A stretch of 11,129 bases of DNA, taken from IMG/VR virus record IMGVR_UViG_2617270947_000015. One strand, written 5' to 3'. The position numbers and the translations under genes were made by a program. Origin of the DNA: a virus. Its lineage: Duplodnaviria > Heunggongvirae > Uroviricota > Caudoviricetes. The notes below the pieces were generated by a model. The model had not been told where the DNA came from. It did no database searches and saw only the letters and a program-made list of their open reading frames with translations. Of the stretch, positions 1-11,129 are shown piece by piece. Each line of letters begins with the position of its first letter. Positions within the stretch are counted from its first letter, which is position 1.

Positions 1-327
1 TCACTTTTTCCAGAGGCGGTCGAACTCCGCCTTCGCAAAATAAGCGGAAGCCTGGCGAAGGATATCGTTACTGCGGCGCAGTTCACGATTTTCACGTTCC
101 AGCTCTTTCAGACGCTGACGTTCAGCGGTGGTGAGCCCTCCATCACCGCCCCCGGTATCCCGCTCATGCTGGCGAACCCAGACACGCAGAGTCTCCGGCG
201 TACAGCCAATCTTTGGAGCAATGGAACAAATTGTCGCCCATTGTGAGTCATATTCGCTCTGACTTTCCAGAACCATACGGACTGCCCGTTGACGGACTTC
301 GGGGGAAAAACGAGTATTTTTAGTCAT
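1..327 (-). CDS. IS3-family transposase OrfA (108 aa, HTH protein)
   Basis: Translation [21 protein letters not shown]...[32 protein letters not shown] has the typical IS3-family OrfA HTH plus leucine-zipper layout. It lies 54 bp inside the terminal inverted repeat. Confidence 0.85.
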
Positions 328-381
328 CCTGTTTACCTCTTTCTCAGGAAGTTTAGTCTCCAGGATTCCCGGGGCGGTTCA
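1..381 (-). mobile_element. Partial IS3-family insertion sequence (IS629/IS1203/IS3411-like); one terminus at 381, remainder off the left edge
   Basis: Read on the minus strand from 381 the sequence is TGAACCGCCCCGGGAATCCTGGAGACTAAACTTCC...AGGTAAACAGG-ATG, which matches my recollection of the IS629-type terminal inverted repeat followed directly by orfA. The orfA ORF is complete; orfB would lie beyond position 1. Confidence 0.8.
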
Positions 382-716
382 GGGGCTTCGTTCGTCCTGA
401 AAAACAGAATCTGCAAAATTTTGCCGAAATTATTCCGGTTATTTCCGGCCTTACTGGCGGGAGTGAAACCAATATTGTTAACGCCAGAGCGTTGCAGATG
501 TTTGATGATAAAAAGGGAGTAAATTTAACTTACACCCCTGACGGCAATCAGAATATGAGCATTATCTCTGAGTCAGGTTTCTACAAACTAATAAAAACAA
601 AAAGCGCCCCGTTGCCGGAGCGCCTTTGTGAACAATTAACCTACTGCGCAAAAAATGAATCTGAGCAGTGGGATTATATCAACCATGTGGAGAAGCGCCA
701 CAATTGCCGAATAACG

Positions 717-747
717 GGCAAAACAAAGGCCACCCGCTACGGTGGCC
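717..747 (-). terminator. Rho-independent terminator for the leftward small-gene operon
   Basis: Perfect 7-bp stem GGCCACC (728-734) / GGTGGCC (741-747) with a 6-nt loop. On the minus strand it is followed by TTTGTTTTG. It sits 80 bp downstream of the minus-strand ORF that ends at 827. Confidence 0.6.
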
Positions 748-826
748 CCTCGACACAAGCTACACGTTATCCCCAACGCATGAGCATTGCCAACAATGCC
801 ACATTTGCGGCTGGTGGGCAATGCAA

Positions 827-1000
827 TCAGTCTGGTTCAGTTCGTTGCCATACCTGCAATGAGCGCTTTTCCCTGTACTCTTTAAGGAATTGCTCAAGGG
901 CAAAAGCACATGGCGCGAATCTTTCTGATTCATGCTCTATCTTTCTGCGCCGTCTTTTCCGTGCCGGTGATAATGTTTTGGTCAATTCTTTATCGGTCAT
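827..1000 (-). CDS. Hypothetical small basic protein (57 aa from the second ATG)
   Basis: Lys/Arg/Glu-rich translation MTDKELTKTLSPARKRRRRKIEHESERF.... An AGGA lies about 9 nt upstream of the ATG at 1000; the ORF-track start at 1015 has no Shine-Dalgarno. It is second in the leftward operon and is followed by the terminator at 717-747. Confidence 0.5.
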   Translation of the reverse strand: MTDKELTKTLSPARKRRRRKIEHESERFAPCAFALEQFLKEYREKRSLQVWQRTEPD

Positions 1001-1057
1001 TGTGTTGTCCTGCATAGCAATGCGCCGTAGTTACTCACACCACGGCGCTGGTGATGG

Positions 1058-1237
1058 TTACTCCTGCTCTTTGGCCTTGCGGCGCTGGCGGCGTTTGATT
1101 TCGCCGCGCATGGCTGCGTTTATAAACTGTCCCGTGCTTTCGCCTTCTTCTTTCACGTTCTCCATGCCTTCAATAATTTCATGGGCAATACGTGCAGTTA
1201 CAGATTGTGATTTTGCATTCTTTGGACCCGTTGCCAT
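1058..1237 (-). CDS. Hypothetical small protein (59 aa); candidate regulator, first gene of the leftward operon
   Basis: The internal ATG at 1237 is preceded on the minus strand by GAGGGG at good spacing (GAGGGGTTAAAC-ATG). Translation is MATGPKNAKSQSVTARIAHEIIEGMENVKEEGESTGQFINAAMRGEIKRRQRRKAKEQE. It sits directly beside the operator-bearing divergent promoter region. The ORF-track start at 1276 is probably too long. Confidence 0.5.
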   Translation of the reverse strand: MATGPKNAKSQSVTARIAHEIIEGMENVKEEGESTGQFINAAMRGEIKRRQRRKAKEQE

Positions 1238-1257
1238 GTTTAACCCCTCATGTTTTT

Positions 1258-1339
1258 GGTGTAAGACAATATACACGAAAAAAAAATATTTTGAAGGGTT
1301 GACGTGTAAGACACCATTGTTTTACATTGTGTCTTACAC
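1258..1339. promoter_or_regulatory. Divergent promoter region with three copies of an 11-bp operator-like motif
   Basis: GGTGTAAGACA at 1258-1268, GTGTAAGACAC at 1304-1314 and its exact inverse GTGTCTTACAC at 1329-1339. Rightward candidate promoter: TTGACG (1299-1304) and TACATT (1323-1328), 18-bp spacer. Leftward candidate on the minus strand: TTCAAA and TATATT around 1270-1297. The motifs overlap the spacer or sit just downstream of the -10 of both promoters. Confidence 0.55.
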
Positions 1340-1436
1340 CTTATTGATGAAAGGCACAGAAACGACGAAACCCCGCACTGTAGGAGCAGTAACGGGGCTT
1401 CTAACCACCAACGATAGCAACAGTATCGAGGTAGCT

Positions 1437-1637
1437 ATGAGAAATCATACCACACACCCGAAAGGGCGGGACTCGCACAACCTGAATAAATACATCTGGC
1501 GTTTTATCGCCCTGAGCACGGCACAACCGCGCGTGATTACCATTGAGGCCACCAGCGAACAGGAAGCACGCCAGCAATCTCCGGCTGGCTGCGTGATGGT
1601 ATTTGCTGCCCGTATTCGTCAGGGGGTAGGCTTATGA
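1437..1637 (+). CDS. Hypothetical protein (66 aa), first gene of the rightward operon
   Basis: GAGGT Shine-Dalgarno 5 nt before the ATG at 1437. Translation MRNHTTHPKGRDSHNLNKYIWRFIALSTAQPRVITIEATSEQEARQQ.... Its stop overlaps the next start (ATGA). The long 492..1637 track ORF is in the same frame but its upstream part looks non-coding. Confidence 0.5.
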   Translation: MRNHTTHPKGRDSHNLNKYIWRFIALSTAQPRVITIEATSEQEARQQSPAGCVMVFAARIRQGVGL

Positions 1638-1864
1638 GCCAGGAAATCACACTACAACAGGCAGCAGAACGCGCCCACCAAATCGAAGTTATTTGCGCAC
1701 TGGCAGAGGATTACCCTAGCATGATGACCGACAGCGAATCAGGGGCAATCATCGGCTTACTTAAACGCCTTAGCGGTGAGGTCTGCGTATTCCTGAGCGA
1801 TGAACAGGAAAGAAGAACGCTTATTTCTAACGAAAAAAAATGCGGAGGGGTACATGTGCAATAA
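1634..1864 (+). CDS. Hypothetical protein (76 aa)
   Basis: AGGGGGTAGG Shine-Dalgarno upstream and ATGA overlap with the preceding gene, indicating translational coupling. Translation MSQEITLQQAAERAHQIEVICALAEDYPSMMTDSESGAIIGLLKRL.... Confidence 0.55.
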   Translation: MSQEITLQQAAERAHQIEVICALAEDYPSMMTDSESGAIIGLLKRLSGEVCVFLSDEQERRTLISNEKKCGGVHVQ

Positions 1865-2084
1865 AACCACACCGGACGCAGCAGAAGAAGCAATGCAAAT
1901 ACTGATACGTGCGCTCGTTGATGTTACCCACATGGTGGAGATTATGGAGAGAAAATCACAGTCGGAGCACGACAAAAGAAAACTTAAAACAATAAAAATA
2001 ATTGCCAAAAACTCGCTGATAAAAGTTACAGACATCCTTAATGAGGACATTAAAAGAATAAGGGAGAAAATTTGTGATGCATAA
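1854..2084 (+). CDS. Hypothetical protein (76 aa), AT-rich cargo gene A
   Basis: Internal ATG at 1854 preceded by GGAGGGG; the ORF-track start at 1800 would overlap the previous gene by 65 nt. Translation MCNKTTPDAAEEAMQILIRALVDVTHMVEIMERKSQSEHDKRKLKTIKIIAKN... is predicted helical. The local sequence is visibly more AT-rich than its flanks. Confidence 0.5.
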   Translation: MCNKTTPDAAEEAMQILIRALVDVTHMVEIMERKSQSEHDKRKLKTIKIIAKNSLIKVTDILNEDIKRIREKICDA

Positions 2085-2304
2085 AATCCCTTTTGAAGTA
2101 TTAATCCACTCTGAAAACGCATTAATTAAAGCACGCGAAATGAATGCGTTGTTAATTAAATTAATTGAAGTGCCGGAAGGTGGCGAAGATCATTCATCAT
2201 TAATGTTTGCCGCTGTTCAGACATTATTGACACCTGTTATTGATGAACTCAATAAGGCTATGGCAATTCACGAGAATAATAAAGCGCCCCACACCGGAGA
2301 ATAA
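2077..2304 (+). CDS. Hypothetical protein (75 aa), AT-rich cargo gene B
   Basis: ATG at 2077 overlaps the stop of the previous ORF (GTGATGCATAA) with AGGGAG upstream. Translation MHKIPFEVLIHSENALIKAREMNALLIKLIEVPEGGEDHSSLMFAAVQTLL.... AT-rich. Confidence 0.5.
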   Translation: MHKIPFEVLIHSENALIKAREMNALLIKLIEVPEGGEDHSSLMFAAVQTLLTPVIDELNKAMAIHENNKAPHTGE

Positions 2305-2309
2305 AAATA

Positions 2310-2609
2310 ATGAAACTTAAATATTCTGGCTTAACTGCCAGTGGCAAAACTCGCACTAAATTCATGCGCGGTGATATTTACCGCGACCAGTACGGCGGCA
2401 CGGTAATGATTAAGGGCGTGGAGGAACGGCGCGTAACCTACCGTCGTGAAGGCTACGAATATGATTGCGTGATGCCTGTTTATCAGTTCGATCGTGATTT
2501 TTCTCTGGTGCAGGCCGTACCGCGTAACGTGCCCACCAGCAGGGAGAAAGCACGCGCCAATATTCAGGAAATAAAAAAGATGCTTAACGTATTCAGGGGT
2601 AAGAAATGA
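2310..2609 (+). CDS. Hypothetical protein (99 aa) immediately upstream of and coupled to the primase gene
   Basis: GGAGA Shine-Dalgarno upstream; its stop overlaps the primase start at 2606. Translation MKLKYSGLTASGKTRTKFMRGDIYRDQYGGTVMIKGVEERRVTYRREGYEYD.... Confidence 0.6.
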   Translation: MKLKYSGLTASGKTRTKFMRGDIYRDQYGGTVMIKGVEERRVTYRREGYEYDCVMPVYQFDRDFSLVQAVPRNVPTSREKARANIQEIKKMLNVFRGKK

Positions 2610-4360
2610 AACTGGCACCGAACGTAAAAAAACAACCACGCGGAATAAAACACAAAGACACAGAGGTAATTATTTTCGCGGGTAGTGATGCGTGGTCACA
2701 TGCAAAACAGTGGCAGGAGCAGGACGGCCCCGCATCCGGCGATAATGTGCCGCCTGTGTGGCTTGGGCCAAATCAGCTTGCCGAACTTGATGCGCTGAAA
2801 ATTGTTCCGGATGGGAAAAAGCGCGTAAGGCTGTACCAGGCCGGAGAACTGGATTTAGTGGAGACCAAAAAGATTGGTCAGAAGCTGGCGGCGGCAGATA
2901 TTCAGGACGCAAATTTTTACCCTGATGGTATGCACGGTCAGAAGGTGGAGAACTGGCGCGAATATCTGGCCCGTGAGCGCCAGAATCTTTCTGATGGTCT
3001 GGTCATTGAGCTTCCGGTAAAGCAAAAGGCGCAACTTTCGCAGATGGCGGACAGTGAGCGCGCGCAGCTGCTTGCCGATCGCTTTGATGGCGTTTGCGTA
3101 CATCCTGAAAGTGAAATCGTTCACGTATGGCGCGGCGGGGTATGGTGTCCGGTCAGCACAATGGAACTTAGCCGCGAAATGGTGGCGATCTATTCAGAGC
3201 ACAGGGCCACTTTCAGCAAGCGCGTAATCAATAACGCCGTGGAAGCGTTAAAAGTTATTGCCGAACCAATGGGCGAGCCGTCCGGCGATTTGCTGCCGTT
3301 CGCCAATGGTGCGCTTGACCTGAAAACGGGGGAATTTTCCCCGCACACGCCGGAGAACTGGATCACCACGCACAACGGCATTGAGTACACGCCACCAGCA
3401 CCAGGGGAGAACATCCGCGATAACGCGCCAAACTTTCATAAATGGCTTAAGCACGCAGCCGGAAAAGACCCGCGCAAGATGATGCGTATATGTGCCGCGC
3501 TGTACATGATTATGGCGAACCGGTACGACTGGCAGATGTTTATTGAGGCCACCGGAGACGGCGGGAGCGGTAAAAGTACATTCACGCACATAGCCAGCCT
3601 TCTGGCAGGGAAACAGAACACGGTAAGCGCTGAAATGACATCGCTTGATGATGCTGGTGGACGTGCGCAGGTTGTCGGGAGTCGTCTTATCGTCCTAGCT
3701 GACCAGCCGAAATATACAGGCGAAGGAACGGGCATCAAGAAAATCACGGGCGGTGACCCCGTGGAAATTAACCCGAAATACGAAAAGCGTTTCACGGCTG
3801 TAATCAGGGCGGTGGTGCTGGCGACCAACAATAACCCGATGATATTCACCGAACGGGCCGAAGGTGTGGCACGTCGTCGCGTGATTTTCCGTTTCGACAA
3901 TATCGTCAGTGAGGCCGAAAAAGACAGGGAGCTACCGGAAAAGATCGCGGCTGAAATCCCTGTCATTATCCGCCGATTGCTGGCGAACTTTACCGACCCT
4001 GAGAAGGCACGGGCTTTACTACTGGAACAGCGTGACGGTGATGAAGCACTGGCAATAAAGCAACAGACGGATCCGGTTATTGAGTTTTGCCAGTTCCTGA
4101 ATTTTCTGGAGGAAGCGCGCGGCCTGATGATGGGGGGCGGTGGCGATTCAGTGAAGTACACGACCAGGAACAGCCTTTACCGCGTCTATCTGGCGTTTAT
4201 GGCATACGCAGGCAGGAGCAAACCGCTAAACGTAAATGACTTTGGAAAGGCTATGAAGCCTGCCGCAAAAGTTTACGGACATGAATATATTACGCGGAAA
4301 GTTAAGGGGGTAACGCAGACTAACGCAATAACAACAGACGAGTGCGACGCGTTTTTATAA
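2606..4360 (+). CDS. Satellite/phage replication protein: P4/D5-family primase-helicase-like NTPase (584 aa)
   Basis: Walker A GDGGSGKST and Walker B-like RLIVLAD motifs in the C-terminal half, with the overall D5_N / P4-family primase C-terminal (SF3 helicase-like) layout. It is followed immediately by an iteron array. The N-terminal ~300 aa are of unclear domain identity. Confidence 0.85.
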   Translation: MKLAPNVKKQPRGIKHKDTEVIIFAGSDAWSHAKQWQEQDGPASGDNVPPVWLGPNQLAELDALKIVPDGKKRVRLYQAGELDLVETKKIGQKLAAADIQDANFYPDGMHGQKVENWREYLARERQNLSDGLVIELPVKQKAQLSQMADSERAQLLADRFDGVCVHPESEIVHVWRGGVWCPVSTMELSREMVAIYSEHRATFSKRVINNAVEALKVIAEPMGEPSGDLLPFANGALDLKTGEFSPHTPENWITTHNGIEYTPPAPGENIRDNAPNFHKWLKHAAGKDPRKMMRICAALYMIMANRYDWQMFIEATGDGGSGKSTFTHIASLLAGKQNTVSAEMTSLDDAGGRAQVVGSRLIVLADQPKYTGEGTGIKKITGGDPVEINPKYEKRFTAVIRAVVLATNNNPMIFTERAEGVARRRVIFRFDNIVSEAEKDRELPEKIAAEIPVIIRRLLANFTDPEKARALLLEQRDGDEALAIKQQTDPVIEFCQFLNFLEEARGLMMGGGGDSVKYTTRNSLYRVYLAFMAYAGRSKPLNVNDFGKAMKPAAKVYGHEYITRKVKGVTQTNAITTDECDAFL

Positions 4361-4373
4361 TTTTTTGTAATTG

Positions 4374-4600
4374 CTGTCTACCCTGTCTACCTGAGTAAAG
4401 AAAAATACATTTAATTCAGTGCATTAAGTTAGGTAGACAGCCTTTTTTTACTGTCTACCCACTATCTACCCTCTCTACCTGATTTTACCTGAATCAGACA
4501 GGGAGGTAGACACGGGGTAGATAGTGGATAAAAGCACTCTACCCCGCTGAAAGCCGCGCCATTACTGGCATGAGGGCCACTAAGGTAGATAAGGTAGACA
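4374..4600. repeat. Iteron array, putative replication origin
   Basis: At least 11 copies of an 8-mer TGTCTACC / GGTAGACA (variants TATCTACC, GGTAGATA, CTCTACC) in both orientations, e.g. 4376-4383, 4384-4391, 4432-4439, 4452-4459, 4463-4470, 4505-4512, 4517-4524, 4584-4591, 4593-4600. Non-coding and directly downstream of the primase-helicase gene. Confidence 0.8.
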
Positions 4601-4648
4601 AGGGGAGGCACAACTCAAAACTTTTTAAACGAGGGGGTAAAAATAAAT

Positions 4649-4927
4649 ATGCACACTTCAGGGAAATTTAATAAATCACTCAAAAAACGCAGAGACAGAA
4701 CAGAACCGAAATATCGCGCGTTAGACATGACAGAGCACGCTTTAAAGGTGGCAATCAGAACGATAGACCGCCACGCGGGGGAAGGATACGCGAAAGCACA
4801 TCCCGAACTGATAAGCGCATTCATGACCACGACGGCGGCAAATTTTGCCACGCTGACAGAGCGGGAGATTGCCGAAGCGGAACAGGTAACAACCATCAAC
4901 GTTAAAACCGGAGAGGTGGAATCATGA
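4649..4927 (+). CDS. Hypothetical protein (92 aa)
   Basis: GAGGGGG upstream of the ATG at 4649. Its stop overlaps the SSB start (ATGA at 4924). Translation MHTSGKFNKSLKKRRDRTEPKYRALDMTEHALKVAIRTIDRHAGEGYAKAHPEL.... Confidence 0.55.
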   Translation: MHTSGKFNKSLKKRRDRTEPKYRALDMTEHALKVAIRTIDRHAGEGYAKAHPELISAFMTTTAANFATLTEREIAEAEQVTTINVKTGEVES

Positions 4928-5346
4928 CAGCACAGATAGCAGCTTACGGGCGGCTGGTGGACGACCCGCAGGTAAAACAGACCAGCAAGGGCACACCGAT
5001 GACGCTGGCGCGTATGGCGGTCCCCCTTCCGTGCAGCCAGGCAGATGACGGAACGGCGACGATGTGGTTATCCGTCCTGGCATTTGGCAGACAGGCCGAA
5101 GCACTGGAAAGGCACCGCAAGGGTGAACTCCTGAGCGTGGCGGGTAACATGCAGATCAGCCAGTGGACTGGGCAGAACGGAGAAACGCGGCAGGGCTGGC
5201 AGGTTATCGCAGACAGTGTAATCAGTGCGCGAACGGCGCGACTGGGCGGCAAAAAAGGTCAACAGGGCCAGGCTACTGACGCGCTGAACAGGGCAAAACA
5301 ACAGGCGGGGAATGATGATCCGTACGGGGATAACATACCGTTTTAA
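4924..5346 (+). CDS. ssb: Single-stranded DNA-binding protein (SSB-like, 140 aa)
   Basis: GGAGAGG Shine-Dalgarno. OB-fold-like core (LSVLAFGRQAEALERHRKGELLSVAGNMQISQWTGQNGETRQGWQVIADSV) followed by a Gly/Gln-rich linker and an acidic C-terminal tip DDPYGDNIPF, resembling the SSB DDDIPF tail. Confidence 0.8.
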   Translation: MTAQIAAYGRLVDDPQVKQTSKGTPMTLARMAVPLPCSQADDGTATMWLSVLAFGRQAEALERHRKGELLSVAGNMQISQWTGQNGETRQGWQVIADSVISARTARLGGKKGQQGQATDALNRAKQQAGNDDPYGDNIPF

Positions 5347-5362
5347 GCGACGAGAGACAGAA

Positions 5363-5384
5363 GCCGGAGCAATCCGGCTTTTTT
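5363..5384 (+). terminator. Rho-independent terminator after the replication operon
   Basis: Stem GCCGGA (5363-5368) / TCCGGC (5373-5378), loop GCAA, then TTTTTT (5379-5384). Nearly identical to the hairpin at 7804-7826. Confidence 0.7.
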
Positions 5385-5450
5385 ACGGGTCCTCCTGGCG
5401 GGGTGGGCCTGAACACGGGGCGGGAAGCGCGGAAAAAAGCGCATTTTTGT
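5385..5450 (+). other. Degenerate cos-like sequence (direct, diverged copy of the cos site at 7827-7900)
   Basis: ACGGGTCCT...ACGGGGCGGGAAGCGCGG...GCATTTTTG aligns with ACGGGTCCTTTCCGG...ACGGGGCGGCGACCTCGCGGGTTTTCGCTATTTATG of copy A, but with many substitutions inside the cosN-equivalent. Confidence 0.5.
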
Positions 5451-5565
5451 GATTTTATCGTCATCATCATCATGAGCGTAATTTATTGTTTTTAATTGTT
5501 TTGATGCAAAAAAGATGATGGTTGTGGTTAATTTTCGTTCGACATCTTTGCAGGCAGATAAAAAA

Positions 5566-5602
5566 GCCCGATAAGGTCAGAGGTGGCTTATCGGGCTTTT
5601 GC
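5566..5602. terminator. Strong hairpin flanked by A/T runs on both sides (potentially bidirectional terminator)
   Basis: Perfect 10-bp stem GCCCGATAAG (5567-5576) / CTTATCGGGC (5588-5597), preceded by AAAAAA and followed by TTTTG. It lies in a ~400-bp stretch with no convincing ORF. Confidence 0.6.
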
Positions 5603-5677
5603 ATATGAGGCTTTTTGGTGCACTGACACACATGAGCGGGATCATCATTTCATAATTTGCAACACAACTCAATATCA

Positions 5678-5726
5678 TTGCACAAAACGCAATCCTGATT
5701 ATAATCAGAGCTGGATGAACATCCAG
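5678..5726 (+). promoter_or_regulatory. Candidate promoter of the capsid operon with an operator palindrome at the predicted start
   Basis: TTGCAC (5678-5683), 16-bp spacer, perfect TATAAT (5700-5705). A perfect 7-2-7 palindrome CTGGATGAACATCCAG (5711-5726) follows immediately downstream of the -10. Confidence 0.5.
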
Positions 5727-5761
5727 TTATGATTTTTTAAGTCGAAGAGGAATTTCTTACT

Positions 5762-5968
5762 ATGGCTGAAGAGAAAAAAGGCGGTGTTTCGGTGTACATA
5801 AGCCCCGAAATCGTGGAGGTGCTCAAGCAGCGCCACAAAAAAAACTATGAGGCTGGCGTGGCGGCTGGACTGGATCCGCTGATGACGCCGGAGCCGTCGA
5901 TAGGTTCACTTGTACGCTCTTATTTACTTGCGGCGCTTGGGATGCATAAAAATTATGGGGGTGAATAA
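5762..5968 (+). CDS. Hypothetical small protein (68 aa), translationally coupled to the major capsid gene
   Basis: GAGGAA Shine-Dalgarno; its stop TAA overlaps the capsid gene ATG at 5968 (TAATGG). Translation MAEEKKGGVSVYISPEIVEVLKQRHKKNYEAGVAAGLDPLMTPEPSIGSLVRSYLLAALGMHKNYGGE. Confidence 0.55.
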   Translation: MAEEKKGGVSVYISPEIVEVLKQRHKKNYEAGVAAGLDPLMTPEPSIGSLVRSYLLAALGMHKNYGGE

Positions 5969-7023
5969 TGGCAGGCAAAGCAACGGCACTTAACACTAAC
6001 CAGCTTTTCATGTACCTGAATCGCGGGGATATTGCGGATTTTAAATTCAGCCCTCTGTTTACTACGCTGTTTTTCCCGAACGTGGCGACATTCAGCACGC
6101 AAAACATCATGCTGGATACCCTGGACATTGAAGAAGTCACCATGTCGGCGTTTTGTTCGCCTATGGTGGGTAGCCAGGTTCAGCGCGATAAAGGGTACGA
6201 AACCAGCACGATTAAACCTGGCTACATGAAGCCAAAGCACGAAATCGATCCAACGAAAACCATCATGCGCATGGCTGGAGAAGATCCGGCACAGCTTAAC
6301 GACCCTACCTATCGCCGTATGCGCCTGATTACTGGCAATATGCGCCGCCAGATAAACGCCATAAAAGCGCGCGTGGAATGGCTGGCGGTAAATGCGGTAA
6401 CGACCGGAAAAAACATCATTGAGGGCGAAGGCATAGAGCGCTATGAAATCGACTGGAAGATACCGGAAAAAAACATCATAGAGCAGGCCGACGGGAAAAA
6501 ATGGTCAGAGCAGGACAAAGAAACCCACGATCCAATCTATGATATCGAACTATACGCCGATCAGGCTGGTTGCCCCGCAAACGTCATGATTATGGGCGCT
6601 GAGGTATGGCGAACGTTACGCAGCTTTAAAAAATTCCGTGAGCTGTACGATCTTTCCCGTGGTTCAGAATCCGCCGCCGAACTGGCCTGTAAAAACCTGG
6701 GCGAAGTGGTGAGCTTTAAAGGCTATCTTGGTGATCTGGCCCTTATCGTCTATTCCGGCAAATACACTGACAGCGATGGTACCGAAAAATATTTCCTTGA
6801 GCCTGATTTGCTGGTCCTGGGCAACACCAACAATAAAGGGCTGGTGGCCTATGGTGCGATAATGGATCAGGAAGCGGTAAGAACGGGCGCAACACAAAAC
6901 ATGTTTTACCCGAAAAACTGGATTGAGGACGGCGATCCGGCGATTGAGTACGTGCAGACACACAGTGCACCGCAGCCGGTACCGGCAGATATTCGCAAAT
7001 TTGTTACCGTCAAAATTGGTTAA
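5968..7023 (+). CDS. Major capsid protein, lambda gpE-like (351 aa)
   Basis: Collinear similarity to lambda gpE as I recall it: FKFSPLF..LFF, TIKPGYMKPKHEIDP, EDPAQLNDPTYRRMR, KWSEQDKETHDP, LRSFK, SFKGYLGDLALIVYSGKY, LVLGNT, YPKNWIEDGDPA, with similar length. Strong GGGGGTGA Shine-Dalgarno. Confidence 0.85.
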   Translation: MAGKATALNTNQLFMYLNRGDIADFKFSPLFTTLFFPNVATFSTQNIMLDTLDIEEVTMSAFCSPMVGSQVQRDKGYETSTIKPGYMKPKHEIDPTKTIMRMAGEDPAQLNDPTYRRMRLITGNMRRQINAIKARVEWLAVNAVTTGKNIIEGEGIERYEIDWKIPEKNIIEQADGKKWSEQDKETHDPIYDIELYADQAGCPANVMIMGAEVWRTLRSFKKFRELYDLSRGSESAAELACKNLGEVVSFKGYLGDLALIVYSGKYTDSDGTEKYFLEPDLLVLGNTNNKGLVAYGAIMDQEAVRTGATQNMFYPKNWIEDGDPAIEYVQTHSAPQPVPADIRKFVTVKIG

Positions 7024-7035
7024 CGGGGGGATTCT

Positions 7036-7371
7036 ATGGACACTCCATACATTGAGTTATTTGCAGGCAGTCAGCAGGTCGCCACGACGCTGGTACATTT
7101 TGCCGCTGATGCTGGCGTTATTCAGGAATTTACCCCGCTGATGCTGGCAGACAATGGCGAGTTTAAGCCGTGGGATGGTCAGGAATCTGGCAAGGCTGTT
7201 TATCTGACCTCGTACCCTGTGGACACGTCAAAGCAGAAATCAGCACAGTGTTACAAGACGGGGATTTTCAATATTGCCGCCGTTAACTGGCCTGAGAGCG
7301 TCGACACCGATGCGAAAAAATGCGCCGCCTTTGCGGGTTCTGGCGTATCCGTTCAGCCGCTGGCCCGATAA
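7036..7371 (+). CDS. Head decoration protein, lambda gpD-like (111 aa)
   Basis: Same length class as lambda gpD with shared motifs TPLML, WDG, YKTGIF (lambda YKSGTF), WPE, DAKK.AAFAG. GGGGGG Shine-Dalgarno. Adjacent to the gpE-like gene. Confidence 0.75.
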   Translation: MDTPYIELFAGSQQVATTLVHFAADAGVIQEFTPLMLADNGEFKPWDGQESGKAVYLTSYPVDTSKQKSAQCYKTGIFNIAAVNWPESVDTDAKKCAAFAGSGVSVQPLAR

Positions 7372-7383
7372 GCAGGGGGAACG

Positions 7384-7797
7384 ATGGCAACGAATGAAAG
7401 CGTCATGACGCTACCGCTGGCGAGTAAATTTAAAGCCGAAGCGCGGGCAATGGCTGACAGAGGTTTATCAACCTACGAGGCCGTATATCAACTCAACAAA
7501 CTGGAAGAGCAGGACAAGCCGCGCGCTGATGCGATTATGGCGCTTCATGAACATAACGACTATCAGCCGCTGTTACGTGCAATGGCAAACGTGCCATGTA
7601 TTAGCGTCGATAATGCTCGTGAAATCCTGAACATGACCATAGAGCAGGAGCGCCCAAAGGTTGCGCCGGAGCTTACCGCAGCCTTTGAAAACTTTATGGA
7701 CATGCACAGCCCGAAAGCCGTATCACCCGGCATGGCATACGACGGCAGAAACCAGGGCGATGAAGGCGACGTCGATCGCATACTGAAAACCATCTGA
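7384..7797 (+). CDS. Hypothetical protein (137 aa), last gene of the capsid operon, immediately upstream of cos
   Basis: GGGGGAACG Shine-Dalgarno. Translation MATNESVMTLPLASKFKAEARAMADRGLSTYEAVYQLNKLEEQDKPRADAIMALHEHNDYQPLLRAMANVP.... The terminator hairpin and cos site follow directly. Confidence 0.6.
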   Translation: MATNESVMTLPLASKFKAEARAMADRGLSTYEAVYQLNKLEEQDKPRADAIMALHEHNDYQPLLRAMANVPCISVDNAREILNMTIEQERPKVAPELTAAFENFMDMHSPKAVSPGMAYDGRNQGDEGDVDRILKTI

Positions 7798-7803
7798 CAT
7801 AAG

Positions 7804-7826
7804 GCCGGAGAAATCCGGCTTTTTTT
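7804..7826 (+). terminator. Rho-independent terminator fused to the upstream edge of the cos site
   Basis: Stem GCCGGA (7804-7809) / TCCGGC (7814-7819), loop GAAA, then TTTTTTT (7820-7826). Confidence 0.7.
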
Positions 7827-7900
7827 ACGGGTCCTTTCCGGCATATGGACCCGTTACGGGGCGGCGACCTCGCGGGTTTTCGCTATTTATGACGTTTTTC
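7827..7900 (+). other. Lambda-type cos site (cosQ-cosN plus start of cosB), intact copy A
   Basis: ACGGGTCCTTTCCGG...GTTACG-GGGCGGCGACCTCGCGGGTTTTCGCTATTTATGA. The 12-nt lambda cohesive-end sequence GGGCGGCGACCT is exact at 7859-7870, and the flanks match the lambda right-end/left-end junction as I recall it. A Nu1-like gene follows, as in lambda. Confidence 0.85.
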
Positions 7901-7959
7901 CGTGAAGGTGACACCACCACCACTTGATTAATATTTAACCATGCGGTTAAGGTAACATT

Positions 7960-8400
7960 ATGATTGATAAAGCTTGTTTTGTAAGTCAGCAGGAAATAGC
8001 TGAACATTTCAAGGTTAACAGAACCACTATTCGCGCATGGACCAAACAGGGGATGCCGTATCTTAATGCGGATCGCGGAAAGTCTGGCGGTTATCACATC
8101 GGGCATACATTGCTTTGGTCTTCAGGTAAAAGCCGTCTTGAGGCCATCAGATATCACGTAGAAACCAGTGCGCTGGAAAAAATTATGTTTGCCAGGCTGC
8201 TTTCATCTGAGCGTGACGAGTACTCCAGTGAAGAAACAGAACATCGATTTGATGAAGGTTTGCAGATTTACGGCTATTCACCGGAAGATGTGAGCAAGGC
8301 ACGAAATAAAATGGCTGGCTTTCTGGCTGGGTGGCGTCATGCCGTAAGCGTTCGCCGTGCCAGCATGGAACAATCAGTCGTTACAGAACAGCAAAGTTAA
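7960..8400 (+). CDS. Small-terminase-like DNA-binding protein (lambda Nu1-like winged HTH N-terminus, 146 aa); candidate cos-recognition / packaging-redirection factor
   Basis: N-terminus VSQQEIAEHFKVNRTTIRAWTKQGMPYLNADRGKSGG aligns with lambda Nu1 VNKKQLADIFGASIRTIQNWQEQGMPVLRGGGKGN. It sits about 60 bp downstream of cos, in the lambda Nu1 position, but no large-terminase gene follows. Confidence 0.7.
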   Translation: MIDKACFVSQQEIAEHFKVNRTTIRAWTKQGMPYLNADRGKSGGYHIGHTLLWSSGKSRLEAIRYHVETSALEKIMFARLLSSERDEYSSEETEHRFDEGLQIYGYSPEDVSKARNKMAGFLAGWRHAVSVRRASMEQSVVTEQQS

Positions 8401-8430
8401 AAATCACTTTCTGTTACGCCATCAAATACG

Positions 8431-8580
8431 CAATACAACAACCACGTATTTTTTTAAAACTATTTGATTCAATTAGCATTTTTTTATTTTTAGCATCAAA
8501 AAAACACTATCAGGTTGTTGTATTGCTCTTTATTTTTACTTAGTTATCAAATGGATATGACAAACAATTAAACAACAACC
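8431..8580. repeat. AT-rich non-coding region with three copies of a GGTTGTTGT-type motif (candidate cosB-like protein-binding sites for the inverted cos copy)
   Basis: CAATACAACAACC at 8431-8443 and its perfect inverse GGTTGTTGTATTG at 8513-8525, 69 bp apart, plus AAACAACAACC at 8570-8580. The sequence between them is extremely AT-rich. Confidence 0.5.
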
Positions 8581-8595
8581 TCCCTCTAAAAAAGC

Positions 8596-8663
8596 TCATA
8601 AATAGCGAAAAACCGCGAGGTCGCCGCCCCGTAACGGGCCATAATTCCAGGAAGGACCCGACG
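8596..8663 (-). other. Second lambda-type cos site in inverted orientation (copy C)
   Basis: Minus-strand reading is GGGTCCTTCCTGGAATTATGGCCCGTTACG-GGGCGGCGACCTCGCGGTTTTTCGCTATTTATGA. The reverse complement of the 12-mer, AGGTCGCCGCCC, is at 8618-8629. About 65 bp are near-identical to copy A, but this copy lacks the upstream terminator hairpin. Confidence 0.8.
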
Positions 8664-8693
8664 ACACCAGACTATCAGAACGATGGGGGCACA

Positions 8694-8975
8694 ATGACAG
8701 AAGCCGAAATACTGCGATTAATCCGCCGCGTTGCCGGAATCAGCCAGCAGCATGACGAACAGGCCACGCAGCCGGACAGCGTGACCGCTGAAAATTATGT
8801 GCGTGTTGTTGCTGAGGTGATGCGCCGTGATGGTATCCAGCTTAATGATGTTGATATGCGCGACATACGGATCCGCGTTCTGGAAATGCTGGCCTACAAT
8901 CGCCGCGTTGAACTGTATCGGGAGAAAGAAAAAATAACGTACCACTGGAAGAAGCCGGAGCGGTTGCGGCGGTAA
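8694..8975 (+). CDS. Hypothetical protein (93 aa)
   Basis: GGGGG Shine-Dalgarno 5 nt upstream of the ATG. Translation MTEAEILRLIRRVAGISQQHDEQATQPDSVTAENYVRVVAEVMRRDGIQLNDVDMRDIRIRVLEMLAYNRR.... Confidence 0.55.
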   Translation: MTEAEILRLIRRVAGISQQHDEQATQPDSVTAENYVRVVAEVMRRDGIQLNDVDMRDIRIRVLEMLAYNRRVELYREKEKITYHWKKPERLRR

Positions 8976-9587
8976 CTGGTTGATATTTTCGAAATTCGCC
9001 AGCGGCGAACATCGGGGAAACCAGCCTAACCCGTTGATATTTTCGGAAACCTCAATTTGAGGAAGTCGGCGCGGTAACTCGCTGAACTTAAAGCAAAGCG
9101 CAAAATTGCGCTTGCTGAATAATCATTATGATTACGCAGATGATTAAGGAATGACCGAAGGCGGAAATTCGCCTGTGGTTAATGGGGGAGTTGCAGATCT
9201 GCAACTCGACCATGAAACTACGGAAACTACCCGTAGTTTGGGTAGTAAGAGTAACACCCAGATTTTGGGGCTTACTCGTGATACCCAAATTTGGGGTATC
9301 GGTGGCAACCATAACGACTTTCGTTACGGTTGATGCTTTTACCCCATTGGGGGAAAGGTATTACGATAATCATAACACCTACCGAACAGGTAAAGCCCAC
9401 CAGCCTGATTAACGTTTAACCGGAAAAAAATTCCGGTAGGTGGGGATCCCCATATAGACATTAACGCCCCTCATGAATTGGTGCGCTTCCCCCTGGAAAG
9501 ATGATCCGCCTGTATATTTCTTGTGTCTATTTGTTCCACGTTGTTTCATACGGTGCACCGAACGGTGTAGTTAATGGTGTAGTCAAT
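8966..9587. repeat. Repeat- and palindrome-dense non-coding region between the last island ORF and phoQ (candidate att arm / regulatory region)
   Basis: Direct repeats GTTGATATTTTCG(A/G)AA at 8979-8994 and 9033-9049; GCGGTAACT at 8968-8976 and 9071-9079. Palindromes AAGCGCAA-aa-TTGCGCTT (9096-9113), GTTGCAGATCTGCAAC (9190-9205), AAACTAC-cc-GTAGTTT (9224-9239), CCGGAA-aaaaa-TTCCGG (~9420-9437), CGGTGCACCG (9551-9560). Tandem GGTGTAGTTAAT / GGTGTAGTCAAT (9564-9587). Confidence 0.5.
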
Positions 9588-9668
9588 TTGCGATTTTTGG
9601 CACTTTTTCAGTGTAGATTATTTAATTAAATCAATGGTTTGTCTTGATATAGTGATAAAAGGGCATAT

Positions 9669-11129
9669 TTATTCATCTTTCGGCGCAGAATGCTGGCGAC
9701 CAAAAATCACCTCCATCCGCGCACCGCCCAGCATGCTCTCTCCGGCGACGATTTTACCCTCATATTGCTCGGTGATTTCGCGGGCTACCGCCAGCCCTAC
9801 ACCTTGCCCAGGGCGTAAAGTATCAACCCGTTGACCACGGTCGAAAATGACCTCTCGCTTGCTTAATGGAATACCGGGGCCATCATCCTCGACCACAATA
9901 TAGAGATGCTCGTCGGTTTGCCTTGCAGAAATTTCGACAAACTCGAGGCAATATTTACAGGCATTATCCAGCACGTTGCCCATCACCTCGACAAAATCGT
10001 TCTGCTCACCGACAAAGCTGATCTCTGGCGAAATATCGAGAGAGATATTGACCCCTTTGCGTTGATACACTTTGTTCAGCGCTGAGGTGAGATTGTCCAG
10101 CAGTGGGGCGACCGGATGCAGCTCGCGGCTGAGCAATGTCCCGCCGCGCATACTGGCACGATGCAGGTAGTAGCCAATTTGCTGTGAAATGCGGCTGATT
10201 TGCTCCAGCATTACCGGCTCAGCATCACTGACGCTCATCTTTTCACTACGCAGAGAACGCAGCGTACTTTGCAGCACCGCCAGTGGCGTTTTCAGACTAT
10301 GGGTCAGGTCGGTGAGCGTCGTACGGTATTTGTCGTAACGTTCGCGTTCACTTTTTAACAATCGGTTCAGGTTTCGTACCAGACTGGTCAGTTCTCGCGT
10401 TGTGGCTGGATTGAGCAATTCGCGGTTATGTTCTTCCAGTTCGCGGACTTCTTTTGCCAGGGCTTCGATGGGGCGTAAACTCCACCAGGCGGCGACCCAC
10501 AGCAGCGGGATCACTAACAGCAGATTGGCTGAGAGCACATAGATAAACCAGCTCCAGACCATATAGGAACTTTTTAGCTCCACCGGAATGGTATCCACCA
10601 CCACAATGGTTAATTTTGGCATCCGCGATGTTGCCGGGTAGACGTTTACTGCCACCGAGTGGGTCATCTCCGCGTCGTCATCATCTTCCCGCACTTCCTG
10701 CAACTGTTGCTGTATCGAATGATCTCCACTCAGCAAGAGGCTGGTATCGTTAACATCCGCTTCAATTTCATGAAAACCATTCGATTTCAGCCAGTCAGGC
10801 TGGATCATCTTCATCAGCCAGGGCACGTCACGTTGCGCCCATAAAAGCTGCCCGTTCTCATCATAAATTAGCGTCATGGTGGGGCTTTGCTTGTCGATAT
10901 TTTCGGGTAACTCGACATGCAACTTATTGTTTTCCCACTTCGCAAGGGTATAGAACAGATTGCTCTCGCCACGTAACAGCCGAAACGTAGTTTTATCGAA
11001 ACTGACGCTATAACCGATCAGCGCGACCATTCCGTAGGCAAGCGAAAGCACCAGTACTACCGCTGCCGTTGCCAACAGAAAACGTACCCGCAGCGAGAGC
11101 GGGAAAAAAAGACGCAGTAATTTTTTCAT
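9669..11129 (-). CDS. phoQ: Sensor histidine kinase PhoQ of the PhoP/PhoQ two-component system, complete, 486 aa
   Basis: Translation [83 protein letters not shown]...HSAPKDE matches E. coli PhoQ: two transmembrane segments, periplasmic sensor domain, HAMP, DHp histidine box ([12 protein letters not shown]) and HATPase domain. The start codon is the last three bases of the window. Confidence 0.97.

Follow-up and report, generated by a model that had tools for sequence, protein, structure and literature searches.

The stretch of DNA analysed here (11,129 nucleotides, hereafter the window) opens with the end of an insertion sequence (IS) that abuts a phage-derived island, and the question it raises is what the IS interrupted when it arrived and whether the island would be affected. 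A preliminary description of the sequence had placed an IS3-family terminus at position 381, at the left side of the island, next to about 330 bp without a convincing gene. Our analysis showed that the element is IS629 and that it interrupts, at codon 11, a conserved reading frame without stops, whose start is coupled to the preceding gene in 9 relatives and which appears to link the alpA unit of the island to its Icd/primase operon.

Read directly from the sequence, the minus strand from 381 to 361 is TGAACCGCCCCGGGAATCCTG. It carries the terminal inverted repeat of the IS3 family with its 5'-TG start (TGAACCGCCCCGGG...), and the outer end of this repeat is position 381. The orfA product encoded on the same strand matched HTH_Tnp_1 (PF01527) with 49 bits (E=7.4e-13). 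A programmed −1 frameshift signal with a pseudoknot, which is a trait of the IS3 family, is present at 46->1, where the ALIL pseudoknot (RF01497) scored 48.1 bits (E=9e-11); this is slightly below the gathering score of 50 because the edge of the window cuts the match. Positions 1–381 were 99.0% identical over 381 bp to LC567824.1, which is annotated as “IS3 family IS629”, 99.0% identical to copies with this annotation in Stx phages, and 99.7% identical to an IS copy in a phage 21 record. Because the terminal repeat, orfA, the ALIL element and the identity to IS629 agree, we conclude that the terminus at 381 is real. The element shares with IS629 (iso-forms IS1203/IS3411) the terminal repeat, orfA, the frameshift pseudoknot and 99% identity, and it differs from a full copy in that the window holds 381 bp only, without the orfB DDE transposase, the second inverted repeat or the target duplication.

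The window corresponds to bases 21–11149 of JHDM01000025.1 (GCA_000601175.1) with 0 mismatches, and this contig begins inside the IS. The same junction was found in three independent assemblies (the NCBI contig, one from ENA and one from Logan), the latter two of which also break within the IS, and in 0 of 5,426 complete E. coli genomes. In all homologues of the island the exact match starts at 382, which places the insertion point 83 nt 3' of the alpA stop codon and 31 nt 3' of the ATG of the long frame. A simple insertion predicts that roxA-int-alpA-...CCCGAACAAGGGCGGG is joined to the right end of IS629, with a left flank of ...CCCGAACAAGGGC(GGG) and a 3-bp duplication that is probably GGG; the predicted left junction had no match in a scan of JGI metagenome contigs. 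The insertion event itself is routine. A separate IS629-like insertion of 1310 bp, flanked by a 3-bp duplication of GTT, was observed in E. coli E300082 (L002 5073–6382). This copy includes orfB and the second inverted repeat. It lies in the last codons of alpA of a related island at abgR, 90 bp from the insertion site of the window; its host island has a broken long frame of 103 codons and a frameshift in the SSB gene.

The host of the insertion is an EcCICFT073-type phage-inducible chromosomal island (PICI) located between roxA and phoQ, the latter forming the right end of the window. Profile matches identified a D5_N/DUF5906 primase, SSB, a lambda-E-like capsid protein (Phage_cap_E) and an HDPD decoration gene, and the combination of a primase/replication gene with a small phage-derived late module, which is a trait of Gram-negative PICIs, is thereby present. 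None of the island genes in the window is disrupted, which suggests that there was no decay after the insertion. Islands with about 95% identity over about 90% of the island length are carried at roxA-phoQ by 43 complete genomes, among them that of CFT073, whose island is the model PICI EcCICFT073. The gene order in the IS-free homologues is roxA, a 21-bp att repeat, int, alpA, about 760 bp that are mostly unannotated in RefSeq, ylcI on the minus strand, and an icd-like gene; int and alpA occupy the left end in all of them. The direct repeat CGGTGTAGTTAATGGTGTAGT occurs at both ends of L003 (1087 and 12182) and is the probable att core. The island measures about 11.1 kb without the IS and about 12.4 kb with it. 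The terminus at 381 proposed in the preliminary description is thus confirmed by the terminal repeat, the HTH_Tnp_1 and ALIL matches, the identity to IS629 and the homologues that match from 382 onward. Its placement at the left side of the island is imprecise, because att, int and alpA lie further left in the IS-free relatives and the IS is therefore about 1.9 kb inside the island and not at its edge. Coordinates of the features discussed here are collected in Table 1.

Table 1. Features of the window around the IS629 insertion, with strand and supporting evidence
Feature	Position	Strand	Evidence or remark
IS629 left end (IS3 family)	1..381	-	sequence, HTH_Tnp_1, ALIL, identity to annotated IS629
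IS629 orfA, 108 aa	327->1	-	HTH_Tnp_1 domain
IS/island junction	381..382	.	equals 6000/6001 of L001; homologue alignment
AntA-type antirepressor 5' relic, codons 11–48	382..494	+	alignment with L005/L006
Long stop-free frame (eta-like), 417 codons + stop	384..1637	+	0 stops
BRO-N antirepressor middle relic	489..593	+	matches to L007, L008, P0072
Predicted intrinsic terminator of the leftward ylcI operon	600..627	-	12-bp stem, then TGTTTTTATT
Second terminator-like hairpin	725..750	-	10-bp stem, then GUUUUG
“ORF3” ATG of Fillol-Salom et al. 2018	780..782	+	in long frame; primer mapping
62-aa gene, antisense within long frame	827..1015	-	phrog_21027, E=1.6e-15
YlcI/YnfO-family gene, antisense within long frame	1058..1237	-	phrog_949, E=8e-19; RefSeq
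Divergent ylcI/icd control region	1259..1339	.	three GTGTAAGAC copies; promoters in both directions
Icd/Kil-like gene nested at 3' end of long frame	1437..1637	+	NF033153, 69.9 bits
att repeat, right copy, 21 bp	9563..9583	+	CGGTGTAGTTAATGGTGTAGT; beside phoQ

Over 382–716 the IS-free homologues are 99–100% identical to the window, and they contain an ATG located 53 nt 3' of the alpA stop. At the DNA level, codons 1–48 counted from this ATG share about 90% identity with the 5' end of an AntA antirepressor gene that is intact (266 aa) in L005 and L006, where it fills the equivalent slot (AntA domain in L006, E=2.5e-23). From 489 onward the sequence matches the middle of a BRO-N gene that occupies the same slot in L007, L008 and P0072. 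The reading frame is preserved where the AntA piece passes into the BRO-N piece and also at 593/594, where a deletion joins the BRO-N piece to the downstream frame, in the DNA just 5' of a hairpin that is kept in all variants. As judged from these alignments, the AntA/Bro-N hybrid at 382–593 is the relic of an antirepressor gene, which makes up about the first 70 codons of the long frame. The hybrid matched the PHROG Ant families with E=2.7e-5; a Pfam profile search of the relic returned no match for AntA (PF08346), and Bro-N (PF02498) reached 15.7 bits (E=0.023), against a cut-off of 25.6, over profile positions 37–85 only. RefSeq leaves this stretch unannotated in most homologues and calls a BRO-N pseudogene in some. 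Across the islands, an AntA/Bro-N antirepressor slot with swapping domains lies directly 3' of alpA. The same slot after alpA is found in the “Bro zone” of Gram-negative PICIs (PMC10111431) and with the EcCIMP1 antirepressor (PMC11773190), from which the window differs in holding an in-frame AntA/Bro-N hybrid relic that falls below both Pfam cut-offs. An intact antirepressor within 382–716 was considered and rejected, since neither Pfam domain reaches its cut-off and the gene lacks both of its ends.

The relic forms the first part of a much longer open frame. When stop codons were counted over 382–1640, the plus-strand frame that begins at 384 contained none until 1635, where the stop codon of the Icd-like gene closes it, as compared with 26 and 25 stops in the other two plus-strand frames and 14–17 in the minus-strand frames. 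Every segment of the frame is free of stops, among them 468 nt outside the relic that have no gene on the opposite strand, and the non-genic segments alone were stop-free in 0.045% of shuffles. The match to NF033153 spans residues 370–413 of the 417-codon frame. Outside the relic and the Icd part the translation is not protein-like, and a Pfam search of the long frame returned no domain besides the relic. Between the window and L003 the changes in YlcI are conservative and the opposing plus-strand frame is not protein-like, and the plus-strand frame therefore seems to be constrained for the absence of stops and not for a fold.

The frame is also open in related islands. It extends over 421–653 codons in eight of nine E. 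coli loci, as compared with 24–42 stops in each of the other frames, and the open loci include some with highly divergent ylcI and promoter regions (L003, L014, L005 and L007); the sole exception with a short frame is E300082. Loci from other species were fetched with the Icd-like protein from species-representative genomes, and untruncated loci were counted. The frame was open over 248–361 codons in 8 of these 11 (10–25 stops in the other frames), which come from E. ruysiae, Cedecea, Rahnella, Enterobacter, Superficieibacter, Rosenbergiella, Intestinirhabdus and Tenebrionibacter; the frames of the remaining three were short. The layout in the other species comprises alpA/HTH_17, an optional AntA/Bro gene, the long frame with a ylcI-like gene antisense inside it, and the Icd-like 3' end.

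In most relatives a Shine-Dalgarno sequence lies ahead of the frame's first ATG, and this ATG overlaps, or sits next to, the stop codon of the gene before it. Five loci (L005, L006, L016, L017 and L027) have a Shine-Dalgarno sequence and an ATG 5 nt 5' of the antA stop (TAA), L026 has an ATGA overlap at the start of the long frame, and at one locus the ATG lies 14 nt before the preceding stop. L024 and L025, which have no antirepressor gene, have the ATG 11–12 nt 3' of the alpA-like stop. Such a coupled start is present in 9 relatives and is absent in L007 and L023. The start used in the lineage of the window is the antirepressor ATG 53 nt after alpA, which the IS removed from the frame. The first in-frame start codons that remain in the window are TTG 492 and ATG 498, and no obvious Shine-Dalgarno sequence was seen upstream of either.

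These results bear on the remaining claims of the preliminary description. The view that 382–716 contains no believable ORF is contradicted by the plus-strand frame that stays stop-free from 384 to 1635 and by the AntA/Bro-N homology at 382–593. An IS-free homologue with the same sequence as plain intergenic DNA had been named as the observation that would speak against a disruption; the sequence is indeed present there and mostly unannotated, and it is part of the conserved stop-free frame and not inert. The suggestion that the IS may interrupt something is supported by its position in codon 11. The further suggestion that it may separate int and alpA from the rest of the island is plausible, given the insertion 83 nt after the alpA stop and an alpA-dependent transcript that crosses the equivalent of 382–784, as described below.

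An origin of the open frame by chance, or as a by-product of antisense genes, was considered separately and rejected on the basis of the shuffles and of the recurrence of the frame in divergent loci with coupled starts.

Several elements that face the opposite way lie within the frame. The hairpin at 600–627 folds with −20.6 kcal/mol (z=−4.5) and is conserved in all variants. The hairpin at 725–750 folds with −25.2 kcal/mol (z=−2.0) and was missed by the terminator pattern scan. From their sequence and orientation, both are predicted to be minus-strand terminators of the leftward operon of ylcI and the 62-aa ORF; the version of the 62-aa gene in the relatives is annotated as a hypothetical protein. 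Upstream of ylcI, the divergent control region contains three exact copies of GTGTAAGAC (two direct and one inverted), as compared with 0.06 expected, and these look like operator sites for some regulator. Consensus-level promoters were predicted in both directions within this region, and the one upstream of icd is the replication operon's own predicted promoter. Computed from the coordinates, the wobble positions of ylcI coincide with those of the plus-strand frame. The same arithmetic places the antisense genes (827–1237 in the window and the ylcI-like genes in L017 and L022–L027) always in the phase in which third codon positions coincide. This phase is thus shared by the window and seven loci from other genera, which are not independent events because the loci are related.

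The arrangement resembles the vis-eta/kil region of phage P4. In the P4 sequence, which we checked, the ATG of eta overlaps with the stop codon of vis (GCATGATGATG). The frame of kil stays open over 217 codons upstream; 199 of them belong to eta, and the final 65 codons of eta make up kil. P4 Kil scored 76.1 bits against NF033153, as compared with 69.9 bits for the Icd-like protein of the window, and the two proteins aligned with 28% identity. In the work of Forti et al. (1999), as it is relayed in PMC10111431, translation of eta stops transcripts from the late promoter from terminating, and the constitutive internal promoter yields terminated transcripts. The two systems have in common an AlpA/Vis homologue upstream, a long frame that begins at or near the preceding stop codon, and an Icd/Kil-like protein whose gene is nested in the 3' part of the frame, beyond an internal promoter. 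They differ in that the PICI frame is 2–3 times the length of P4 eta; that it contains ylcI, the 62-aa ORF and their terminators, whereas P4 eta contains no antisense genes; and that an antirepressor gene or relic lies between alpA and the frame, unlike in P4. The Phage_ASH domain, which P4 Eta matches with 82.4 bits, had no match in the window or in the four long ORFs from other genera. Rfam searches, which detected C4 (the CI immunity RNA) and isrK (seqA) in P4, returned neither with E<=1 in window positions 1–2200, L001 or L006. On our hypothesis the PICI frame is eta-like in its action and, given that Phage_ASH and C4/isrK are missing and antisense genes lie inside the frame, not a member of the eta sequence family. 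With antisense genes embedded in it, such an eta-like frame represents a variation on the known P4 device, and we found no description of one in the literature that we examined.

A P4-type immunity RNA in this region was also considered and rejected, as the Rfam search of window positions 1–2200, L001 and L006 yielded neither C4 nor isrK nor a further RNA family.

Published reporters of EcCICFT073 provide information on transcription across the site of the insertion. We mapped the primers of pJP1290 (Fillol-Salom et al. 2018 supplement) on CFT073 and found that the fusion runs from inside int, through alpA, to the window-equivalent position 784. The activity of this fusion requires alpA, and helper phages lambda and phi80 induce it, independently of SOS alone (PMC6092414). 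The span of pJP1290 and its reported activity indicate that an AlpA-dependent, helper-induced transcript crosses the stretch equivalent to 382–784, in which the IS is located in the window. The alpA-ORF3 region of EcCICFT073 lies in the same roxA-phoQ locus, is 94% identical over this stretch and also contains the long frame; it differs from the window in having no IS. In PMC6092414, ORF3 serves only as a reporter site, and the long frame is not described.

On this evidence we think it fairly probable that IS629 hit the “Bro zone” of an EcCICFT073-type PICI and removed the start of an eta-like frame, and that alpA was thereby uncoupled in cis and induction reduced or abolished; within this overall account, the functional consequence is the weaker half. 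In IS-free islands the frame begins at the ATG 53 nt after the alpA stop or, where the antirepressor is intact, at an ATG that overlaps the antirepressor stop. It stays open for 420–650 codons, passes both minus-strand terminators, the ylcI operon on the opposite strand and the divergent promoters, and ends as the Icd/Kil-like protein, with which the replication operon opens. If the region works as P4 vis-eta/kil does, helper-induced, AlpA-activated transcripts from the alpA promoter would be translated continuously along the frame. This translation would shield them from termination at hairpins and by Rho, and the replication and packaging genes would be reached. The IS removes the start of the frame together with the first 10 codons and would separate the alpA promoter from the downstream genes by 1.3 kb of foreign DNA; with the start lost and this DNA interposed, alpA would be uncoupled from these genes in cis and induction weakened or lost. 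We infer, from the comparison with P4 and the published fusions, that translation of the frame may prevent termination of the read-through transcript and that the IS may cripple the island by cutting the frame. Several points speak against this account: AlpA could activate the icd promoter in trans, the Phage_ASH domain and the C4/isrK RNAs of P4 are missing, some loci have short frames or no coupled start, most of the translation is not protein-like, the island genes are intact, and several samples share the junction.

Activation in trans is central to an alternative in which the insertion was neutral. Here, 382–600 is the remnant of a decayed antirepressor, the rest is 3' untranslated and terminator DNA, and the long frame has no function; AlpA acts in trans on the icd promoter, and the IS therefore just adds 1.3 kb. 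Consistent with an insertion into a dead gene, the antirepressor was already destroyed in IS-free relatives that are 99–100% identical over this stretch, RefSeq annotates nothing or a pseudogene at the relic, and icd has a consensus promoter upstream. The island genes are intact, and the junction occurs in at least three samples, so the insertion is tolerated. However, this explanation does not account for the absence of stops over 1.25 kb, for the maintenance of the frame across divergent sequences and genera with Shine-Dalgarno sequences and coupled ATG starts, or for the alpA-dependent transcription across the region, and we regard it as rather unlikely. IS629 drives rearrangements in Shiga-toxin-producing E. 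coli (STEC), and the IS might instead mark the breakpoint of an IS-mediated deletion or rearrangement in which int-alpA was lost or moved and the window was left as a stranded remnant. The source contig that begins within the IS, and the complete E. coli genomes that all lack the junction, would fit such an event. Nothing points to a deletion, however: the island resumes at the exact homologous base, its right side shows no loss, and E300082, which has a comparable IS629, shows an uncomplicated insertion that produced a 3-bp duplication and left int-alpA in place. We therefore consider a rearrangement highly improbable.

Returning to the loss of the frame start as the effect of IS629, we tentatively entertain a broader possibility suggested by the comparison among loci, namely that enterobacterial PICIs keep a “translated spacer” of 250–650 codons, coupled to alpA or the antirepressor, on which ribosomes would act as the antiterminator that allows helper-induced alpA transcripts to extend into the replication genes; the IS629 insertion studied here would then be a natural knockout. 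Such a spacer would be free of stops without conservation of its amino acids, would traverse the entire ylcI operon, terminators included, in antisense orientation and would end in Icd/Kil. In effect it would be a switch like that of P4 eta, but one that lacks both Ash domain and CI RNA.

In E. coli PICIs, EcCICFT073 among them, a conserved stop-free frame similar to that of P4 eta/kil extends across the kilobase that annotation leaves empty between alpA and the replication genes. If translation of this frame does couple the sensing of helper phages by alpA to replication and packaging, a gap in the induction of Gram-negative PICIs would be filled, and IS-bearing islands like this one would be useful natural mutants. 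The erratic “Icd-like” and BRO-N pseudogene annotations would also be explained.

These annotations take the form of N-terminally extended or “partial” Icd-like proteins and of BRO-N pseudogenes, which RefSeq places at varying positions of the frame (L003 3855–4262, L006 3545–3902 and hits H67 and H74–H77); they are probably a side-effect of the stop-free frame on annotation. Islands with an intact antA (L006 at about 3290–3540; also L005 and L016) contain ~250 bp of additional sequence within the long frame, which is unannotated, has a protein-like translation (YSTPEMQNILLQNAVGHAVRKAKNFAGG...) and is not in the window. Finally, the segment at 780–840 of the window, with the plus-strand translation MSIANNATFAAGGQC, is nearly invariant in its DNA (that for ...NNATFAAGGQ...) among islands that are otherwise divergent. 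It had no match in Rfam or Pfam, one genome annotates an “ash family protein” across it (H94), and the segment may represent a motif that is conserved at the RNA or the protein level.

What the first reader, a model, noticed from the sequence alone, without database searches (positions are those of the whole stretch)
382..9668. PICI-like phage satellite island lying directly downstream of phoQ
The ~9 kb between the IS element and phoQ has the gene content of a helper-dependent satellite, not a prophage or core chromosome: operator-controlled switch, P4/D5-family primase-helicase, iteron origin, SSB, a lambda-type cos site and a Nu1-like protein. It lacks a large terminase, portal and tail genes. 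The lambda-type cos and gpE/gpD-like genes point to lambdoid cos phages as helpers. No integrase is in the window.
Basis: partly seen in the sequence, partly recalled or inferred. Interest (0 to 1): 0.7.

Follow-up and report, generated by a model that had tools for sequence, protein, structure and literature searches.

The report
IS-disrupted copy of PICI EcCICFT073

Summary
Window 382-9668 is an allele of EcCICFT073, the experimentally characterised model Gram-negative phage-inducible chromosomal island (PICI). It is syntenic with the CFT073 island gene for gene (RppA 98.6%, capsid homolog 98.0%, decoration homolog 99.1%, primase 94.3% identical) and sits at the same roxA/phoQ attachment site. 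That site is empty in 4,822 and occupied in 593 of 5,426 complete E. coli genomes. Verified here: attR core (9661-9672) abutting the phoQ stop, integrase arm repeats, D5/P4-type primase-helicase, an iteron origin (11 of 12 motif copies in 288 bp), SSB, gpE- and gpD-like genes, and no terminase large subunit, portal or tail genes. Refinements: there are two lambda-type cos sites, inverted, flanking the "Nu1-like" gene. That gene is Rpp, which retargets the helper's small terminase. The left boundary is an IS629 end, not attL. Integrase and alpA, present in all intact relatives, lie beyond the contig start, so mobility of this copy is unknown. Beyond the literature read, the "switch" is a YlcI/YnfO-family gene with three operators that co-vary with the protein across 84 loci. 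It is nested antisense in a long eta-like open frame.

The parts
1..381 (-). Left end of IS629 (IS3 family): orfA at 1-327, terminal inverted repeat ending at 381. It is not part of the island. It interrupts the island 83 bp downstream of where alpA ends in intact relatives.
   Evidence: HTH_Tnp_1 domain. 99% identical over 1-381 to copies annotated IS629 in Stx phages. Homology to intact islands starts at 382.
382..1082 (+). Truncated BRO-N-type reading frame. It is the N-terminal part of a long open frame (357-1637) that continues into the Icd-like gene. IS629 cuts it at about codon 11.
   Evidence: PGAP annotates the equivalent stretch in relatives as a BRO-N pseudogene lacking its C-terminus. 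The N-terminus resembles phage Ant antirepressors. Frame openness.
827..1015 (-). 62-aa ORF of unknown function, antisense to the BRO-N frame.
   Evidence: 100% identical over 57 aa to a CFT073 hypothetical protein. Matches phrog_21027 at E = 2e-15.
1058..1237 (-). YlcI/YnfO-family protein (59 aa), transcribed divergently from the main operon. Candidate operator-binding repressor of the island.
   Evidence: NCBIfam NF041551 at E = 5e-18. Residues 12-17 co-vary with the operator core across 84 loci. The fold is undetermined.
1259..1339 (.). Switch region. Three operator copies: O1 1259-1269 (GTGTAAGACAA), O2 1304-1314 (GTGTAAGACAC) and O3 1329-1339 (inverted copy). They bracket a sigma-70-like promoter, TTGACG 1299-1304 and TACATT 1323-1328.
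   Evidence: Within one protein class, variable positions are 2 of 38 in the operators against 60 of 87 elsewhere, Fisher p = 8e-12.
1437..1637 (+). Icd-like small protein (66 aa), first gene after the internal promoter. It is preceded by a conserved leader at 1365-1436.
   Evidence: NCBIfam NF033153 at E = 1e-19. 97% identical to the CFT073 ortholog. Leader conservation.
1634..2609 (+). Four small ORFs: 1634-1864, 1854-2084, 2077-2304, and DUF4222 at 2310-2609. The middle two form a variable module, about 40% identical to CFT073.
2606..4360 (+). Pri-Rep primase-helicase (584 aa), the replication initiator.
   Evidence: D5_N, DUF5906 and Pox_D5 domains. 94.3% identical to the CFT073 protein. 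Residues 141-579 are 40% identical to P4 alpha. The rep-ori function of the CFT073 ortholog was shown experimentally (PMC6092414).
4361..4648 (.). Replication origin: two sets of TCTACC/GGTAGA iterons flanking an AT-rich stretch.
   Evidence: 11 of 12 motif copies in the window fall here, p = 4e-17. This layout is described for Gram-negative PICI origins (PMC6092414, Fig. 2 legend).
4649..5346 (+). 92-aa ORF (phrog_1231) followed by a single-strand DNA-binding protein at 4924-5346.
   Evidence: SSB is 72% identical to the CFT073 ortholog.
5762..7797 (+). Late zone: 68-aa ORF (5762-5968), gpE-like major capsid homolog (5968-7023, the c1499 ortholog), gpD-like decoration homolog (7036-7371, the c1500 ortholog) and a 137-aa ORF (7384-7797).
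   Evidence: Pfam hits. 98.0% and 99.1% identical to CFT073. 43.7% identical to lambda gpE and 35.5% to gpD. The best phage capsid hit is 47.6%. The 137-aa ORF has a weak partial hit to the C-terminus of a head-protease family, but no significant match to lambda Nu3.
7826..7959 (+). cos1: cosQ-like block, cosN at 7859-7870, then an island-specific cosB side running up to the rpp start codon.
   Evidence: Exact lambda cosN. Lambda-like from about -33 to +40, then background similarity. 139 of 141 bases identical to CFT073 cos1, and it matches the published cos1 sequence.
7960..8400 (+). rppA (146 aa): the redirecting-phage-packaging protein, which pairs with the helper's TerS.
   Evidence: E = 6e-31 to RppC, PDB 6HLK. 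98.6% identical to the 144-aa CFT073 RppA, gene c1503 (PMC6739421).
8589..8660 (-). cos2: a second cosQ-cosN unit in inverted orientation, with cosN at 8618-8629 on the minus strand. Its cosB side is unrelated to that of CFT073 cos2.
   Evidence: 74 of 80 bases identical in cosQ-cosN and 28 of 120 beyond it. Matches the published cos2.
8694..8975 (+). 93-aa ORF of unknown function (phrog_1561).
   Evidence: 92% identical to the CFT073 ortholog.
8976..9672 (.). Non-coding right arm and attR. Contains integrase arm-type repeats GGTGTAGTYAAT at 9564-9575 and 9576-9587, and the att core GGGCATATTTAT at 9661-9672 overlapping the phoQ stop codon.
   Evidence: The same arm repeats occur next to int in CFT073 and GmF052. 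The core is present in K-12 attB and in attL and attR of intact islands.
9669..11129 (-). phoQ, the chromosomal flank.
   Evidence: PhoQ_Sensor domain at E = 3e-87.

Best explanation
Window 382-9668 is the Bro, replication and late zones plus attR of an EcCICFT073-type Gram-negative PICI, integrated at the 3' end of phoQ.

**How the family works (shown for the CFT073 allele in PMC6092414 and PMC6739421, inferred for this copy):**
- A lambdoid helper phage switches on the island's AlpA activator.
- The tyrosine integrase excises the roughly 11.4 kb element.
- Pri-Rep fires the adjacent iteron origin and makes concatemers.
- RppA binds the helper's small terminase. The hybrid complex no longer recognises the phage cosB but does recognise the island's cos1 cosB. 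Phage packaging is therefore blocked, and island concatemers are packaged into full-size helper capsids and transferred.

**Inferred here from comparative sequence analysis:**
- An internal promoter in front of the Icd-like gene is bracketed by three operators. The divergently encoded YlcI/YnfO-family protein probably reads them and acts as an island-specific repressor.
- This whole module lies inside a long BRO-N-to-Icd open frame that resembles the arrangement of phage P4 eta.

**State of this copy:** IS629 sits 83 bp downstream of the alpA position, at about codon 11 of that long frame. The contig starts inside the IS. Whether attL, int and alpA survive is unknown. Even if they do, AlpA-driven read-through into the island is probably blocked.
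For: - **Same locus and gene order as CFT073.** Nucleotide identity is 90-97% in blocks. Every ORF has a syntenic ortholog. RppA, the capsid homolog, the decoration homolog and the primase are 94-99% identical.
- **Rpp.** The protein matches crystallised RppC at E = 6e-31.
- **cos1.** 139 of 141 bases match CFT073 cos1, including the RppA-specific cosB side, and they match the published sequence. cosQ and cosN are lambda-like while the cosB side is not, exactly as published.
- **Origin.** The iteron cluster lies directly 3' of pri-rep.
- **att sites.** The att core and arm repeats are defined by comparing an empty site with occupied ones.
- **Occupancy.** The site is empty in 4,822 and occupied in 593 of 5,426 genomes.
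- **Intact relatives.** They carry int and alpA at the left end and no phage structural or lysis genes apart from the capsid and decoration homologs.
- **Switch.** At least 8 protein classes each pair with their own GTG-N5-CAC operator core, repeated 2-3 times at fixed positions. There is a selective footprint on the operators, Fisher p = 8e-12.
- **Long frame.** It has 0 stops, against 18-28 in each of the other two frames. It is open in 34 of 37 distinct switch regions, whose lengths differ by multiples of 3. The P4 eta precedent comes from PMC10111431.
Against: - The defining integration module (attL, int, alpA) is not in the window, and the source contig starts inside IS629. Membership therefore rests on synteny with relatives.
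- No experiment exists for this allele. Its replication and Bro modules differ from CFT073: SSB 72%, YlcI/YnfO 73%, two ORFs about 40%, and no PerC gene.
- The repressor role of YlcI/YnfO is inference only. No DNA-binding fold could be assigned, and part of the protein-operator association could come from linkage.
- There is no sequence homology to P4 eta or kil, and no C4/isrK-type immunity RNA.
- The capsid and decoration homologs have no known function in the published model.
Confidence: 0.9

Rival explanations
1. It is a PICI by descent but a dead, immobilised remnant in this strain. On this reading IS629 insertion, possibly followed by IS-mediated deletion or rearrangement, removed or uncoupled attL, int and alpA. 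The segment can then no longer be induced, excised or transferred, and it persists only as chromosomal cargo.
For: - The IS629 end abuts the island exactly between the alpA position and the rest of the element.
- Deleting int or alpA abolished transfer of EcCICFT073 (PMC6092414, Table 1).
- The same IS junction occurs in several independent assemblies, which suggests a stably inherited lineage marker.
- No complete E. coli genome carries this junction, so no intact context is available.
Against: - All ORFs in the window are full length and orthologous to functional CFT073 genes.
- Another PICI (E300082) carries a simple IS3-family insertion just after alpA and retains int and alpA, so a simple insertion is plausible here too.
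- The internal promoter and both cos sites are intact.
Confidence: 0.45
2. It is a decayed lambdoid prophage: a leftover of cos, Nu1, gpD and gpE head genes plus some early genes.
For: It has a lambda-identical cosN and gpE- and gpD-family genes.
Against: - Intact relatives are about 11.4 kb, bounded by att repeats, and have their own integrase, AlpA and a P4-type primase.
- Gene order (capsid, decoration, cos, rpp) is not lambda's order.
- The capsid homolog is at most 48% identical to any phage capsid protein searched.
- The Nu1-like gene is Rpp.
- There are no lysis, tail, portal, terminase large subunit, CI/Cro or Q genes.
- Helper dependence was shown for the CFT073 allele (PMC6092414).
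Confidence: 0.03
3. It is a P4-like satellite that depends on P2-type helpers.
For: The helicase part of the primase is 40% identical to P4 alpha, AlpA is 47% identical to P4 Vis, and the integrase is distantly related. It has an eta-like long frame containing an internal promoter.
Against: - There are no Sid, Delta or Psu homologs and no P2/P4 cos sequence. It has lambda-type cos instead.
- No CI/C4-type RNA was detected.
- Gene order and content differ, and the family's authors argue for independent lineages (PMC6092414, Discussion).
Confidence: 0.02

Closest known systems
EcCICFT073 (E. coli CFT073 PICI; Fillol-Salom et al. 2018, ISME J; 2019, Mol Cell)
   Same: - Same attachment site between roxA and phoQ.
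- Same gene order from the Bro zone to attR.
- RppA 98.6%, capsid homolog 98.0%, decoration homolog 99.1% and Pri-Rep 94.3% identical.
- cos1 identical at 139 of 141 bases.
- Two inverted cos sites flanking rppA.
- Iteron origin directly 3' of pri-rep.
   Different: - IS629 replaces the view of the left end, so int and alpA are not in the window.
- Different operator/repressor specificity class: GTGTAAGACAC here against GTGGGCCACAC in CFT073, with YlcI/YnfO 73% identical.
- Two small ORFs are only about 40% identical and SSB is 72%.
- There is no PerC-family gene.
- The cosB side of cos2 is unrelated.
- A different 320-bp segment lies in the right arm.
Satellite phage P4
   Same: - Related helicase domain (40% to alpha), AlpA/Vis-type regulator and tyrosine integrase.
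- Overall size about 11 kb.
- A long Bro-network open frame that contains an internal promoter and the immunity determinant, with a short C-terminal product, as in P4 eta/kil.
   Different: - No Sid, Delta or Psu.
- Lambda-type rather than P2-type cos.
- The putative immunity determinant is a small divergently encoded protein with DNA operators, not the CI RNA.
- No sequence similarity to eta or kil.
Capsid-forming PICIs (cf-PICIs)
   Same: It is a satellite island with int, AlpA and Pri-Rep in its relatives, and it carries a capsid-protein gene.
   Different: It lacks portal, protease, head-tail connector and terminase genes. EcCICFT073 DNA is packaged in phage-sized helper capsids (PMC6092414).
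Phage P22 immI region (Mnt/Arc/Ant), recalled from general knowledge and not tested here
   Same: A small repressor gene transcribed divergently from a promoter it overlaps with its operators, guarding genes of the Ant/Bro network.
   Different: There is no detectable sequence or fold relationship, and the fold of YlcI/YnfO is undetermined.

Membership tests
Gram-negative PICI (EcCICFT073 type) | Site-specific insertion at a PICI-type attachment site, flanked by att repeats | tested here: met
   The attR core is at 9661-9672 with arm repeats at 9564-9587. The same core is present in empty K-12 attB and at attL and attR of CFT073 and GmF052. The site is empty in 4,822 of 5,426 genomes. attL itself lies outside the window.
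Gram-negative PICI (EcCICFT073 type) | Tyrosine integrase and AlpA activator at the left end | tested here: inconclusive
   Neither is in the window, and the contig starts inside IS629. Both are present, with identical proteins, in CFT073, GmF052 and NCTC86 at the syntenic position.
Gram-negative PICI (EcCICFT073 type) | Pri-Rep primase-helicase with an iteron origin immediately 3' of it | tested here: met
Gram-negative PICI (EcCICFT073 type) | Helper-type cos site with island-specific cosB, plus an Rpp protein | tested here: met
Gram-negative PICI (EcCICFT073 type) | Small size (10-20 kb), no lysis or tail genes and no complete head or terminase gene set | tested here: met
   Intact relatives measure 11.3-11.5 kb between att cores. 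Gene content.
Gram-negative PICI (EcCICFT073 type) | Induction, replication and high-frequency transfer that depend on a helper phage | not testable with these tools
   Shown for the CFT073 allele only (PMC6092414, PMC6739421).
P4-like satellite | Sid, Delta and Psu capsid-size and transactivation genes, and a P2-type cos | tested here: not met
   tblastn of the island proteins against P4 hits only alpha, Vis and Int. The P4 cos sequence is absent from the window.
Capsid-forming PICI | Own portal, protease, head-tail connectors and both terminase subunits | tested here: not met
   None was found by Pfam, PHROGs or NCBIfam in the window, or by annotation in intact relatives.
Lambdoid prophage (intact or defective) | Terminase large subunit, portal, tail and lysis genes, and CI/Cro-type immunity | tested here: not met
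   All are absent between roxA and phoQ in intact relatives and in the window.

The most novel reading that the evidence does not exclude
The divergently transcribed YlcI/YnfO-family protein may be the sequence-specific repressor (immunity determinant) of EcCICFT073-type PICIs, which the 2018 paper described as 'unclear'.

- It would read three GTG-N5-CAC operators that bracket an internal promoter.
- It exists in at least eight interchangeable protein/operator specificity classes.
- It is nested antisense inside a long BRO-N-to-Icd open frame.
- That frame would be kept open so that AlpA-driven translation from upstream can override repression, as in P4 eta but with a protein repressor in place of the CI RNA.

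I found no description of this in the papers I could search.
Probability: 0.4. Interest if true: 0.6.

Novelty: already known. Interest (0 to 1): 0.3.

Why it matters
The finding itself re-identifies a model phage satellite, so it adds little new biology. It does show that a reader working from sequence alone can recognise a PICI.

- **For annotation:** this phoQ-adjacent island, present in about 11% of complete E. coli genomes, should be labelled an EcCICFT073-type PICI. Its "terminase small subunit" or "hypothetical" gene should be labelled Rpp.
- **For this strain:** the IS629 insertion probably uncouples the island from its activator. That matters for predicting whether it can still interfere with lambdoid (including Stx-type) phages or be transduced.
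- **The side observation is the part with research value.** It is a co-varying repressor/operator module nested antisense in an eta-like frame. If confirmed, it would supply a missing piece of Gram-negative PICI regulation and explain how related islands keep separate control circuits.

Tried and rejected
- **Finding what lies left of the IS.**
  - The exact IS/island junction is absent from species-representative genomes.
  - It is also absent from 5,426 complete E. coli genomes. The one apparent hit, E300082, is a different PICI at abgR-smrA with its own IS3-family insertion.
  - An exact-protein lookup found the source contig and a metagenome contig, but both break at the IS.
- **C4/isrK/CI-type immunity RNA in the leader before the Icd-like gene.** There was no Rfam hit at gathering score or at E up to 10. 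The only hits were spurious miRNA matches to the operator palindrome and to the iterons. Rejected.
- **The 137-aa ORF as a lambda Nu3-like scaffold.** It has only a partial PHROG hit to a protease family C-terminus. Pairwise comparison with Nu3 and gpC is not significant, and there is no Pfam hit at E up to 10. Left as a weak lead.
- **Purifying selection on the capsid and decoration homologs.**
  - dN/dS against CFT073 is 0.18 and 0.15, but it rests on only 20 and 3 substitutions.
  - Against a divergent PICI it is 0.20, with synonymous sites saturated.
  - This suggests the genes are functional but is not decisive.
- **Fold of YlcI/YnfO.** A profile search found no PDB hit and there is no Pfam hit. 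The single-sequence AlphaFold model (pLDDT 83, two helices) gave no significant Foldseek match. The ribbon-helix-helix idea is unsupported.
- **dN/dS to decide which strand is coding across the YlcI/YnfO gene.** This is uninformative, because the long frame shares wobble positions with the antisense gene.
- **Homology of the long frame to P4 eta or kil.** None was found.
- **Promoter and terminator consensus scan of the whole island.** Counts were no higher than in shuffled sequence. Only the conserved 1299 promoter is used, and that rests on cross-island conservation.

Full report
**What is in the window**

- ORF listing and domain searches give three blocks. Block one is an IS3-family transposase orfA fragment at 1-327 on the minus strand. 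Block two is a block of small genes, almost all on the plus strand, from about 490 to 8975. Block three is phoQ at 9669-11129 on the minus strand.
- There are no tRNA or tmRNA genes and no Rfam family at gathering score.
- The first 381 bases are 99% identical to elements annotated as IS629 in Stx phages.

**Identity of the island**

- A megablast of the window against 5,426 complete E. coli genomes finds 26 genomes that cover at least 80% of it at 94-97% identity. Every alignment starts at window position 382. The hits include strain CFT073.
- In CFT073, GmF052 and NCTC86 the homologous segment lies between roxA and phoQ. It begins with a tyrosine integrase and an AlpA-type HTH gene, which are missing from the window.
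- The literature identifies the CFT073 element as EcCICFT073, the model Gram-negative PICI. It carries a capsid homolog (c1499), a head-decoration homolog (c1500), rppA (c1503, 144 residues), two cos sites and a pri-rep-ori replicon.
- Every window ORF has a syntenic CFT073 ortholog:

| Gene | Identity to CFT073 |
|---|---|
| RppA | 98.6% |
| Capsid homolog | 98.0% |
| Decoration homolog | 99.1% |
| Pri-Rep | 94.3% |
| Icd-like | 97% |
| DUF4222 | 86% |
| SSB | 72% |
| YlcI/YnfO | 73% |
| Two small ORFs | about 40% |

- The window lacks the PerC-family gene of CFT073, and a 320-bp segment in the right arm differs. It is therefore a mosaic allele of a known element.

**Boundaries and mobility signature**

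- K-12 has only 75 bp between the phoQ stop codon and the roxA start codon.
- Comparing that empty site with occupied ones defines a core, GGRCATATTTAT. It is present once in K-12, at attL and attR in CFT073 and GmF052, and at 9661-9672 in the window, where it overlaps the phoQ stop codon.
- Two tandem 12-mers (GGTGTAGTYAAT) lie about 90 bp inside attR. They occur again just upstream of int in intact islands, as expected for integrase arm-type sites.
The empty junction is present in 4,822 genomes and the attR junction in 593 of the 5,426.

**The left end**

- The island sequence resumes at 382, directly after the IS629 terminal repeat. This point lies 83 bp downstream of the alpA stop codon in intact relatives, at about codon 11 of a BRO-N-type reading frame.
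- The window is bases 21-11149 of draft contig JHDM01000025.1 (GCA_000601175.1), which starts inside the IS. A metagenome contig shares the same junction and also breaks there.
- No complete genome or species-representative genome carries the junction.
- Whether attL, int and alpA survive beyond the IS cannot be decided with the data available.
- A different PICI, in strain E300082 at abgR-smrA, has a simple IS3-family insertion at a comparable position and keeps int and alpA.

**Replication module**

- The 584-aa protein has D5_N, DUF5906 and Pox_D5 domains. Over residues 141-579 it is 40% identical to the helicase and origin-binding part of P4 alpha.
- In the 288-bp gap that follows it, 11 of the window's 12 copies of TCTACC/GGTAGA are clustered in two sets around an AT-rich stretch, p = 4e-17. 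This is the layout described for Gram-negative PICI origins.
- An SSB gene follows.

**Packaging module**

- The lambda cosN 12-mer occurs exactly twice, on opposite strands at 7859-7870 and 8618-8629. Both copies lie within a 72-nt inverted repeat that flanks the 146-aa gene.
- Aligned in register with lambda cos, both sites share a cosQ-like block, cosN (12 of 12) and 24-25 of the next 28 bases. Similarity then falls to background on the cosB side, 45-51 of 160. This matches the published description of EcCICFT073.
- The published cos1 and cos2 sequences (supplementary Figure S1A of PMC6739421, machine-read with OCR errors) identify the left site as cos1 and the right, inverted site as cos2.
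  - cos1 is 139 of 141 identical to CFT073, including its cosB side.
  - cos2 keeps cosQ-cosN (74 of 80) but has an unrelated cosB side (28 of 120).
- The two cosN copies are on opposite strands in all three intact relatives as well. The main texts of the two papers do not mention this orientation.
- The 146-aa protein matches the RppC crystal structure sequence at E = 6e-31. Its N-terminal winged-helix part matches lambda Nu1 only weakly.
According to PMC6739421, Rpp heterodimerises with helper TerS. This blocks phage cos recognition and redirects the terminase to the island's cos1.

**Capsid-related genes**

- The gpE-like protein is 43.7% identical to lambda gpE and at most 47.6% identical to any phage capsid protein in the collection. 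The gpD-like protein is 35.5% identical to gpD.
[quoted passage not shown] - dN/dS values of about 0.2 suggest the genes are maintained, but the evidence is thin. Their role remains open.
- They do not identify the helper. The cos sites and Rpp do.

**The switch**

- Between the minus-strand YlcI/YnfO-family gene (1058-1237) and the Icd-like gene (1437-1637) lies a sigma-70-like promoter, TTGACG-18-TACATT at 1299-1328. An 11-mer, GTGTAAGACAC, abuts the -35 hexamer. An inverted copy lies just past the -10 hexamer, and an imperfect third copy lies near the YlcI/YnfO start.
- In four islands the -35 hexamer and the downstream leader are invariant, but the 11-mers are island-specific.
- I collected 80 further loci from viral contigs.
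  - The protein's residues 12-17 fall into classes, and each class pairs with its own GTG-N5-CAC core. Examples are SVTARI with TAAGA, ALKARV with GGCCA, KKLEARV with GCTGA and KRIDARV with TCCCA.
  - Because the gene and its sites are adjacent, linkage could contribute to this association.
  - Within the single SVTARI class (19 distinct sequences), however, the operators and the -35 hexamer show 2 variable positions in 38. The spacers and flanks show 60 in 87, Fisher p = 8e-12.
- Its fold could not be assigned.
- I found no paper describing it. The 2018 paper calls the existence of a repressor in these elements 'unclear'.

**A long open frame through the switch**

- The frame of the Icd-like gene is open for 426-435 codons in the window, CFT073 and GmF052. 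It has 0 stops, against 18-28 in each of the other two plus-strand frames.
- It runs from a BRO-N-type N-terminus, which PGAP annotates as a truncated pseudogene. It continues antisense across both minus-strand genes and through the operator region into Icd.
- For the operator region alone, 34 of 37 distinct sequences in 7 of 10 classes have no stop in this frame. Total stops are 11, against 207 and 179 in the other two frames. The lengths of the open classes differ by multiples of three.
- dN/dS cannot tell the strands apart, because the two frames share wobble positions.
- The best available model is phage P4 eta, as summarised in PMC10111431.
  - It is a long Bro-network ORF that contains an internal constitutive promoter and the immunity determinant.
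  - It has a short C-terminal product.
  - Its full-length translation, from an upstream AlpA-coupled promoter, prevents termination.
- There is no sequence similarity to P4 eta or kil, and no CI/C4-type RNA here. The resemblance is therefore architectural, not established homology.

**Rivals**

- **Defective lambdoid prophage:** excluded by the bounded 11.4-kb size, the gene content and the experimental helper dependence of the CFT073 allele.
- **P4-like satellite:** fails on Sid, Delta, Psu and cos type.
- **Capsid-forming PICI:** fails on portal, protease and terminase genes.
- **Dead copy:** the live question is functional state. With IS629 between alpA and the rest, AlpA-driven read-through is probably blocked. 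The island would also grow to about 12.6 kb, which changes how many copies fit in a lambda head (inference). The published tetA-marked, enlarged island transferred less well.

**Verdict**

The element is already known. The copy here is IS-disrupted, and its ability to move is unknown. The repressor/operator module and the eta-like frame are the only parts that go beyond the literature I could read.

Noticed in passing
window 1058-1339; loci L001, L002, L004, L013-L092: A YlcI/YnfO-family 59-aa protein is transcribed divergently from a promoter bracketed by three GTG-N5-CAC operators. At least 8 protein classes (defined by residues 12-17) each pair with their own operator core. Within one class the operators are invariant while the spacers drift (Fisher p = 8e-12). 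It is a candidate island-specific repressor and was not described in the papers searched.
   Followed up: yes
window 357-1637 (+); L001 5955-7256; L002 5955-7262: A frame of 426-435 codons runs from a BRO-N-type N-terminus, antisense through two genes and the operator region, into the Icd-like gene. It is open in 34 of 37 distinct switch regions, whose lengths differ by multiples of 3. It resembles the P4 eta arrangement but shows no sequence homology to it.
   Followed up: partly
window 7828-7899 and 8589-8660: The two cos sites are in inverted orientation, with both cosB sides pointing inward toward rppA. This also holds in CFT073, GmF052 and NCTC86. The main texts of the two EcCICFT073 papers do not mention the orientation. 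The cosB side of cos2 is unrelated between this allele and CFT073.
   Followed up: partly
L004 (E. coli E300082, abgR-smrA site) 9043-19943: A different PICI at another att site, with a RepA-type helicase and an annotated small terminase subunit. It also carries an IS3-family element immediately downstream of alpA and retains int and alpA. The alpA/Bro junction may be a recurrent IS target.
   Followed up: no
window 7384-7797: The 137-aa ORF after the decoration gene has a partial match (E = 2e-9) to the C-terminal part of PHROG 53, 'head maturation protease'. Direct comparison with lambda Nu3 and gpC is not significant. It may be a scaffold-like remnant.
   Followed up: partly
window 5363-5384 and 7804-7825: A near-identical 22-nt hairpin followed by a T-run (GCCGGAG[C/A]AATCCGGCTTTTTT) follows the SSB gene and the 137-aa ORF. 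Both copies look like intrinsic terminators that would divide the island into transcription units.
   Followed up: no
window 8974-9053: Two copies of AACCCGTTGATATTTTCG-like sequence lie 54 bp apart just after the last ORF. They are conserved in CFT073 and GmF052. They may be binding sites for a recombination directionality factor or host factor in the right arm.
   Followed up: no
window 5968-7371 compared with 2606-4360: Synonymous divergence from CFT073 is about 0.01-0.05 across the capsid-to-rpp block but about 0.19 in the primase. This indicates recent recombinational exchange of the late/packaging module between island alleles.
   Followed up: partly

What the first reader, a model, noticed from the sequence alone, without database searches (positions are those of the whole stretch)
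1258..1436. Three-operator divergent switch, and a structured ~100-nt leader before the first rightward gene
The 11-bp motif GTGTAAGACAC occurs three times, one inverted, positioned over the -10 or spacer of both divergent promoters. This implies a single repressor controlling both the small leftward genes and the rightward replication operon. Downstream, the leader before the first rightward gene contains a CCCCG...CGGGG hairpin and a CGATA-n7-TATCG stem abutting the Shine-Dalgarno. The leader could be a cis-regulatory or small-RNA element; that part is speculative.
Basis: partly seen in the sequence, partly recalled or inferred. Interest (0 to 1): 0.55.

Follow-up and report, generated by a model that had tools for sequence, protein, structure and literature searches.

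The report
Satellite island repressor switch and leader RNA
A small E. coli phage-satellite island controls its replication genes with a three-site switch, probably run by a tiny, so far uncharacterised DNA-binding protein, followed by a conserved folded RNA leader absent from the RNA family library searched, sitting where related satellites carry an antisense immunity RNA.

Summary
Both observations are real. GTGTAAGACAC occurs three times (1259, 1304, 1329; the first copy has one mismatch) and nowhere else in the window. The copies sit over two back-to-back promoter-like sites.

In about 120 related loci the three sites keep their positions. Their sequence changes with the N-terminal strand of the divergent 59-aa YlcI/YnfO protein. 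That protein models as a ribbon-helix-helix DNA binder, so it is the probable repressor.

- Fourteen of 18 base pairs show compensatory changes.
- This held again in an independent set of loci.
- It matches no Rfam family. It is not a C4/CI RNA, although more distant relatives carry C4 at exactly this place.
- Its function is inferred only, most likely post-transcriptional control of the toxic first gene.

An unexpected extra: one + strand reading frame has no stop codons through leader, operators and the antisense of the repressor genes in 36 of 40 locus types. This parallels what I recall of P4 eta/kil and is unexplained.

Verdict: a new variant of known kinds, moderately interesting.

The parts
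1058..1237 (-). 59-aa YlcI/YnfO-family protein, predicted ribbon-helix-helix repressor of the switch
827..1015 (-). Conserved 62-aa ORF, second gene of the leftward operon; function unknown
   Evidence: phrog_21027 at 1.6e-15. Full-length tblastn matches at 44-100% identity in most E. coli loci. It is better conserved than the overlapping 57-aa ORF.
600..627 (-). Terminator-like hairpin with T-run downstream of the leftward operon. A second hairpin plus T-run lies at 727-746 (read by eye).
   Evidence: Scan hit with 12 pairs, 7 of them GC. The 727-746 hairpin GGCCACC..GGTGGCC followed by TTTGTTTT on the - strand was read from the sequence.
1259..1269 (+). Operator O1 (GTGTAAGACAA), over the end of the leftward -10 and the predicted start; predicted autoregulation
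   Evidence: The same position carries the type-specific operator in other islands, followed by a conserved CAGTATAC (= TATACT -10 on the - strand).
1268..1295 (-). Leftward promoter-like site P_L (-35 TTCAAA 1295-1290; -10 TATATT 1273-1268)
   Evidence: The -10 is conserved as TATACT/TATATT across YlcI-type loci.
1299..1328 (+). Rightward promoter-like site P_R (-35 TTGACG 1299-1304; -10 TACATT 1323-1328)
   Evidence: TTGAC is kept in nearly all loci of the alignment and the -10 keeps TAnnnT, while the sequence between them changes.
1304..1314 (+). Operator O2 (GTGTAAGACAC), abutting the -35 and covering the spacer of P_R
1329..1339 (-). Operator O3 (GTGTAAGACAC, inverted), directly after the -10 of P_R and covering the predicted start
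1339..1354 (+). HP1: weak 5'-proximal hairpin of the leader (CCUU..AAGG). In other types a stronger hairpin of different sequence sits at the same place, partly overlapping O3.
   Evidence: Pairing is kept with unrelated sequences in other types, judged by eye. This was not tested statistically.
1367..1401 (+). HP2: interrupted GC-rich hairpin (9-bp lower stem, small internal loop, 4-5-bp upper stem). Not followed by a U-run.
   Evidence: 11 of 13 pairs have changes on both sides in A3 and 12 of 13 in the independent A4. 83-90% of cells are paired, against 43% or less when the partners are slid.
1402..1411 (+). Single-stranded C/A-rich linker UAACCACCAA; CUNACCA is near-invariant in all loci
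   Evidence: Invariant columns in A3. Kept in Pectobacterium, Hafnia, Rahnella, Serratia, Cedecea and Kosakonia loci.
1412..1428 (+). HP3: 5-bp stem with 7-nt loop at the ribosome-binding site (CGAUA-N7-UAUCG). The loop varies freely. ACC 1407-1409 can pair with GGU 1430-1432.
   Evidence: 99-100% of cells are paired, with A-U to U-A and C-G to U-A swaps. In type-B loci the Shine-Dalgarno sequence lies in the loop. A similar hairpin precedes the SD of P4 kil and of C4-type loci, judged by eye.
1428..1439 (+). Shine-Dalgarno GAGGU and start codon ATG 1437
   Evidence: Read from the sequence. Invariant in type-A loci.
1437..1637 (+). Icd-like 66-aa protein, first gene of the rightward operon. 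Its stop overlaps the next start (ATGA at 1634-1637).
   Evidence: NF033153 at 1.4e-19. PGAP gives the same name. The same domain is found in the P4 legacy 'cI' ORF at aa 85-132, i.e. P4 kil.
492..1637 (+). Stop-free reading frame in phase with the Icd-like gene (381 codons). It runs through leader, operators and the antisense of both leftward genes. Meaning unexplained.
   Evidence: In the closest relative without the IS it is a 430-codon ORF.

Best explanation
Window 1238-1436 is the control region of a Gram-negative phage-inducible chromosomal island.

The switch. The 59-aa YlcI/YnfO-family protein (1058-1237, leftward) is a ribbon-helix-helix repressor. It binds three 11-bp sites of the form GTG-N5-CAC.
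- O2 and O3 bracket the -10 of the rightward promoter. They shut off the operon that starts with the Icd-like gene and continues into primase and capsid genes.
- O1 sits on the start of the leftward promoter, so the repressor limits its own synthesis.
- The central 5 bp of the sites and the N-terminal strand of the protein form an immunity specificity pair that differs between islands.

The leader. Once the promoter fires, the roughly 100-nt leader folds into three elements.
- A 5' hairpin.
- A 13-bp interrupted GC hairpin.
- A small hairpin at the ribosome-binding site, reached through a near-invariant C/A-rich single strand.

This leader most likely sets how well the toxic Icd-like gene is translated. 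The genes overlap start to stop, so it would also set how far transcription and translation continue into the operon. It occupies the position that the C4/CI antisense immunity RNA occupies in P4-type relatives, but it is a different RNA.

What is shown and what is inferred.
- Shown: the repeats, their positions, operator-protein covariation, the predicted fold, RNA covariation, and absence of a C4 match.
- Inferred: binding, repression, autoregulation and the translational role of the leader.
For: Operators.
- Three copies only, 0 of 200 shuffles. They sit on promoter-like hexamers.
- In 54 distinct E. coli upstream regions and 11 loci from other genera, the sites keep their columns while their sequence changes by type.
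- 17 strand motifs map almost one-to-one onto operator cores. Cross-genus repeats of the same pairing: QQLNARF with GTGCGATTCAC in E. coli and Pectobacterium; QMTTVRI with GTGTATTTCAC in E. coli and Hafnia; QT[VI]AARV with GTGTTCAACAC in E. coli and Kosakonia; QSVTARI with GTGTAAGACAC in the window and in L102.
- Loci lacking YlcI carry a classical Arc/CopG-type protein with its own palindromes at the same places.

Leader.
- A3 (50 distinct sequences): 87% paired against 42% or less when slid; 14 of 18 pairs with changes on both sides; 0 of 500 shuffles.
- Covariance model R1 finds the element directly upstream of the ATG in 24 of 32 loci not used to build it. There it is 92% paired with 14 of 18 compensatory pairs.
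- Context: Icd-like = P4 kil. Relatives without an R1 hit carry a C4 RNA whose loop pairs with the Icd-like SD.
Against: - No experiment. Promoters are consensus matches of 9/12, no better than many others in the window.
- One strand motif (QQLNARF) goes with two different operators, so the strand is not the only specificity determinant.
- The single-sequence fold of the leader is not outstanding (z = -1.83).
- HP3 is weak and does not clearly mask the SD. The SD is 3' of the stem in type A and in the loop in type B, so simple occlusion is unlikely.
- No partner for the near-invariant linker was found.
- The stop-free frame shows that something besides RNA structure constrains this region.
Confidence: 0.62

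Rival explanations
1. The 'leader' is really coding sequence. The Icd-like protein would be made as a longer form whose N-terminal extension is encoded by 1340-1436 or further upstream, like the nested eta/kil pair of P4. Conservation would then reflect the protein, or merely the need for an open frame, rather than an RNA element.
For: - The frame in phase with ATG 1437 has no stop for 1080 nt upstream.
- 36 of 40 control-region types have one stop-free + frame, against 6.3 expected.
- Many database entries for the protein are 95-116 aa long, and phrog_6196 includes the extension.
- P4 has the same layout: 456 nt stop-free upstream of kil, covered by the legacy 'cI' ORF.
Against: - Base changes in HP2 and HP3 are compensatory for pairing and give unrelated peptides.
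- Many types have no in-frame ATG/GTG/TTG within the roughly 100 nt transcribed from P_R.
- In type-B loci the open frame is not the Icd-like frame.
- ATG 1437 with GAGGU is invariant.
- PGAP calls the short form in complete genomes.
- The two readings are not exclusive: an RNA structure can lie inside a frame kept open for another reason.
Confidence: 0.15
2. The leader is a diverged C4/CI-type antisense RNA, or another small RNA released by processing. It would act in trans on the Icd-like ribosome-binding site or on a helper-phage transcript, giving RNA-based immunity.
For: - It has the same position as C4 in P4 and in eight related loci.
- The linker CUAACCACCA resembles the ..CUACCACCA 3' flank of C4 in those loci, and HP3 resembles the hairpin before the C4 target b2. 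Both are judged by eye.
Against: - No Rfam hit in 1200-1700 even at E <= 10, while the same search finds C4 in P4 at 74.9 bits.
- R1 does not hit P4.
- No consistent complementarity of 8 nt or more between leader and the downstream 1.5 kb in any type.
- None to the rest of the window for the near-invariant linker.
- HP2 types assort independently of both operator type and HP3 loop type.
Confidence: 0.1
3. The operators are bound by some other factor, not the YlcI/YnfO protein. Candidates are the 62-aa protein, the AlpA-like regulator, or a host or helper protein. The 59-aa protein would have another role.
For: - The 62-aa ORF is co-transcribed and conserved.
- One strand motif pairs with two operators.
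- There is no direct binding evidence.
Against: - The 62-aa protein is 100% identical across islands with different operators, so it cannot supply the specificity.
- Operator type tracks the YlcI strand across genera.
- Where YlcI is replaced by an Arc-like protein, the operators change class.
- The predicted RHH fold fits the role.
Confidence: 0.08
4. HP2 and HP3 are DNA-level inverted repeats, such as protein-binding palindromes or origin or recombination sites, rather than RNA hairpins.
For: - Inverted repeats keep complementarity on both strands.
- The HP3 arms are invariant in type A while the spacer varies, as in a dimer-binding site.
- Almost no G-U pairs are seen.
Against: - HP2 changes sequence completely between types while keeping an asymmetric internal loop and its pairing. 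A sequence-specific duplex-DNA binder would not require that.
- The elements lie between a conserved promoter and a conserved start codon, on the transcribed strand.
- The opposite-strand hits of R1 score far lower.
Confidence: 0.05

Closest known systems
Ribbon-helix-helix repressor switches (P22 Arc/Mnt immI, plasmid CopG, Omega of pSM19035)
   Same: - A small (about 50-60 aa) protein with a predicted strand-helix-helix fold.
- Short repeated operator sites overlapping promoter elements.
- A site on its own promoter, implying autoregulation.
- Specificity carried by the N-terminal strand, here inferred from covariation.
   Different: - No significant sequence match to any solved RHH protein or to a Pfam family. 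It belongs to the uncharacterised YlcI/YnfO (DUF3950) family.
- The operator form GTG-N5-CAC in three copies, 45 and 25 bp apart, is its own arrangement.
- It controls a satellite island's Icd-like/primase operon.
P4 immunity region (P_LE, seqA, CI RNA, seqC, eta/kil) and P1 immI (c4-icd-ant)
   Same: - The first gene after the leader is an Icd-like/kil protein.
- A structured RNA of 60-90 nt lies between promoter and that gene.
- A small hairpin sits just before the SD.
- A stop-free frame in phase with the gene covers the leader.
- Primase lies further downstream.
- That CI RNA causes premature termination by pairing with seqA and seqC is stated in PMC4825925.
- That eta and kil are nested, and that their translation counteracts termination, is from my own memory of the P4 literature.
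   Different: - The leader is not a C4/CI RNA by covariance model.
- It has no antisense target sites.
- Immunity specificity lies in a protein-operator pair that P4 lacks.
- The control region is divergent, with a leftward repressor operon.
Gram-negative PICIs (EcCICFT073 type; four-zone layout described in PMC10111431)
   Same: The closest relative without the IS has integrase, an AlpA-like HTH gene, a Bro-N remnant, primase, SSB, then major capsid and decoration genes. This matches the integration, Bro, replication and late zones, and the islands that carry their own capsid gene.
   Different: - That paper notes C4/isrK immunity RNAs in some Bro zones. It does not mention a ribbon-helix-helix protein or a leader.
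- I found no description of a YlcI/YnfO repressor-operator switch or of this leader in the searched literature.
SaPI Stl / str divergent control region
   Same: A master repressor is transcribed divergently from the replication/packaging operon of a phage satellite. Operators lie in the intergenic region, and repressor specificities vary between islands.
   Different: - Stl proteins are larger HTH proteins that are inactivated by binding helper-phage proteins.
- Here the protein is a 59-aa predicted RHH with no obvious sensor domain. Some alleles carry a roughly 40-aa C-terminal extension.
- The inducing signal is unknown.

Membership tests
Ribbon-helix-helix (Arc/MetJ/CopG) transcriptional repressors | Strand-helix-helix fold of about 45 residues | tested here: met
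Ribbon-helix-helix (Arc/MetJ/CopG) transcriptional repressors | Sequence membership in a recognised RHH family | tested here: not met
   No Pfam family at E <= 1. No PDB sequence match at E <= 10. Only NCBIfam YlcI_YnfO_N matches.
Ribbon-helix-helix (Arc/MetJ/CopG) transcriptional repressors | Repeated operator subsites overlapping the regulated promoter | tested here: met
   Three copies lie on the -35/spacer, the -10/+1, and the divergent -10/+1. The positions are conserved in other types.
Ribbon-helix-helix (Arc/MetJ/CopG) transcriptional repressors | N-terminal strand residues determine the DNA sequence recognised | tested here: met
   Tested by covariation only. 17 strand motifs map almost one-to-one onto operator cores, repeated across genera, with one exception.
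Ribbon-helix-helix (Arc/MetJ/CopG) transcriptional repressors | Dimer or tetramer binding to DNA, with repression | not testable with these tools
   Needs gel shift or footprinting and reporter assays.
C4/CI antisense RNA (Rfam RF01695, clan CL00128) | Match to the covariance model at or near the gathering score | tested here: not met
   No hit at the gathering threshold in the window. None at E <= 10 in 1200-1700. Positive control: P4 CI RNA scores 74.9 bits, and c4-a1b1 and isrK are also found.
C4/CI antisense RNA (Rfam RF01695, clan CL00128) | Loop sequences complementary to target sites flanking or covering the RBS of the downstream gene, covarying between immunity types | tested here: not met
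   There is no consistent complementarity of 8 nt or more between leader and downstream sequence. In true C4 loci of the same data set, the pairing and its covariation are obvious.
C4/CI antisense RNA (Rfam RF01695, clan CL00128) | Located in the leader of an operon whose first gene is icd/kil-like | tested here: met
P4 eta/kil-type nested genes | Icd-like domain at the C-terminus | tested here: met
   NF033153 is found in the window protein and in the P4 legacy 'cI' ORF at aa 85-132.
P4 eta/kil-type nested genes | In-frame open frame upstream that covers the leader RNA | tested here: met
   Stop-free length upstream of the ATG is 1080 nt in the window and 456 nt in P4.
P4 eta/kil-type nested genes | The long form is translated, and its translation counteracts Rho-dependent termination | not testable with these tools
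   Many types lack an in-frame start codon inside the P_R transcript. Needs ribosome profiling and Rho-inhibition experiments.
Intrinsic terminator / attenuator | GC-rich hairpin followed directly by a U-run | tested here: not met
   HP2 is followed by CUUCUAACCACC. The scan found no terminator-like site in 900-1700.
Gram-negative phage-inducible chromosomal island | Integrase, AlpA-type regulator, primase/replication genes, small size, packaging-related late genes | tested here: met
   Gene content of the window and of its closest relative L001. The layout matches that described in PMC10111431.
Gram-negative phage-inducible chromosomal island | Induction and mobilisation by a helper phage | not testable with these tools
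   No experimental data for this island.

The most novel reading that the evidence does not exclude
The control region is built to be crossed by translating ribosomes. Besides the repressor-controlled promoter, transcripts coming from the integrase/AlpA/Bro side would read rightward through the antisense of the repressor operon, the operators and the leader. The reading frame kept free of stop codons would let ribosomes follow the polymerase the whole way. That would shield the antisense transcript from Rho. It would also interfere with repressor expression and deliver ribosomes to the Icd-like gene or the gene after it. On this reading the leader hairpins are elements that must work both as an untranslated 5' UTR (from P_R) and as translated sequence (from upstream). 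That is an extended, protein-repressor version of what I recall of the P4 eta/kil anti-termination logic.
Probability: 0.2. Interest if true: 0.8.

Novelty: new variant of a known kind. Interest (0 to 1): 0.6.

Why it matters
- It gives a testable function, immunity repressor, to the uncharacterised YlcI/YnfO (DUF3950) family. That family includes two E. coli K-12 genes of unknown function. It also supplies a natural table of strand-to-operator pairings that could serve as a recognition code for small orthogonal repressors.
- Sequence similar to this control region is present in 1711 of 5426 complete E. coli genomes. A protein-operator module and the C4 antisense RNA therefore appear as alternative immunity modules in front of the same toxic Icd-like gene.
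- It defines a conserved, covariation-supported leader RNA that is absent from Rfam. [quoted passage not shown] That extension may be this leader region, but I did not compare the two loci.
- The stop-free frame across a divergent promoter region is unusual. If it has a function, it points to translation-coupled read-through as part of satellite induction.

Tried and rejected
- Rfam, at gathering threshold on the whole window and at E <= 10 on 1200-1700: nothing relevant, only chance microRNA-like hits on the O2/O3 palindrome.
- tRNA/tmRNA scan: none.
- Phage database: no DNA match to 1238-1640. By tblastn only one small 'induced prophage' record matched.
- C4-type cis-antisense model: searched for leader-to-downstream complementarity in every type, and found only scattered chance 8-mers.
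- Island-encoded antisense partner of the near-invariant linker: none in the window.
- Intrinsic terminator or attenuator reading of HP2: there is no U-run.
- CsrA-type GGA loops: considered because the window's HP2 loop is UAGGAG. Rejected because other types have unrelated loops.
- boxA/nut and put-type antitermination: only a loose by-eye resemblance of GCUUCUAACCA to boxA. The scan showed no more terminator-like sites than in shuffles (15 found, 13.7 expected) and none that looked strong on the + strand of the operon. Not pursued.
- RNase P/tRNA-like 3' ACCA: the ACCA does not directly follow the stem, so it was left as a remark.
- Homology of HP2 to the C4 basal stem: strand polarity of the G-rich and C-rich arms is opposite, so rejected.
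- Pfam and PHROGs on the 315-aa stop-free translation: only a roughly 30-aa Bro-N/Ant remnant at its start, and the leader-encoded part of phrog_6196.
- K-12 ynfO context: same protein family but no divergent Icd-like gene and no triple operator.
- Literature searches for YlcI/YnfO function, the motif strings, and satellite RHH repressors found nothing relevant. The P4 paper PMC176756 is not held.

Full report
**What the window is**

The window is part of an E. coli chromosomal island next to phoQ. Its closest complete relative (NZ_CP082775, locus L001) carries, in order:
- integrase and an AlpA-like HTH gene;
- a leftward YlcI/YnfO-family gene;
- a rightward Icd-like gene and several small genes;
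- a DUF4222 gene, a primase-family gene and SSB;
- major capsid and head-decoration genes.

PHROGs give the same picture for the window's own ORFs. This matches the four-zone layout of Gram-negative phage-inducible chromosomal islands described in PMC10111431, including islands that carry their own capsid gene. In the window an IS3-family element (orfA at 1-327, Pfam HTH_Tnp_1) ends at about 381. It separates the control region from the integrase side.

**Check of the observation**

GTGTAAGACAC occurs at 1304-1314 (+) and 1329-1339 (-) exactly. It occurs at 1259-1269 (+) with one mismatch and nowhere else in 11 kb. None of 200 shuffles gave three matches.

The consensus scan places two back-to-back promoter-like sites here:
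- TTGACG-18-TACATT rightward (1299-1328);
- TTCAAA-16-TATATT leftward (1295-1268).

O2 abuts the rightward -35 and fills the spacer. O3 begins right after the rightward -10. O1 overlaps the end of the leftward -10 and the predicted start. The leader hairpins are present as described. The single-sequence fold is only modestly better than shuffles (z = -1.83).

**The switch, by comparison**

Eighty IMG/VR loci with a near-identical Icd-like gene gave 54 distinct upstream regions. Eleven loci from Edwardsiella, Pectobacterium, Hafnia, Rahnella, Serratia, Cedecea, Leclercia and Kosakonia were added, and 32 more from a second viral scan.

Across these loci TTGAC of the -35 is kept in nearly all, the TAnnnT -10 is kept, and the leftward TATACT -10 stays in place. 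The three repeats keep their positions but have a different sequence in each island type, usually of the form GTG-N5-CAC.

The repeat sequence tracks the N-terminal segment (KSQxxxxRxPH) of the divergent 59-aa protein. Seventeen strand motifs map almost one-to-one onto operator cores. The same pairing recurs in different genera, and for the window's own type also in L102, which has a different leader type. One motif, QQLNARF, goes with two operators, so other residues also contribute.

Where the YlcI-type gene is absent, a classical Arc/CopG-like protein with its own palindromes takes its place.

I found no paper on the function of YlcI/YnfO. The 62-aa ORF downstream is conserved, but it is identical across islands with different operators, so it cannot provide specificity.

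**The leader, by comparison**

From the A-rich spacer to the ATG, 50 distinct sequences were aligned (A3). A structure of two helices was tested: HP2 (window 1367-1401, 13 pairs) and HP3 (1412-1428, 5 pairs). Results:
- 87% of cells paired, against 32-42% when the partners are slid;
- 14 of 18 pairs with changes on both sides;
- none of 500 column shuffles reached the observed values on any of the five measures.

A covariance model built from this alignment (R1) was then run on the 32 loci of the second scan, which were not used to build it. It hit 24 of them directly upstream of the start codon, at E from 2e-11 to 3e-27. In those hits 92% of cells pair and again 14 of 18 pairs show compensatory change. 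That alignment is fitted to the model, which favours pairing.

Other features of the leader:
- Between the helices lies a single-stranded stretch with CUNACCA near-invariant in all genera.
- A 5' hairpin of variable sequence sits at the start of the transcript and overlaps O3. I judged it only by eye.
- HP3 has two forms. In type A (the window) the Shine-Dalgarno sequence follows the stem, and two or three of its bases can pair with ACC of the linker. In type B the Shine-Dalgarno sequence lies in the loop.
- HP2 types, HP3 loop types and operator types assort independently, so the region is mosaic.

**What the leader is not**

- It matches no Rfam family, even at E <= 10 on a 500-nt stretch. 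The same search finds the P4 CI RNA at 74.9 bits, together with its seqA/isrK partner. R1 does not hit P4.
- No type shows consistent complementarity between leader and downstream RNA.
- The window contains no complement of the near-invariant linker.
- HP2 is not followed by a U-run.

**What the context says**

The first gene is Icd-like (NF033153). The legacy 'cI' ORF of P4 carries the same domain at residues 85-132, which is P4 kil.

The eight loci of the second scan that lack an R1 hit have a clear C4/CI RNA just upstream of their Icd-like gene. Its loop (UUUCCAGUAAC) is complementary to GUUACUGGAG at the Shine-Dalgarno sequence. A second loop-target pair covaries between L113 and L115.

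So two alternative modules precede the same kind of gene:
- an antisense-RNA module of P4/P1 type. CI RNA causes premature termination by pairing with seqA and seqC, as summarised in PMC4825925;
- the protein-operator module with the leader described here.

A small hairpin just before the Shine-Dalgarno sequence is common to both, judged by eye. The Icd-like stop overlaps the next start (ATGA at 1634-1637), and the following genes are equally tightly packed. Initiation at the first gene could therefore govern the whole operon. This last step is inference.

**Proposed mechanism and its limits**

I think the most likely account has three parts:
- The RHH protein binds O2 and O3 to close the rightward promoter.
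- It binds O1 to limit its own synthesis.
- After derepression the leader sets translation and stability of the Icd-like message, and through coupling sets expression of the replication genes.

The switch part is well supported by comparison. The RNA structure is well supported. The function of the leader is a guess, informed by what C4 does at the same place in relatives. The near-invariant linker suggests recognition by a conserved factor, but I could not identify one.

**An unexpected feature**

The reading frame of the Icd-like gene has no stop codon for 1080 nt upstream of its ATG in the window (the listed ORF 492-1637 is 381 codons). In L001, which has no IS, it is a 430-codon ORF that begins just after the AlpA-like gene.

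Among 40 control-region types less than 70% identical, 36 have one + strand frame with no stop between -200 and -45. Dinucleotide shuffles predict 6.3. The other two frames carry two to nine stops each.

The frame runs from roughly the leftward terminator to one of two end points:
- the Icd-like stop in type A;
- the gene after Icd-like in type B, where the frame is +1. In L094 it starts by overlapping the stop of a 265-aa Bro-N/KilAC antirepressor gene.

P4 and the C4-type loci show the same property.

The peptides encoded across HP2 are unrelated between types. Many types also have no in-frame start inside the P_R transcript. What seems conserved is openness, not a protein. This explains why many database entries give the protein as 95-116 aa. 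It may also explain the 'long N-terminal extension' mentioned for an Icd-like cell-death effector in ECOR61.

From my memory of the P4 literature, translation of the nested eta/kil genes counteracts immunity-specific termination. A similar translation-coupled read-through from the integrase side is my most novel reading, at about 0.2 probability.

**Novelty and verdict**

Ribbon-helix-helix switches and regulatory leaders before icd/kil genes are both known kinds. Three things appear new:
- assigning the YlcI/YnfO family to this role, with a natural specificity table;
- a covariation-supported leader RNA outside Rfam that replaces C4 in a widespread group of islands. Sequence similar to the control region is in 1711 of 5426 complete E. 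coli genomes;
- the stop-free frame across a divergent control region.

I rate it a new variant of a known kind, with interest 0.6.

Noticed in passing
window 492-1637 (+); L001 11352-12644; most loci L002-L125: One + strand frame has no stop codons through leader, operators and the antisense of the leftward genes. This holds in 36 of 40 locus types against 6.3 expected from shuffles. P4 and C4-type loci show the same upstream of their kil/Icd-like gene. It is openness rather than a conserved peptide.
   Followed up: partly
window 1-381: An IS3-family element (orfA with HTH_Tnp_1; its end reads ...CCTGGAGACTAAAC..CCGGGGCGGTTCA) is inserted relative to the closest relative L001. It cuts the 5' end of the long open frame and of a Bro-N/Ant-like remnant (window about 504-600). 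It also separates the control region from the integrase/AlpA side.
   Followed up: partly
L113, L115, L119-L124 (about 1300-1500 of each locus): These more distant Icd-like loci carry a clear P4-type C4/CI RNA. Its loop is complementary to the Shine-Dalgarno region of the Icd-like gene. A second loop-target pair covaries between L113 (TTCTCAC/GTGAGAA) and L115 (TTGCTAC/GTAGCAA).
   Followed up: partly
window 1628-2265: The small genes directly after the Icd-like gene are unrelated to those of the closest relative (no blastn match), while both flanks are 96-99.7% identical. This is a mosaic accessory segment inside the operon.
   Followed up: no
window 8430-8526 and 9179-9298: An AT-rich stretch is flanked by a 26-nt inverted repeat (GCAATACAACAACC.../...GGTTGTTGTATTGC). 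Further right lie two long near-perfect palindromes (9179-9216, 9228-9298) and direct repeats TAAC..GTTGATATTTTCG (8973, 9027). These are candidate origin, packaging or attachment features near the right end of the island.
   Followed up: no
L002, L003, L048, L079 and similar loci (leftward gene): Some YlcI-type alleles are 99-106 aa long. They have a conserved C-terminal extension (..AEGSGENPL.SSLDALAQVEK.G.KAAEEIGQLVT.AREELQRRK) that the 59-aa forms lack. It may be an oligomerisation or signal-sensing module.
   Followed up: no
L126 4757-4990 (E. coli K-12 ynfO, Qin prophage): K-12 YnfO belongs to the same family (..RNIRFPNQMIEQINIALEQKGSGNFSAWVIEACRRRL..), closest to the AKKNIRF allele group. 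It sits beside nohA and ydfO, with no divergent Icd-like gene and no triple operator upstream.
   Followed up: partly
window 727-746 and 600-627 (- strand): Two hairpin-plus-T-run elements lie downstream of the 62-aa ORF. The first (GGCCACC..GGTGGCC, then TTTGTTTT) is conserved in many loci, where it shows up as a recurring 'KTKA' in the antisense translation. It marks roughly where the stop-free frame begins.
   Followed up: no

What the first reader, a model, noticed from the sequence alone, without database searches (positions are those of the whole stretch)
1854..2304. AT-rich two-gene cassette embedded in the replication operon (possible accessory or anti-phage cargo)
Two overlapping ~75-aa ORFs sit in a segment whose base composition is visibly more AT-rich than the neighbouring genes, suggesting separate acquisition. 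Satellites often carry small interference or defence genes at such positions. Both proteins are predicted helical and I recognise no family. Exact GC content was not computed.
Basis: inference. Interest (0 to 1): 0.55.

Follow-up and report, generated by a model that had tools for sequence, protein, structure and literature searches.

The report
Swappable small-gene pair in PICI operon
The AT-rich segment is real, but it is one rare allelic version of two small helical-hairpin genes that nearly all E. coli phage satellites of this type carry just upstream of their replication genes; their function is untested and nothing marks them as anti-phage cargo.

Summary
ORF A (1854-2084, 76 aa) and ORF B (2077-2304, 75 aa) overlap, have good ribosome-binding sites, are predicted helical hairpins, and lie in the lowest-GC stretch of the window (0.377 vs 0.492).

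The window is an EcCICFT073-type phage-inducible chromosomal island (PICI) next to phoQ. A and B are not foreign cargo. Each is a divergent allele of a gene family with a fixed place in the helper-induced early operon: Icd-like – [optional] – A-type – [0-2 inserts] – B-type – rgdR/DUF4222 – primase. A B-type gene precedes DUF4222 in 91 of 93 sampled islands, and an A-type gene is in 64 of 80 complete arrays.

Against EcCICFT073, only 1883-2278 is replaced, and the conserved gene ends flank it. The window's pair (a2-b2) occurs in 43 of 5426 complete E. coli genomes. A never occurs without B, but B occurs alone.

Both genes are under purifying selection. Neither matches any Pfam, NCBIfam, PADLOC, phage-genome or solved-structure entry.

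My best reading is that they are small protein-binding modulators of the satellite's induced cycle, exchanged as one block. The target is unknown. The defence-cargo idea is not supported, but it is not excluded. Interest is moderate.

The parts
1854..2084 (+). ORF A, 76 aa, basic (pI 8.6), two-helix hairpin; subtype a2 of the A superfamily
   Evidence: ORF and ribosome-binding site. RefSeq call WP_000336144 in L001. AF2 pLDDT 85.6, helices 7-34 and 38-75. phrog_5146 E 4.5e-8. 288 related clusters, all Escherichia or Shigella. dN/dS 0.35-0.44.
2077..2304 (+). ORF B, 75 aa, acidic (pI 5.4), two-helix hairpin with a disordered conserved C-terminal tail; subtype b2 of the B superfamily
   Evidence: ORF and ribosome-binding site. 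AF2 pLDDT 82.3, helices 6-31 and 39-69. phrog_2196 E 3.6e-10. Only 14 clusters in 1.84 billion representative proteins. dN/dS 0.17-0.29. Invariant motifs HSEN..L and TLL.PVI.EL.
1883..2278 (.). The AT-rich DNA block that is actually exchanged between islands (no DNA homology to EcCICFT073); it starts at codon 10 of A and ends 26 nt before the stop of B
   Evidence: blastn breakpoints against L005, L002 and L006. The lowest-GC 451-bp window starts at 1883.
1634..1864 (+). Optional upstream gene (76 aa, phrog_1478), present in 21 of 80 complete arrays; absent from most islands that carry the A-B pair
1437..1637 (+). Icd-like (Ash-type) gene that opens the small-gene array; the start coordinate is approximate
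   Evidence: RefSeq annotation of the homologous gene in L002, L003 and L005. The translation sits inside the mechanical ORF 492-1637.
2310..2609 (+). rgdR-like gene (DUF4222). It is a conserved anchor immediately downstream, and its Shine-Dalgarno sequence lies in the last codons of B
   Evidence: Pfam PF13973 E 5e-24. RgdR = DUF4222, c1493 in CFT073 (PMC10877973). Sequence read.
2606..4360 (+). P4-type primase/replicase (D5_N, DUF5906, Pox_D5), start overlapping the rgdR stop (ATGA)
   Evidence: phrog_864 E 1e-173
4371..4605 (.). Replication-origin iterons (CTGTCTACC in direct and inverted copies) 3' of pri
   Evidence: organisation as described for E. coli PICIs (PMC6092414)

Best explanation
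ORF A and ORF B are two unrelated small helical-hairpin proteins of the early, helper-induced operon of an EcCICFT073-type PICI.

**Shown**
- They are allelic versions (subtypes a2 and b2) of two gene families with fixed positions in the array Icd-like – A-type – (0-2 optional genes) – B-type – rgdR – replicase.
- The B family is essentially core. The A family is common but dispensable.
- The window's versions form a 396-bp AT-rich block (1883-2278). The conserved 5' end of A and the conserved 3' end of B bound this block, and the latter holds the rgdR ribosome-binding site.
- The whole block is exchanged between islands. A-subtype and B-subtype therefore stay paired while the replicase next door is shuffled.

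**Inferred**
- The genes have no promoter of their own, overlap their neighbours, and so should be made only when AlpA turns the island on.
- They are too small for catalysis and consist of an exposed amphipathic hairpin. They most likely act by binding other proteins, as homo-oligomers or an A-B hetero-oligomer in a four-helix bundle.
- In that role they would tune a host or helper-phage function during satellite replication.
- Discrete, deeply divergent types under purifying selection suggest that each type is matched to a different partner variant.
- The target is unknown.
For: **Island identity and operon position:**. AlpA activates downstream PICI genes and is itself induced by the helper phage (PMC6092414).

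**Translational coupling, no internal signals:** no promoter or terminator excess; overlaps read.

**Positional alleles:**
- A vs the EcCICFT073-type A is 32-40% identical (E 1e-10 to 1e-14).
- B vs b1 is 36-40% identical (E 1e-8 to 1e-11).
- The flanking genes are 81-100% identical.

**Census of 93 islands:**
- Gene order is conserved, with 1-5 genes in the slot.
- A B-type gene lies directly upstream of DUF4222 in 86 loci, plus 5 with the X3 subtype, which hits the same PHROG.
- An A-type gene is present in 64 of 80 complete arrays.
- In a Yersinia-type PICI a B-like gene again sits between the Ash/Icd-like gene and the primase.

**Subtype linkage:** a2-b2 17/17, a1/a3-b1 50/52, and 43/43 in complete genomes. 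Each pair occurs with replicase types R1, R2 and R3.

**Other:**
- Breakpoints at 1882/1883 and 2278/2279.
- Hairpin models.
- Purifying selection.
- Satellite-specific: no tblastn hit in 50,697 phage records.
Against: - There is no direct evidence for any binding partner, for A-B interaction, or for expression.
- The subtype linkage may be purely mechanical. With no homology inside the block, homologous recombination can only move it whole.
- The sampled islands are not phylogenetically independent.
- b1-type partners of a1 are both acidic, so the basic-A/acidic-B complementarity seen here is not general.
- RgdR works alone from a plasmid (PMC10877973), so B is not required for that activity.
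- Helical hairpins are generic, and the fold searches gave nothing specific (best E 0.16, 0.82 and 0.28).
- In this window an IS element separates the operon from alpA, so these copies may not be expressed normally.
Confidence: 0.5

Rival explanations
1. Interference or anti-phage accessory genes. One or both small proteins block helper or unrelated phages, much as SaPI Ppi/Pti proteins or the PICI Rpp bind phage proteins. The allelic types would reflect an arms race with phage targets.
For: - Patchy distribution and discrete divergent alleles.
- Satellite-specific families.
- Small allelic satellite proteins that bind helper proteins are an established mechanism (PMC6092414 and PMC6739421).
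- The genes upstream of pri were never screened for interference.
Against: - No PADLOC hit.
- The slot is not one of the described PICI defence hotspots (PMC11364771).
- B-type genes are near-universal rather than accessory.
- The genes lack their own promoter, so they would not be expressed in the uninduced island, unlike constitutive defence cargo (inference).
Confidence: 0.18
2. Counter-defence or host-takeover proteins. These would be small early proteins that neutralise a host factor, such as a defence system, a nuclease or the cell-division machinery, so the satellite and helper can replicate. This resembles the small variable early genes of phages and the neighbouring Icd-like gene.
For: - Position among early genes next to an Icd-like (cell-division-inhibitor-like) gene.
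- Small helical proteins of high diversity.
Against: - No similarity to any known anti-defence or division-inhibitor family in Pfam, PHROG annotations or the PDB.
- This is largely a special case of the best explanation with a host target, and the present data cannot separate the two.
Confidence: 0.15
3. Toxin-antitoxin or abortive-infection pair. Basic A would be a toxin that is never found without acidic B, its antitoxin, which can persist alone.
For: - A is always followed by B (43/43 genomes, 17/17 loci), while B occurs without A in about 150 genomes.
- The ORFs are small and overlapping, with pI 8.6 and 5.4.
Against: - Neither protein has a known toxin fold or a DNA-binding antitoxin domain.
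- No promoter of their own.
- Other A subtypes are acidic and are separated from B by one or two inserted genes.
- A is under ordinary purifying selection, and the pair sits mid-operon.
Confidence: 0.07
4. The AT-rich DNA itself is the functional feature, for example an H-NS nucleation site that helps silence the island. The ORFs would then be incidental.
For: - GC of 0.36-0.38 over about 400 bp, with TTAATTAA palindromes.
- All B subtypes keep a low GC despite large synonymous divergence.
Against: - dN/dS is well below 1, and the sense frame is the best-conserved frame.
- ORF lengths, start sites and motifs are conserved across subtypes and genera.
- A-type alleles with normal GC (0.48-0.50) occupy the same place.
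Confidence: 0.05

Closest known systems
EcCICFT073 small ORFs between the Icd-like gene and rgdR (WP_001372127, WP_001204077, WP_001204962; the genes just upstream of c1493)
   Same: - Same island family, same operon and same positions.
- The A-type N-terminus MCNKTTPDAA and the B-type C-terminus ..APHTGE are shared.
- Same size and predicted helical nature.
- Also uncharacterised.
   Different: - Only 32-40% protein identity, with no DNA homology across 1883-2278.
- EcCICFT073 has an extra 73-aa gene between them.
- Its A-type allele has normal GC (0.52) and is acidic.
Small allelic satellite proteins that bind helper-phage proteins (SaPI Ppi/PtiA/PtiM; PICI Rpp)
   Same: Short satellite-encoded proteins without enzymatic domains, occurring as allelic variants and acting by protein-protein binding. 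This is a functional analogy only (PMC6092414 and PMC6739421).
   Different: - Those genes lie downstream of the ori in the packaging/interference module.
- No sequence or specific fold similarity was found here.
Epsilon, the small anti-repressor gene upstream of the alpha primase in satellite P4 (from my own knowledge; not tested here)
   Same: A small protein gene in the satellite's early operon, just upstream of a P4-type primase, that acts on the helper by binding one of its proteins.
   Different: - PICIs of this type are induced through AlpA rather than by derepressing the helper.
- P4 and PICIs share only distant homology in AlpA, Pri-Rep and Int (PMC6092414).
- I ran no sequence comparison.
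Immunity-region style allelic blocks of lambdoid phages (from my own knowledge)
   Same: A non-homologous central block bounded by conserved sequence, so that homologous recombination exchanges it as a unit. Discrete types sit at a fixed genome position.
   Different: Those blocks encode repressor/operator specificity. Here there is no DNA-binding domain, and co-resident islands can carry the same B subtype (up to 4 places in one genome).
Type II toxin-antitoxin pairs
   Same: Two small overlapping genes. One (A) is never found without the other (B).
   Different: There is no toxin or antitoxin fold, no autoregulated promoter, and other subtypes are interrupted by inserted genes.

Membership tests
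EcCICFT073-type PICI (the island as a whole) | Integration at the specific roxA/phoQ att site and overall DNA similarity to EcCICFT073 | tested here: met
   94% identity over 85% of the window to CFT073, with phoQ at the right end.
EcCICFT073-type PICI (the island as a whole) | int and alpA at the left end | tested here: inconclusive
   The window starts inside an IS3-family element that ends at 381. Island homology begins at 382, 84 bp past the alpA stop in CFT073. Whether int and alpA lie beyond the IS cannot be seen.
EcCICFT073-type PICI (the island as a whole) | pri-rep followed by an iteron origin; rgdR; capsid-like and decoration-like genes | tested here: met
   D5_N/DUF5906/Pox_D5 primase and DUF4222. 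Iterons at 4371-4605. Homologous genes are annotated as major capsid and head decoration proteins in L001 and L005, as described in PMC6092414.
phrog_5146 (ORF A) and phrog_2196 (ORF B), both of unknown function | Significant full-length match to the family profile | tested here: met
   A: E 4.5e-8, residues 1-70 on profile 1-72 of 74. B: E 3.6e-10, residues 1-69 on profile 1-71 of 74.
Known anti-phage defence systems | Match to a defence-protein model | tested here: not met
   No PADLOC hit at E<=1 for A, B or either neighbour. No Pfam or NCBIfam hit.
Known anti-phage defence systems | Location in a recognised satellite defence hotspot | tested here: not met
   The described PICI hotspots are the 5' end, the 3' end and downstream of pri (PMC11364771). 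This slot is upstream of rgdR-pri.
Known anti-phage defence systems | Protection against phage infection | not testable with these tools
   This needs expression and a phage challenge.
Type II toxin-antitoxin module | Two adjacent small genes with obligate co-occurrence of toxin with antitoxin | tested here: met
   A is always followed by B (43/43 and 17/17). B also occurs alone.
Type II toxin-antitoxin module | Antitoxin with a DNA-binding domain, toxin with a recognised toxin fold, and its own autoregulated promoter | tested here: not met
   Both are plain two-helix hairpins with no Pfam domain. No specific fold match. No promoter-like site upstream of A.
Type II toxin-antitoxin module | Toxicity of one partner neutralised by the other | not testable with these tools
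   This needs expression experiments.
Paralogous tandem duplicates (A and B as one family) | Detectable profile-profile similarity | tested here: not met
   hhalign probability 0.3%, E 0.18 over 12 columns.

The most novel reading that the evidence does not exclude
The A-B block is a specificity cassette of the satellite. The two hairpins would form a co-adapted hetero-oligomer whose type (a2-b2 versus a1/a3-b1 and others) decides which helper-phage or host protein variant the island can exploit or block. Swapping the block would then retarget the satellite. That would add a previously unrecognised module to the best-studied Gram-negative PICI.
Probability: 0.15. Interest if true: 0.7.

Novelty: new member of a known kind. 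Interest (0 to 1): 0.38.

Why it matters
EcCICFT073-type PICIs are the reference Gram-negative phage satellites, and related islands are present in about a fifth of complete E. coli genomes (1097 of 5426). Their packaging and interference genes have been dissected. The array of small genes between alpA and the primase has not.

This analysis shows that the array has a fixed grammar. It contains a nearly universal B-type gene and a common A-type gene. Both exist as a few deeply divergent types that move as one block. That pattern is typical of genes that interact with variable partners, so the array is a sensible place to look for helper-specificity or host-manipulation functions.

It also cautions against reading low GC plus small ORFs in a satellite as defence cargo. 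Here the low GC is a long-standing family property of the B-type genes.

Tried and rejected
- **Family scans.** Pfam, NCBIfam and PADLOC scans of A, B and their neighbours gave nothing for A or B. PHROG hits are to families of unknown function.
- **Structure-based searches.** Foldseek of both AF2 models against the PDB, and of B against BFVD, gave only generic hairpins such as encapsulated ferritins, CdsO, Tsi2 and designed bundles. All had E > 0.1, and I rejected them as uninformative. Profile searches against PDB sequences gave nothing below E 0.02, only coiled segments.
- **A and B as paralogues.** Rejected.
- **Phage origin.** No tblastn hit for either protein in 50,697 phage records.
- **Deep HMMER search with the B profile.** It found only 14 clusters and no link to a named family.
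- **Other slot genes.** The other gene families in the slot (X1-X5, orf1634) were scanned to find a functional theme. All are of unknown function.
- **Antisense ORF 1757-2122.** I considered it as an alternative gene. It stays open in a diverged allele, but its frame has a higher dN/dS (0.54 vs 0.35), and A avoids the codons that would create antisense stops. I rejected it as probably incidental.
- **10-nt direct repeat flanking the block.** About 0.6 such repeats are expected by chance, and the two copies are in different frames. I did not treat it as a recombination site.
- **Incompatibility determinant.** This is unlikely, because up to four places in one genome match the B query.
- **Literature.** I found no functional test of these genes.

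Full report
**1. What the window is**

The window carries an IS3-family transposase fragment at its left end (1-327, minus strand). The IS ends at 381. The rest is a phage-inducible chromosomal island (PICI) that ends next to phoQ (9669-11129, minus strand).

From 382 onward the window is 94% identical, over 85% of its length, to EcCICFT073, the reference E. coli PICI, which sits at the same roxA/phoQ site. The plus-strand gene order is:
- Icd-like gene
- a 76-aa gene (1634-1864)
- ORF A (1854-2084)
- ORF B (2077-2304)
- an rgdR-like DUF4222 gene (2310-2609)
- a P4-type primase (2606-4360)
- origin iterons (4371-4605)
- an SSB gene
- capsid-like and decoration-like genes

[quoted passage not shown] It also reports that RgdR is encoded by all analysed E. 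coli PICIs (PMC6092414; PMC10877973).

**2. The observation**

- The two ORFs have convincing ribosome-binding sites and match the RefSeq gene calls in a 99.5%-identical locus.
- They overlap each other and their neighbours by a few bases.
- The region's GC is 0.377 against 0.492 for the window, and the single lowest 451-bp window starts at 1883.
- GC3 is 0.41 for A and 0.33 for B. For A, roughly half of the deficit comes from a K/I/N/E-rich composition. For B, most of it is codon choice.
- AlphaFold2, run with family alignments, predicts both as two-helix antiparallel hairpins, with pLDDT 85.6 and 82.3.
- Within-subtype dN/dS is 0.35-0.44 for A and 0.17-0.29 for B. The annotated frame of A has the lowest ratio of all six frames. 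Both are therefore real protein-coding genes.

**3. These are alleles of resident genes, not an inserted cassette**

In sister islands the gene after the 76-aa gene starts with the same MCNKTTPDAA and is 32-40% identical to A. The gene just before DUF4222 ends with the same ..APHTGE and is 36-40% identical to B. The flanking genes are 81-100% identical.

A profile built from A and these alleles retrieves 288 protein clusters, all from Escherichia or Shigella. A profile of B finds only 14 clusters among 1.84 billion representative proteins. One of those is from Yersinia enterocolitica, where the gene again lies between the Ash/Icd-like gene and a P4-type primase. The A and B families are unrelated to each other. 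Neither occurs in 50,697 phage genomes.

**4. Census of the slot**

I anchored on the conserved DUF4222 gene, collected 80 IMG/VR loci, 2 species-representative loci and the annotated E. coli loci, and classified the upstream ORFs with HMMs.

| Feature | Result |
|---|---|
| Gene order | Icd-like – [76-aa gene or other] – A-type – [0-2 inserts] – B-type – DUF4222 |
| Genes between the Icd-like gene and DUF4222 | 1 to 5 |
| B-type gene directly before DUF4222 | 86 of 93 loci, plus 5 with the 87-aa X3 gene, which hits the same PHROG as B |
| A-type gene present | 64 of 80 complete arrays |

All gene families in the slot are of unknown function.

**5. Subtypes and linkage**

Clustering at 70% identity gives these subtypes:

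| Subtype | Loci | GC |
|---|---|---|
| a1 | 42 | 0.50 |
| a2 (window) | 17 | 0.378 |
| a3 | 10 | 0.48 |
| b1 | 56 | 0.40 |
| b2 (window) | 29 | 0.39 |
| b3 | 1 | 0.40 |

- Low GC is a property of every B subtype, and it persists although synonymous divergence among b2 alleles reaches 0.9. It is therefore not a sign of recent import. Only A's low GC is allele-specific.
- a2 pairs with b2 in 17 of 17 loci. a1 and a3 pair with b1 in 50 of 52. b2 occurs without any A-type gene in 11.
- Among 5426 complete E. coli genomes, A occurs in 43, always followed by B. B-type DNA (subtype b2) occurs in 195.
- The same A-B pairs occur with three different replicase types that begin only 300 bp downstream, and with different integrases. 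The block is therefore reassorted against the rest of the island but not internally.

**6. Breakpoints**

Against EcCICFT073, DNA homology runs to 1882 (98.8%) and resumes at 2279 (86%). The exchanged block is 1883-2278, from codon 10 of A to 26 nt before the stop of B, and it coincides with the GC minimum.

The conserved 3' end of B contains the Shine-Dalgarno sequence of the rgdR-like gene. That explains why this short stretch is conserved in about 1100 genomes.

In islands that lack the 76-aa gene or lack A, the junctions fall at gene boundaries (1627/1628, 1858/1859, 2073/2074). The absence of internal homology between block types is, by itself, enough to keep A and B types linked. The linkage is compatible with co-adaptation but does not prove it.

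**7. Function**

No sequence or fold search gives a lead. What can be said comes from anatomy and evolution.
- The genes have no promoter of their own above background.
- They are translationally coupled within the AlpA-dependent operon.
- They are too small for catalysis.
- Each is an amphipathic hairpin of the kind that normally oligomerises or docks on a partner.
- They exist as a few discrete, deeply divergent types, each under purifying selection.

I therefore favour small protein-binding modulators of the induced satellite cycle, acting on a helper or host protein and possibly as an A-B complex. I put that at about 0.5. The target is unknown.

The defence-cargo reading is weaker:
- There is no PADLOC hit.
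- The slot is not one of the described PICI hotspots, which are the 5' end, the 3' end and downstream of pri (PMC11364771).
- The B family is nearly universal rather than accessory.
- Expression is expected only after induction.

It is not excluded, because only genes downstream of the ori were screened for interference in EcCICFT073 (PMC6739421).

A toxin-antitoxin reading fits the asymmetry (A never without B) and the charges (pI 8.6 and 5.4). It fails on fold, on DNA-binding domain and on promoter, and other A subtypes are acidic and separated from B by inserted genes. A purely cis-acting role for the AT-rich DNA is contradicted by the coding constraints.

**8. Novelty and verdict**

The island type is known, and the two proteins are already in public databases as hypothetical proteins and in PHROGs of unknown function. 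What is new is descriptive:
- the fixed grammar of the small-gene array
- the near-core status of the B family
- the discrete linked A/B types
- the exact boundaries of the exchangeable block

I rate this as a new member of a known kind, of moderate interest. The most novel reading still open is that the block is a specificity cassette that retargets the satellite. I give that about 0.15.

**9. Caveats**
- The sampled loci are not phylogenetically independent, so the Fisher test on subtype pairing (p = 4e-15) overstates the evidence.
- ORF chains in the census were built by simple rules.
- In this particular window an IS element lies between alpA and the operon, so the local copies may be mis-regulated.

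Noticed in passing
window 1-381: An IS3-family element (orfA at 1-327, minus strand) ends at 381. Homology to EcCICFT073-type islands starts at 382, which is 84 bp past the alpA stop in CFT073. In this strain the early operon is therefore cut off from alpA and int, or these are lost, and the island may be immobile or mis-regulated.
   Followed up: partly
window 4371-4605: There are direct and inverted copies of CTGTCTACC(C/T) immediately 3' of the primase gene. They match the iteron-type replication origin described for E. coli PICIs.
   Followed up: partly
window 1757-2122 (minus strand): A 121-aa antisense ORF covers ORF A and stays open (115 aa) in alleles only 81% identical. Its frame has dN/dS 0.54 against 0.35 for the sense frame, and A lacks TTA and CTA codons. 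It is probably a by-product of codon usage.
   Followed up: yes
window 1867-1876 and 2289-2298: An exact 10-nt direct repeat, CCACACCGGA, lies in both conserved borders of the exchanged block. The second copy includes the ribosome-binding site of the rgdR-like gene. The copies are in different reading frames, and about 0.6 such repeats are expected by chance.
   Followed up: partly
window 5346-5762: There is no PerC-family regulator gene between the SSB gene and the 68-aa gene, whereas EcCICFT073 has one there (L005 7663-7911).
   Followed up: no
window 8969-9298: Between the last island gene and phoQ there are 22-nt direct repeats (8973 and 9027) and a 33-nt imperfect inverted repeat (9228-9298). 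They could relate to the cos site or attR.
   Followed up: no
window 492-1637: The 381-aa mechanical ORF is an artefact. It runs across Icd-like remnants and the antisense YlcI/YnfO-family gene (1058-1276, minus strand; phrog_949). Related islands annotate Icd-like pseudogenes here.
   Followed up: partly
window 2116-2169: Inside ORF B there is a 12-nt inverted repeat (2116-2127 / 2139-2150) and two palindromes that contain TTAATTAA (2119-2132 and 2156-2169). One of these was flagged as terminator-like. I did not check conservation in other b2 alleles.
   Followed up: no
L093 4645-7653: A Yersinia-type PICI has the order Ash/Icd-like – B-like (84 aa) – 89 aa – 125 aa – P4-type primase, with an AntA-domain gene after alpA. 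The B family and its position therefore extend beyond Escherichia.
   Followed up: partly
L005-L010 and the census loci: A 73-93-aa family (X1, starting MRDDRFNSLKQEF...) is the usual insert between A-type and B-type genes (39 loci). A 121-127-aa family (X2) is the second most common insert. Both are of unknown function.
   Followed up: partly

What the first reader, a model, noticed from the sequence alone, without database searches (positions are those of the whole stretch)
4374..4600. Dense bidirectional iteron array as satellite origin
More than ten 8-bp TGTCTACC / GGTAGACA repeats lie in about 230 bp immediately after the primase-helicase gene. This is the classic organisation of an initiator-binding origin and supports autonomous replication of the island after induction.
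Basis: partly seen in the sequence, partly recalled or inferred. Interest (0 to 1): 0.5.

Follow-up and report, generated by a model that had tools for sequence, protein, structure and literature searches.

The report
Known PICI replication origin (iteron array)
The repeat cluster is real and is the replication origin of an EcCICFT073-type phage-inducible chromosomal island of E. coli; the same origin, 98% identical, was cloned and tested in 2018, so the finding is correct but already known.

Summary
Observation confirmed. Eleven copies of the core TCTACC/GGTAGA lie in 4375-4600, starting 14 bp after the stop of gene 2606-4360. As 8-mers they are 6 exact TGTCTACC, 4 with one mismatch and 1 with two. 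Only one other core copy occurs in the 11 kb window.

The window is a PICI of the EcCICFT073 type, inserted between roxA(ycfD) and phoQ. Its origin region has 98% mean column identity to that of EcCICFT073, and the Rep protein is 94% identical. Fillol-Salom et al. 2018 cloned pri-ori (equivalent to window 2562-4671) into a temperature-sensitive plasmid.

Mechanism, inferred: Rep is a P4 alpha-like SF3 helicase. Its C-terminal winged-helix domain matches the P4 origin-binding domain (PDB 1KA8). It would bind the iterons, melt the 40-bp AT-rich spacer and load itself.

Comparative support: repeat sequence changes with Rep type while position and layout stay the same.

Refinements:
- The left half (4375-4479) is collinear within 4 bp with the P4 ori, and the right half resembles one P4 crr unit.
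- Rep lacks the P4 primase domain, so "primase-helicase" is unverified.

Verdict: already known, low interest.

The parts
2606..4360 (+). rep ('pri-rep') gene, 584 aa. It has an N-terminal module with a weak Toprim-like fold (aa 1-135), then D5_N and an SF3 helicase domain (aa 153-424), then a C-terminal winged-helix origin-binding domain (aa 488-579, nt 4067-4342).
   Evidence: Pfam D5_N, DUF5906 and Pox_D5. It is 40% identical to P4 alpha residues 324-762. The C-terminus matches PDB 1KA8 at E=6.8e-7 and the helicase matches SaPI5 PriRep5 (7OLA) at E=1.5e-13. It is 94% identical to EcCICFT073 Pri. N-terminal fold.
4375..4479 (.). Left origin module, laid out like the P4 ori. Iterons lie at 4375-4382(+), 4384-4391(+), 4432-4439(-), 4452-4459(+), 4463-4470(+) and 4472-4479(+).
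   Evidence: Iteron offsets are 0, 9, 57, 77, 88, 97 here and 0, 10, 53, 75, 86, 96 in the annotated P4 ori, with the same orientations.
4392..4431 (.). 40-bp AT-rich spacer (77.5% A+T) between convergent iterons; the candidate unwinding site.
   Evidence: It is among the roughly 1.5-2% least stable 30-mers of the window. An AT-rich stretch at the same position is present in P4 ori, Serratia, Morganella and L007.
4505..4600 (.). Right origin module, laid out like one P4 crr unit. Iterons lie at 4505-4512(-), 4516-4523(-), 4536-4543(+, degenerate ACTCTACC), 4584-4591(-) and 4593-4600(-).
   Evidence: Offsets are 0, 11, 31, 79, 88 here, 0, 14, 75, 84 in a P4 crr unit and 0, 10, 20, 30, 75, 84 in Serratia. 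In L007 this module comes before the left module.
4546..4567 (.). Conserved non-iteron block CTGAAAGCCGCGCCATTACTG inside the right module; function unknown.
   Evidence: Entropy is 0.18 across 59 distinct origins, as low as the iteron cores. A CTGAAA motif sits at the analogous place in both P4 crr units.
2310..2609 (+). DUF4222 gene that overlaps the rep start by 4 nt; it always accompanies rep in relatives.
   Evidence: Pfam DUF4222 at E=5e-24. Annotated upstream of rep in every relative fetched, including the DUF927-type Rep.
4649..4927 (+). Conserved 92-aa ORF of unknown function, the first gene after the origin.
   Evidence: Annotated homologues in L001-L006 and L008. No family hit.
4924..5346 (+). 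Island-encoded single-strand DNA-binding protein, a likely replication accessory.
   Evidence: Pfam SSB at E=4.9e-15.

Best explanation
The array 4375-4600 is the replication origin of an EcCICFT073-type phage-inducible chromosomal island.

Shown in a close relative: in EcCICFT073, whose origin is 98% identical, the pri gene plus this intergenic region forms a replicon. Deleting either part cripples it.

Inferred here, step by step:
- After helper-phage induction, Rep is made. It is an SF3 helicase with a P4 alpha-type C-terminal winged-helix domain.
- The winged-helix domain binds the 11 iterons. These share the core TCTACC, with a 2-nt 5' flank that sets a specificity class.
- Neighbouring iterons are 9-11 bp apart, so they lie on one face of the helix. 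They converge on a 40-bp AT-rich spacer (4392-4431).
- Rep oligomerises there, melts the spacer and loads itself as a hexameric helicase without a separate loader.
- The island's own SSB coats the unwound strands.
- Rep lacks a recognisable active primase, so priming and synthesis probably use host DnaG and Pol III.

The origin appears to be built from two modules: a P4-ori-like module (4375-4479) and one P4-crr-like unit (4505-4600) placed side by side.
For: Statistics: 11 of the window's 12 core copies lie in 226 bp.

Identity with a tested origin:
- The insertion site is the same and the origin region has 98% mean column identity to EcCICFT073. Rep is 94% identical.
- Published pri-ori, pri-delta-ori and delta-pri-ori plasmid tests and pri-dependent island replication are in PMC6092414.
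- Mapping the primers shows that the deleted 'ori' corresponds to window 4365-4671.

Initiator:
- The C-terminal domain is homologous to the P4 origin-binding winged helix, 1KA8 (PMC2777425).
- The helicase is homologous to the SaPI5 PriRep5 self-loading helicase. SaPI Reps bind iterons immediately 3' of rep (PMC9371898).

Covariation: position, copy number (9-11) and layout are kept while the repeat changes with the Rep.
- T[G/A]TCTACC or C[C/A/T]TCTACC in E. coli D5-type Reps.
- CTGTTCAC in Serratia (53% identical Rep).
- [A/G]TGTTCAT in Morganella.
- TGTTCACC in P4.
- TGGGAC[A/G]AC with a DUF927-type Rep.

Conservation: across 59 distinct origins the core columns have entropy 0.18 against 0.69 for other array columns (Mann-Whitney p=1e-11). 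The 2-nt 5' flank is the most variable, at 1.17.

Specificity classes: in 84 loci the Rep motif N544/G547 goes with T-type iterons (40 loci) and A544/S547 with C-type (43 loci), with 1 exception.

Other points: the origin travels with Rep even when the downstream genes differ (L005 carries TerS and a different capsid gene). The AT-rich spacer has low duplex stability.
Against: - No experiment was done on this exact sequence.
- The within-E. coli association between Rep residues 544/547 and iteron class is confounded by linkage. Synonymous sites from codon 543 to the stop are just as associated (r2 0.8-1.0). One natural recombinant, L045, pairs the A/S helix with T-type iterons.
- In P4, the best-studied homologue, the array directly 3' of alpha is crr, not the initiation site.
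- The AT-rich spacer is not the least stable stretch in the window.
- Where unwinding and priming start has not been mapped in any PICI paper I read.
- The published delta-ori plasmid reduced colony formation but did not abolish it.
Confidence: 0.9

Rival explanations
1. The array is only a crr-like cis-acting enhancer, a Rep-binding site that helps a distant origin as P4 crr does. On this view replication starts elsewhere in the island.
For: In P4 the repeat array immediately 3' of the alpha gene is crr, while ori lies 4.5 kb away. The right half of the window's array resembles a crr unit.
Against: There is no second TCTACC cluster anywhere in the window or in the complete islands L001 and L002. 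The left half is collinear with P4 ori itself: six iterons with the same orientations and offsets within 4 bp. The EcCICFT073 pri-ori fragment alone sufficed for plasmid maintenance (PMC6092414).
Confidence: 0.05
2. The repeats are operators for a transcription factor (AlpA, PerC-like or other) that controls a promoter for the downstream operon (4649 onward). On this view they are not Rep-binding sites.
For: The array fills the 288-bp intergenic region upstream of the next gene. The last 48 bp (4601-4648) are highly conserved.
Against: No sigma-70 promoter-like site on the + strand and no terminator beyond chance in 4200-4800. The repeat sequence changes with the Rep type, for example to TGGGACAAC with a DUF927 Rep although the gene order downstream (small hypothetical ORF, then SSB) is the same. 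The repeats stay the same when the downstream genes differ (L005). Eleven sites in both orientations around an AT-rich spacer are atypical of an operator.
Confidence: 0.03
3. The array is a packaging signal (a cos or pac accessory site bound by terminase or an Rpp-like protein).
For: Satellites need packaging sites, and repeated small-terminase binding sites (such as lambda cosB R sites) exist.
Against: Two exact lambda-type cosN sequences lie elsewhere, at 7859-7870 and 8618-8629. This matches the two cos sites reported for EcCICFT073 (PMC6092414). The repeats covary with Rep, not with packaging genes.
Confidence: 0.01

Closest known systems
EcCICFT073 pri-ori replicon (E. coli PICI; Fillol-Salom et al. 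2018, ISME J, PMC6092414)
   Same: Same chromosomal site (ycfD/roxA-phoQ) and same gene order: DUF4222, rep, origin, small ORF, SSB, PerC, lambda-E-like capsid protein and D-like decoration protein. All 11 iteron positions are the same and the origin region has 98% mean column identity. Rep is 94% identical, and its DNA-binding domain differs by one conservative residue.
   Different: About 14 substitutions in the 321 aligned bases around the origin. One of them changes an iteron (GGTAGACA here, GGTAGATA in CFT073, at 4505-4512). Most Rep differences lie in the N-terminal module. The window's copy has an IS fragment at its left end, just after the alpA position.
Satellite phage P4 alpha / ori / crr replication system
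   Same: Rep aligns to alpha residues 324-762 at 40% identity, covering the SF3 helicase and the winged-helix origin-binding domain (1KA8). Both use 8-bp iterons; TGTCTACC matches TGTTCACC at 6 of 8 positions. The left module has the same number, orientation and spacing of iterons as P4 ori, and the right module resembles one crr unit.
   Different: There is no Zn-ribbon or Toprim primase domain. In its place is a 135-aa module with a weak Toprim-like fold that lacks the catalytic acidic residues. The ori-like and crr-like parts are adjacent instead of 4.5 kb apart, and there is one crr-like unit instead of two. No terminator lies between rep and the array. The iteron sequence differs.
SaPI Rep-ori (Staphylococcus aureus pathogenicity islands; PriRep5, PDB 7OLA)
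   Same: The origin lies immediately 3' of rep, with 6-12 short iterons and an AT-rich region flanked by oppositely oriented iterons. Rep is an SF3 self-loading helicase with a C-terminal winged helix (PMC9371898). The helicase domains are homologous at E=1.5e-13.
   Different: SaPI iterons are 5-6 nt and unrelated in sequence. SaPIs have a separate or fused primase. The host and the island lineage differ.

Membership tests
PICI/SaPI-type replication origin | Lies immediately 3' of the rep (pri-rep) gene | tested here: met
   The first iteron starts 14 bp after the stop codon of ORF 2606-4360.
PICI/SaPI-type replication origin | Six to twelve short iterons, in both orientations | tested here: met
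   Eleven TCTACC cores in 226 bp, 6 on + and 5 on -; 0 of 200 shuffles reach the observed count.
PICI/SaPI-type replication origin | AT-rich region flanked by iterons pointing in opposite directions | tested here: met
   The 40-bp spacer 4392-4431 (77.5% A+T) lies between + + and -, and is in the top roughly 2% of least stable 30-mers. On the right side only one inverted copy abuts the spacer; the next inverted pair is at 4505-4523.
PICI/SaPI-type replication origin | Cognate Rep is a helicase-initiator with a C-terminal winged-helix DNA-binding domain | tested here: met
   SF3 helicase domains. Residues 488-579 match the P4 origin-binding domain 1KA8 at E=6.8e-7.
PICI/SaPI-type replication origin | Rep plus origin drive autonomous replication, and deleting either abolishes or reduces it | not testable with these tools
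   Shown for EcCICFT073, whose origin is 98% identical, in PMC6092414. Not tested on this sequence.
PICI/SaPI-type replication origin | Resides in a PICI: specific att site, int/alpA, rightward transcription, helper cos site or terS | tested here: inconclusive
   The flanking phoQ, the gene order and two cosN sites match EcCICFT073. int and alpA are not in the window, which begins inside an IS fragment.
P4 alpha-dependent origin (ori + crr) | Initiator with DnaG-type primase (Zn ribbon + Toprim), SF3 helicase and winged-helix domains in one chain | tested here: not met
   The helicase and winged helix are present (40% identity to alpha 324-762). Zn_Ribbon_Prim and Toprim are found in P4 alpha and the Morganella relative but not here.
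P4 alpha-dependent origin (ori + crr) | Type 1 iteron TGTTCACC | tested here: not met
   The iteron here is TGTCTACC (6 of 8 positions shared). TGTTCAC-type iterons occur in the Serratia and Morganella relatives.
P4 alpha-dependent origin (ori + crr) | ori with six iterons arranged ++ / AT-rich / - / +++ | tested here: met
   Offsets 0, 9, 57, 77, 88, 97 against 0, 10, 53, 75, 86, 96 in P4.
P4 alpha-dependent origin (ori + crr) | A second, distant cis-required region (crr) made of two 120-bp repeats | tested here: not met
   There is no second cluster in the window, L001 or L002. A single crr-like unit directly abuts the ori-like module.
Iteron-plasmid origin (RepA/pi/TrfA type) | Tandem direct 17-22-bp iterons bound by a non-helicase Rep, with DnaA boxes and DnaB loading by host factors | tested here: not met
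   The repeats are 8 bp and lie in both orientations. The initiator is itself a helicase. Only one 8-of-9 DnaA-box-like site is present (4523-4531), and it is not kept in C-type origins.

The most novel reading that the evidence does not exclude
Three linked claims make up the most novel reading that the evidence does not exclude.

1. The E. coli PICI origin is a fusion of the two cis elements that P4 keeps 4.5 kb apart: an ori module and a single crr unit. The modules are separable, because they occur in swapped order in strain ETEC1738.

2. Rep has lost primase activity. Its N-terminal Toprim-like module lacks the catalytic residues and is exchanged among three unrelated helicase types. The island would then depend on host DnaG, or on a helper factor, for priming.

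3. The recognition helix, the wing and the origin are inherited as one 'specificity cassette'. This gives at least two iteron classes (T-type and C-type) that could let co-resident islands replicate independently.
Probability: 0.4. Interest if true: 0.35.

Novelty: already known. Interest (0 to 1): 0.15.

Why it matters
The origin lets the island amplify after helper-phage induction, which underlies the high-frequency transfer of PICIs and their cargo genes. For this sequence the practical value is annotation. It identifies the window as an EcCICFT073-type PICI whose replication module looks intact by sequence. It also corrects the 'primase' label.

The comparative refinements could guide work on three questions: replication specificity, incompatibility between satellites, and how a helicase-only initiator gets primed. 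These refinements are the P4 ori-like plus crr-like module structure, the two iteron classes tied to the recognition helix, and the Toprim-like module that lacks catalytic residues. They are incremental to a system that is already established.

Tried and rejected
- Promoter and terminator scan of 4200-4800: one weak minus-strand promoter-like site and no terminator, no more than chance.
- Rfam search of 4200-4800: only far-sub-threshold eukaryotic miRNA-hairpin matches, which reflect the inverted iterons. An RNA element was rejected.
- cos site: exact cosN copies lie elsewhere, at 7859 and 8618. A packaging role was rejected.
- DnaA box: one 8-of-9 match at 4523-4531, roughly as expected by chance for the window and not conserved in C-type origins. 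Not pursued.
- Hairpin in the conserved block 4546-4567: z-scores of -0.1 and -2.1, not convincing. The strong hairpin at 4450-4532 (z -4.3) follows simply from the convergent iterons.
- Genome-contig scan with the Rep protein: only 3 loci, though two were informative.
- Single-sequence AF2 model of the C-terminal domain: low confidence (pLDDT 57). It was used only as weak support that residues 543-557 form a helix.
- Attempt to separate functional covariation from linkage inside E. coli: failed. Synonymous sites in the last 40 codons are as tightly linked to origin type as residues 544 and 547.
- PMC9942202 was read for P4 replication facts and gave nothing useful.

Full report
**Observation**

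The region 4375-4600 holds eleven copies of the hexamer core TCTACC/GGTAGA. The only other copy in the 11,129-bp window lies inside phoQ at 10637. Dinucleotide-preserving shuffles give 2.46 copies for the whole window, and none of 200 reaches 12.

- As 8-mers, six copies are exact TGTCTACC, against 0.14 expected.
- Four copies have one mismatch: TATCTACC three times and TCTCTACC once.
- One copy, ACTCTACC at 4536, has two mismatches.
- Orientations are + + - + + + - - + - -.
- Neighbouring copies are 9-11 bp apart.
- The first copy starts 14 bp after the stop codon of ORF 2606-4360.

The description is therefore correct, with the proviso that only six copies are exact.

**What the window is**

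The ORFs encode the following:

- an Icd-like protein;
- a DUF4222 protein;
- a 584-aa 'DNA primase family' protein;
- a small ORF;
- SSB;
- a lambda-E-like capsid protein and a lambda-D-like decoration protein.

These are followed by chromosomal phoQ on the right. Megablast finds the rep-origin segment in 780 of 5,426 complete E. coli genomes, always on the chromosome. In close relatives the island sits between roxA (ycfD) and phoQ. That is the attachment site listed for EcCICFT073 in the supplement of Fillol-Salom et al. 2018 (PMC6092414).

Direct comparison with strain CFT073 (L002) gives these results:

- The origin region aligns with 98% mean column identity, and all eleven iteron positions are kept.
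- The Rep proteins are 94% identical.
- Nearly all Rep differences lie in the first 100 residues, and only one (E579D) lies in the C-terminal domain.

**What is already known**

[quoted passage not shown] It also reports these experiments:

- The EcCICFT073 pri-ori fragment in a temperature-sensitive plasmid gives colonies at 44 degrees C.
- The delta-pri derivative does not.
- Deleting ori significantly reduces colony number.
- pri is required for island replication after AlpA over-expression.

I mapped their primers. pri-ori corresponds to L002 5198-7307, which is window 2562-4671. pri-delta-ori ends at L002 7000, which is window 4364. The deleted 'ori' is therefore exactly this intergenic repeat region.

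**The initiator**

Rep aligns with P4 alpha residues 324-762 at 40% identity. Three further matches describe it:

- Its residues 488-579 match PDB 1KA8 at E=6.8e-7. This is the winged-helix origin-binding domain of P4 alpha (PMC2777425 citing Yeo et al. 2002).
- Its helicase part matches SaPI5 PriRep5 (7OLA) at E=1.5e-13.
- SaPI Reps are self-loading SF3 helicases whose C-terminal winged helix binds iterons located immediately downstream of rep (PMC9371898).

By my inspection of the sequence, the positions where Toprim has its catalytic Glu and DxD carry invariant A25 and A79-G80. hhalign does not detect the similarity. I therefore treat the module as a probably inactive Toprim-like domain, and the label 'primase-helicase' as unverified.

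The same N-terminal module is fused to DUF927 helicases in other E. coli islands. Fragmentary database proteins also show it next to RepA/AAA_25-type helicase domains.

**Comparative evidence that Rep reads the repeats**

Position, copy number (9-11) and layout are conserved in every relative fetched, while the repeat sequence changes with the Rep:

| Rep | Iteron |
|---|---|
| E. coli D5-type Reps | T[G/A]TCTACC or C[C/A/T]TCTACC |
| Serratia Rep (53% identical) | CTGTTCAC |
| Morganella Rep (52% identical, 794 aa) | [A/G]TGTTCAT |
| P4 alpha | TGTTCACC |
| E. coli DUF927-type Rep | TGGGAC[A/G]AC |

The origin type follows Rep even where the downstream genes differ: L005 is an O157 island with TerS and a differently annotated capsid gene.

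Across 59 distinct origin sequences, conservation is as follows:

- The 66 core columns have mean entropy 0.18, with 46 invariant.
- The other array columns have mean entropy 0.69 (Mann-Whitney p=1e-11).
- The two bases 5' of the core are the most variable, at 1.17.

In 84 loci, Rep with N544/G547 goes with T-type iterons in 40 cases. Rep with A544/S547 goes with C-type iterons in 43 cases. There is one exception. These residues align with the start of the third helix of the winged helix, which is the recognition helix in this fold (inferred from the 1KA8 alignment, with weak support).

This within-species association is confounded by linkage:

- Synonymous sites from codon 543 to the stop are equally associated (r2 0.8-1.0).
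- Association collapses upstream of codon 540.
- The exception, L045, is a recombinant with a crossover about 110 nt before the stop.

The safest reading is that the recognition helix, the wing and the origin are inherited as a block. The cross-genus comparisons carry the functional argument.

**Anatomy compared with P4**

In the P4 record, the array directly 3' of alpha is crr, which consists of two 120-bp repeats. The ori, with six type-1 repeats, lies 4.5 kb away.

Left module. Read in the alpha orientation, P4 ori has iterons at offsets 0, 10, -53, 75, 86, 96, where a minus sign marks an inverted copy. Other sequences compare as follows:

- Window left half: 0, 9, -57, 77, 88, 97.
- Serratia: 0, 10, -55, 74, 85, 95.
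- Second module of L007: 0, 9, -55, 76, 87, 96.

Right module. All copies are inverted except the one marked +.

- Window right half: 0, 11, +31, 79, 88.
- One P4 crr unit: 0, +14, 75, 84.
- Serratia: 0, 10, 20, +30, 75, 84.

A CTGAAA motif follows the single + copy in both the window and P4 crr.

In strain ETEC1738 (L007) the two modules occur in the opposite order. No second repeat cluster exists in the window or in the complete islands.

I therefore read this origin as a P4-ori-like module joined directly to a single crr-like unit. The papers I read do not describe it this way, but my reading was limited.

**Other checks**

- The 40-bp spacer 4392-4431 is 77.5% A+T and ranks in the least stable roughly 2% of 30-mers. 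Other intergenic stretches in the window are less stable still.
- There is no promoter or terminator signal beyond chance.
- There is no Rfam family match.
- The cos sites are elsewhere.
- The conserved block CTGAAAGCCGCGCCATTACTG (4546-4567) is as constrained as the iterons and remains unexplained.

**Verdict**

Both the observation and the interpretation are right. The feature is the already characterised EcCICFT073-type PICI origin. The additions here are incremental: the two-module anatomy shared with P4, the two iteron classes, and the missing primase domain. Interest is low.

Noticed in passing
window 7828-7899 and 8589-8660 (cosN at 7859-7870 + and 8618-8629 -): Two exact lambda-type cosN sequences (GGGCGGCGACCT) lie in 72-nt inverted repeats that are 86% complementary. 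The 689-bp segment between them carries the HTH-like ORF 7960-8400. It is inverted in strain WP4-S17 (L001) relative to the window and CFT073, which suggests inversion by recombination between the two cos repeats.
   Followed up: partly
[not shown]
   Followed up: partly
window 1-381: The window starts inside an IS fragment: ORF 1-327 on the minus strand has an HTH_Tnp_1 transposase domain, and the sequence has thousands of copies in E. coli genomes. Homology to EcCICFT073 begins at 382, just after the position of alpA. int and alpA are therefore separated from the rest of the island, or lie outside the window.
   Followed up: partly
window 4546-4567: The non-iteron block CTGAAAGCCGCGCCATTACTG inside the origin is as conserved as the iteron cores across 59 distinct origins. 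A CTGAAA motif sits at the analogous spot in both P4 crr units. In L007 the equivalent stretch is a perfect 13-bp-stem hairpin (z -7.1). Its function is unknown.
   Followed up: partly
L007 3717-4032 (E. coli ETEC1738, NZ_CP122768.1): The two origin modules are in swapped order, with the crr-like module first and the ori-like module second. They are followed by a truncated RepA-family helicase pseudogene.
   Followed up: partly
L045 (IMGVR_UViG_3300029303_000153), last 130 nt of rep plus the origin: A natural recombinant pairs the A544/S547 (C-type) recognition-helix segment with a T-type origin. The crossover is about 110 nt before the stop codon. It is the only mismatch among 84 loci.
   Followed up: yes
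window 2310-2609: A DUF4222 gene overlaps the rep start codon by 4 nt. It accompanies rep in every relative fetched, including the DUF927-type Rep, which suggests a conserved replication accessory of unknown function.
   Followed up: no
window 4523-4531 (minus strand); P4 (L092) about 4280-4290: A DnaA-box-like TTATCCACT (8 of 9) lies between two iterons. It is kept in T-type but not in C-type origins. A perfect TTATCCACA lies just outside P4 crr. This is probably incidental.
   Followed up: partly
window 492-1637: A long 381-aa ORF has a C-terminal 44 residues that match the Icd-like cell-division-inhibitor family. In CFT073 the Icd-like gene is only about 66 aa, while strain Br_112 has a similarly long form.
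   Followed up: no

Follow-up and report, generated by a model that had tools for sequence, protein, structure and literature searches.

An additional lambda-like cos site of the DUF1441-terminase phage type between ssb and the capsid operon of an EcCICFT073-type PICI

More than one cos site can occur in a single Escherichia coli satellite. In EcCICFT073, cos1 and cos2 combine lambda-like cosQ and cosN with a non-phage cosB, and an Rpp-TerS heterocomplex recognises cos1 (PMC6092414, PMC6739421, PMC9026076). The two sites differ in cosB and both function, and deletion of cos2 raises lambda-mediated transfer (PMC6092414). Other satellites, SaPIbov5 and HE-PICI 11capE, carry a near-copy of the helper cos and are packageable by the unmodified terminase (PMC10111431, PMC6092414); in 11capE, the stretch common to satellite and helper at cos is 258 bp long and 90% identical (PMC10111431). 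Among the lambda-like cos classes (lambda, 21, phi80, N15, gifsy-1 and mEp213), bp 7-12 of cosN are variable and cosB is specific to the small terminase (PMC4669245, PMC12315714), whereas cosQ is reported to be invariant among lambda-like phages (PMC4669245).

We analysed a window of 11,129 nt, meaning the whole stretch of DNA under study, which belongs to an EcCICFT073-type Gram-negative cos PICI integrated between roxA and phoQ. The element shows the unidirectional int-alpA-pri/ori-capsid E/D-rpp order, the cos1 and cos2 pair and the roxA-phoQ site that define this type. The genes int and alpA are visible in the near-identical locus L001, and the window begins 3' of both; it holds genes for a DUF4222 protein, a D5-type primase, ssb, a capsid operon and rpp (Table 1). 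A genome search found near-identical islands in many E. coli genomes, and the capsid operon in 590 of 5,426 complete ones. EcCICFT073 (Fillol-Salom et al. 2018, 2019; Murialdo & Feiss 2022), the CFT073 prototype island and locus L098 in our comparisons, is of the same family and occupies the same site. The cos1, rpp and cos2 of the window are its published elements, and the rpp ATG lies 102 nt past the cosN start, in agreement with the published description (PMC9026076). Each of the two islands carries more than one cos site, and these share a lambda-like cosQ and cosN but differ in cosB. EcCICFT073, however, has no third cos, and its two terminators abut. In the window a third site, which we call cosS, lies directly after ssb, giving three cos types: an S1 phage type (cosS), an Rpp type (cos1) and a third type (cos2).

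Table 1. Features of the window around the three cos sites.
Feature	Coordinates	Strand	Evidence or remarks
ssb, final gene of the replication module, directly 5' of the cosS element	4924..5346	+	Pfam SSB, E 4.9e-15; annotated ssb in L001
Intrinsic-terminator hairpin GCCGGAGCAATCCGGC + T6	5363..5384	+	folds at -16 kcal/mol, z -3.8
cosS, lambda-like cos of the DUF1441-terS/gpA-terL lambdoid prophage type, cosB subtype S1	5385..5549	+	87-90% identity over 169-170 bp to Stx/VT1-Sakai phage cos regions
cosQ of cosS, GGGTCCT	5387..5393	+	7/7 vs lambda cosQ; spaced-motif search, four-way alignment with lambda
cosN-equivalent of cosS, CG/GGGCGGGAAGCG/CG	5416..5431	+	left half and both flanking CG intact
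cosB-like region of cosS, common to S1-type helper phages	5432..5549	+	CATCATCATCAT at 5462-5473; inverted GATGATGG at 5514-5521; ends with GTTCGACATCTTT at 5537-5549
Second terminator hairpin (AAAAAAGCCCGATAAGG...CTTATCGGGCTTTT), right edge of the cosS insertion	5555..5607	+	inverted repeat, -25.5 kcal/mol, z -4.2
Capsid operon: 68-aa ORF, lambda gpE-like major capsid protein, gpD-like decoration protein, 137-aa ORF	5762..7797	+	Pfam Phage_cap_E 5.9e-52, HDPD 1.3e-17
Terminator hairpin GCCGGAGAAATCCGGC + T7, 3' of the capsid operon	7804..7826	+	repeat search and folding
cos1: lambda-type cosQ (7829-7835) and cosN GGGCGGCGACCT (7859-7870), PICI-specific Rpp-recognised cosB	7827..7959	+	near-identical to EcCICFT073 cos1
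rpp (redirecting phage packaging protein)	7960..8400	+	PDB 6HLK RppC match, E 5.7e-31
cos2: inverted lambda-type cos, third cosB type; cosQ 8653-8659, cosN 8618-8629	8589..8660	-	86% complementary to cos1
phoQ	9669..11129	-	

The pattern GGGTCCT-N19-22-ACGGGGCGG occurs exactly three times in the window, at 5387-5423 (+), 7829-7864 (+) and 8624-8659 (-), with none expected from 200 shuffles. The first occurrence has the parts of a lambda-like cos. Its cosQ lies within the usual distance of about 20-30 bp 5' of cosN, and a four-way alignment with lambda recovers the exact cosQ, CG/GGGCGG and a CG past the predicted 12-nt end, so that the GGGCGG left half and CG flanking both nick sites (PMC4669245) are present, as they are throughout the lambda-like classes. 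With the nicks placed by register with lambda, the 12-nt cohesive end is predicted at 5418-5429. The segment 5432-5549 aligns with the region 5' of the DUF1441 terS in 28 S1-type phage copies, and it is the predicted binding region for the matching small terminase. What cosS lacks are the features of an Rpp-dependent, cos1-type site, namely a non-helper cosB with the proposed R3-PICI at bp 48-65 (..GGTGACACCACCACCAC..) placed 5' of rpp. Its cosB is the phage's own, no rpp follows it on the 3' side, and there is just a loose (CAN)n triplet-run likeness at the equivalent position. At cosS, ACGGGTCCT and ACGGGGCGG are 30 nt apart, versus 29 in lambda and cos1.

Triplet-repeat runs, (CAN)n or the complement, are found in all cosB types that we compared, 44-65 nt past the cosN start and at the position of lambda R3. 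They read CACCACCACCAC in cos1 (7912-7923), CATCATCATCAT in S1 (5462-5473), CACCATCACCACC in S2 (a second subtype, see below), GGTGGTGGTGGTGG in the O157 cos1 (L002, about 9335-9350) and TTCTTCTTC at the lambda left end (bp ~55-65).

The original prediction took 5363-5450 for a degenerate duplicate of the hairpin and cos1 unit at 7804-7900 with a heavily mutated cosN, and suggested that the capsid operon was acquired or duplicated as a cos-bounded cassette or that the direct repeats are kept for recombination; in the form examined here, the cassette is gained or lost by recombination between the repeats. The resemblance is real. Both places have the same hairpin, the exact cosQ and the exact cosN left half, both elements lie on the + strand, and as direct copies they flank the capsid operon. 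Hairpin, T-run and ACGGGTCCT together make a near-perfect direct repeat of 31-32 nt (5363-5393 and 7804-7835). Aligned pairwise, the two units are indeed similar beyond the hairpin, but the similarity stops in the middle of cosN: identity is 28/40 from cosQ to the cosN left half, 15/36 (42%) after it and 64/99 over the whole unit. A Smith-Waterman alignment of the cos portions alone scored 18, a value reached by 686 of 5,000 shuffles; two short exact blocks make up the similarity, and the spaced-pattern test given above (200 shuffles) was used in its place.

Past the cosN left half, the closest relatives of this element are elsewhere. In its cosN right half and over roughly 120 bp of cosB it has the sequence of DUF1441-terS lambdoid and Stx prophages, and 5385-5549 matches S-type phage and PICI cos sites (S-type denoting the DUF1441 terminase kind) at 87-95% over ~165-170 bp, with about 90% identity to the S-type phage cos over 170 bp compared with 42% to cos1. 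The element therefore extends to about 5549 and does not end at 5450, and what looked like mutation is a match to another, intact cos family in a half-site that varies naturally. Deletion between the repeats (5394-7835) would leave an ssb-hairpin-ACGGGTCCT-cos1 junction, and a chimeric query of that structure matched none of the 5,426 complete E. coli genomes at a coverage of at least 80%, which leaves a precise excisable cassette, or recombination between the repeats, unsupported. One base would fit some sequence exchange at the left end: cosQ position -2 is A in the window cosS, as in cos1 and lambda, and G in S-type phages. On balance we regard duplication of cos1, with the cassette that goes with it, as very improbable.

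The phage source of cosS can be identified from its relatives. Searching complete E. coli genomes with 5347-5560 returned matches of about 170 bp at 86-90% identity in lambdoid prophages, between the lysis genes (Rz) and a DUF1441-family terS; an O157:H7 lambdoid prophage and an Stx2c prophage are among them. In the phage collection, the cosS segment matched VT1-Sakai and several Stx2a and Stx2d phages, so that both Stx1 and Stx2 phages are represented, and many Stx1- and Stx2-converting phages have this terminase type. The large terminase of S-type phages has GpA_ATPase and GpA_nuclease domains, as in lambda gpA, whereas the small terminase is DUF1441 (PHROG 141) and not Nu1. A gpA-type large subunit with a DUF1441 small subunit accounts for a shared cosQ and cosN left half together with a different cosB. 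By sequence comparison, then, cosS is shown to derive from lambdoid prophages with this pairing. Homology to the phages runs from 2 nt 5' of cosQ to the last of the conserved cosB blocks; judged by these boundaries, the island keeps just the functional cos unit, trimmed to cosQ through cosB.

Note that the S-type phage cos is itself described as putative, having been assigned by homology to lambda (PMC2669165), and that all phage matches are prophage-derived or circularly permuted records, none with physical ends at cosS. In natural functional lambda-like sites, selection acts only on cosQ, the left half and the flanking CGs, which are conserved, and bp 7-12 vary freely; changes at bp 7-12 had no measurable effect on cleavage in the work of Feiss and colleagues (PMC4669245). 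By that pattern, the apparently mutated cosN is the normal signature of a different cos type, not of decay. These putative S-type sites differ from lambda in a cosQ-cosN spacing that is 1 nt longer.

The hairpin has a separate origin from the cos, with which it had been taken to form one unit. Hairpin GCCGGAGNAATCCGGC with its T-run occurs at only two sites in the window, 5363-5384 and 7804-7825 (none expected, 200 shuffles). The copies match at 21/22 positions ungapped, and at 21/23 for hairpin and T-run in the pairwise alignment. A consensus terminator scan listed neither, although both fold as strong U-tailed stem-loops. The EcCICFT073 and O157 islands also carry the 5363 hairpin at the corresponding junction, where no cos follows it; its T-run is joined there via 7 nt to the next terminator. 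Relative to these islands, the window has 175 bp (5385-5559) between the two terminators; this is its window-specific insertion relative to EcCICFT073. The hairpin is thus part of the junction, and cosS was inserted separately, which also argues against a copy of the hairpin-cos1 unit. The polymorphism among islands is the 175-bp indel, not the capsid operon. Judged from these alignments, the 5363 hairpin is the island's reusable module-junction terminator and lies outside the phage-derived cos; its presence at both junctions is one reason why cosS resembles the cos1 unit.

The same terminator and T-run are reused at junctions in the window (5363-5384, 7804-7826), in L002 (6608, 6972 and 9245) and in L098 (15232 and 17504). 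Such a reused GC-rich hairpin may serve as a recombination joint within or between islands. Every cosQ that we examined lies directly 3' of a hairpin or palindrome with a T-run, and it is the arrangement that is kept, not the hairpin sequence: lambda has GATAATCATTATC-ACTTTAC (48450-48479, L003), S-type phages have TGATAACCATTATCA-TTTTGC (L005, about 5985-6015) and PICIs have the GC-rich terminator.

We surveyed relatives by scanning IMG/VR with an exact 20-mer from inside cosS, which returned 90 DNA stretches. Together with the earlier loci and the window, 101 cosS copies had enough flanking sequence to be classified. Phage context, in the order Rz, cosS, terS (DUF1441), terL, accounts for 57 of these. 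A further 23 lie directly after the ssb hairpin of PICIs, and 20 follow a different terminator, 3' of a ClpP-protease/capsid fusion gene, also in PICIs; the remaining copy, in the ssb slot of L095, was not classed by hairpin. Four island architectures can be told apart. Type I, that of the window, reads ssb-cosS-capsid(E/D)-cos1-rpp-cos2; type II reads ssb/perC-ClpP_MCP-cosS; type III reads ssb-cosS-ClpP_MCP-cosS; and type IV (EcCICFT073, O157), without cosS, reads ssb-perC-hairpin-capsid(E/D)-cos1-...-cos2. O157 strains are rich in S-type prophages, yet their island version has no cosS, a point against the packaging role favoured below. The hairpin-cosS(S1) arrangement occurs in about 307 of the 5,426 complete E. 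coli genomes; set against the 590 genomes with the capsid operon, roughly half of such islands carry cosS.

Phage cosS sites fall into two cosB subtypes, S1 (CATCATCATCAT...) and S2 (CACCATCACCACC...), each paired with one of two terS variants that are ~78% identical in protein. Both subtypes occur among the ssb-adjacent PICI copies. All 17 ssb-adjacent S1 copies (from IMG/VR, L001 and the window) are in islands of the lambda-capsid type, with a lambda-type cos on the 3' side wherever the contig reaches far enough. In type III islands (L020, L035, L042, L065, L087, L093 and L095), two direct cosS copies about 2.54 kb apart flank the ClpP-protease/capsid fusion gene; the ssb-adjacent copy is S2 in 7/7, and the downstream copy is S1 in the 6/6 that are complete (that of L042 ends at the contig end). 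The type of cos in the ssb slot is thus never that of the main cos, differing in 24/24 islands sampled. Related islands repeat the arrangement of cos, capsid gene(s) and cos with a capsid module that is not homologous. Most simply read, the junction of the replication and late modules is a slot for cos sites, a slot that mirrors the phage order with cos 5' of the head genes.

ClpP-MCP-type islands in seven loci (L012, L018, L034, L060, L085, L095 and L097) lie directly 5' of a prophage terL, and these appear to be helper-embedded PICIs in or beside the terminase genes of S-type prophages. Some 147 E. coli records match the 113-nt consensus of hairpin and cosS with at most 1 mismatch, among them Nissle 1917 (NZ_CP022686.1, 944750-944862; 100% match), which presumably has an island of this type.

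Whether cosS is maintained or decaying can be judged against the phage copies. The consensus of ssb-adjacent PICI S1 copies differs from the phage consensus in 19 columns, of which 17 fall among the 34 columns that vary in phages. Thirteen distinct phage S1 cos sequences share 114 invariant columns, of which only 2 changed and 112 are kept (Fisher test leaving out the 20 columns of the ascertainment 20-mer, P = 3.6e-11). Across 17 type I islands (15 distinct sequences), nucleotide diversity is 0.010-0.012 in cosS, compared with 0.09 at third codon positions of ssb and 0.17 at those of p68 (the 68-aa ORF, 5762-5968), which places cosS about 9-fold below the flanking synonymous sites; the 20-mer lies inside the cosQ-cosN and whole-cosS windows of this comparison, and only the cosB window (0.010) is free of it. 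Low diversity of this kind could also reflect recent spread by recombination, not selection.

The cosN core has diverged in a consistent way. Sampled phages have GGGCGGGCGGCG or a form of it lengthened by at least one base, the core length varying from 12 to 14 nt among natural S-type copies, whereas most islands carry GGGCGGGAGGCG. Position 8, C in phages, is A in 21 of the 23 ssb-adjacent copies and in the ssb-slot copy of L095. The window core, GGGCGGGAAGCG, has an additional G-to-A at position 9, so that positions 8-9 read AA where the phage consensus has CG, and at these positions no sampled phage copy matches it. Of the capsid-adjacent PICI copies, 19 of 20 retain the phage core. In addition, cosQ is mutated in 3/23 ssb-adjacent copies (GGGTTCT twice, GGGGCCT once) and in no phage, which hints at somewhat relaxed constraint.

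These deviations would fit a recent, non-functional hitchhiker, in which an ssb-hairpin-cosS block from an island with an S-type cos was joined to the lambda-type capsid-cos1-rpp-cos2 module and has since stayed nearly intact, unused and slowly decaying. The block has clearly been shuffled, since the same ssb-hairpin-cosS junction precedes two unrelated capsid modules, and around half of the islands with the capsid operon, EcCICFT073 included, do without cosS and are still mobile (PMC6092414). However, decay should not spare the phage-invariant columns as it does here, nor leave diversity so far below that of the flanking synonymous sites; cosS is also cut exactly to cosQ through cosB, and a passive remnant does not predict that the ssb-slot type should differ from the main cos in every island sampled. 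We consider such a remnant unlikely, if a more serious contender than duplication of cos1.

We favour, with some reservation, a role for cosS as an extra packaging site for helpers with DUF1441-type TerS and gpA-type TerL, independent of Rpp and widening the helper range. From its identity, context, distribution and conservation we infer how it would be cleaved and packaged, and by which helpers. EcCICFT073-type cos1 needs Rpp, its cosB being unlike that of the helper, whereas cosS keeps the phage's own cosB; the unmodified S-type terminase could thus bind it directly, and such helpers could package the island without Rpp. The terminase would nick the cosN-like site at the predicted positions 5418/5429, and the replicated island concatemer would then be packaged rightward from cosS. 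Rpp and cos1 would in this way serve mobilisation by lambda-, phi80- or 21-type helpers, and cosS that by S-type helpers, so that helper phages of more than one kind can probably package this satellite. Competition between island and S-type phage DNA for terminase would be a probable further effect.

Competition could even be the point. PICIs typically pair packaging with helper interference (PMC6739421), and cosS might be kept as a decoy that titrates or misdirects S-type terminase on a multicopy replicon, or as a site for termination. For termination, lambda-like phages require cosQ and cosN, whereas cosB need not match and the right half of cosN may vary (PMC4669245); cosQ and the cosN left half are the best-kept parts of cosS. 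Yet conservation of the whole cosB of ~120 bp, which only initiation requires, is no less strict than in phages. A pure terminator, or a decoy for the large terminase, needs no cosB, and a decoy that binds the small terminase would be packaged too. A decoy or termination element is therefore improbable in our view.

As an extra packaging site, cosS raises the question of how cross-termination in concatemers is avoided between cos sites that share an orientation but not a cohesive end. Because termination ignores cosB (PMC4669245), a terminase that started at cos1 could end at the co-oriented cosS and leave mismatched cohesive ends; by extension from the same work, such termination could be costly. 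It may or may not be blocked by the extra 1 nt between cosQ and cosN of S-type sites.

Multiple cos sites in EcCICFT073 and satellites with a helper cos are already published, and what is new here is a third cos of heterologous type, not a new principle. The literature that we searched describes no third cos in these islands that stems from a different terminase family. Relative to the EcCICFT073 cos sites, the right half of the cosS cohesive end is not that of lambda, and the cognate small terminase is DUF1441 and not of the Nu1 family. In having the helper's own cos, the window resembles SaPIbov5 and 11capE as far as its sequence goes; unlike in those satellites, this cos is an additional site beside a complete Rpp system of another terminase specificity.

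Helper range decides which phages spread these islands and their accessory genes. If cosS works, about 300 of the 5,426 complete E. coli genomes, including Nissle 1917, hold islands that common DUF1441-terminase lambdoid phages could mobilise. Such phages include Stx1- and Stx2-converting phages, and the direct, Rpp-independent route would stand beside the published Rpp route. The comparison of phages and islands is also a natural dissection of the S-type cos, showing which ~170 bp are kept and which positions vary. More tentatively, and with less confidence than we place in the packaging role itself, these E. coli satellites may maintain, at terminator-bounded junctions, a small set of cos sites that differ in cosB specificity. 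The ssb slot would then hold a horizontally acquired, minimal phage cos (~170 bp) that always complements the main cos, and several terminase families, including those of Stx-converting phages, could package one island without an Rpp for each.

Several minor features of these islands were also recorded. Iteron-like direct and inverted repeats (CTGTCTACCCTGTCTACCTGA and relatives) at 4374-4600, just 3' of the primase gene, are probably the replication origin of the island. The 137-aa ORF at the end of the capsid operon (7384-7797) has a weak match (E 2.3e-9) to the C-terminal part of the head-maturation-protease family phrog_53, and it may be a scaffold-like domain. A conserved 93-aa ORF (p93, 8694-8975), which comes after the last cos in all these islands, was considered as a terS or Rpp analogue for DUF1441 terminases and rejected, having no such similarity and no Pfam hit. 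Between the last island ORF and phoQ lies an inverted repeat (9228-9298) with 33-nt arms, 76% complementary, and a 5-nt spacer, which may be att-related. The cosB of cos2 differs from island to island (window, 8589-8660, -; L002, 10177, -; L098, 18309, -). That of the window (GGTTGTTGTTTAATTG...CAATACAACAACC) resembles the O157-island cos1 (L002, 9299, +), which sits 5' of an island-borne Nu1-type terS; the O157-island cos2 has a lambda-R3-like cosB (GATCCGATCTTCTTCT), and EcCICFT073 cos2 has yet another. The islands thus seem to hold differing sets of cosB types.

Follow-up and report, generated by a model that had tools for sequence, protein, structure and literature searches.

EcCICFT073, the island after which the family analysed here is named, carries two lambda-type cos sites, of which cos1 is required for transfer and is recognised by a complex of RppA and TerS, and deletion of cos1 and cos2 abolished lambda/phi80 transfer. 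Its capsid and decoration genes, c1499 and c1500, have been described (PMC6092414), and the origins of phage-inducible chromosomal islands (PICIs) were found 3' of the replication genes, with an AT-rich core (PMC6092414). The authors of PMC6739421 raised the question of why two different cos sites should occur in some PICIs. The lambda cosQ sequence used for reference is that of PMC6092414 (Fig S5), and PMC9026076 describes how R3, I1 and R2 are arranged in a lambda-like cosB. The main finding of this analysis is a third, heterologous cos site in this known island family, with a packaging function predicted from its sequence.

The whole stretch of DNA analysed (11,129 nt, hereafter the window) is a PICI of the EcCICFT073 family, with the gene order primase, ori iterons, SSB, lambda-E-like capsid, decoration protein, cos1, rppA, cos2 and phoQ. 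A fragment of IS3 (1-327, minus strand) and an ORF with an Icd-like domain (492-1637, plus strand) are followed by the genes for a DUF4222 protein (2310-2609) and a D5-type primase (2606-4360). Directly 3' of the primase gene, the iterons CTGTCTACC / GGTAGACAG form two opposed sets around an AT-rich core (4368-4605). Then come SSB (4924-5346), a 68-aa ORF (5762-5968), the capsid gene (5968-7023), a gpD-like decoration protein (7036-7371) and a 137-aa ORF (7384-7797). The cos1 site (7822-7959, plus strand), with the lambda cosN GGGCGGCGACCT at 7859, and cos2 (about 8540-8690, minus strand) match the published EcCICFT073 sites. The product of rppA (7960-8400, plus strand), directly downstream of cos1, matches the published EcCICFT073 RppA and is identical to it at the N-terminus. 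The island is flanked by phoQ (9669-11129, minus strand), the same as in CFT073. The 381-aa ORF at 492-1637 was considered as an integrase and rejected, its sole domain being the C-terminal Icd-like one; because it is not an integrase, the int/alpA end of the island is missing or interrupted in the window. A scan of the genome contigs with the capsid protein gave no match. Among the relatives, L098 (4638-5222, minus strand), L097 (4178-4735) and L104 (4448-4990) have a full Nu1-type small terminase gene in the place of rppA, in either orientation, and portal and/or S49 protease genes are present in L101 and L103, so the family grades towards capsid-forming islands.

The comparison of positions 5386-5760 with 5,426 complete E. 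coli genomes by megablast gave matches that split at the foot of a hairpin, termed T2 below. Query positions 1-164 (5386-5549) matched lambdoid prophages, between the lysis genes (Rz) and a terS of the DUF1441 type, and positions 175-375 (5560-5760) matched islands having other genes upstream. The phage-like block, here called cos3 (5378-5549, plus strand), was recognised as a phage-type cohesive-end packaging site by its homology to phage DNA upstream of terS. It was 85-93% identical to VT1-Sakai, eight Stx2 phages, CP-1639 and 1720a-02, with O157 prophages matching too, and 74-81% identical to mEp460, mEp213, mEp043 and others. In every case the phage match lay 70-190 nt upstream of terS, and in the O157 prophages, VT1-Sakai, mEp460 and 606R10 the homologous block ended approximately 70 nt upstream of that gene.

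The left part of cos3 resembles lambda cosQ and cosN. The cosQ-like motif TTTACGGGTCCTCCTG (5382-5397, plus strand; lambda: TTTACGGGTCCTTTCCGG) agrees with the lambda-like cosQ pattern (TTTACGGGTCC...), and TTTACGGGTCCTCCTGG (5382-5398) sits 33 nt before ACGGGGCGG, compared with 32 nt in lambda. The cosN-like core CACGGGGCGGGAAGCGCGG (5414-5432, plus strand; lambda: TTACGGGGCGGCGACCTCGCGG) retains the columns common to lambda, cos1 and cos2 (ACGGGGCGG...CGCGG; alignments A1 and A2). In alignment A2, which comprises cos3, cos1, cos2, two phages and lambda, the columns CGGGTCC-T-C-GG were invariant. The cosN core of cos3, GGGGCGGGAAGCG, nevertheless differs from that of lambda, GGGCGGCGACCT. The linear mEp460-like record LR595868.1 (mEp460_4F5) ends ...GGTGGGGTGGCCTG / ...ACGGGTCCTCCCGGTGGGGTGGCCTG and begins CCACGGGGCGGGAGCGCGG, and its terS starts at 189, as in lambda; therefore the ends of the molecule fall in the predicted cosN. 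Both ends are within 5 nt of the point that corresponds to the lambda nick, with the start 5 nt to its left; they are the ends as set by the depositors.

To the right of the cosN-like core there is a small GC palindrome, followed by a cosB-like part (5461-5521, plus strand) in which the R sites were assigned by position only. The sequence TCATCATCATCAT at 5461-5473 occupies the R3 position, and the inverted GATGATGG at 5514-5521 the R2 position. The AT-rich core is thus flanked by inverted CATCATCAT and GATGATGG (CATCAT/GATGAT), which corresponds to the R3, I1 and R2 positions of lambda. An IHF-like site on the minus strand (5479-5491) had one mismatch, and this match was not significant. The GC palindrome right of cosN and the inverted repeats around the AT-rich core are shared with lambda cos and with the cos regions of lambdoid phages such as VT1-Sakai, the Stx2 phages and mEp460, which go with a TerS of the Gifsy-2/DUF1441 type. 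Unlike the cos of VT1-Sakai and the Stx2 phages, cos3 belongs to a satellite island and is not followed by terS; it does not include approximately the last 65 nt that precede terS in the phages, and an equivalent of R1 may for this reason be missing.

The homology of the block to phage cos DNA, its position relative to terS and the location of the linear-record ends in the predicted cosN were observed directly, and on this sequence evidence we concluded that 5378-5549 represents a cos site of the VT1-Sakai/Stx2/mEp460 phage lineage. It would then be of the type used by those lambdoid phages whose small terminase is of the DUF1441/Gifsy-2 type (VT1-Sakai, several Stx2 phages, mEp460), and the terminase of that helper lineage would cut and package island concatemers at cos3. 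To judge from the sequence, it is rather probable that cos3 is used for packaging. The island belongs to the family of EcCICFT073, carries both of that island's sites, cos1 and cos2, and is likewise a PICI with helper-type cos sites (Fillol-Salom et al. 2018, PMC6092414; 2019, PMC6739421; Murialdo and Feiss 2022, PMC9026076). cos3 differs from cos1 and cos2 in being a third site, between ssb and the capsid genes, and in having a non-lambda cosN and a phage-like cosB instead of an Rpp-type cosB.

None of PMC6092414, PMC6739421 and PMC9026076 mentions cos3. The cos3 variant was found by megablast in 165 of the 5,426 complete E. coli genomes, and its carriers include the ExPEC strains IHE3034, UM146 and PMV-1 and a Nissle-type strain. 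Cos-like sequences of other types were seen between the origin and the capsid module in a Lelliottia island (L103, approximately 1930-2060) and a Salmonella island (L107, approximately 2130-2220). Both share CACCGAGGGT; L107 has GCGGGTCCTTCCTGG, and in L103 a stretch of 19 nt (CGCTATTTATGAAAATTTT) is the same as in lambda. It may be an ancestral trait to have a cos site between origin and capsid module.

On the left, cos3 adjoins T1 (5356-5385, plus strand), the terminator of the replication/SSB operon, which consists of AGCCGGAGCAATCCGGC and T6 and whose T-run overlaps into the cosQ-like motif. A T1-like hairpin, GGCCGGAGAAATCCGGC with T7 at 7803-7826, abuts the cosQ of cos1 in the same way. 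We compared 83 related loci that had the T2 hairpin and enough upstream sequence. In 21 of them, the window included, cos3 lies exactly between the T-run of T1 and the A-run of T2. It is missing from the other 62, where the hairpin follows about 6-8 nt after T1; in at least 55 of these 62 the hairpin immediately preceding T2 was T1 (AGCCGGAGCAATCCGGC and T6). The exact junctions of T1, cos3 and T2 were directly visible in the comparison. As cos1 and cos2 were also present in 12 of the 14 cos3-bearing loci long enough to tell, cos3 has been added to the other sites without displacing them. In the window, too, both lambda-type sites accompany it, cos1 upstream of rppA and cos2. CFT073's own island has perC at this place and is without cos3, so the published deletion of cos1 and cos2 says nothing on the third site.

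The right-hand element, T2 (5560-5600, both strands), is composed of an A-run (A6, 5560-5565), the left arm GCCCGATAAG (5566-5575), a loop of 11 nt (5576-5586), the right arm CTTATCGGGC (5587-5596) and a T-run (T4, 5597-5600). The GC-rich stem is a perfect 10 bp, or 14 bp counting the A·T pairs, and folds on both strands, with -19 to -24 kcal/mol on either one and about -20 to -23 kcal/mol for the hairpin alone. It was the sole perfect 10-bp stem with a loop of 3-12 nt in the window; dinucleotide shuffles contained 0.16 such stems on average, with at least one in 13% of the shuffles. The consensus terminator scan missed T2 because its loop limit is 8 nt. A stable GC-rich hairpin is present, with a U-tract 3' of the stem that is clear on the minus strand and marginal on the plus strand, where the tail is UUUUGCAU in the window and 2-4 U elsewhere.

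The first-pass annotation of 5451-5602 had described this hairpin, with A/T runs on both sides, as an orphan terminator in an ORF-free stretch, and much of that description stood. The perfect stem was confirmed at 5566-5596; its distances of about 200 bp from the replication-operon terminator and about 160 bp from the capsid ORFs were right, with T1 at 5356-5385 and the next ORF from 5762; and no conserved ORF was found between T1 and 5762. The ORFs at 5470-5631 (minus strand), 5583-5732 (plus strand) and 5273-5473 (minus strand) were rejected as genes, having no credible family match (the one from PHROGs for 5273-5473 was marginal, E 0.0013). Two others, a 49-aa ORF and a mini-ORF (5605-5655), were likewise dismissed, as their frames are broken by the T-run at 5611-5615, which varies from 5 to 8 T among relatives. 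As for the terminator being an orphan, the intrinsic-terminator anatomy was borne out and no protein gene ends there on the plus strand, but T2 looks orphaned only because cos3 sits between it and T1. T2 belongs to the capsid module and marks its left edge.

The hairpin was present in 80 IMG/VR loci and in several E. coli genomes. Among 53 distinct E. coli-type sequences the arms were invariant and the loop was variable, with at least seven versions of 10-12 nt. As 12 of the 14 pairs never varied in this set, no covariation was measurable within it, the stem being invariant. More distant islands were retrieved through capsid homologues (capsid protein 52-86% identical), and five more lineages had a hairpin at the place of T2 with unrelated stem sequences: TCCCCCGG / CCGGGGGA in L094, CCCGCCAGTCG / CGGCTGGCGGG in L097, GCCCCCC / GGGGGGC in L101, and further unrelated variants in L104 and L106. 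As to the check for conservation and covariation proposed in the earlier annotation, the hairpin is kept in related islands, without covariation in the E. coli-type set and with unrelated stems in the distant ones. The structural conservation of T2 was thus directly observed, and since unrelated stems occur at the same place, it is the structure that is kept, which favours a terminator over a sequence-specific protein site. In all six lineages there are A6-A9 before the hairpin and only 2-4 T after it, so that the canonical U-tail is on the minus strand. The strand preference of the hairpins is mixed across lineages: that of L104 reaches -19.6 kcal/mol on the minus strand versus -8.1 on the plus strand, and that of L097 favours the plus strand (-30.8 versus -21.1 kcal/mol).

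Several further features of T2 were noted. Its loop (5576-5586; also in L003, L015, L043, L052, L094 and L097) contains GAGG or GGAGG on the plus strand in 8 of 11 variants, which reads CCUC/CCUCCU on the minus strand and resembles an anti-Shine-Dalgarno sequence. The right arm with its T-run, GCTTATCGGGCTTTT (within 5586-5616), is repeated imperfectly 15 nt downstream as GCATATGAGGCTTTT, and the right arm of T1, ATCCGGCTTTT, is also similar to it. The 3' half of T1 (5372-5385) and the 5' half of T2 (5559-5572) are complementary at 13 of 14 positions, and alternative pairings are possible.

These results led us to the explanation that 5451-5602 would comprise two unrelated adjoining things inside an EcCICFT073-family PICI: the AT-rich, cosB-like half of cos3 (5451-5549) and the hairpin T2. 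T1, pointing rightward with its T6, and T2 would stand face-to-face, with cos3 filling the untranscribed gap between them. We hold with fairly high confidence that 5378-5549 is the putative packaging site cos3 and that T2 is a conserved intrinsic terminator at the edge of the capsid module. Judged by its sequence features, T2 very probably terminates transcription. It resembles bidirectional Rho-independent and face-to-face terminators in its GC stem, its A-run and T-run and its place at an operon boundary beside another terminator. It differs from Rho-independent terminators in a loop (11 nt) larger than usual and a short plus-strand U-tract, and there is no gene known on the strand with the best U-tail.

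The direction in which T2 acts is less certain. A leftward small RNA of approximately 70-95 nt (5637 to 5560, minus strand), started from a conserved extended -10 promoter, may have its 3' end at T2, with T1 and T2 as convergent terminators; we regard this as possible, at somewhat less than an even chance, and it refines the explanation given above and does not exclude it. The candidate leftward promoter (5644-5672, minus strand) has the -35 sequence TTGAGT (5672-5667), a 17-nt spacer and the extended -10 sequence TGaAATGAT (5652-5644), and is back-to-back with the capsid-operon promoter. From it, a hypothetical transcript of about 78 nt (5560-5637, minus strand) would end at T2 and U6, and that leftward termination of this transcript is the main role of T2 is only a tentative proposal. 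It is supported by the tail of U6-U9 on the minus strand in all six lineages, against a plus-strand T-run of 2-4, by the L104 hairpin, which forms far better on the minus strand, and by the promoter-like block, the best-conserved one of the T2-to-capsid intergenic region, which was invariant in the 53 distinct sequences (alignment A3). A minus-strand match to TTGAGT or TTGACT, 17 nt and TGnAATnAT was found in the window, L015, L004, L094, L097 and L098, six lineages in all, and beyond TTGAGT/TTGACT the sole variable base in the TGnAATnAT block is the weakly constrained -9 position. The predicted RNAs are 68-94 nt long and run from a 5' hairpin through an A/U-rich linker to T2 and its U-tail; the minus-strand fold had z = -4.4, and all sub-threshold Rfam matches were on the minus strand. 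The terminator loop of the predicted RNA often carries the CCUC/CCUCCU anti-Shine-Dalgarno-like motif.

On the other hand, the plus-strand fold of the same 82 nt was equal (z = -4.38), conservation within the region is lowest in the body of the RNA, and the 5' stem-loops, found in every lineage, did not surpass shuffled sequences in stability (z -0.7 to -2.4, with +0.5/+1.0 for two lineages) and were mixed in strand asymmetry. L104 and L106 have the A-run hairpin without the block, which could instead be an UP element or an activator site for the capsid promoter. No Rfam family reached threshold for the RNA: the best match in a local search was AgrB (23.1 bits versus a gathering score of 40), and Rfam 15 run on the whole window matched only ALIL, a frameshift pseudoknot at 1-46 within the IS3 transposase fragment, clipped by the window edge and below its gathering score (48.1 versus 50 bits). 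A literature search on the hairpin sequence, c1497-c1499 and the CFT073 sRNA/TSS maps found nothing usable. Alternatively, T2 would be a rightward back-up terminator in tandem with T1, shielding the capsid/packaging operon from transcription that runs on out of the replication operon, with no leftward transcript; roughly one chance in three describes our estimate for this reading. It accords with the spacing of T1 and T2, within about 8 nt in most islands, and with the Salmonella relative L097, where the T2-like hairpin is the sole terminator after the upstream gene and is better on the plus strand (-30.8 versus -21.1 kcal/mol). The UUUUGCAU after the stem is a usable U-tract, and an upstream A-tract strengthens forward intrinsic terminators. 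Against it, none of the lineages has more than a short or poor U-tract on the plus strand (2-4 T) while the A-run is always 6-9, and the plus-strand hairpin of L104 is weak.

The other readings fared worse. A short plus-strand RNA ending at the hairpin, from the promoter that the first-pass annotation had suggested in the AT-rich 5470-5560, agrees with the base composition and with the T4 tail, but 5470-5549 lies within the block homologous to phage cos DNA and turned out to be the cosB-like half of the site. No sigma-70-like site was found in 5470-5560, the plus-strand fold of 5440-5620 was unremarkable (z = -1.4), and the block is missing from 62 of the 83 loci that keep the hairpin, so a plus-strand small RNA starting there is not a conserved feature; we consider this RNA very improbable. 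What is left of the suggested small RNA is the possibility of one on the opposite strand, from 5644-5672. That the hairpin acts as a protein-bound DNA palindrome instead of an RNA structure, for instance as an operator or as a pair of cosB R sites recognised by terminase/Rpp, is hardly more probable: its arms are invariant in the E. coli-type set while the loop varies, and it lies approximately 150 bp from the cosN-like core, near the lambda R1 position, yet it is unchanged in the 62 cos3-less loci, distant islands keep it with completely different arms and the same A-run, and the phage cos regions have nothing similar at that position. Least probable of all is that replication of the island starts from the AT-rich, ORF-free stretch, with the hairpin as part of the origin. 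PICI origins do lie 3' of replication genes with an AT-rich core (PMC6092414), but here the iterons immediately follow the primase gene, at 4368-4605, and 5386-5600 has no iteron family and is homologous to phage cos DNA instead.

The capsid-operon promoter consists of TTGCAC, 16 nt and TATAAT (5678-5705, plus strand), and the region 5677-5738 is highly conserved. A palindrome, ATTGCA-N5-TGCAAT, imperfect in the window, lies over its -35 element. Directly after the promoter there is a leader hairpin (5706-5731) with a T6 run, in which two stem pairs change on both sides among the 53 sequences. This hairpin could be an attenuator or a target of antitermination, through which the late operon stays silent as long as no helper is present.

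Lambda OOP RNA is a short regulatory RNA that ends at a terminator. Among satellites, SviR of PLE is another such RNA (bioRxiv 10.1101/2022.04.08.487710). The predicted RNA of about 78 nt, if real, would be like both in its intrinsic-terminator end and in its position between early and late modules, and would differ from them in having neither a sequence or Rfam relationship nor an antisense gene overlap. It would be the first small RNA proposed for a Gram-negative PICI. It is doubtful, taken as a whole, that the replication/capsid boundary holds two undescribed elements, namely a third cos site of different specificity and a leftward small RNA of approximately 70-95 nt ending at T2; we are just as hesitant about the accompanying picture, in which the island would be packaged by a second lambdoid helper lineage including Stx-converting phages and the RNA would diverge from the capsid-operon promoter.

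With cos3 and the terminator T2 as the preferred reading, the arrangement demonstrates that a terminator can come to look orphaned through nothing more than an insertion between two terminators that face each other. This island variant carries three cos sites, the third of which matches a different helper lineage that includes Stx-converting phages. If cos3 works, one island would exploit helpers of two packaging specificities, by one route through Rpp and the lambda-type TerS and by another through a plain copy of the helper's own cos. This would widen the transfer range of the island and link its transfer to the induction of Stx phages.

What the first reader, a model, noticed from the sequence alone, without database searches (positions are those of the whole stretch)
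5678..5726. Perfect palindrome at the predicted start of the capsid operon transcript
CTGGATGAACATCCAG sits directly after a perfect TATAAT, where a bound dimeric regulator would control initiation. This could be how capsid gene expression is tied to helper induction or to the island's own repressor. The motif differs from the GTGTAAGACAC operators at the switch region, implying a second regulator.
Basis: seen in the sequence. Interest (0 to 1): 0.5.

Follow-up and report, generated by a model that had tools for sequence, protein, structure and literature searches.

The report
Probable LexA box at satellite capsid promoter
The palindrome just downstream of the capsid-gene promoter of this E. 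coli phage satellite (a variant of the model island EcCICFT073) looks like a binding site for LexA, the host DNA-damage repressor, which would switch the satellite's capsid genes on under the same stress signal that wakes its helper phage.

Summary
The sequence is real. TATAAT lies at 5700-5705 and CTGGATG-AA-CATCCAG at 5711-5726, with 7-bp arms and a non-symmetric AA centre. Palindromy alone is not unusual: about 4 such repeats are expected per 11 kb.

The window is an allele of the phage-inducible chromosomal island (PICI) EcCICFT073, between roxA and phoQ. The palindrome precedes the c1498-c1501 homologues (68-aa ORF, capsid, decoration, scaffold-like protein).

The 20-mer AGCTGGATGAACATCCAGTT (5709-5728) has the CTG-N10-CAG shape of an E. 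coli LexA/SOS box. Its CTGGAT half-site matches the known ruvA and cho boxes. Its heterology index of 8.1-8.7 falls inside the range of 18 known boxes (0.6-12.8). About 0.02 such sites are expected per window.

At least five other lineages (Salmonella-type, three uncultured, Lelliottia) keep a LexA-type box at the same place. Meanwhile the centre, the flanks and the RNA-hairpin strength all change. Some natural variants break the hairpin but move closer to the LexA consensus.

In the E. coli clade the repeat extends to 13-14 bp plus a T-run, which is terminator-like. This may be a secondary role.

Best reading: a LexA operator over the predicted transcription start, analogous to the LexA-controlled operon I of staphylococcal pathogenicity islands (SaPIs). 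I found no report of this for Gram-negative PICIs. No binding or induction data exist.

The parts
5555..5607 (+). Strong intrinsic terminator (GCCCGATAAG...CTTATCGGGC + TTTT, with an A-run upstream) that ends the replication module (primase, ssb)
   Evidence: Inverted repeat I1. Conserved in all E. coli relatives. In CFT073 RNA-seq the primase and ssb genes do not change while c1498-c1501 do.
5648..5662 (+). Distal TTTCA-TAATT-TGCAA imperfect inverted repeat; candidate site for a second, unidentified regulator
   Evidence: direct repeat D2, 30-bp spacing to the proximal site. Conserved across lineages in alignment A6. L408 has two perfect TTGCAY-N3-ATGCAA copies 31 bp apart.
5678..5692 (+). 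Proximal TTGCA-CAAAA-CGCAA inverted repeat; its first six bases (5678-5683, TTGCAC) serve as the -35 hexamer
   Evidence: TTGC...ATGCAAT is invariant or nearly so in 10 lineage representatives.
5700..5705 (+). -10 hexamer TATAAT (TAAAAT in some lineages), 16 bp after TTGCAC; predicted transcription start about 5711-5714
   Evidence: Conserved. c1498-c1501 behave as a separate transcription unit in CFT073. The start site has not been mapped.
5709..5728 (.).
   Evidence: Heterology index 8.1-8.7, against 0.6-12.8 for 18 known boxes. Next best site in the window scores 13.7. Same half-site as the ruvA and cho boxes. False-positive rate about 1 per 634 kb. Conserved as a LexA-type box in other lineages.
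5703..5738 (+). Extended hairpin (arms 5703-5716 and 5721-5734) plus T6 (5733-5738). It is shaped like an intrinsic terminator, and its 5' arm overlaps the -10 hexamer.
   Evidence: Flagged by the terminator scan. Folding energy is -13.4 kcal/mol here and -17 to -22 in relatives. Some compensatory changes are seen. Not conserved outside the E. coli and Salmonella-type clades.
5745..5764 (+). Shine-Dalgarno AAGAGG (5745-5750) and the ATG (5762) of the first gene
   Evidence: GTCAAAGAGG is invariant.
5762..7797 (+). The controlled unit: 68-aa ORF (c1498 homologue, 5762-5968), lambda gpE-type major capsid protein (5968-7023), gpD-type decoration protein (7036-7371), and a 137-aa protein resembling the C-terminal part of a head maturation protease or scaffold (7384-7797)
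   Evidence: Pfam and PHROG hits. Synteny with CFT073 c1498-c1501. Co-regulation in RNA-seq.

Best explanation
The palindrome is an operator for the host LexA dimer (an SOS box). It lies over the predicted transcription start of the sigma-70 promoter (TTGCAC-16-TATAAT) that drives the capsid gene unit of an EcCICFT073-type phage-inducible chromosomal island (PICI).

In undamaged cells LexA bound at 5709-5728 would hinder RNA polymerase at about -3 to +17. DNA damage leads to RecA-stimulated LexA self-cleavage, which also induces lambdoid helper prophages. The site would then be vacated and the capsid unit (68-aa ORF, capsid, decoration, scaffold-like protein) transcribed in step with helper induction.

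What is shown:
- the sequence match
- its statistical rarity
- its placement next to a conserved -10 element
- its conservation as a LexA-type box across diverged islands

What is inferred:
- LexA binding
- the position of the transcription start
- repression and SOS inducibility

Other inputs clearly exist, because the unit rises together with alpA at 37 C without any SOS response. LexA would therefore be one layer of control, probably a leaky one.
For: (1) Shape and half-sites. The site is CTG-N10-CAG. CTGGAT...ATCCAG arms occur in the published ruvA box (CGCTGGATATCTATCCAGCA), and a CTGGAT half-site occurs in the cho box (Table 4 of PMC3009722).

(2) Score. With a matrix built from those 18 boxes, the heterology index is 8.1-8.7 for the window and 5.5-9.2 for natural variants. 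Known boxes score 0.6-12.8 under leave-one-out. This is the best site in the window by more than 5 units, and shuffles give 0.02 such sites per 11 kb. Only 1 comparable site was found in 634 kb of unrelated DNA, and none scoring 10 or better in 45 kb of CFT073 prophage DNA.

(3) Position. The box starts 4 nt after a conserved TATAAT and covers the predicted start. Known LexA boxes that give tight control often overlap the start site (PMC8072944).

(4) Comparative evidence.
- EcCICFT073 itself carries AACTGGATGAACATCCAGTT.
- Salmonella-type L094 and L412 carry GACTGGATGAAAATCCAGTA.
- L419, L420 (a perfect 20-bp palindrome with no outer arms) and L422 each carry a box.
- Lelliottia L411 carries CACTGTTTTTTCATACAGTT, a different sequence that is still CTGT-N8-ACAG, with a heterology index of 5.8.
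- All lie 26-55 nt upstream of the same first gene.

(5) Footprint. Conservation stops at the 3' edge of the 20-mer.

(6) Discriminating variants. ATCCAG to ATACAG occurs in E. coli haplotypes and independently in L422. It breaks the hairpin pair but moves toward the LexA consensus and lowers the heterology index.

(7) Precedent. The packaging module (operon I) of staphylococcal pathogenicity islands (SaPIs) is LexA-controlled (PMC5052747).
Against: There are no binding, transcription-start or SOS-induction data for this promoter.

The heterology index uses my own 18-site matrix, not the published Lewis matrix. Its values are calibrated only by leave-one-out.

In CFT073, c1498-c1501 rose 2- to 4.7-fold after a 23 to 37 C shift. 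The SOS genes sulA, dinI and umuD did not change, while alpA rose 4.8-fold. The unit can therefore be induced without LexA cleavage.

Several related lineages lack any box (L170/L095/L179, L408/L098, L421, L423, L413, L414), so the box is not essential to the family.

LexA does not explain two features of the E. coli clade: the outer-arm complementarity with compensatory changes, and the T-run.
Confidence: 0.65

Rival explanations
1. The primary function is at the RNA level. The 13-14-bp hairpin (5703-5734) plus the U-run would be an intrinsic terminator that insulates the capsid unit from transcription coming from upstream. Transcripts that start at the embedded TATAAT promoter lack the 5' arm and escape termination. 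This could also coexist with the LexA operator as a secondary role.
For: The terminator scan flags 5709-5728 plus ATGATTTTTT.

The full hairpin folds at -13.4 kcal/mol in the window (z = -3.9). Relatives with perfect stems followed by U6-7 fold at -17.3 to -21.8. RNA starting at the predicted start site folds at only -3.9 to -4.8, which is no better than shuffled sequence.

Compensatory changes in the outer stem include CAtAAC/GTTaTG to CAcAAC/GTTgTG, GG/CC in L260, and G/C in L207. Only 4 of 500 shuffles reach the observed covariation score. The Salmonella-type islands keep the outer arms despite a 3-nt insertion.
Against: Lineages that keep the box do not keep the hairpin. L422 folds at -5.5, L411 at -6.1, and L420 and L419 have only the inner stem.

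Pair 5708/5729 is unpaired in 10 of 21 haplotypes. The ATACAG variants break an inner G-C pair.

G.U-type and A.C-type mismatches are both present, so no strand preference is evident (my reading).

A strong terminator already lies 100 nt upstream. No conserved upstream promoter feeds the hairpin, since the TATCAT at 5673-5678 is not conserved.

Compensatory double changes in quasi-palindromes can arise by template-switch mutation without any selection (established knowledge).
Confidence: 0.12
2. The palindrome is the operator of a dimeric regulator other than LexA, encoded by the island or the helper. Candidates are AlpA, PerC, the 68-aa first gene product acting as an autoregulator, or a helper repressor.
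For: The inner arms are conserved at the sequence level across lineages. The unit rises together with alpA without an SOS response. The 68-aa protein has an N-terminal extended segment and two helices, which is loosely reminiscent of ribbon-helix-helix proteins.
Against: The site fits the LexA matrix far better than chance.

The Lelliottia island replaces CTGGAT...ATCCAG with CTGTTT...ATACAG. This keeps only LexA-type features.

Islands with very different gene content all share the box: with or without PerC, with different replicases, and with or without portal and protease genes.

Foldseek found no DNA-binding fold for the 68-aa protein (best E-value 2.8), and Pfam gave nothing.

A separate conserved repeat pair (5648-5692) is available for such a regulator.
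Confidence: 0.12
3. The palindrome encodes a 5'-terminal stem-loop of the capsid mRNA that protects it from 5'-end-dependent decay or modulates translation.
For: The predicted start falls at the base of the inner stem. If transcription starts at 5709-5711, an 8-bp hairpin forms at the very 5' end (-9.9 kcal/mol).
Against: With the more likely start at 5712-5714, only a 5-bp hairpin of -3.9 kcal/mol remains, which is no better than shuffles. The ATACAG variants, L422 and L411 lack a hairpin altogether. There is no covariation in the inner stem.
Confidence: 0.04
4. The palindrome is a chance or mutationally maintained quasi-palindrome with no function.
For: About four 7-bp-arm palindromes are expected per 11 kb. 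Most of the homologues compared are close relatives.
Against: The site is retained in islands whose capsid proteins are only 59-69% identical. It has a specific LexA-box character, with a false-positive rate of about 1.6 per Mb. It is fixed next to a conserved -10 element.
Confidence: 0.05

Closest known systems
E. coli LexA/SOS boxes, especially those of ruvAB (CGCTGGATATCTATCCAGCA) and cho (CACTGGATAGATAACCAGCA)
   Same: A 20-bp site with CTG-N10-CAG and a CTGGAT half-site. The heterology index is in the range of known boxes. The placement overlaps the promoter and transcription start.
   Different: The site sits on a mobile phage satellite, upstream of capsid genes rather than a repair gene. 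Its centre (GAAC) is less TA-rich than the consensus. LexA binding and SOS induction are untested. In this clade it is embedded in a longer hairpin followed by a T-run.
SaPI operon I, the packaging and capsid-remodelling module of staphylococcal pathogenicity islands, repressed by LexA (Ubeda et al. 2007, as cited in PMC5052747)
   Same: In both cases a PICI-type satellite would put its capsid or packaging module under the host SOS repressor, while excision and replication are controlled separately by a helper-dependent switch.
   Different: The host phylum, LexA motif and genes are different and unrelated (lambda gpE/gpD-type capsid genes versus terS/cpm). Any similarity would be convergent. 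In CFT073 the interference gene rppA (c1503) was not co-regulated with c1498-c1501. For SaPIs the control was shown experimentally; here it is only predicted.
Intrinsic (rho-independent) terminators
   Same: A stem-loop directly followed by U6-7. Folding energy is -13 to -22 kcal/mol in the E. coli clade.
   Different: The stem is AT-rich, with only 3-5 G-C pairs. Its 5' arm contains part of a -10 hexamer. The structure is not conserved in lineages that retain the box.

Membership tests
LexA (SOS) box of Gammaproteobacteria | 16-bp core CTGT-N8-ACAG (minimally CTG-N10-CAG) within a 20-bp imperfect palindrome resembling TACTG(TA)5CAGTA | tested here: met
   5709-5728 is AGCTGGATGAACATCCAGTT. 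CTG and CAG are invariant in 31 box-bearing haplotypes. G/C at positions 4 and 13 also occurs in the ruvA box, and G at position 4 in the cho box.
LexA (SOS) box of Gammaproteobacteria | Similarity score (heterology index) within the range of experimentally known boxes and well separated from background | tested here: met
   The heterology index is 8.1-8.7, against 0.6-12.8 for known boxes under leave-one-out. The next best site in the window scores 13.7. Shuffles give 0.02 sites per window, and 634 kb of unrelated DNA held 1. Caveat: the matrix is my own, built from 18 sites, not the published Lewis matrix.
LexA (SOS) box of Gammaproteobacteria | Location overlapping the promoter or transcription start of the regulated gene | tested here: inconclusive
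   The box begins 4 nt after a conserved TATAAT, 34 nt before the start codon. The promoter is predicted only and the start site is not mapped. RNA-seq supports a separate transcription unit that starts here.
LexA (SOS) box of Gammaproteobacteria | Specific binding of LexA (EMSA, footprint or ChIP) | not testable with these tools
   No LexA binding data for any strain carrying this island were found.
LexA (SOS) box of Gammaproteobacteria | recA/lexA-dependent induction by DNA damage | not testable with these tools
   The only expression data found are for a temperature shift, in which the SOS genes were unchanged and c1498-c1501 rose. This shows a non-SOS input and says nothing about SOS control.
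Intrinsic terminator | Stable stem-loop immediately followed by a U-tract on the transcribed strand | tested here: met
   flags it. Folding energy is -13.4 kcal/mol with z = -3.9, followed by T6. Relatives reach -21.8.
Intrinsic terminator | Structure maintained in evolution (covariation, retention across lineages) | tested here: inconclusive
   Two pairs show changes on both sides, and 4 of 500 shuffles reach the covariation score. However, one pair is unpaired in 10 of 21 haplotypes, and the hairpin is weak or absent in L422, L411, L420 and L419, which keep the box.
Intrinsic terminator | Transcription enters from upstream and 3' ends map at the U-tract | not testable with these tools
   No Term-seq or 3'-end data are available. 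No conserved upstream promoter lies between 5607 and 5700.
EcCICFT073-type Gram-negative PICI (context) | Gene order DUF4222/RgdR, D5-type primase, ssb, then capsid (gpE-like), decoration (gpD-like) and Rpp; inserted between roxA and phoQ as in CFT073 | tested here: met
   Pfam and PHROG hits. The CFT073 locus shows the same order and the same phoQ flank. RGD lies at residues 20-22 of the 99-aa protein. The Rpp residues R21, T22, R25 and K29 are present. The int and alpA genes are not in the window; an IS3-family element lies at the left end.

The most novel reading that the evidence does not exclude
In the E. coli clade the LexA operator would be deliberately embedded in a 13-14-bp terminator hairpin whose 5' arm contains the -10 hexamer. 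This would form a compact three-in-one module. Read-through from the early (AlpA/replication) operon would be terminated. Transcripts initiating inside the hairpin would lack the 5' arm and escape. LexA occupancy would gate that internal promoter. The capsid unit would then be insulated from helper-driven early transcription and answer to SOS, plus a second regulator acting at the TTkCA-N5-TGCAA pair.
Probability: 0.15. Interest if true: 0.65.

Novelty: new member of a known kind. Interest (0 to 1): 0.5.

Why it matters
EcCICFT073 is the model Gram-negative phage-inducible chromosomal island (PICI). Published work shows that its alpA switch responds to the helper phage and not to SOS (PMC6092414). 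No regulator has been assigned to its capsid genes, and no phenotype was found for c1499.

A LexA operator at this promoter would give those genes a direct SOS input. That would be a convergent parallel with LexA-controlled operon I of the staphylococcal islands.

It would also make the question immediately testable in an existing genetic system, using lexA(Def) and lexA(Ind-) hosts and box point mutants.

About 15% of complete E. coli genomes (787 of 5426) carry this region, including O157:H7 and uropathogenic strains. SOS-inducing antibiotics could therefore affect satellite capsid expression widely.

The practical consequence is modest if the capsid genes prove dispensable for transfer.

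Tried and rejected
1. Rfam scan of the whole window at E-value up to 1. The only hit was the IS3 ALIL pseudoknot at 1-46, with nothing at the palindrome.

2. The idea that the 68-aa first gene product is a ribbon-helix-helix autoregulator. Pfam gave nothing, even at E-value 10. PHROG assigns it to a family of unknown function. The AlphaFold model (pLDDT 73.5) has two helices, and Foldseek against the PDB found no significant match. The idea is unsupported.

3. An upstream promoter (TTCATA-18-TATCAT, 5649-5678) that might feed the hairpin. Its -10 element is not conserved.

4. Lambda N/boxB-like or Q-type antitermination. The loop sequence varies freely (GAAC, AAAC, TTTC, GTTC, GAAA, GTAC, GCAC), so loop-specific recognition is unlikely. 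I considered this only from memory of those systems.

5. A strand-asymmetry test comparing G.U-type with A.C-type mismatches. About 10 versus 5 cells and about 4 versus 3-4 events make it uninformative.

6. The first genome-contig scan with the capsid protein found nothing. The alignment-based scan gave only 7 loci.

7. The metagenome pattern scan returned mostly unrelated hits. I used these as background for the false-positive rate.

8. Literature searches for LexA or SOS control of Gram-negative PICIs, or of CP-933C/OI-51, found nothing.

9. Shared motifs between the alpA and c1498 promoter regions of CFT073. Only trivial 8-mers are shared.

Full report
**1. What is in the sequence**

One search shows TTGCAC at 5678-5683, a 16-bp spacer, and TATAAT at 5700-5705. 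Five bases follow, then CTGGATG-AA-CATCCAG at 5711-5726. Further downstream lie TTATGA, T6 (5733-5738), the Shine-Dalgarno AAGAGG (5745-5750), and the ATG at 5762.

The palindrome has perfect 7-bp arms around a non-symmetric AA. It extends to arms of 15 nt with 13 matches (5703-5717 and 5720-5734). The terminator scan lists 5709-5728 plus ATGATTTTTT as terminator-like.

The promoter scan does not list TTGCAC-16-TATAAT, because the -35 hexamer matches the consensus at only 3 of 6 positions.

Palindromy alone is not significant. The window holds 11 inverted repeats with arms of at least 7 bp and a spacer of 4 nt or less, against a simulated mean of 4.0.

**2. Context**

The genes on the plus strand are:
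- a DUF4222 protein (2310-2609), which is RgdR, with RGD at residues 20-22 (PMC3378721)
- a D5-type primase (2606-4360)
- an SSB (4924-5346)
- a strong terminator (5555-5607)
- a 68-aa ORF (5762-5968)
- a lambda gpE-type capsid protein (5968-7023)
- a gpD-type decoration protein (7036-7371)
- a 137-aa protein resembling the C-terminal part of head maturation proteases (7384-7797)
- a winged-helix Rpp homologue (7960-8400)
- phoQ on the minus strand (9669-11129)

In E. coli CFT073 the model phage-inducible chromosomal island (PICI) EcCICFT073 occupies the same roxA-phoQ site with the same gene order. The window is therefore an allele of EcCICFT073. Its left part, which would hold int and alpA, is missing or displaced by an IS3-family element.

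The palindrome lies upstream of the c1498 homologue. Related sequence occurs in 787 of 5426 complete E. coli genomes.

**3. Comparative data**

I collected relatives from several sources:
- E. coli genomes
- IMG/VR
- metagenomes
- contigs encoding diverged capsid homologues

This gave 60 distinct haplotypes of the promoter region and 36 of the palindrome region.

In the E. coli clade the inner arms CTGGAT/ATCCAG are nearly invariant and the central 4 nt vary. The flanking positions show several compensated states: CATAAC/GTTATG, CACAAC/GTTGTG, CAGGAC/GTCCTG and CAGAGC/GTTCTG. They also show many uncompensated ones. Pair 5708/5729 is unpaired in 10 of 21 haplotypes.

Overall, 93.9% of cells are paired and two pairs show double changes. 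Only 4 of 500 shuffles reach the observed covariation score.

The full hairpin folds at -13.4 kcal/mol here and at -17 to -22 in relatives, always followed by U5-8. On this evidence alone the element looked like an intrinsic terminator whose 5' arm overlaps the -10 hexamer.

**4. The LexA box**

The 16-mer is CTG-N10-CAG, the hallmark of the E. coli SOS box (consensus TACTG(TA)5CAGTA; PMC6590174).

Table 4 of PMC3009722 lists 18 E. coli LexA boxes. They include ruvA (CGCTGGATATCTATCCAGCA), which has the same CTGGAT...ATCCAG arms, and cho (CACTGGATAGATAACCAGCA), which shares the CTGGAT half-site.

I built a heterology index from those 18 sites. The results are as follows:

| Site | Heterology index |
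|---|---|
| Window 20-mer AGCTGGATGAACATCCAGTT (5709-5728) | 8.1-8.7 |
| Known boxes, leave-one-out (ruvA 8.5, uvrB 9.1, dinB 11.8, polB 12.6, dinG 12.8) | 0.6-12.8 |
| Next best site in the window | 13.7 |
| Natural variants | 5.5-9.2 |

Shuffles give 0.02 sites per 11 kb at this threshold. In 634 kb of unrelated metagenome DNA one comparable site was found. None scoring 10 or better occurs in 45 kb of CFT073 that includes a lambdoid prophage.

**5. Tests that separate the LexA box from the RNA hairpin**

(a) EcCICFT073 itself has AACTGGATGAACATCCAGTT, with a heterology index of 7.0.

(b) Islands with capsid proteins only 59-69% identical keep a LexA-type box 26-55 nt before the same first gene:
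- Salmonella-type L094 and L412: GACTGGATGAAAATCCAGTA (6.7)
- L419: GACTGGATGAACATCCAGTT
- L420: AACTGGATGTACATCCAGTT (6.25), a perfect 20-bp palindrome with no complementary outer arms
- L422: GACTGGATGCACATACAGTT (7.9)
- Lelliottia L411: CACTGTTTTTTCATACAGTT (5.8)

The L411 sequence is different but still CTGT-N8-ACAG.

(c) Hairpin stability is not conserved among these lineages. It ranges from -17.7 kcal/mol in CFT073 to -5.5 in L422 and -6.1 in L411.

(d) The change ATCCAG to ATACAG is seen in four E. coli haplotypes and in L422. It destroys a G-C pair but restores the consensus ACAG and lowers the heterology index.

(e) In the alignment of ten lineage representatives, conservation runs from the -35 hexamer through TATAAT and the 20-mer. 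It stops at CAGT(T). The following 10-20 nt are unalignable, though T-rich.

Together these favour a protein-binding site with LexA specificity over an RNA structure.

Not all relatives have the box. L170/L095/L179, L408/L098, L421, L423, L413 and L414 do not.

**6. Mechanism proposed**

LexA bound at 5709-5728 would cover about -3 to +17 of the TTGCAC-16-TATAAT promoter. DNA damage would remove LexA at the same time as it induces lambdoid helper prophages.

This parallels the staphylococcal islands, whose packaging module (operon I) is LexA-controlled (PMC5052747).

I found no paper reporting this for Gram-negative PICIs. The 2018 description shows that alpA responds to the helper and not to SOS. 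It is silent on the capsid genes, except that no phenotype was found for c1499.

**7. Expression data that bear on the proposal**

In CFT073 shifted from 23 to 37 C (PMC12890032, supplementary table), the log2 fold changes were:

| Gene | log2 fold change | Significant? |
|---|---|---|
| c1498 | +2.24 | yes |
| c1499 | +2.05 | yes |
| c1500 | +1.45 | yes |
| c1501 | +1.17 | yes |
| c1503 (rppA) | +0.33 | no |
| primase, ssb | about +0.3 | no |
| alpA | +2.26 | yes |
| sulA, dinI, umuD | about +0.25 to +0.45 | no |

This supports a separate transcription unit that starts at this promoter and probably ends before rppA. It also shows an input other than SOS, one that parallels alpA. LexA can therefore be at most one layer of control.

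Two conserved imperfect inverted repeats are the obvious candidates for that other input. They are TTTCA-N5-TGCAA (5648-5662) and TTGCA-N5-cGCAA (5678-5692), 30 bp apart. I could not assign a protein to them.

**8. What remains unexplained**

In the E. coli clade and in Salmonella-type islands the outer arms (AATCAK/ATGATT) are complementary, and some changes are compensated. LexA does not explain this.

There are two possibilities. The hairpin plus U-run may serve as a real back-up terminator or insulator. Alternatively, quasi-palindromes may be homogenised by template-switch mutation. That mechanism would account for the two-base TA to CC change in L260 without any selection (established knowledge, not tested here).

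**9. Verdict**

This is a new member of a known kind: an SOS box on a satellite, analogous to SaPI operon I. It is readily testable in the model island. All functional steps (binding, start site, repression) remain inferred.

Noticed in passing
window 5648-5662 and 5678-5692: Two imperfect inverted repeats, TTTCA-TAATT-TGCAA and TTGCA-CAAAA-CGCAA, lie 30 bp apart, and the proximal one overlaps the -35 hexamer. The 3' half (A/T)TGCAA(C/T) and the 30-31-bp spacing are conserved in diverged islands. L408 has two perfect TTGCAY-N3-ATGCAA copies. They are candidate sites for an unidentified regulator, possibly the one behind the co-induction with alpA at 37 C.
   Followed up: partly
window 5695-5708: CTGATTATAATCAG is a perfect 14-bp palindrome centred on the -10 hexamer. 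CFT073 has ATGATTATAATCAT, which is also perfect with both ends changed. Other haplotypes have mismatched ends. No explanation was found.
   Followed up: partly
L418 9289-9308 (CFT073 int-alpA spacer); L001 1163-1182: A second LexA-like site lies between int and alpA: TACTGTTTTTTTATACACTG (heterology index 5.7) in L418, and TACTGGTTTTTTGTACACTA (7.4) in L001. The 3' half is CAC rather than CAG, and the site sits inside a GTGTA...TACAC inverted repeat. Published work says alpA is not SOS-induced, so its role is unclear.
   Followed up: no
Three matches at up to 2 mismatches is not beyond chance for the window as a whole (48 of 200 shuffles reach it).
   Followed up: partly
window 1-327 (minus strand): An IS3-family orfA with the ALIL frameshift pseudoknot lies here (Rfam RF01497, 48.1 bits, cut by the window edge). 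The window lacks the int and alpA genes that EcCICFT073 has at this end, so this copy of the island may be truncated or interrupted.
   Followed up: partly
window 5346-5555: There is no PerC-family gene between ssb and the terminator. CFT073, O157:H7 and other relatives have one there.
   Followed up: no
window 9096-9239: A cluster of perfect palindromes lies downstream of the last island ORF: AAGCGCAAAATTGCGCTT (9096-9113), TAATCATTATGATTA (9120-9134), AGTTGCAGATCTGCAACT (9189-9206, containing TTGCA-GATC-TGCAA) and AAACTACCCGTAGTTT (9224-9239). They may relate to the cos/cosB region or the island end. This was not examined.
   Followed up: no
L007 about 4835-4865, L009 about 4875-4905, L013 about 2525-2555: A more distant PICI subfamily (capsid about 56% identical, no 68-aa ORF, no LexA box) has three direct TTGC repeats at 10-bp spacing (TTGC-N6-TTGC-N6-TTGC) upstream of an extended -10 (TGnTAnCAT). 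From memory this resembles lambda CII-type activator sites. Not tested.
   Followed up: no
window 7384-7797: The 137-aa protein matches the C-terminal part of head maturation proteases (phrog_53, positions 495-567 of 583). This suggests a Nu3-like scaffolding protein without the protease domain. Some relatives carry a full S49 peptidase instead.
   Followed up: no
window 7797-7960: A 163-bp gap with promoter-like sites lies before the Rpp homologue. In CFT073 RNA-seq, rppA (c1503) did not follow c1498-c1501. The interference gene may therefore have its own promoter, outside any LexA control.
   Followed up: partly

What the first reader, a model, noticed from the sequence alone, without database searches (positions are those of the whole stretch)
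5762..7797. Satellite encodes its own lambda gpE-like major capsid and gpD-like decoration proteins but no portal, protease or large terminase
The capsid-gene complement is partial. As far as I recall, classic PICIs and P4-like satellites remodel helper capsids without supplying a major capsid protein, whereas capsid-forming PICIs carry a fuller head and packaging set. An island supplying only the shell and cement proteins does not fit either cleanly. Gene order here (E-like before D-like) is also reversed relative to lambda.
Basis: partly seen in the sequence, partly recalled or inferred. Interest (0 to 1): 0.8.

Follow-up and report, generated by a model that had tools for sequence, protein, structure and literature searches.

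The report
Capsid-gene cassette of a classical PICI
This stretch is the conserved capsid-gene cassette (shell protein, cement protein, short scaffold-like protein) of the well-studied E. coli phage satellite family typified by EcCICFT073. Its presence without portal, protease or large terminase is real but already published, and published deletions show it is not needed for transfer, so its function is a known open question rather than a new discovery.

Summary
Window 5968-7023 encodes a lambda gpE-family major capsid protein (Pfam 5.9e-52, 44% identical to gpE). Window 7036-7371 encodes a gpD/SHP-family decoration protein (1.3e-17). Neither the window nor attL/attR-bounded relatives contain a portal, protease or large terminase.

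The island is an EcCICFT073-type classical PICI at the same roxA-phoQ site: RppA is 99% identical, and two cos sites carry exact lambda cosN. Its capsid (c1499) and decoration (c1500) genes were reported in 2018. Capsid genes occur in 21 of 29 reference Gram-negative PICIs and are a core component in SatelliteFinder. PDB 3BQW is a near-identical protein.

Published deletions of c1499 and c1500, and replacement of c1498-c1501 by cargo, left transfer and lambda interference intact. Only phage-sized DNA was packaged.

New here:
- c1501 (7384-7797) is a truncated phage-21-type scaffold.
- The capsid and decoration genes are under strong purifying selection (dN/dS about 0.1). The capsid gene is intact in 80 of 80 further loci.
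- Satellite capsid proteins form a lineage separate from phage ones.

Function remains unproven. My best guess is conditional, helper-specific participation in shell assembly. Novelty: already known.

The parts
5677..5737 (+). Conserved promoter-like element upstream of the cassette: palindrome ATTGC-N7-GCAAT, a perfect TATAAT at 5700-5705, then a hairpin at 5709-5728 with a T-run. Its function is inferred only.
   Evidence: Sequence read. Hairpin listed. The block is nearly invariant in 8 islands. No experimental support.
5762..5968 (+). c1498 homologue, 68 aa, first gene of the cassette. Its stop overlaps the capsid gene's start codon. Function unknown; possibly a small ribbon-helix-helix-like regulator.
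   Evidence: PHROG 3255, 8.5e-46. No Pfam, NCBIfam or PADLOC hit. AF2 pLDDT 72 with two helices. Foldseek against PDB gives no significant match. dN/dS about 0.25.
5968..7023 (+). Major capsid protein of the lambda gpE family (c1499 homologue), satellite lineage.
   Evidence: PDB 3BQW, 8e-236. The best match to any deposited phage is 47.6%. dN/dS 0.098. Intact in 80 of 80 IMG/VR loci.
7036..7371 (+). Head decoration (cement) protein of the gpD/SHP family (c1500 homologue).
   Evidence: dN/dS 0.10. Intact in 78 of 80 loci.
7384..7797 (+). c1501 homologue, 137 aa. It is a truncated phage-21-type scaffolding protein that keeps the last two repeat units and the C-terminal tail of gp6/Nu3-type scaffolds.
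   Evidence: PHROG 53 C-terminus, 2.3e-9. BLASTP to phage 21 scaffold gp6, E=1e-10, 36% over residues 49-131. Gifsy-1 gpC C-terminus, 2e-8. Profile search hit to a 195-aa 21-type scaffold, 1.7e-8. No hit to lambda Nu3. AF2 model is all-helical but low confidence. dN/dS 0.31.
7804..7835 (+). Terminator-like hairpin with T-run that closes the cassette, followed by GGGTCCT (lambda cosQ-like, from memory). A near-identical copy lies at 5363-5394, upstream of the cassette.
   Evidence: direct repeat D3, 95%.
7828..7899 (+). cos1, with exact lambda cosN GGGCGGCGACCT at 7859-7870.
   Evidence: An 85-bp match to the cos region of lambdoid phages. cos1 is essential for transfer according to PMC6739421.
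7960..8400 (+). RppA (c1503 homologue), the protein that redirects helper TerS to the island's cos site.
   Evidence: 99% identical to CFT073 RppA. PDB 6HLK RppC, 5.7e-31. Function from PMC6739421.
8589..8660 (-). cos2, the inverted copy of cos1, with exact cosN at 8618-8629.
   Evidence: inverted repeat I1, 72 nt, 86%.
8694..8975 (+). 93-aa conserved island ORF of unknown function.
   Evidence: PHROG 1561, 3e-57. Present in 61 of 80 loci.
2310..5346 (+). Replication module: DUF4222 protein, D5_N/P4-type primase (2606-4360), ori-like repeats, a small ORF and SSB (4924-5346).
9564..9587 (+). attR core repeat; right end of the island.

Best explanation
Identity (about 0.97 confidence). The interval is the four-gene 'capsid morphogenesis' operon c1498-c1501 of an EcCICFT073-type classical cos PICI. 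It sits at the roxA-phoQ site of an E. coli chromosome.

The operon encodes:
- a 68-aa protein of unknown role;
- a full-length HK97-fold shell protein of the lambda gpE family;
- a gpD/SHP-type cement protein;
- a truncated phage-21-type scaffold.

The element has no portal, protease, connector or large terminase. It is packaged by helper terminase, which RppA redirects to cos1.

Mechanism (inferred, about 0.35 confidence).
1. After helper induction the operon is expressed.
2. The satellite shell protein enters procapsid assembly nucleated on the helper's portal, and depends on the helper's protease.
3. The mini-scaffold c1501 keeps the C-terminal part that 21-type scaffold and protease share. 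This is presumably the shell-binding part, and it chaperones the satellite shell protein.
4. The satellite's own cement trimer locks three-fold sites formed by satellite subunits.

The result would be shells built partly or wholly from satellite protein. The pay-off (head supply, stability or size) would be conditional on the helper and invisible with lambda or phi80 in the laboratory.

Shown: gene identities, gene content, selection, distribution, and dispensability in published tests. Inferred: expression timing, co-assembly and benefit.
For: Identity:
- Same locus and about 94% DNA identity to CFT073.
- RppA is 99% identical.
- cos1 and cos2 each carry exact lambda cosN.
- attR is present.
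- c1499, c1500 and c1501 have the sizes and names given in PMC6092414.

Functional proteins rather than relics:
- dN/dS is 0.098 for the capsid gene and 0.10 for the decoration gene, across 7 islands with dS up to 0.3.
- The capsid gene is intact in 80 of 80 IMG/VR loci, the decoration gene in 78 of 80, c1498 in 79 of 80, and c1501 in 69 of 74.
- The whole module is present at 91% identity or more in 597 of 5426 complete E. coli genomes.
- It is kept while the replication module (primase or RepA), the packaging module (RppA or TerS) and the att site vary.

An old satellite lineage:
- The best phage identity is 47.6%.
- Lambda and phage 21 capsid proteins are 62% identical to each other but only 41-47% to satellite ones.
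- The two satellite clades share indels that the phage proteins lack.

A coherent shell set:
- A folded HK97 protein has been crystallised (3BQW).
- The element carries its own cement protein.
- It carries its own scaffold C-terminal domain.

Precedents:
- Ccm forms the pentons of SaPIbov5 capsids.
- CpmB acts as a scaffolding protein that binds the phage capsid protein and redirects capsid size.
Against: - Deleting c1499 or c1500 changed neither transfer by the native helper nor interference with lambda.
- Islands with c1498-c1501 replaced by cas9 or melA are still transduced by phi80.
- All DNA packaged with lambda was phage-sized, and no monomer band was seen with the native helper.
- Island length of 11.2 kb, four copies making 44.9 kb, fits multimer packaging in full-size helper heads (PMC10530653 discussion).
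- I found no data that the satellite proteins are expressed or are present in particles.
- c1501 is absent from the divergent satellite clade, so it is not universally required.
Confidence: 0.45

Rival explanations
1. Insurance or complementation. The cassette supplies shell, cement and scaffold so that the satellite can still be mobilised when the helper's own head genes are missing, interrupted, mutated or poorly matched. Examples are defective prophages, or helpers whose E gene is split by an embedded satellite.
For: - Relatives of this satellite family sit inside the helper's gpE gene (L006, L014, L016; PMC10111431) or inside the portal gene (L071, L072, L081).
- The cassette supplies the shell proteins (capsid and decoration) needed in the largest copy number.
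- Strong purifying selection despite being dispensable with intact laboratory helpers.
Against: - Excision of an embedded satellite restores the helper gene (PMC10111431).
- Most islands, including this one, sit at chromosomal sites far from any helper head gene.
- There is no test of complementation.
- At 41-47% identity to helper capsid proteins, compatibility with the helper's portal and protease is uncertain.
Confidence: 0.2
2. Interference or defence. The capsid homologue, with or without the mini-scaffold, co-assembles with the shell protein of other lambdoid phages and poisons their head assembly. It would act as a second line of interference beside RppA.
For: - Satellite capsid homologues can block phage reproduction (Ccm).
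- PICIs commonly carry interference and defence functions.
- The published c1499 and c1500 deletions were tested only in an rppA-positive background, where RppA alone blocks lambda.
Against: - No PADLOC match.
- The c1503 (rppA) deletion was used to show relief of interference with lambda, which leaves little room for a strong second block against lambda.
- A dedicated cement protein is hard to explain for a pure poison.
Confidence: 0.15
3. A new intermediate class. The island always builds its own shell and steals only the portal, protease, terminase and tail. It would be a 'shell-only' capsid-forming satellite distinct from both classical PICIs and cf-PICIs.
For: - The complement is partial: shell, cement and scaffold-like genes are present, while portal, protease and TerL are absent.
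- The capsid lineage is separate from that of phages.
Against: - The cassette can be deleted entirely without loss of transduction, so particles can be made wholly from helper proteins.
- The architecture is that of the prototype classical PICI, not a separate class.
Confidence: 0.08
4. A decaying remnant of a lambdoid head module with no present function.
For: No phenotype was found for c1499 in the published work.
Against: - dN/dS is about 0.1.
- Gene lengths are identical and the ORFs are intact in nearly all of 87 loci examined.
- The module is conserved across genera at 52-69% identity with the same gene order.
Confidence: 0.04

Closest known systems
EcCICFT073, the prototype Gram-negative classical PICI (Fillol-Salom 2018, 2019)
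   Same: - Same chromosomal site (roxA-phoQ).
- Same gene order: primase, SSB, c1498-c1501, cos1, rppA, cos2, orf93, attR.
- Capsid protein 98%, decoration protein 99%, RppA 99% and c1501 90% identical.
   Different: - The window has an IS3-family element where int and alpA would lie, so these genes are not in the window.
- It lacks the PerC gene.
- Its c1498 (68% identity) and SSB (72% identity) are different alleles.
SaPIbov5 Ccm (Carpena 2016; Hawkins 2021)
   Same: A satellite-encoded HK97-fold homologue of the helper's capsid protein, in a cos-packaged island that lacks portal, protease and TerL.
   Different: - Ccm is 23% identical to its helper's capsid protein. It forms pentons and converts prolate heads to small isometric ones.
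- Here no size change was seen with lambda, identity to helper proteins is 41-47%, and a cement protein and a scaffold fragment accompany the capsid gene.
SaPI1 CpmB, an alternative internal scaffold
   Same: A small helical satellite protein. c1501 keeps the C-terminal part of a helper-type scaffold. CpmB is described as a scaffolding protein that binds the phage capsid protein.
   Different: No sequence relationship. CpmB's size-redirecting role is demonstrated; c1501's role is untested.
P4 Psu and Sid
   Same: A satellite that encodes its own capsid decoration protein (Psu) and a P4-type primase (from memory; the P4 components are listed).
   Different: No sid, psu or delta homologues are present. 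P4 supplies no shell protein.
Capsid-forming PICIs (EcCIEDL933; Alqurainy 2023)
   Same: Related int, alpA and rep modules, and a satellite-encoded capsid protein.
   Different: - cf-PICIs also encode portal, protease, head-tail connectors, HNH, TerS and TerL, and make their own small capsids.
- None of these is present here.
- PICI and cf-PICI capsid genes separate almost perfectly in phylogeny.
Helper-embedded PICI 11capE (Mageeney et al. 2023)
   Same: The same satellite family, with the capsid and decoration pair in the same order. Found again here in E. coli, Cedecea and Kosakonia.
   Different: - Its capsid protein is only 52-56% identical.
- It has no c1498 or c1501.
- It is integrated in the helper's gpE gene rather than at a chromosomal site.
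Head module of phage 21, Gifsy-1 and lambda (scaffold-D-E)
   Same: Homologous shell, cement and scaffold proteins.
   Different: - The order is reversed (E-D-scaffold).
- The scaffold is truncated and detached from the protease.
- No portal, protease or terminase is present.

Membership tests
Classical enterobacterial PICI (EcCICFT073 type) | Tyrosine integrase and AlpA regulator at the left end | tested here: inconclusive
   Not in the window. An IS3-family orfA occupies 1-327, and homology to intact islands starts at 382, about 84 bp downstream of alpA in CFT073. Both genes are present in all intact relatives examined.
Classical enterobacterial PICI (EcCICFT073 type) | Own primase or replicase with an adjacent origin | tested here: met
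   D5_N/DUF5906/Pox_D5 primase at 2606-4360, with ori-like repeats at 4383-4530.
Classical enterobacterial PICI (EcCICFT073 type) | Capsid-morphogenesis gene (Phage_cap_E type) | tested here: met
   Listed as a core component in PMC10085698.
Classical enterobacterial PICI (EcCICFT073 type) | Packaging hijack: TerS homologue or Rpp, plus a helper-type cos site | tested here: met
   RppA 99% identical. PDB 6HLK, 5.7e-31. Exact lambda cosN twice.
Classical enterobacterial PICI (EcCICFT073 type) | No other virion, lysis or tail genes; size about 10-15 kb; bounded by att repeats | tested here: met
   No portal, protease, TerL, connector or tail hits. attR at 9564-9587. The CFT073 island is 11,219 bp.
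Classical enterobacterial PICI (EcCICFT073 type) | Induction and high-frequency transfer by a helper phage | not testable with these tools
   Shown for EcCICFT073 itself in PMC6092414 and PMC6739421. This copy may be immobile if int and alpA are lost.
Capsid-forming PICI (cf-PICI) | Own portal, prohead protease, head-tail adaptor and connector, and large terminase | tested here: not met
   No hits in the window or in att-bounded relatives. In 76 of 80 further loci none is found. In the other 4 the genes belong to a prophage in which the island is embedded.
P4-like satellite | sid, psu, delta and epsilon together with the alpha primase | tested here: not met
   Only a P4-family primase is present. 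No Pfam or PHROG hit to Sid, Psu or Delta.
Lambda gpE major capsid protein family (PF03864, HK97 fold) | Full-length match to the family profile and to solved members | tested here: met
   PF03864, 5.9e-52, profile positions 16-328 of 329. Lambda 7VI9, 1e-82, and 3BQW, 8e-236.
Lambda gpD / phage 21 SHP decoration family (PF02924) | Match to the family profile and to solved trimeric cement proteins | tested here: met
   PF02924, 1.3e-17. 1TD0, 1.5e-13, and 1C5E, 3.5e-9. Trimer formation and capsid binding were not tested.
Phage 21 gp6 / Nu3-type internal scaffold | Repeat units plus the C-terminal tail shared with the prohead protease | tested here: met
   The last two repeats and the tail align, with profile E=1.7e-8. 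The N-terminal third of phage scaffolds is absent, and there is no detectable similarity to lambda Nu3 itself.
Ccm-like capsid size redirection | The satellite capsid homologue is required for small capsids and blocks the helper | not testable with these tools
   Published tests on EcCICFT073 were negative with lambda and the native helper: only phage-sized DNA was packaged, and the deletions had no effect. Other helpers have not been tested.

The most novel reading that the evidence does not exclude
With the right helper (for example a 21- or Gifsy-type phage, or a helper with compromised head genes), the cassette would build satellite-specific shells on the helper's portal. The shells would be made of satellite capsid protein, be locked by satellite decoration protein, and be templated by the c1501 mini-scaffold. 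They might be of smaller T number: by volume scaling, a T=3 lambda-like shell would hold about 13.6 kb, that is one 11.2-kb island. Classical enterobacterial PICIs would then be conditional 'shell-forming' satellites, an evolutionary intermediate between capsid remodellers and cf-PICIs. The published negative results would reflect the choice of helpers.
Probability: 0.2. Interest if true: 0.6.

Novelty: already known. Interest (0 to 1): 0.25.

Why it matters
The cassette is carried by about one in nine complete E. coli genomes, including O157:H7 and uropathogenic strains. It is among the most conserved parts of a family of islands that moves virulence genes. Yet its function is still unassigned seven years after it was first noted.

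Knowing whether satellite shell proteins enter transducing particles would affect three things:
- models of how satellites evolve towards capsid autonomy;
- the interpretation of 'major capsid protein' hits in prophage and virome annotation, since IMG/VR holds many of these islands as viral contigs;
- the engineering of PICI-based delivery vehicles, which currently discard this cassette as cargo space.

As a discovery claim, however, the finding adds nothing to the literature. The exception is the scaffold assignment of c1501.

Tried and rejected
1. Idea: the published 'no phenotype' results were obtained in a background where the tetA marker had already broken c1501. Rejected. The primer arm in Table S6 ends with the c1501 stop codon, so the marker lies just downstream.

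2. Idea: c1501 is kept only in satellites whose capsid N-arm is 21-like, while c1501-less satellites have a lambda-like N-arm. Rejected. The N-arms of both satellite clades differ from both phages and share a satellite-specific 3-residue insertion.

3. c1501 against lambda gpC/Nu3 by BLASTP: no similarity. The homology is to the 21/Gifsy-type scaffold only.

4. AF2 model of c1501: pLDDT 48, helical, not usable for fold search.

5. c1498: no Pfam, NCBIfam or PADLOC hit. The AF2 model (pLDDT 72) has no significant PDB match, so the ribbon-helix-helix idea remains a guess. It shows no similarity to lambda gpW, which has the same length (no hit).

6. PADLOC scan of ten island proteins for defence systems: nothing relevant.

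7. First genome-contig scan with the single capsid protein: no locus. The alignment-based scan gave only 4 loci.

8. Literature searches for a later paper assigning a function to the classical PICI capsid genes found none in the searchable library.
Full report
**What is in the interval**

ORF listing and profile searches show four tightly packed, same-strand genes.
- 5762-5968: 68 aa, PHROG 3255, function unknown.
- 5968-7023: 351 aa, Pfam Phage_cap_E at 5.9e-52, PHROG 29 major head protein at 3e-108.
- 7036-7371: 111 aa, Pfam HDPD at 1.3e-17, PHROG 49 head decoration.
- 7384-7797: 137 aa, PHROG 1999, with a weak match to the C-terminal end of PHROG 53, a head maturation protease.

The capsid protein is 44% identical to lambda gpE over 327 residues. 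It matches the solved lambda capsid protein 7VI9 at 1e-82. The decoration protein matches phage 21 SHP (1TD0, 1.5e-13) and lambda gpD (1C5E, 3.5e-9).

The E-before-D order is the reverse of lambda's, where D lies at 5747-6079 and E at 6135-7160.

**What the element is**

The whole window matches E. coli chromosomes between roxA and phoQ. Strain CFT073 is among them, at about 94% identity. This locus is the published island EcCICFT073.

The gene after the cassette (7960-8400) is 99% identical to CFT073 RppA. It matches the RppC crystal structure 6HLK at 5.7e-31.

Exact lambda cosN (GGGCGGCGACCT) occurs at 7859-7870 and, inverted, at 8618-8629. Both copies lie inside a 72-nt inverted repeat that flanks rppA. 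This corresponds to the published cos1 and cos2 (PMC6739421).

The att core repeat lies at window 9564-9587. In CFT073 the two copies are 11,219 bp apart.

The left end of the window is an IS3-family orfA. Homology to intact islands begins at 382, just downstream of where alpA lies in CFT073. The integrase and alpA are therefore not in the window.

**Absence of the other head genes**

tblastn with lambda and phage 21 TerL, portal, protease, W, FI, FII, Z and U finds nothing in the window or in three intact, att-bounded relatives.

Among 80 further loci from IMG/VR, 76 have none of these genes. In the other four, the genes belong to a lambdoid prophage whose portal gene is interrupted by the island (L071, L072, L081) or which lies beside it (a TerL fragment next to the island in L074).

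**What was already known**

Fillol-Salom et al. [quoted passage not shown] Their findings were as follows.
- Deleting either gene did not restore lambda plaque formation.
- Deleting either gene did not change transfer by the resident helper.
- All packaged DNA was phage-sized.

Their supplementary table lists c1499 at 351 aa, c1500 at 111 aa and c1501 at 137 aa, the last without annotation.

The review PMC6893505 notes the capsid homologue and the normal-sized capsids. PMC10111431 states that a major capsid gene is present in 21 of 29 reference Gram-negative PICIs and is not required for transfer. SatelliteFinder treats 'capsid morphogenesis' as one of five core PICI components, and 97% of complete elements are in E. 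coli (PMC10085698).

Synthetic islands with the entire c1498-c1501 block replaced by cas9 or melA are still transduced by a phi80 cos mutant (PMC10530653, PMC10460865). PDB 3BQW, 'putative capsid protein of prophage', 351 residues, matches the window protein at 8e-236. It has served as a reference structure for the family.

**What I could add**

(a) The third gene is scaffold-like.
- c1501 residues 49-131 align to the C-terminal 85 residues of the phage 21 scaffolding protein gp6 (E=1e-10, 36% identity).
- They also align to the C-terminus of the Gifsy-1 protease/scaffold protein (2e-8).
- They do not align to lambda Nu3.
- A profile search of 1.84 billion representative proteins gave only 13 hits. 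The distant ones are 195-270-aa 21-type scaffold ORFs with the repeated IMALxEAxGRExLA...PGMT...A unit and the FExFMxxHSP tail.
- c1501 corresponds to the last two repeats plus the tail.
- This also explains NCBI's name 'phage head-tail connector protein'. It echoes the old name of phage 21 gp5, 'head-tail preconnector', whose C-terminal part is the scaffold.
- I found no paper in the library that makes this assignment.

(b) Selection. Nei-Gojobori dN/dS across seven islands gave medians of 0.098 for the capsid gene, 0.10 for decoration, 0.31 for c1501 and 0.25 for c1498. dS reached 0.3, and all ORFs were intact and of identical length.

(c) Prevalence and modularity.
- The 2-kb cassette is present at 91% identity or more in 597 of 5426 complete E. 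coli genomes.
- It occurs with either a primase or a RepA replication gene, with either RppA or a TerS, and at different att sites.
- Capsid and decoration proteins are 94.6-99% identical across the intact islands compared (L001, L009, L011). Their neighbours, such as SSB and c1498, drop to about 70%.

(d) Lineage.
- No deposited phage capsid protein exceeds 47.6% identity.
- Relatives at 52-69% identity occur in Salmonella, Edwardsiella, Lelliottia, Serratia, Cedecea, Kluyvera, Kosakonia and Superficieibacter.
- In the five divergent loci I examined, the order is again E then D and there are no head genes of the island's own.
- Lambda and phage 21 capsid proteins are 62% identical to each other but 41-47% to the satellite ones. 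The two satellite clades share indels that the phage proteins lack.
- The satellite capsid gene is therefore an old, vertically kept satellite lineage, not a recent capture from a helper.

**How it most likely works**

The data exclude a relic and exclude an obligatory role in particle formation. What remains is a conditional function.

I favour participation in shell assembly on the helper's portal, for these reasons.
- The element keeps a complete, crystallisable HK97 subunit.
- It keeps a matching cement protein, which is only useful if three-fold sites made of satellite subunits exist.
- In this clade it keeps the C-terminal scaffold segment that 21-type scaffold and protease share, and which is therefore the likely shell-targeting part.

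Ccm (pentons of SaPIbov5 capsids) and CpmB (a satellite scaffolding protein that binds the phage capsid protein) show that both kinds of part can work in satellites.

The weaknesses are plain. No expression or particle-composition data exist. No size change was seen with lambda. The 11.2-kb island length fits tetramer packaging in full-size heads.

I put this reading at about 0.35 and the identity of the element at about 0.97. The rivals are complementation of defective or interrupted helper head genes (0.2), poisoning of other lambdoid phages (0.15), an obligate 'shell-only' capsid-former (0.08) and a relic (0.04).

**Verdict**

The finding itself is already known, and it is the canonical organisation of classical enterobacterial PICIs.

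The residual interest lies in the unexplained strong conservation of a dispensable cassette, and in the scaffold assignment of c1501, which sharpens the experiments that could settle its function.

Noticed in passing
window 1-381: An IS3-family transposase orfA (1-327, minus strand) abuts the island. Homology to intact islands starts at 382, about 84 bp downstream of alpA in CFT073. This copy has therefore lost int and alpA, or is separated from them, and may be immobile.
   Followed up: partly
window 7828-7899 and 8589-8660: A 72-nt inverted repeat (86% complementary), each arm holding an exact lambda cosN, flanks rppA. It corresponds to the published cos1 and cos2.
   Followed up: yes
window 5363-5394 and 7804-7835: A near-identical terminator hairpin followed by TTTTTTACGGGTCCT occurs on both sides of the capsid operon. 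The GGGTCCT resembles lambda cosQ (from memory). This could be a vestigial third cos end or a recombination scar that lets the cassette move as a unit.
   Followed up: no
window 5677-5737: A promoter-like block conserved in 8 islands: palindrome ATTGC-N7-GCAAT, a perfect TATAAT, then a hairpin with T-run immediately before the c1498 ribosome-binding site. A promoter-proximal terminator would suggest antitermination control, but this is untested.
   Followed up: partly
window 7384-7797; proteins P0027, P0030, P0031: Some E. coli islands carry a 93-aa c1501 with an in-frame 44-residue deletion between two ARAMA motifs. This removes one scaffold repeat.
   Followed up: no
L006, L014, L016 (inside the helper gpE gene); L071, L072, L081 (inside the helper portal gene); L074 (next to TerL): Relatives of this island family are integrated inside late genes of lambdoid prophages, in E. 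coli, Cedecea and Kosakonia. This matches the published helper-embedded PICIs. Three of five divergent-clade loci split the helper's own capsid gene while carrying a satellite capsid gene.
   Followed up: partly
window 5347-5761, compared with L001 11163-11411: The window lacks the PerC-family regulator gene that lies between ssb and c1498 in the CFT073 and O157:H7 islands.
   Followed up: no
window 4383-4530: Short inverted repeats (GGTAGACAG and GGGTAGATAGTGG types) just downstream of the primase gene, where PICI replication origins are described.
   Followed up: no
protein P0076 (463 aa): One database protein carries both PF03864 and PF02924, a capsid-decoration fusion in E-then-D order. 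It is probably a read-through or sequencing artefact of a satellite cassette.
   Followed up: no
IMG/VR loci L017-L096: At least 80 IMG/VR 'viral' contigs, mostly 6-14 kb, are in fact this PICI cassette with its island. Satellite capsid genes therefore inflate viral contig catalogues.
   Followed up: partly
window 492-1637: A 381-aa TTG-initiated ORF spans a region that in relatives holds small genes and pseudogenes (BRO-N fragment, YlcI/YnfO on the minus strand, Icd-like). It is most likely not a real gene.
   Followed up: no

What the first reader, a model, noticed from the sequence alone, without database searches (positions are those of the whole stretch)
7384..8400. Nu1-like wHTH protein without a partner large terminase, plus a 137-aa unknown beside cos: candidate packaging-hijack pair
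The 146-aa protein has a Nu1-type N-terminal DNA-binding domain but an unrelated C-terminus, and nothing resembling gpA follows. An orphan small-terminase-like protein next to cos is what would be expected of a factor that recruits the helper's terminase to satellite DNA. The 137-aa protein encoded immediately upstream of cos has no recognisable family and could be a partner or an interference factor.
Basis: inference. Interest (0 to 1): 0.7.

Follow-up and report, generated by a model that had tools for sequence, protein, structure and literature searches.

The report
Known Rpp packaging hijacker, scaffold-like neighbour
The 146-residue protein is RppA, the already characterised satellite protein that grabs a helper phage's small terminase and redirects DNA packaging to the satellite's own cos site. 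Its 137-residue neighbour is not a packaging partner but a shortened copy of the phage's internal head-scaffolding protein.

Summary
ORF 7384-7797 (137 aa), a lambda-type cos site (cohesive end 7859-7870) and ORF 7960-8400 (146 aa) are all present, and no large-terminase gene follows.

The window is an EcCICFT073-type phage-inducible chromosomal island (PICI) at the roxA/phoQ site. The 146-aa protein is 99% identical to EcCICFT073 c1503, which is RppA. It matches the RppC crystal structure 6HLK at E=6e-31 and keeps R21/T22, L51 and F121. Its ATG lies at cos bp 102 and its cosB is identical to that of EcCICFT073. The packaging-hijack idea is therefore correct but was published in 2018-2019, as were both cos sites.

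The "pair" idea is not supported:
- The 137-aa protein (c1501) ends the island's capsid cluster (gpE-like, gpD-like, then c1501).
- A strong terminator hairpin separates it from cos and rpp.
- Its residues 24-120 are homologous to the C-terminal scaffold part of lambdoid gpC/Nu3 (BLASTP 7e-10, PHROG 2e-9, hhalign 96%).
- In 491 of the 591 E. coli genomes that carry it, it sits beside a full-length Nu1-type terS, not rpp.
- Expressed alone it did not inhibit lambda in the published screen.

The scaffold homology was not found in the papers I searched, and its function is untested. Overall: already known, low interest.

The parts
5968..7023 (+). gpE-like major capsid protein (351 aa; homolog of EcCICFT073 c1499). 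Context: first large gene of the island's capsid cluster.
   Evidence: Pfam Phage_cap_E 5.9e-52 and phrog_29 3e-108. 98% identical to the CFT073 island copy, 44% to helper phage 4 MCP and 42% to lambda E.
7036..7371 (+). gpD-like head decoration protein (111 aa; homolog of c1500).
   Evidence: Pfam HDPD 1.3e-17 and phrog_49 2.6e-27. 99% identical to the CFT073 island copy and 31-34% to helper or lambda D.
7384..7797 (+). 137-aa protein (homolog of c1501). Truncated homolog of the C-terminal part of the lambdoid gpC/Nu3 internal scaffold, and last gene of the capsid cluster.
   Evidence: phrog_1999 1.4e-61. phrog_53 (head maturation protease) profile positions 495-567 of 583, E=2.3e-9. BLASTP against helper phage 4 gpC residues 416-493: 36% over 83 aa, E=7e-10. 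hhalign against scaffold alignment: 95.9%, E=6e-9, 95 columns. A repeat HMM built from phage scaffolds hits only this ORF in the window. dN/dS 0.35-0.40.
7801..7828 (+). Intrinsic-terminator-like hairpin (GGCCGGAGAAATCCGGCC stem-loop followed by a T run) between the 137-aa gene and cos1.
   Evidence: RNA fold -17.4 kcal/mol, z=-3.0, 0 of 200 shuffles fold as well. The simple terminator scan did not list it.
7828..7923 (+). cos1: cosQ/cosN (cohesive end 7859-7870 = bp 1-12) plus the PICI-specific cosB (proposed R3-PICI, bp 48-65 = 7906-7923, AGGTGACACCACCACCAC).
   Evidence: Exact GGGCGGCGACCT match. Nearly identical to EcCICFT073 cos1 over the aligned stretch (cosB GGTGACACCACCACCACTTGATTAA the same in both), and aligns with the phage 4 cos up to about bp 40. 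Coordinates. Function of cos1 and its cosB shown in PMC6092414 and PMC6739421; R3 proposal in PMC9026076.
7960..8400 (+). rppA (146 aa): the redirecting-phage-packaging protein.
   Evidence: 99% identical to CFT073 c1503. PDB 6HLK RppC E=5.7e-31. R21, T22, L51 and F121 present. ATG at cos bp 102.
8435..8660 (-). cos2: second, inverted cos site (cohesive end 8629 down to 8618) with its own cosB-like array of three GGTTGTTGT repeats.
   Evidence: Inverted repeat of 72 nt, 86% complementary with cos1. Exact cohesive-end match. Repeats located. Homology to the cos1 cosB of TerS-type islands. cos2 of EcCICFT073 is described in PMC6092414.
8694..8975 (+). 93-aa conserved island ORF of unknown function (phrog_1561), the last conserved ORF before attR.
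   Evidence: phrog_1561 3e-57. 92-94% identical in the CFT073 and O157-type islands.
9661..9670 (+). attR core (GGGCATATTT) overlapping the phoQ stop codon; right end of the island.
   Evidence: One mismatch to the published EcCICFT073 att core GGACATATTT (PMC6092414 supplementary table).

Best explanation
The window carries an EcCICFT073-type cos PICI. The 146-aa protein is RppA.

Mechanism, established experimentally for the 99%-identical protein and inferred here by identity:
- The RppA dimer binds the N-terminal wHTH domain of the helper's small terminase (lambda, phi80 or phage 4 TerS/Nu1).
- The mixed Rpp-TerS DNA-binding unit no longer recognises the helper's cosB. It recognises the island's own cosB just right of cosN (about 7906-7923).
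- The TerS C-terminus still brings TerL, which nicks cosN (7859-7870), and island concatemers are packaged into helper capsids.
- Helper DNA packaging is blocked.

The 137-aa protein is not part of this device. It is the last gene of a three-gene capsid cluster (gpE-like, gpD-like, then itself) that ends at a terminator hairpin before cos1. Residues about 24-120 are homologous to the C-terminal scaffold region shared by lambdoid gpC protease and gpNu3. This covers one 'IMAL-E-x-G...PGMTV-x-AR-x-L' repeat plus the 'FExFMxxHSP' tail.

My inference, not shown, is that it acts inside procapsids as a short scaffold-like adaptor that binds capsid protein, either the island's own gpE homolog or the helper's. 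It does not act on cos or terminase.
For: Rpp identity:
- 99% identity to c1503.
- 6HLK E=5.7e-31; TerS DNA-binding domains 1J9I and 6HN7_B match only weakly.
- Nu1 similarity is confined to residues 8-71.
- R21, T22, L51 and F121 are kept, and the ATG is at bp 102.
- cos1 including cosB matches CFT073 (cosB stretch the same).
- same locus and gene order as EcCICFT073.

Published function:
- PMC6739421: c1503 blocks lambda and phi80, binds TerS, and is required for cos1-cosB recognition. The R21A/T22A mutant loses redirection.
- PMC6092414: cos1 and cos2 deletions.

137-aa protein:
- homology to gpC/Nu3 C-termini.
- terminator hairpin after it.
- conserved E-D-137 order in TerS-type, RppA-type and RppB-like islands.
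- 491 of 591 genomes pair it with a full-length terS.
- purifying selection, dN/dS 0.35-0.40.
- all-helical model with a low-confidence C-terminal half, as expected of a scaffold.
Against: Nothing tested here contradicts the Rpp identification; binding and packaging were not tested for this allele, whose last residues differ (SVVTEQQS versus SADTEQ).

For the 137-aa protein:
- Pairwise BLAST to lambda Nu3 itself is not significant.
- Only one scaffold repeat is statistically detectable.
- The confidently modelled N-terminal 50 residues have no counterpart found.
- Gene order (E, D, 137) is the reverse of phage order (C/Nu3, D, E), and no protease is present.
- Published work found no phenotype for the adjacent capsid genes c1499 and c1500, and EcCICFT073 DNA is packaged in phage-sized heads. 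A capsid-assembly role therefore has no experimental support yet.
Confidence: 0.85

Rival explanations
1. The 137-aa protein is a CpmB-like decoy. By carrying the helper scaffold's capsid-binding C-terminal region without the rest, it competes with helper gpNu3/gpC and so disturbs or resizes helper procapsids. This would be an interference factor acting on assembly, not on packaging.
For: It shares the C-terminal region with the helper's own gpC (36% identity; hhalign). It evolves faster than its neighbours: 37% against about 85% identity in L006, and dN/dS 0.35-0.40 against 0.05-0.18 for the capsid gene. The analogy with SaPI1 CpmB and the 80alpha scaffold (PMC5644958, cited) comes from my own knowledge.
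Against: pBAD18-c1501 alone did not reduce lambda plaques. Deletion of c1503 alone restored lambda titres nearly to those on the island-free host. Packaged DNA was phage-sized with lambda, and no island-monomer band appeared with phage 4.
Confidence: 0.2
2. One reading: the 137-aa protein is a partner of Rpp, or a cos-flank factor, that works with it in packaging redirection.
For: It is adjacent to cos1 and rpp, in a conserved order, in all islands examined.
Against: A terminator hairpin lies between the two genes. The same gene at 90% identity sits beside a full-length Nu1-type terS in 491 genomes, against 67 of the rppA type. RppA alone plus a cos1 plasmid is enough for redirection. The protein's homology is to a head scaffold, not to a DNA-binding or terminase protein.
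Confidence: 0.07
3. The 146-aa protein is a conventional small terminase whose large subunit lies elsewhere.
For: Weak hits to TerS families over the N-terminal HTH (phrog_57 4e-8, Pfam Phage_Nu1 0.025).
Against: Similarity stops at residue about 71 and the Pfam score is below the cutoff. No terL is present in the island. Full-length identity is to RppA and RppC. By contrast, the O157-type island protein aligns with Nu1 over 180 aa.
Confidence: 0.01

Closest known systems
RppA (c1503) of EcCICFT073 (Fillol-Salom et al. 2019, PMC6739421)
   Same: 99% identical. Same position (ATG at cos bp 102), same cos1 and cosB, same island type and same chromosomal site.
   Different: Only the last residues differ (146 versus 144 aa). 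The island here has an IS3 element at its left end and a different cosB at cos2.
RppC (PDB 6HLK; complex with lambda TerS 1-98, 6HN7)
   Same: Homologous over residues 2-125 (E=5.7e-31): wHTH followed by a helical dimerisation region.
   Different: Clearly diverged from RppC in sequence (the paper gives 43.65% identity between RppA and RppC). RppC is 153 aa and binds lambda TerS more tightly according to the paper.
Lambda gpNu1 (TerS)
   Same: N-terminal winged helix-turn-helix (30% identity over residues 8-71); gene placed directly after cos.
   Different: No similarity after residue about 71, so no detectable counterpart of the TerS C-terminal (TerL-binding) region, and no adjacent terL.
Lambdoid gpC/gpNu3 internal scaffold (lambda Nu3; CFT073 phage 4 S49 peptidase C-terminus), for the 137-aa protein
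   Same: Shares one scaffold repeat and the C-terminal FExFMxxHSP...L-x-x-x tail. Helical and low-confidence model.
   Different: 137 aa against about 200. A single detectable repeat rather than three. A distinct N-terminal 45 residues. Not nested in a protease gene. Lies after D and E rather than before them. No significant pairwise hit to lambda Nu3 itself.
SaPI1 CpmB (analogy only, from my own knowledge; PMC5644958)
   Same: A small helical satellite protein that resembles the helper scaffold's capsid-binding end.
   Different: No sequence comparison was made here. EcCICFT073-type islands do not make small capsids with lambda.
SaPI Ppi (analogy only)
   Same: A satellite protein that binds the helper TerS and blocks helper packaging (paper's discussion).
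   Different: Ppi only blocks. Rpp also converts the helper TerS into the satellite's own recognition subunit.

Membership tests
Rpp (redirecting phage packaging) proteins of Gram-negative cos PICIs | Full-length sequence homology to RppA, RppB or RppC | tested here: met
   99% identity to CFT073 c1503; E=5.7e-31 to 6HLK over residues 2-125.
Rpp (redirecting phage packaging) proteins of Gram-negative cos PICIs | N-terminal TerS-like wHTH with alpha2 residues R21/T22 (needed for cos1 recognition), plus L51 and F121 (mutated in the paper as heterodimer-interface residues) | tested here: met
   Residues present. Nu1 similarity over residues 8-71. Their roles are described in PMC6739421.
Rpp (redirecting phage packaging) proteins of Gram-negative cos PICIs | Gene lies directly downstream of a cos site with helper-like cosQ/cosN but a non-helper cosB (start codon about bp 102) | tested here: met
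   layout as described in PMC9026076.
Rpp (redirecting phage packaging) proteins of Gram-negative cos PICIs | No TerL-binding C-terminal domain and no island-encoded TerL | tested here: met
   No similarity to Nu1 beyond residue 71. No terminase large subunit among the window ORFs or in the syntenic islands.
Rpp (redirecting phage packaging) proteins of Gram-negative cos PICIs | Binds helper TerS, blocks helper packaging and promotes island cos1 packaging | not testable with these tools
   Shown for the 99%-identical c1503 in PMC6739421.
Rpp (redirecting phage packaging) proteins of Gram-negative cos PICIs | Resides in a PICI (int/alpA, primase-ori, att site) | tested here: met
   D5-type primase, DUF4222 and SSB. 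Synteny with EcCICFT073 and the roxA/phoQ site. attR core. int and alpA lie outside the window, beyond an IS3 end.
Conventional Nu1-type small terminase | Full-length homology including the oligomerisation and TerL-binding C-terminal half | tested here: not met
   Pfam Phage_Nu1 14.7 bits against a cutoff of 30, profile positions 3-36 only. BLASTP covers residues 8-71 only. Contrast the O157-type island TerS, 36% over 180 aa.
Conventional Nu1-type small terminase | Partner large terminase gene adjacent | tested here: not met
Lambdoid gpC/gpNu3 scaffold (for the 137-aa protein) | Sequence homology to the shared C-terminal scaffold region | tested here: met
   phrog_53 C-terminus E=2.3e-9; BLASTP 7e-10; hhalign 95.9%.
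Lambdoid gpC/gpNu3 scaffold (for the 137-aa protein) | Full-length architecture (about 200 aa, several repeats, in frame with or nested in the S49 protease gene, upstream of D and E) | tested here: not met
   137 aa, one detectable repeat, no protease gene, and gene order E-D-137.
Lambdoid gpC/gpNu3 scaffold (for the 137-aa protein) | Is incorporated in procapsids and promotes capsid-protein assembly | not testable with these tools
   No experiment available. Only the over-expression plaque assay exists, and it was negative for interference.

The most novel reading that the evidence does not exclude
The 137-aa c1501-family protein is a satellite-encoded, truncated copy of the helper's internal scaffold. 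Together with the island's own gpE- and gpD-like proteins it would enter or seed helper procapsids, as a CpmB-like competitor or a cognate mini-scaffold. This would be a so far uncharacterised capsid-level layer of piracy, shared by both Rpp-type and TerS-type E. coli PICIs (about 11% of complete E. coli genomes). It could explain why these islands retain capsid genes that have shown no phenotype.
Probability: 0.25. Interest if true: 0.5.

Novelty: already known. Interest (0 to 1): 0.15.

Why it matters
The central item (Rpp, cos1 and packaging redirection) adds nothing beyond Fillol-Salom et al. 2018/2019 and Murialdo & Feiss 2022. This window is another copy of the model island.

The only increment is an annotation. 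c1501, carried by 591 of 5,426 complete E. coli genomes and labelled "hypothetical" or "head-tail connector", is a Nu3-like scaffold fragment linked to the island's gpE/gpD homologs. That gives a concrete, testable hypothesis for the still unexplained capsid genes of classical E. coli PICIs.

Tried and rejected
- PDB sequence search, Pfam, NCBIfam and PADLOC for the 137-aa protein gave no hits.
- tblastn of the 137-aa protein against 50,697 phage records gave a single weak hit.
- An exhaustive HMMER search of 1.8 billion representatives found only 8 proteins, so the family is tiny.
- AlphaFold without an alignment gave pLDDT 42. With a 12-sequence alignment it gave pLDDT 64. Foldseek against BFVD and PDB gave nothing below E=2, so fold comparison is uninformative.
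- BLASTP of the 137-aa protein against lambda Nu3 was not significant. The link to Nu3 rests on intermediates and profiles.
- Rfam found no RNA family in the window.
- I first read 'c1501::tetA' as a knock-out showing that c1501 is dispensable. I rejected this after reading the primers: the cassette sits just after the stop codon, so c1501 is intact.
- I considered the inverted second cos a possible new feature. It is already published as cos2.
- A search for phages sharing the cos2 cosB found none beyond cosN plus about 40 bp.
- The exact published att core is not present; a one-mismatch version lies at the phoQ stop codon.

Full report
**1. What is in the sequence**

The window contains, on the + strand:
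- a DUF4222 gene (2310-2609);
- a D5-type primase (2606-4360);
- an SSB (4924-5346);
- a 68-aa ORF;
- a gpE-like major capsid protein (5968-7023);
- a gpD-like decoration protein (7036-7371);
- the 137-aa ORF (7384-7797);
- the 146-aa ORF (7960-8400);
- a 93-aa ORF (8694-8975).

phoQ lies on the - strand from 9669. The lambda cohesive-end sequence GGGCGGCGACCT occurs exactly twice, at 7859-7870 (+) and 8618-8629 (-), against 0.03 expected by chance. Both copies lie in a 72-nt inverted repeat that is 86% complementary. No terminase large subunit is encoded anywhere in the window.

**2. What the island is**

The region is syntenic with islands inserted between roxA (ycfD) and phoQ in many E. coli genomes. 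One of these is the model PICI EcCICFT073 in strain CFT073, fetched as L003.
- Window 5560-8396 is 95.6% identical to L003.
- The right end carries GGGCATATTT at 9661-9670, overlapping the phoQ stop codon. This is one mismatch from the published att core.
- The left end of the window (1-382) is an IS3-family end. It abuts island sequence at the position that, in L001, lies between the alpA-like HTH gene and a BRO-N pseudogene.

**3. The 146-aa protein is RppA**

- It is 99% identical to the CFT073 protein at the same position. That protein is c1503/RppA (PMC6739421). Only the last few residues differ.
- It matches the RppC crystal structure 6HLK/6HN7 at E=5.7e-31 over residues 2-125.
- Similarity to lambda Nu1 is confined to residues 8-71 (30% identity), and Pfam Phage_Nu1 scores below its cutoff.
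- R21 and T22 (required for cos1 recognition) are present, as are L51 and F121 (heterodimer-interface residues mutated in the paper).
- Taking 7859 as cos bp 1, the ATG is at bp 102, the position given for rpp genes by Murialdo & Feiss.
- Their proposed R3-PICI (bp 48-65) is AGGTGACACCACCACCAC at 7906-7923, the same as in EcCICFT073 cos1.

The published mechanism is as follows. Rpp binds helper TerS. The heterocomplex recognises the cosB of cos1 but not the phage cosB. TerS still recruits TerL. This was shown genetically and structurally, and I transfer it to this allele by identity.

**4. cos2 is also already known**

Fillol-Salom et al. 2018 described two functional cos sites in EcCICFT073. 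Deleting cos1 reduced transfer, deleting cos2 increased lambda-mediated transfer, and the double deletion abolished it. The 2019 paper showed that only the cosB of cos1 responds to RppA. The inverted repeat is conserved in CFT073, in an O157-type island (L002) and in L001.

**5. The 137-aa protein**

It corresponds to c1501, which is 137 aa in the 2018 supplement, and is 90% identical to it. Standard libraries give nothing, but four lines of evidence link it to the lambdoid internal scaffold:
- PHROG 53 'head maturation protease' matches it at profile positions 495-567 of 583 (E=2.3e-9).
- BLASTP against the S49 peptidase (gpC) of CFT073 helper phage 4 aligns residues 49-131 with gpC residues 416-493 (36% identity, E=7e-10), with a second weaker match to the preceding gpC repeat.
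- A profile-profile comparison of the family (A5) with three scaffold sequences (phage 4 gpC C-terminus, a stand-alone 195-aa relative P0041, and lambda Nu3) gives 95.9% probability and E=6e-9 over 95 columns.
- An HMM built only from the roughly 36-residue repeats of the phage scaffolds finds one copy, residues 49-82. This is the only ORF hit among 206 six-frame ORFs of the window.

The direct lambda Nu3 comparison is not significant.

Further properties:
- The family is very small in a search of 1.8 billion representatives.
- It is present in 591 of 5,426 complete E. coli genomes.
- The gene is under purifying selection, but less strongly than its neighbours: dN/dS 0.35-0.40 against 0.05-0.18 for the capsid gene.
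- In a diverged island (L006) it is 37% identical, whereas the capsid, decoration and Rpp proteins are about 85% identical.
- The AlphaFold model is all-helical, confident only in residues 1-50, and has no fold matches.

**6. Is it a partner of Rpp?**

The evidence says no.
- A strong hairpin followed by a T run (7801-7828; -17.4 kcal/mol, z=-3) separates it from cos1 and rpp. The 12-nt spacings of E/D/137 tie it to the capsid genes.
- In the O157-type island the same gene (90% identical) is followed by cos1 and a full-length Nu1 homolog of 180 aa (36% identity to lambda Nu1 over its length).
- That configuration occurs in 491 genomes, against 67 for the rppA configuration.
- pBAD18-c1501 (pJP2216) was among the clones tested, and only c1503 inhibited lambda.
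- RppA alone in trans stimulated transfer of a cos1 plasmid.

One caveat matters. The widely used 'c1501::tetA' island does not disrupt c1501. The primers place tetA immediately after its stop codon, so no loss-of-function test of c1501 exists.

**7. Most likely mechanism for the 137-aa protein (inferred)**

It probably acts as a short scaffold-like adaptor inside procapsids, contacting capsid protein through the region it shares with gpC/Nu3. It would be either cognate to the island's own gpE homolog, which is only 42-44% identical to helper capsid proteins, or a competitor of the helper scaffold. Published data give no phenotype for c1499 and c1500 and show phage-sized packaged DNA, so this role is unproven.

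**8. Verdict**

The finding is a correct rediscovery of a published system, so its novelty class is "already known". The scaffold homology of c1501 is a modest new annotation. I found no paper linking Nu3 and PICIs, and no description of c1501 as a scaffold homolog in the papers I read.

Noticed in passing
window 8435-8660 (- strand), compared with L002 9526-9677 and L003 8100-8340: The cosB side of cos2 holds three GGTTGTTGT copies at cos2 bp about 50-58, 109-117 and 187-195. Their orientations are forward, reverse, forward, the same pattern and roughly the same spacing as lambda R3/R2/R1 (lambda layout from memory). This segment is homologous (78.7% over 155 nt) to the cos1 cosB that precedes the full-length terS of O157-type islands. 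It ends in a vestigial ATG-GCG-TAA where terS would start. CFT073's cos2 carries a different cosB, so cos2 specificity appears to be modular between islands.
   Followed up: partly
L003 8100-8340 (CFT073 cos2) compared with L003 44650-44935 (phage 4 cos): CFT073 cos2 has three CCGGACAT/CATGTCCGG motifs in an R3/R2/R1-like layout. They resemble the CGTGTCGG/CCGACATG/CATGTCGG motifs of its helper phage 4 cosB. The papers describe the island cosB as unidentifiable or completely divergent.
   Followed up: partly
L006 2277-2440: A diverged island has a 146-aa Rpp that is 84% identical to the window's (RppB-like). Its cos1 has a different cosN sequence but keeps GACACCACCACCACTTGATTAA. That conservation fits the proposed Rpp-binding R3-PICI site.
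   Followed up: partly
window 7908-7935: A sigma-70-like promoter match (GTGACA, 16-nt spacer, AATATT) has its -35 hexamer inside the proposed Rpp-binding site of cosB, about 25 nt upstream of the rpp ATG. Rpp might regulate its own transcription. The scan's overall count is at chance level.
   Followed up: no
window 1-382: An IS3-family end (99.7% identical to IS3-family copies in CFT073) abuts the island's left regulatory region. The int and alpA-like genes, if present, lie outside the window, so mobility of this copy cannot be judged.
   Followed up: partly
window 7384-7797 compared with L006 1873-2277: The 137-aa gene diverges much faster than its neighbours: 37% against about 85% protein identity in L006. 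The N-terminal IM-x-LPLASKF, the central repeat and the C-terminal DRILKTI stay conserved.
   Followed up: yes
window 8694-8975 and 5762-5968: Two conserved small island ORFs have unknown function: 93 aa (phrog_1561) and 68 aa (phrog_3255). The 68-aa ORF immediately precedes the capsid gene and is only 56-69% identical between islands.
   Followed up: no
window 8975-9660: About 700 bp of apparently non-coding island DNA lie before attR. It includes a 19+19 nt perfect-spacing palindrome at 9179-9216 and short direct repeats (TAAC..GTTGATATTTTCG at 8973 and 9027). RefSeq annotates a 52-aa hypothetical CDS here in L001.
   Followed up: no
window 5228-5560 compared with L003 4843-5261: Window 5228-5560 has no BLAST match to the CFT073 island. 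The corresponding CFT073 stretch holds the perC-family regulator gene (L003 4960-5208), and no perC-like gene was found among the window proteins scanned, so perC appears to be missing here.
   Followed up: no
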